DNA from: Naegleria gruberi
Lineage: Eukaryota
Assembly (NCBI GenBank): GCA_000004985.1
Contig: GG739529.1
DNA: 1,151 nt
Direction: 5' to 3' (one strand)
Part shown: positions 1 to 1,151 of the stretch, piece by piece
How the letters are laid out: every line of letters begins with the position of its first letter
How positions within the stretch are numbered: position 1 is the first letter of the stretch
Notes under the pieces: generated by a model
Seen by the model: only the letters and a program-made list of their open reading frames with translations
Told to the model about the DNA's origin: nothing
Database searches by the model: none
Made by a program: the position numbers and the translations under genes

Positions 1-653
1 GAAACTTTCAAGACAAACTCAACTGAACCACATTCGTTCTTCAATAAAAAAACGTTTCCTGGATATGCAAATGTAGCCCAGAAAGTTGAGATTGGGGCTG
101 AATATCCGTGAGAAGTTTGATTTCCTTCCTCGTCTACCCTAAATACATTATATTTCCTAGATGTATCATTTCTAATGCTAATATCCACAAGTTCATGTCC
201 ATCAAATCTTGACCTAATTAATTTCCAATCCTCCTCACGAGCTTTTGTCATCTTGCAAATTGTTACGTGTTTTGATTGGTCCTCAATTATTTCTTCCTCT
301 ATCTCCTCCACTTGATCACCCACTACAATTTCTTCATCATCTTCATCAACCATTTTCCCATCCCTCTCCTCATCATACATAAATGTTCCAGGAACAACCT
401 CAAAATAATCAACAGTCTCTTCTGTCGGAACAAAAATCGATACAACCTCCCTCTTCTCATCATTCATTCTTCTCATTATGAAAGGATGAGTAGCACCAGC
501 TTGCTGACAACATTTCCCGCCAGAATTTAAAACTGTAAACGGTTGTTCATTTCCCTCATAATCAATCCAAATCATTTGAATGGGCTCGGAAAGAGTGTTA
601 TGGAAAATGATTGGACATTTGTGATCCCATCTCTTGGCACATAGTTTTTTCAT
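1..653 (-). CDS. Protein with two tandem VHL beta-domain-like repeats and an acidic linker. The 5' end is complete (ATG 653-651) and the 3' end is cut by the window edge.
   Basis: Manual reverse-complement translation gives an open frame from ATG 653-651 to position 3, 217 codons, with 2 nt left over. An in-frame upstream stop TGA lies at 674-672, and six A's precede the ATG (AAAAAAATG). Translation: MKKLCAKRWDHKCPIIFHNTLSEPIQMIWIDYEGNEQPFTVLNSGGKCCQQAGATHPFIMRRMNDEKREVVSIFVPTEETVDYFEVVPGTFMYDEERDGKMVDEDDEEIVVGDQVEEIEEEIIEDQSKHVTICKMTKAREEDWKLIRSRFDGHELVDISIRNDTSRKYNVFRVDEEGNQTSHGYSAPISTFWATFAYPGNVFLLKNECGSVEFVLKV... Residues ~14-76 align without gaps to human pVHL residues ~73-135 (recalled from memory): IIFxN...W.IDYEGNEQPF..L..GG.....H.F.....IFVP versus VIFCN...WLNFDGEPQPY..L.PGTG...H.W...ELFVP. 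Residues ~156-217 repeat the N..(F/W)x(I/V)D.EGN.Q core (DEEGNQT versus DYEGNEQ). The sense strand is purine-rich, and the codon usage (AGA, CCA, GGA) fits a coding region. The high confidence refers to it being coding and the lower to the VHL-like call. Confidence 0.72.
   Translation of the reverse strand, partial: MKKLCAKRWDHKCPIIFHNTLSEPIQMIWIDYEGNEQPFTVLNSGGKCCQQAGATHPFIMRRMNDEKREVVSIFVPTEETVDYFEVVPGTFMYDEERDGKMVDEDDEEIVVGDQVEEIEEEIIEDQSKHVTICKMTKAREEDWKLIRSRFDGHELVDISIRNDTSRKYNVFRVDEEGNQTSHGYSAPISTFWATFAYPGNVFLLKNECGSVEFVLKV
331..348. repeat. Perfect 9-bp tandem duplication (tcttcatca x2), in frame within the acidic linker.
   Basis: 331-339 and 340-348 are both tcttcatca. On the coding (minus) strand this is GATGAAGATGATGAAGAA, encoding D103-E108 (DEDDEE). 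Confidence 0.9.
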
Positions 654-670
654 TTTTTTAATTAAAACGT

Positions 671-683
671 CTCAAAAAAAATG
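671..683 (-). promoter_or_regulatory. U-rich acceptor-like site (CAUUUUUUUUGAG|A) 17 nt upstream of the start codon. It is a candidate cis- or trans-splice (SL) acceptor.
   Basis: The minus strand reads ca-tttttttt-gag with AG at 672-671. The exon would begin at 670 (ACGTTTTAATTAAAAAAATG). The G at -3 is non-optimal compared with the nematode UUUUCAG consensus. Confidence 0.3.
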
Positions 684-701
684 TCGTACCACCCAGTAAC
701 T

Positions 702-728
702 ACACTGTTGACCCTGAGACCACAGTGT
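702..728. other. Hairpin or inverted repeat ACACTGT-N13-ACAGTGT.
   Basis: Positions 702-708 (acactgt) are the exact reverse complement of 722-728 (acagtgt), separated by a 13-nt loop (tgaccctgagacc). Confidence 0.6.
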
Positions 729-737
729 GTTGCCGCA

Positions 738-749
738 ATACTTACGTCG
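738..749 (-). promoter_or_regulatory. Consensus 5' splice-donor-like sequence CGAC|GTAAGTAT on the minus strand.
   Basis: The minus strand at 749-738 reads cgac gtaagtat. The intron side matches GTAAGT(A/T) perfectly, and the exon side (-1 C) is weaker. It lies 75 nt upstream of the acceptor-like AG at 672-671. Confidence 0.3.
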
Positions 750-862
750 GGTTAAGTCACCGTACCCTATACTACCCGGGGTTCCAGCATAGGGTGTTCA
801 AGCCAAGTATTTGTGTCCACAGAGTTACAAGAAATGAACAAAGCAATCCCAACAAGAAAGAA

Positions 863-868
863 TTTATT
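863..868 (-). terminator. Candidate polyadenylation signal AATAAA on the minus strand.
   Basis: The + strand tttatt at 863-868 is AATAAA on the minus strand. It lies about 186 nt downstream of the minus-strand stop at 1054-1056 and about 210 nt upstream of ATG 653. Confidence 0.25.
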
Positions 869-895
869 ATTTAATATTCGTAATATCATCAAGAC

Positions 896-910
896 GAACC
901 CGTCGGGTTC
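896..910. promoter_or_regulatory. Perfect 15-bp palindrome GAACCCGTCGGGTTC. It is a candidate binding site for a dimeric factor.
   Basis: g896..c910 pair perfectly around the central t903. It contains the second copy of the 9-mer CGTCGGGTT (901-909), also found at 745-753. Confidence 0.5.
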
Positions 911-1053
911 ATACGATTAATAAACGTTTAAATTTTTTTTCTAGATTTGATTGAGAAATTGATTTGGTTTCGGAGCATTAAATAATATTCGCCTCTACAT
1001 TTGTTGGGTTCAGAAAAAGTTGAAAGTTTGTTGTTCGAAATCAAGTGATGTTG

Positions 1054-1151
1054 TTATTTCTCAATTGTTGAATTGAGTTTGAGTTTGACAATTTCCATCT
1101 CTGATTTGTGAACTCGCCTTACTTCCTCTTTCATTTCCTTATATTCTTCTG
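1054..1151 (-). CDS. Possible 3'-terminal coding segment of a separate upstream minus-strand gene. It has a K/E-rich, coiled-coil-like tail, and its 5' part lies outside the window.
   Basis: The minus-strand frame entering at 1149 reads EEYKEMKEEVRRVHKSEMEIVKLKLNSTIEK and then a TAA stop at 1056-1054. That is 31 codons with no stop in AT-rich DNA. The sense strand is purine-rich, and a minus-strand AATAAA lies about 186 nt downstream, at 868-863. The ORF is short and could be chance. Confidence 0.3.
   Translation of the reverse strand, partial: EEYKEMKEEVRRVHKSEMEIVKLKLNSTIEK

What the first reader, a model, noticed from the sequence alone, without database searches (positions are those of the whole stretch)
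1..653. Minus-strand gene with tandem VHL beta-domain-like repeats, missed by the ORF track
The ORF track lists only an antisense ORF. The real open frame is on the minus strand, running from ATG 653-651 through position 1 and beyond. Residues 14-76 show the I-I-F-x-N ... W-I-D-Y-E-G-N-E-Q-P-F ... L-x-S-G-G ... H-P-F ... I-F-V-P pattern of the pVHL beta-sandwich. The alignment to human pVHL is ungapped over about 30 residues around W88-W117. A second, more divergent copy at residues ~156-217 shares the D-x-E-G-N-x-Q core. No Elongin-C BC-box (S/T/P-L-x-x-x-C-x-x-x-V/L/I) is visible in the window. A double-beta-domain protein with no evident alpha domain is an unusual architecture, either for a substrate-recognition subunit or for a VHL-like decoy. 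The rest of the protein lies to the left of the window.
Basis: partly seen in the sequence, partly recalled or inferred. Interest (0 to 1): 0.62.

Follow-up and report, generated by a model that had tools for sequence, protein, structure and literature searches.

The report
Calpain protease with two VHL-like domains
The minus strand encodes the start of a protist protein with two copies of the target-binding fold of the VHL tumour suppressor. In all five full-length relatives this start is joined to a calpain-type protease, not to a ubiquitin-ligase adaptor; the combination is in sequence databases but I found no paper describing it.

Summary

Residues about 151-217 are a second, much more divergent copy. 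Pfam does not detect it. Profile-profile comparison gives 82-98.7% probability, against at most 19.5% for shuffled sequences.

The interpretation needs correcting. No nematode link was found. The named relatives are hypothetical proteins of Naegleria fowleri, N. lovaniensis and N. gruberi, and two more sit on metagenome contigs with eukaryote-type genes or introns. All five continue straight from the second VHL copy into a complete calpain catalytic domain. None has an alpha domain or BC-box.

The window therefore most likely holds the N-terminal targeting or regulatory region of a non-classical calpain, not a ligase receptor or a decoy. The hydroxyproline pocket is only partly kept in copy 1 and is lost in copy 2. 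A published catalogue of calpain partner domains does not list VHL. I rate this a new, divergent member of a family known only from database annotation, of moderate interest.

The parts
1..653 (-). Partial coding sequence, codons 1-217, of a predicted VHL-beta/VHL-beta/calpain protein. It runs off the left edge of the window.
   Evidence: Open frame. It is 60% identical and colinear with the homolog on L001. Codon-position identities are 0.72/0.81/0.51.
651..653 (-). Start codon ATG, preceded by an A-rich context (aaaaaaATG)
   Evidence: First ATG after the in-frame TGA at 674-672. L001 starts at the same aligned position, and the Naegleria proteins within a few residues.
408..632 (-). VHL beta domain copy 1 (aa 8-82). 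Positions matching pVHL W88/Y98/S111/H115/W117 are W29/F39/A52/H56/F58.
246..371 (-). Acidic linker predicted to be disordered (aa 95-136, rich in D and E); its length varies between relatives
   Evidence: pLDDT is below 50 for aa 99-131 and 133-136. This region holds the gaps and length differences in the alignments.
3..203 (-). VHL beta domain copy 2 (aa 151-217), strongly diverged. The pocket positions are R172/H182/A196/N200/F202.
   Evidence: No Pfam hit. hhalign against the VHL-repeat alignment gives 82% alone, 94.7% with L001 and 98.7% with Naegleria, while shuffles reach at most 19.5%. It aligns to copy 2 of N. fowleri, which itself passes Pfam VHL at 25.5 bits. Model pLDDT is 79-91, with the same six-strand pattern as copy 1.
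654..1053 (.). Intergenic region upstream of the gene (presumed promoter and 5' UTR); no RNA gene found
   Evidence: No tRNA. No Rfam match at E up to 1. Folding z-scores are -0.5 and -0.8.
1054..1149 (-). C-terminal end of an upstream gene on the same strand (...EEYKEMKEEVRRVHKSEMEIVKLKLNSTIEK, stop at 1056-1054)
   Evidence: Read from the minus-strand sequence. ORF 1054-1134 is in the ORF list. No Pfam hit.

Best explanation
The window holds the first 217 residues of a non-classical calpain from a protist related to Naegleria or with similar genes.

The layout is VHL beta copy 1 (aa 8-82), an acidic disordered linker (aa 95-136) and VHL beta copy 2 (aa 151-217). By homology, a connecting segment of about 70 residues and a complete calpain catalytic core follow beyond the left edge of the window.

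Shown here:
- the open frame and its start codon;
- the VHL beta identity of copy 1;
- the remote VHL beta homology of copy 2;
- the absence of a BC-box;
- the VHL-VHL-calpain layout of all five full-length relatives.

Inferred:
- that the window gene itself continues into the protease;
- that the beta domains act as the targeting module. On this reading they bind a short peptide stretch of a substrate or partner and bring it to the protease, as pVHL's beta domain brings HIF-alpha to a ubiquitin ligase.

In this protein copy 1 keeps the Trp and His of the pVHL pocket. It has Ala where pVHL has the Ser that contacts the hydroxyl group, so strict hydroxyproline dependence is doubtful. Copy 2 has lost the pocket and may serve only as a scaffold or regulator.
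For: - Frame and start.
- Coding constraint against L001.
- Copy 2: hhalign gives 82-98.7% against at most 19.5% for shuffles. The matching N. fowleri domain passes Pfam VHL.
- Architecture: P0019, P0096, P0097, L001 and L002 all carry VHL plus a full Peptidase_C2 domain at 143-188 bits. The window is colinear with L001 at 60% identity up to its last residue.
- No BC-box in any member.
- Modular use of the fold: VHL beta repeats also occur next to TIR, SEFIR, SAM and MORN domains. One bacterial protein, P0025, carries an HExxH motif next to two VHL repeats. This fits a general binding module attached to effector domains.
Against: - The calpain part is not in the window. Its presence rests on five relatives, the closest only 60% identical.
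- Copy 2 fails Pfam and scores only 9.8 bits against the VHL-repeat HMM.
- The predicted fold of copy 2 depends on an alignment that already contained VHL repeats.
- No ligand, substrate or activity is known for any family member.
- The pocket positions are only partly conserved. Some conserved aromatics are core-packing residues rather than ligand contacts (PMC3688787).
- The closest relative, L001, carries a frameshift. This could be an assembly error or decay of that gene.
Confidence: 0.75

Rival explanations
1. Same architecture, different role. The two VHL beta domains do not select substrates. Instead they regulate the protease, for example by autoinhibition, dimerisation or localisation.
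For: Copy 2 of the window and of L001 has lost the pocket residues (R/H/A/N-or-H/F). A long acidic linker separates the domains. In classical calpains the accessory domains mostly regulate activity (general knowledge of the calpain family).
Against: The only studied function of this fold is peptide recognition. Copy 2 in Naegleria and L002 keeps W, Y, S and H of the pVHL pocket. That is hard to explain for a purely structural role. The same positions are also kept in bacterial repeats, so they may be partly structural.
Confidence: 0.25
2. This is a stand-alone protein of two VHL beta domains that acts as a cullin-ligase substrate receptor or as a VHL-like decoy without an alpha domain.
For: No protease sequence lies inside the window. 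No BC-box is present, which would fit a decoy. Human VHL-like protein, which lacks the alpha domain, is a precedent (my own knowledge, not checked here).
Against: All five full-length relatives continue without a break into a calpain core. The window ends exactly where L001 continues. No relative with two beta domains and nothing else was found close to this sequence.
Confidence: 0.07
3. The locus is a decaying or non-functional copy of a VHL-calpain gene.
For: Copy 2 is far more diverged than in Naegleria and L002 (9.8 bits against 42-58). Copy 1 has Ala at the Ser111 position. The closest relative has a frameshift.
Against: The frame is intact over 217 codons in AT-rich DNA (P about 2e-8). 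Codon-position identities of 0.72/0.81/0.51 indicate purifying selection. The copy-2 changes are shared with L001, so they are a lineage feature rather than random decay.
Confidence: 0.05

Closest known systems
Naegleria hypothetical 'calpain catalytic domain-containing' proteins: N. fowleri XP_044567457.1 / KAF0982744.1 (UniRef100_A0A6A5C8B3), with orthologs in N. lovaniensis and N. gruberi
   Same: The order of parts matches: VHL beta, linker, VHL beta, then (in them) the calpain core. The N-terminus aligns. Neither has a BC-box or alpha domain.
   Different: Identity is only 24-30%. The window has a long acidic linker. The window's copy 2 has lost the W/Y/S/H pocket positions that Naegleria copy 2 keeps. 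The Naegleria proteins are uncharacterised.
Unnamed homolog on ENA metagenome contig ERZ929261 k127_286575 (L001; protein P0001)
   Same: It is the closest relative, 60% identical and colinear over all 217 residues. It has the same acidic linker and the same degenerate copy 2. It continues into a full calpain core ending in WWNDR.
   Different: It has a frameshift at about nt 774 and a 47-nt intron in the protease part. It has Thr where the window has Ala52. Its neighbouring genes differ.
Human pVHL beta domain (for example PDB 1LM8, 1VCB, 4AJY)
   Different: There is no alpha domain, BC-box or helix H4. Y98 becomes F, S111 becomes A and W117 becomes F in copy 1, and the pocket is absent in copy 2. 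The domain is duplicated in tandem and, in relatives, joined to a protease rather than to Elongin C and Cul2.
Non-classical calpains that consist of the catalytic core plus non-canonical accessory domains (catalogued in PMC3563603)
   Same: Relatives have a full Peptidase_C2 domain with motifs that look like the Cys, His and Asn catalytic sites, read by eye. They end a few residues after it, with no C2L or PEF domains.
   Different: VHL is not among the 24 partner domains listed there, although N. gruberi was surveyed. The catalytic core of the window gene itself is unseen.
Bacterial and unassigned proteins with tandem VHL beta repeats (P0002-P0018, P0025 and others)
   Same: They share the repeat signature (F-x-N, W-x-D-Y-x-G, T-H-P-W/F). 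Copy 1 of the window scores 79 bits against their HMM.
   Different: Their contexts differ: secreted proteins with two or three repeats, proteins of about 2000 aa with 8-11 repeats, and fusions to TIR, SEFIR, SAM, MORN or an HExxH domain. None has a calpain.

Membership tests
VHL beta domain (Pfam PF01847) | Score at or above the Pfam gathering cut-off (21 bits) | tested here: met
   Copy 1 scores 22 bits in the whole protein and 24 bits as an isolated 100-aa piece, aa 11-64. The margin is small. It is backed by 79.2 bits against an HMM of 168 VHL-type repeats.
VHL beta domain (Pfam PF01847) | The second copy (aa 151-217) also recognised as a VHL beta domain | tested here: inconclusive
   No Pfam hit. 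hhalign gives 82% alone, 94.7% with L001 and 98.7% with Naegleria, against at most 19.5% for shuffles. The orthologous N. fowleri domain passes Pfam at 25.5 bits. Remote homology is well supported, but not at family-threshold level.
VHL beta domain (Pfam PF01847) | pVHL-type beta-sandwich fold | tested here: met
pVHL-type hydroxyproline reader | Pocket residues W88, Y98, S111, H115 and W117 | tested here: not met
   Copy 1 has W29, F39, A52, H56 and F58, so the hydroxyl-contacting Ser is Ala. Copy 2 has R, H, A, N and F. The roles of these residues are from my own knowledge; the paper read confirms only that Y98 binds the hydroxyproline and cites Min et al. 2002.
pVHL orthologs / Cul2 ligase substrate receptors | Alpha domain with an Elongin C BC-box | tested here: not met
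   The pattern [STP]LxxxCxxx[VLI] is absent from the window protein and from all five full-length relatives. The relatives pass directly into a calpain core.
Calpain (Peptidase C2) | Catalytic core present | not testable with these tools
   It would lie beyond the left edge of the window. The window's own contig was not found in the JGI metagenome or viral collections. In relatives it is met: Peptidase_C2 scores 143-188 bits in five of five.
Calpain (Peptidase C2) | Catalytic Cys, His and Asn | not testable with these tools
   For the window gene this is unseen. Relatives carry G(D/N)C(W/F), HGYS and RNTW motifs, read by eye from the alignment. They were not mapped onto a solved calpain.
Classical calpains | C2-like and penta-EF-hand domains after the catalytic core | tested here: not met
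   Relatives end about 5-10 residues after the Peptidase_C2 match and show no other Pfam domain.

The most novel reading that the evidence does not exclude
The VHL beta modules of this calpain family may still read prolyl hydroxylation. The protease would then cut or bind its targets only when they are hydroxylated. That would be an oxygen- or metabolite-gated proteolytic switch in a non-animal eukaryote, parallel to VHL-HIF but independent of it. Copy 2 in Naegleria and L002 keeps W, Y, S and H of the pVHL pocket, so this is more plausible there than for the window protein, whose copy 1 has Ala at the Ser position.
Probability: 0.1. Interest if true: 0.8.

Novelty: new member of a known kind. 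Interest (0 to 1): 0.42.

Why it matters
The VHL beta domain is usually discussed as the hydroxyproline reader of an animal ubiquitin ligase. Here the same fold is duplicated and, in every full-length relative, wired to a calpain protease in amoeboflagellate-type protists.

This shows that the fold is a portable recognition module that predates or lies outside the animal oxygen-sensing pathway. It also adds a partner domain to the calpain repertoire that the published survey read here does not list.

One relative is in Naegleria fowleri, a human pathogen. If the domains bind defined peptide motifs, that would give a handle on the substrates of an otherwise opaque protease family.

For genome annotation, it is a reminder that frames running off a window are dropped by ORF listers.

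Tried and rejected
- The word-indexed homolog search found nothing with the window protein and only P0001 with a three-sequence profile. The exhaustive HMMER search was needed.
- A direct search of the PDB with the single sequence found nothing. The family profile was needed.
- BLASTP of copy 1 against copy 2 gave no alignment, so the duplication is visible only at profile level.
- Single-sequence AlphaFold gave pLDDT 39 and was discarded.
- The afdb50 fold library was unavailable.
- Two hits to aa 146-211 were judged spurious. P0087 has FG-GAP repeats by Pfam; P0033 looks by eye like a low-complexity repeat protein.
- Nematode origin: nothing supports it. The named relatives are all Naegleria. 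The metagenome relatives carry 34- and 47-nt GTAAGT introns or eukaryote-type neighbouring genes.
- The phage database gave no match, and viral contigs gave no relatives.
- The window's own contig was not found in the JGI metagenomes.
- The slightly GC-richer upstream block and hairpin were checked as a possible RNA gene. There was no tRNA, no Rfam hit and no unusual folding energy, so this was rejected.
- Synteny with N. fowleri is absent.
- N. gruberi DNA is not on record in the contig index.

Full report
**1. The observation**

The minus strand from 653 to 1 translates without a stop for 217 codons. With the window's base composition, about 7.8% of random codons would be stops. The chance of such an open run is therefore about 2e-8.

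An in-frame TGA lies at 674-672, and ATG 653-651 is the first ATG after it.

The ORF lister omits frames that run off the source, as its description states. That is why only an 84-aa antisense ORF at 276-530 appeared. I take that ORF to be a shadow of the real frame, though I did not test it.

**2. First VHL copy**

- Pfam's VHL beta domain (PF01847) matches aa 11-64. It scores 22 bits in the whole protein and 24 bits in the N-terminal 100 residues, against a cut-off of 21. This is marginal on its own.
- An exhaustive HMMER search of 1.84 billion representative proteins gave 93 hits. Nine were scanned with Pfam, and seven of those carry VHL.
- An HMM built from 168 of their repeats scores the window's aa 8-82 at 79.2 bits.
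- A three-sequence family profile searched against the PDB finds only human pVHL below E = 0.01 (E 0.003). The alignment is ungapped from about pVHL residue 64 to 128 and continues, after one short gap, to the F-V-P-S strand at 136-139.
- An AlphaFold model built on 18 sequences has pLDDT 79-92 in this domain.

**3. Second copy**

Residues 124-217 have no Pfam hit and no BLASTP similarity to copy 1. Profile-profile comparison of aa 140-217 with the VHL-repeat alignment gives:

| Query | Probability | E-value |
|---|---|---|
| Window copy 2 alone | 82% | 1e-5 |
| Plus the closest relative (L001) | 94.7% | 6e-8 |
| Plus the Naegleria sequence | 98.7% | 4e-16 |
| 60 shuffled controls | at most 19.5% | - |

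The window segment aligns to the second domain of the N. fowleri protein at 23 bits. That domain passes Pfam VHL by itself at 25.5 bits. The model gives copy 2 the same six-strand pattern as copy 1, at pLDDT 79-91.

So a second, strongly diverged VHL beta domain is well supported. The shared core is D-x-E-G-N; the Q is displaced by one residue relative to copy 1.

**4. What the rest of the protein is**

The closest relative is P0001, at 56% identity. It lies on a 2,688-nt ENA metagenome contig, L001. Reading that contig shows:

- an N-terminal VHL copy that the gene caller missed because of a frameshift near nt 774;
- the P0001 frame;
- a 47-nt GTAAGT...AG intron at 1885-1931;
- a second exon ending in WWNDR.

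The reconstructed 585-aa protein is 60% identical to the window over all 217 residues. It carries Pfam VHL and a full Peptidase_C2 domain at 173 bits.

N. fowleri XP_044567457.1, N. lovaniensis P0096 and N. gruberi P0097 have the same layout. So does a fifth member on metagenome contig JAESGV010003683.1, L002. Its neighbours on the contig are BRCT and F-box-like genes.

None of the six family members, the window protein included, has a BC-box. The five full-length proteins end a few residues after the calpain core, so they are non-classical calpains. Motifs resembling the calpain Cys, His and Asn sites, G(D/N)C(W/F), HGYS and RNTW, are visible in the alignment. I read these by eye and did not map them onto a solved calpain.

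That the window gene continues the same way is an inference, because its own contig could not be found.

**5. Pocket residues**

The table shows the positions that align with the pVHL pocket.

| Domain | W88 | Y98 | S111 | H115 | W117 |
|---|---|---|---|---|---|
| Window copy 1 | W29 | F39 | A52 | H56 | F58 |
| L001 copy 1 | W | F | T | H | F |
| Naegleria copy 1 | W | V or I | S or T | H | F |
| L002 copy 1 | W | Y | T | H | W |
| Naegleria and L002 copy 2 | W | Y | S | H | F |
| L001 copy 2 | R | H | A | H | F |
| Window copy 2 | R | H | A | N | F |

To my knowledge, pVHL's Ser111 and His115 bind the hydroxyl group of hydroxyproline. The paper read cites the source structure (Min et al. 2002) but itself confirms only Y98 as a direct contact. 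The window protein is thus unlikely to read hydroxyproline in the pVHL manner.

Some conserved aromatic residues (F76, W117, F119, F136) are core-packing residues (PMC3688787). Their conservation is therefore not evidence of ligand binding.

**6. Mechanism**

The best-supported reading is that the tandem beta domains are a recognition or regulatory module placed in front of a calpain protease. On this reading they bind an extended peptide segment of a substrate or partner.

The modular use of the fold elsewhere fits this. VHL beta repeats occur next to TIR, SEFIR, SAM and MORN domains, and next to an HExxH motif in the bacterial protein P0025. P0025's Pfam matches to metalloprotease families fall below their cut-offs, so its protease nature is only suggested. 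No member of the calpain family found here has been studied, so the functional step is inferred.

**7. Comparison with what is known**

The architecture is present in public databases as automatic annotation of hypothetical Naegleria proteins. Full-text searches for calpain with VHL and Naegleria, and for CysPc with VHL, found nothing.

The survey of calpain architectures in unicellular eukaryotes included N. gruberi. It lists 24 partner domains without VHL.

The window gene is a new, divergent member of this database-only family. It belongs to a sub-lineage, shared with L001, that has a long acidic linker and a degenerate second copy.

**8. Surroundings**

- The 400-nt region upstream of the start has no tRNA, no Rfam match and no unusual folding energy.
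- At the right edge, the same strand carries the last 31 codons of another gene, with its stop at 1056-1054. It has no Pfam match.
- There is no synteny with N. fowleri, whose gene is intronless and has a divergently oriented neighbour.

Noticed in passing
window 1054-1149, minus strand: This is the C-terminal tail of an upstream gene on the same strand (...EEYKEMKEEVRRVHKSEMEIVKLKLNSTIEK, stop at 1056-1054). It has no Pfam hit. A GTAAG at about 1125-1121 could instead be an intron donor, so the true gene end is uncertain.
   Followed up: partly
window 690-930: The intergenic block is somewhat richer in GC (about 0.42). It has an 8-bp hairpin around 895-913 (core gaacccgtcgggttc at 897-911). 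The motif CGTCGGGTT occurs twice, at about 745 and about 900. No tRNA, no Rfam match, and folding z-scores of -0.5 and -0.8.
   Followed up: yes
window 361-380 and 448-467: A 20-nt direct repeat (90% identical, 87 nt apart) lies inside the coding region. It encodes two similar peptides, MNDEKREV (aa 63-70) and MYDEERDG (aa 92-99), that flank the end of VHL copy 1.
   Followed up: no
L001 about nt 774 and 1885-1931: The closest homolog has one extra base (or two missing) after codon 45, which splits the gene call. This could be an assembly error or a real frameshift. It also has a 47-nt phase-0 GTAAGT...AG intron in the calpain core.
   Followed up: partly
L002 2249-2282: A very short 34-nt GTAAGT...AG intron sits in the calpain core, eight codons upstream of the L001 intron position. 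Both introns carry AATTAACATT close to the 3' splice site, which may be a branch-point signal.
   Followed up: no
L001 2485-2673, minus strand: The convergent neighbour encodes a Pmp3-type small membrane proteolipid (Pfam PF01679, 57 bits).
   Followed up: yes
L002 2835-4904: The neighbouring genes encode BRCT, F-box-like and DUF4336 proteins. This supports a eukaryotic origin for that contig.
   Followed up: yes
P0002-P0009 (about 1,700-2,050 aa): These very large proteins have 6-11 tandem VHL beta repeats at the N-terminus. In P0002 and P0003, the two whose sequences were read, a long unrelated C-terminal region ends in hydrophobic stretches that look like membrane segments. Their source and function are unknown.
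   Followed up: no
P0025, P0091, P0011, P0014, P0036: VHL beta repeats are fused to other domains here: an HExxH motif with sub-threshold metalloprotease matches (P0025), TIR, SAM plus TIR, SEFIR plus TIR, and MORN plus SH3. The fold appears to be a widely reused module outside the ubiquitin system.
   Followed up: partly
P0096 (N. lovaniensis) and L002: The motif around the active-site Cys reads GNCW instead of the usual GDCW. The Cys itself is kept.
   Followed up: no
P0094 (N. fowleri KAF0982718.1, 418 aa): A second N. fowleri database entry lacks VHL copy 1 and the last part of the calpain core. It is otherwise identical to P0019, so it is probably a truncated gene model or an assembly duplicate.
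   Followed up: no

Follow-up and report, generated by a model that had tools for sequence, protein, structure and literature searches.

pVHL is the textbook reader of hydroxyproline, and no other handle is used as widely in PROTAC degraders. In most discussions its beta domain is treated as an animal innovation linked to HIF. The stretch of DNA analysed here (1,151 nucleotides, referred to below as the window) was initially annotated as carrying, at positions 360-575, a VHL-like repeat in which the hydroxyproline (Hyp) pocket is only partly conserved, and the gene was taken for a divergent paralogue and not for the canonical vhl-1 orthologue. The locus thus raises the question of which protein the gene encodes, and whether a pocket altered in this way would still select for hydroxylated proline.

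Reading frame and layout of the window

The features of the window are listed in Table 1. Translation of the minus strand gave an ORF that is intact, with no interruption over its 217 codons; at the given base composition, a stop-free frame of this length is expected by chance with p ~1e-8. Since the frame is still open at the window end, the protein extends past base 1. Positions 360-575 correspond exactly to codons 27-98 of this ORF. Six-frame translation of the remaining part (654-1151) revealed no convincing ORF; the possible end of an upstream neighbour gene is given in Table 1 as a tentative feature. The whole window gave no match in tRNA and Rfam scans. Positive fold z-scores on both strands led us to reject a structured RNA in the intergenic patch of higher GC content at 690-830.

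No relatives of the window were present in the phage DNA collection or among the viral contigs, and the JGI metagenome contigs contained zero relatives by peptide patterns or by a degenerate DNA pattern for HGYxAPISTFW. A longer contig carrying the same gene was found neither through the homologous-protein index nor among the JGI contigs. The homologous-protein index returned 0 matches with the window protein and one weak match with a six-sequence family alignment; this index missed known cluster representatives, so that its result is a weak negative.

Table 1. Features of the window, with positions in window coordinates (aa, residues of the 217-codon ORF; family columns refer to the VHL-beta repeat family described in the text)
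Feature	Position	Strand	Codon	Evidence or remarks
ORF, 217 codons	3..653	minus		ATG at 653-651, open at window base 1; translation
VHL-beta-like repeat 1, aa 9-95	369..629	minus		PF01847, family HMM, hhalign, AlphaFold/Foldseek
W29 = human W88, conserved	567..569	minus	TGG	Family column W 87%
F39 = human Y98, hydroxyl lost	537..539	minus	TTT	Family column Y 64%, F 6.6%
A52 = human S111, hydroxyl lost	498..500	minus	GCT	Family column T/S 90%, A 6%
G53 = human Y112, aromatic ring lost	495..497	minus		Family column Y/F 81%, G 2%
H56 = human H115, conserved	486..488	minus	CAT	Family column H 82%
F58 = human W117, Trp to Phe	480..482	minus	TTC	Family column W 82%, F 11%
Acidic linker, predicted disordered, aa 96-128	270..368	minus		pLDDT <50 for aa 96-127; composition
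VHL-beta-like repeat 2, aa 129-217	3..269	minus		Family HMM 21.2 bits, aa 156-207 (33-188)
Possible 3' end of upstream neighbour gene	1054..1149	minus		31 open codons then TAA; weak evidence

Repeat 1 is a VHL-type beta domain aligned in one register

Bases 369-629 encode a genuine VHL-type beta-sandwich domain. The ungapped alignment proposed in the initial annotation proved correct: BLASTP, Pfam, the family HMM and hhalign all agreed on one ungapped register with an offset of 59 to human pVHL, in which W29 corresponds to W88, F39 to Y98, A52 to S111, H56 to H115 and F58 to W117. BLASTP against human VHL (the query sequence was checked and is identical to PDB 8qvu_F) aligned aa 15-45 to residues 74-104 with an E value of 1e-4. 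The Pfam PF01847 match covered aa 11-64 with 22 bits (cut-off 21; E 1.7e-4). The family repeat HMM was trained on 257 repeats from 92 relatives, with the window and human VHL left out; it scored 73.5 bits for repeat 1 (aa 9-79) and 49.4 bits for human VHL (68-125), and it placed the two on the same model positions without a gap. The profile-profile comparison that had been suggested as a check was carried out with hhalign on six repeat-1 sequences of VHL-calpain proteins and nine tetrapod VHLs, and it confirmed the same register (probability 98.5%, E 1.8e-15). We found no alternative register restoring S or Y at the pocket sites.

The predicted structure agreed with this assignment. AlphaFold2 gave a pLDDT of 85-96 for aa 11-95, and in a Foldseek search of the PDB the top 50 matches were all pVHL chains (probability 1.00), with an rmsd of about 2-3 Å over 80-90 columns after superposition on pVHL. 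The alignment used for structure prediction held two sequences (P0001 and P0074) in a wrong register, and the model was still confident. Searched directly by sequence, the PDB gave no match to the window protein at E<=10. Repeat 1 carries the superfamily core residues N19 (the N78 position), W29, G34 and H56.

Pocket residues of repeat 1

The residues named in the initial annotation were all found at 360-575, each with its codon, and G34, Q37 and P38 are identical to human G93, Q96 and P97. The complete W88/Y98/S111/H115/W117 pocket does not occur in repeat 1, which has W, F, A, H and F at these positions. Loss of the Y98 and S111 hydroxyls (F39 and A52) was therefore borne out, as was retention of the Trp (W29), the His (H56) and two aromatics (F39 and F58). 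One further change had been overlooked: the residue equivalent to Y112 is G53. In pVHL the Y112 aromatic forms the wall on the left-hand side of the peptide groove.

The chemistry attributed to the two hydroxyls can be refined. Both had been said to help read the 4-hydroxyproline of HIF-alpha; the Hyp hydroxyl is read by S111 together with H115, and the partner of the Y98 hydroxyl is the backbone carbonyl of the Hyp (PMC9528729). Our literature search on the binding of S111A or Y98F pVHL found nothing usable.

Linker and repeat 2

After repeat 1 comes an acidic linker with a D/E content of ~53% (over aa 94-127) and then a second VHL-beta-like repeat, so that two N-terminal VHL-beta domains with a linker between them are present. 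AlphaFold2 gave a pLDDT of 77-92 for repeat 2 (aa 130-217). All five pocket positions are replaced there (R172, H182, A196, N200 and F202; pattern NRHANF). BLASTP detected no similarity between repeat 1 and repeat 2, and their kinship is visible only through the family profile.

The elements that connect pVHL to its ligase partners were also looked for. PF17211 (VHL_C/alpha, VHL box) gave no match in the window protein even at E<=10, against 101 bits for human VHL, and the BC-box motif [STP]LxxxCxxx[VILA] is absent from the 217 aa encoded in the window.

Relatives fused to a calpain-type protease

The closest relative is a metagenomic contig (L001; ENA ERZ929261, 2.7 kb), 59% identical over the N-terminal 217 aa. 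Its protein was rebuilt by correcting a one-base frameshift, which lies inside repeat 1 (L001:777), and by removing one 47-nt GT-AG intron. The resulting 585-aa protein matched Pfam VHL with 34 bits and Peptidase_C2 with 173 bits; its C-terminal half aligned with the protease core of calpain-9 (E 1e-33), and the Cys, His and Asn of the catalytic triad coincided. It could be aligned end-to-end with Naegleria fowleri XP_044567457.1 (A0A6A5C8B3; 36.8% identity, E 5e-129), which likewise runs on into a Peptidase_C2 domain with an intact Cys/His/Asn triad. Among named proteins, this one from Naegleria fowleri is the nearest relative, and not a nematode or animal VHL.

Two VHL-beta domains combined with CysPc were also found in four metagenomic proteins (P0074, P0029, P0028 and P0066), and Peptidase_C2 with the Cys/His/Asn triad was encountered in P0019, P0074 and P0029. 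The contigs of P0074 and P0029 have eukaryotic neighbours (Ras, Arf, enolase, Med26, F-box and GST). Repeat 2 of the Naegleria fowleri protein and of the P0028/P0029/P0074 group retains W, S/T and H. Given this architecture among the relatives, the window most likely represents the N-terminal 37% of a ~580-aa calpain-type protease from an intron-poor protist. By extrapolation from the 59%-identical relative, we infer that the unseen C-terminal half of the gene encodes a CysPc-only calpain-type cysteine protease.

The three substitutions named in the initial annotation are shared with the closest relative in part. F39 and F58 are common to L001, but A52 is not: repeat 1 has CCQQAGATHPF where L001 has CCQQTAATHPF, with T-A at the S111/Y112 sites. 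Since L001 has Thr at the S111 site, the Ser/Thr loss appears recent and specific to the lineage of this gene. A52 could also be a one-base error, as the sequence comes from a single contig of unknown coverage and Thr or Ser is one base away. Phe occupies the W117 column in 7 of the 13 repeats of the calpain-linked clade; being common there, this change may be neutral in the clade.

Comparison with L001 gave dN/dS values of 0.19 for repeat 1, 0.17 for repeat 2 and 0.17 for the ORF, all of them approximate because dS (1.2-1.8) is near saturation. These values indicate purifying selection on both repeats.

The wider family of VHL-beta repeats

A HMMER search of 1.84 billion representative proteins yielded 93 relatives, and the family spans bacteria, protists and some animals. 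It includes bacterial proteins of ~2000 aa with 8-12 tandem repeats (e.g. P0002-P0009), small two-repeat bacterial proteins, a nine-repeat annelid protein and an eight-repeat chytrid protein; examples among the eukaryotic members are a Paulinella SAM-TIR-VHL protein and Owenia fusiformis CAH1793445.1. The repeats occur together with beta/gamma-crystallin, TIR, SAM, MORN, SH3 or IHF partners. The function of prokaryotic VHL beta domains has been stated as unknown, and the accessory protein of a type X retron carries VHL-beta (PMC7736814). Our search of the literature on non-metazoan VHL-beta turned up only the work on a retron accessory protein and a single paper that is entirely computational. 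At the one bacterial VHL-repeat locus examined, there was no neighbouring prolyl hydroxylase.

The family consensus reads F-x-N...W-x-D-Y-x-G-x-E-x-x-Y...Q-x-T-[YF]-x-T-H-P-W, and its best-conserved columns are those that form the hydroxyproline site of pVHL. The N78 column is N in 97% of the family repeats; this and the other family percentages (Table 1) are somewhat inflated because the relatives were collected through their resemblance to the window. Of 261 repeats, 143 contain the complete human pentad W-Y-[S/T]-H-W, which occurs at least once in 68 of the 91 proteins. The S/T-H dyad co-varies strongly: among 258 repeats, both residues are present in 208 and both absent from 23, S/T stands without H in 23, and H stands without S/T in 4 (odds ratio 52). 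As the repeats share ancestry, these counts are descriptive. In some family proteins the S/T-H pair is swapped jointly for A-Q. Ala at the S111 column is usually accompanied by loss of the His, and Ala and His together are rare in the family. The N-W-F-A-H-F pattern of repeat 1 is unique among the 261 repeats.

Proposed role of the VHL-beta domains and alternative explanations

Taken overall, we think it fairly probable that the gene encodes a protist calpain protease with a remodelled VHL-beta docking module, and not an orthologue of the VHL ubiquitin ligase. Both VHL-beta domains would act as recognition or docking modules preceding the calpain protease core, instead of serving a Cullin-2 ubiquitin ligase; since the C-terminal half is calpain by homology, docking for the protease is their most likely task. 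The conservation of the hydroxyproline-pocket residues above all others in the family suggests that the ancestral job was ligand binding at the pocket, and the pocket face, as the conserved feature of the family, is the presumed binding site. In repeat 1 this pocket is remodelled. The aromatic walls and the His are kept (W29, F39, H56 and F58), and the losses comprise the Ser/Thr hydroxyl that pairs with the His (A52), the backbone-holding Tyr hydroxyl (F39) and the Y112 aromatic (G53). As repeat 1 is under purifying selection, it presumably still binds something, and the loss of two hydrogen-bonding hydroxyls and one aromatic wall favours a pocket that is non-selective for hydroxylated proline. 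We would give about an even chance to the proposal that the repeat 1 pocket binds a ligand but no longer selects hydroxylated proline. The outcome could be a loss of discrimination between Hyp and Pro, or the binding of a different, more hydrophobic motif. Repeat 2, in which the pocket is lost entirely, probably serves as a scaffold.

Repeat 1 may instead have remained a Hyp reader, if H56 and the aromatic box (W29, F39 and F58) suffice; water or a neighbouring side chain would then replace the lost hydroxyls, and the protease would still be sent to prolyl-hydroxylated targets. The residues kept are compatible with this, as the retained H56 could still hydrogen-bond the hydroxyl, possibly with water standing in for the Ser hydroxyl, and the same can be said of the purifying selection on repeat 1, of the Thr that L001 keeps at the S111 site and of the Phe seen at the Y98 or W117 column in otherwise canonical repeats (NWFTHW eight times, NWYTHF four times). 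Yet pVHL reads the Hyp hydroxyl jointly by S111 and H115 and uses the Y98 hydroxyl to hold the carbonyl, a His lacking its S/T partner occurs in only 4 of 258 repeats, and in repeat 1 three groove positions and G53 have changed together, a combination present in no other repeat. We therefore consider a persisting Hyp reader unlikely. We regard it as quite unlikely that the pocket is decaying from disuse, with the fold kept as a spacer or dimerisation module, or that A52 results from an assembly or sequencing error. W29, H56, N19 and G34 are retained, positions 39 and 58 are still aromatic, L001 is identical at all of these sites, the dN/dS of repeat 1 (0.19) is no higher than that of the rest of the protein, and the ORF is intact. 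What speaks for decay is repeat 2, which is conserved despite the loss of all five pocket residues, showing that a pocket is not needed for the fold to persist; decay or error would also fit the position of the L001 frameshift within repeat 1, and the single base that separates A52 from T or S.

Very improbable, in our estimation, is a divergent VHL paralogue that acts as the substrate receptor of an Elongin-Cullin E3 beside a canonical vhl-1 in an animal genome. The VHL-beta domain is significantly similar to pVHL, as such a paralogue would require, but the 217 aa encoded in the window are devoid of the VHL_C/alpha domain and the BC-box, repeat 1 gives way to an acidic linker and then to another beta domain, the relatives run into calpain, and the nearest named relative is from Naegleria. 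The initial annotation was right that this is not the canonical orthologue and wrong in placing the gene among the paralogues of vhl-1. A nematode vhl-1 paralogue was rejected on the same grounds, namely the absence of the alpha domain and BC-box and the calpain-linked relatives.

Within the calpain reading that we prefer, a bolder proposal can be put forward, which we hold to be rather improbable: VHL-beta-calpains may be "reader-protease" fusions, in which a reader of hydroxyproline or proline degrons that shares its ancestry with pVHL delivers targets straight to the cysteine protease with no ubiquitin step. If this were true, protists would have in these proteins an ancient equivalent of the PHD-VHL axis. 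The variant in the window would have lost hydroxyl reading through the changes S/T to A, Y to F and Y112 to G, and its protease would no longer depend on prolyl hydroxylation or, in turn, on oxygen. The presence of the pentad in most bacterial and protist repeats would then mean that hydroxyproline or proline reading long predates animal oxygen sensing.

The result from this single window is modest: it concerns one divergent member of the family, with a predicted binding role and a protease half extrapolated from relatives. Repeat 1 may nonetheless be regarded as a natural experiment on the pocket that could show which contacts give hydroxyl selectivity. The VHL-beta plus calpain architecture was not found in the calpain survey (PMC3563603) or elsewhere in the searchable literature. 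The fold and the protease family are each known; their combination exists in the sequence databases but, as far as we found, has not been described in the literature.

Comparison with known systems

Repeat 1 shares the beta-sandwich fold of pVHL (human P40337 and C. elegans VHL-1) and aligns with it ungapped. N78, W88, G93, Q96, P97, F76, L101 and H115 of pVHL are identical in repeat 1; F91, Y98 and W117 are exchanged for other aromatics, and S111, Y98, Y112 and W117 are replaced by Ala, Phe, Gly and Phe, respectively. Unlike pVHL, the window protein has a beta domain duplicated in tandem, and its 217 aa lack the alpha domain, VHL box and BC-box that would link it to Elongin C and Cullin-2. 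In the relatives, VHL-beta is fused to a protease, whereas in pVHL it is part of an E3 ligase.

Among the calpain-linked proteins, Naegleria fowleri FDP41_010723 ("Calpain catalytic domain-containing protein") has the same two N-terminal VHL-beta domains, and its repeat 1 has Phe at the W117 position, as does repeat 1 of the window. It differs in that both repeats keep the Ser equivalent to S111, repeat 2 reading W-Y-S-H-F. The metagenomic proteins P0074, P0029 and P0028 differ in that their repeat 1 is fully canonical (W-Y-T-H-W). The window lineage stands apart from the Naegleria fowleri and metagenomic calpain relatives in having a long linker of acidic composition and a repeat 2 whose pocket is dead. 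The bacterial and other eukaryotic VHL-beta repeat proteins belong to the same repeat family, mostly with a complete pentad and with other partner modules.

The predicted arrangement also resembles that of non-classical calpains (WW-, MIT-, Zn-finger- and TPR-CysPc), which place a binding module ahead of the CysPc core; WW domains, too, bind proline-rich peptides (PMC3563603). The survey of calpains lists 24 partner domains in 41 architectures, VHL-beta not being one of them (PMC3563603).

Pocket Residues Across the VHL-Beta Repeat Family

We compared the equivalents of the human pVHL hydroxyproline-pocket residues (W88, Y98, S111, H115, and W117) in 261 VHL-beta repeats from the family proteins P0002-P0094, which come from bacteria, protists, one chytrid, and one annelid. 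The exact human pentad, W-Y-[S/T]-H-W, was found in 143 repeats. The S/T and H columns co-vary: both residues are present in 208 repeats, H only in 4, and neither in 23, and in P0058 and P0035 the pair has become A-Q throughout all their repeats. The conserved pentad and the co-variation of the two columns suggest that the S/T-H pair is a conserved ligand-reading dyad well beyond animal HIF signalling. VHL-beta repeats are joined to varied effector or scaffold partners, among them SAM and TIR (P0011, Paulinella chromatophora EP00457_P001545), SH3 and MORN (P0036), and beta/gamma-crystallin with a large membrane-spanning C-terminus (P0002).

Repeat 2 and the Acidic Linker

The features located in the window and in its closest relative, the metagenomic contig L001 (two VHL-beta domains followed by a calpain), are listed in the table below.

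Features of the window and of contig L001
Feature	Position	Residues	Strand	Description
Repeat 2	window 3-269	aa 129-217	minus	second VHL-beta-like domain
Linker	window 270-368	aa 96-128		joins repeat 1 to repeat 2; strongly acidic
G+C-richer patch	window 690-830			upstream of the window gene
Open frame	window 1054-1149		minus	31 codons, EEYKEMKEEVRRVHKSEMEIVKLKLNSTIEK; enters from window edge, ends in TAA
Small protein gene	L001:2485-2673		minus	hydrophobic product; downstream of calpain gene

All five pocket positions of repeat 2 are substituted (R172, H182, A196, N200, and F202), whereas W, S/T, and H are retained in repeat 2 of the Naegleria and other relatives. The domain is nevertheless under purifying selection (dN/dS 0.17 against L001), and the structure model predicts a confident fold (pLDDT 77-92). 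The linker is ∼53% D/E with predicted disorder; its counterpart in the Naegleria and other calpain-linked relatives is far shorter and less acidic.

Closest Relative and Flanking Regions

A lone G at L001:777 stands opposite a full window codon (K47) and breaks the frame within repeat 1 of L001. Since dN/dS is low on both sides, the break probably stems from faulty assembly or else arose as a lesion very recently. The small protein gene beside the L001 calpain gene, whose product we take, by eye, to resemble a PMP3/UPF0057-type proteolipid, is compatible with a compact eukaryotic genome.

The 31-codon frame in the window may be the 3' end of an upstream neighbouring gene; if so, the intergenic/promoter region would span ∼400 bp. 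The G+C content of the richer patch is ∼42% vs. ∼31-36% in the remaining non-coding region rightward, and the patch contains a 10-bp inverted repeat (764-773/786-795). An Rfam scan of the patch gave no match, and neither strand folded better than shuffled sequence.

The Y112 Equivalent in Repeat 1

The equivalent of pVHL Y112 in repeat 1 is G53 (window 495-497), a change absent from the initial annotation; L001 has Ala there. Across the family repeats this column is Y/F in 81% and G in 2%. In pVHL, the aromatic ring of Y112 walls the peptide groove, whereas its window counterpart is Gly.
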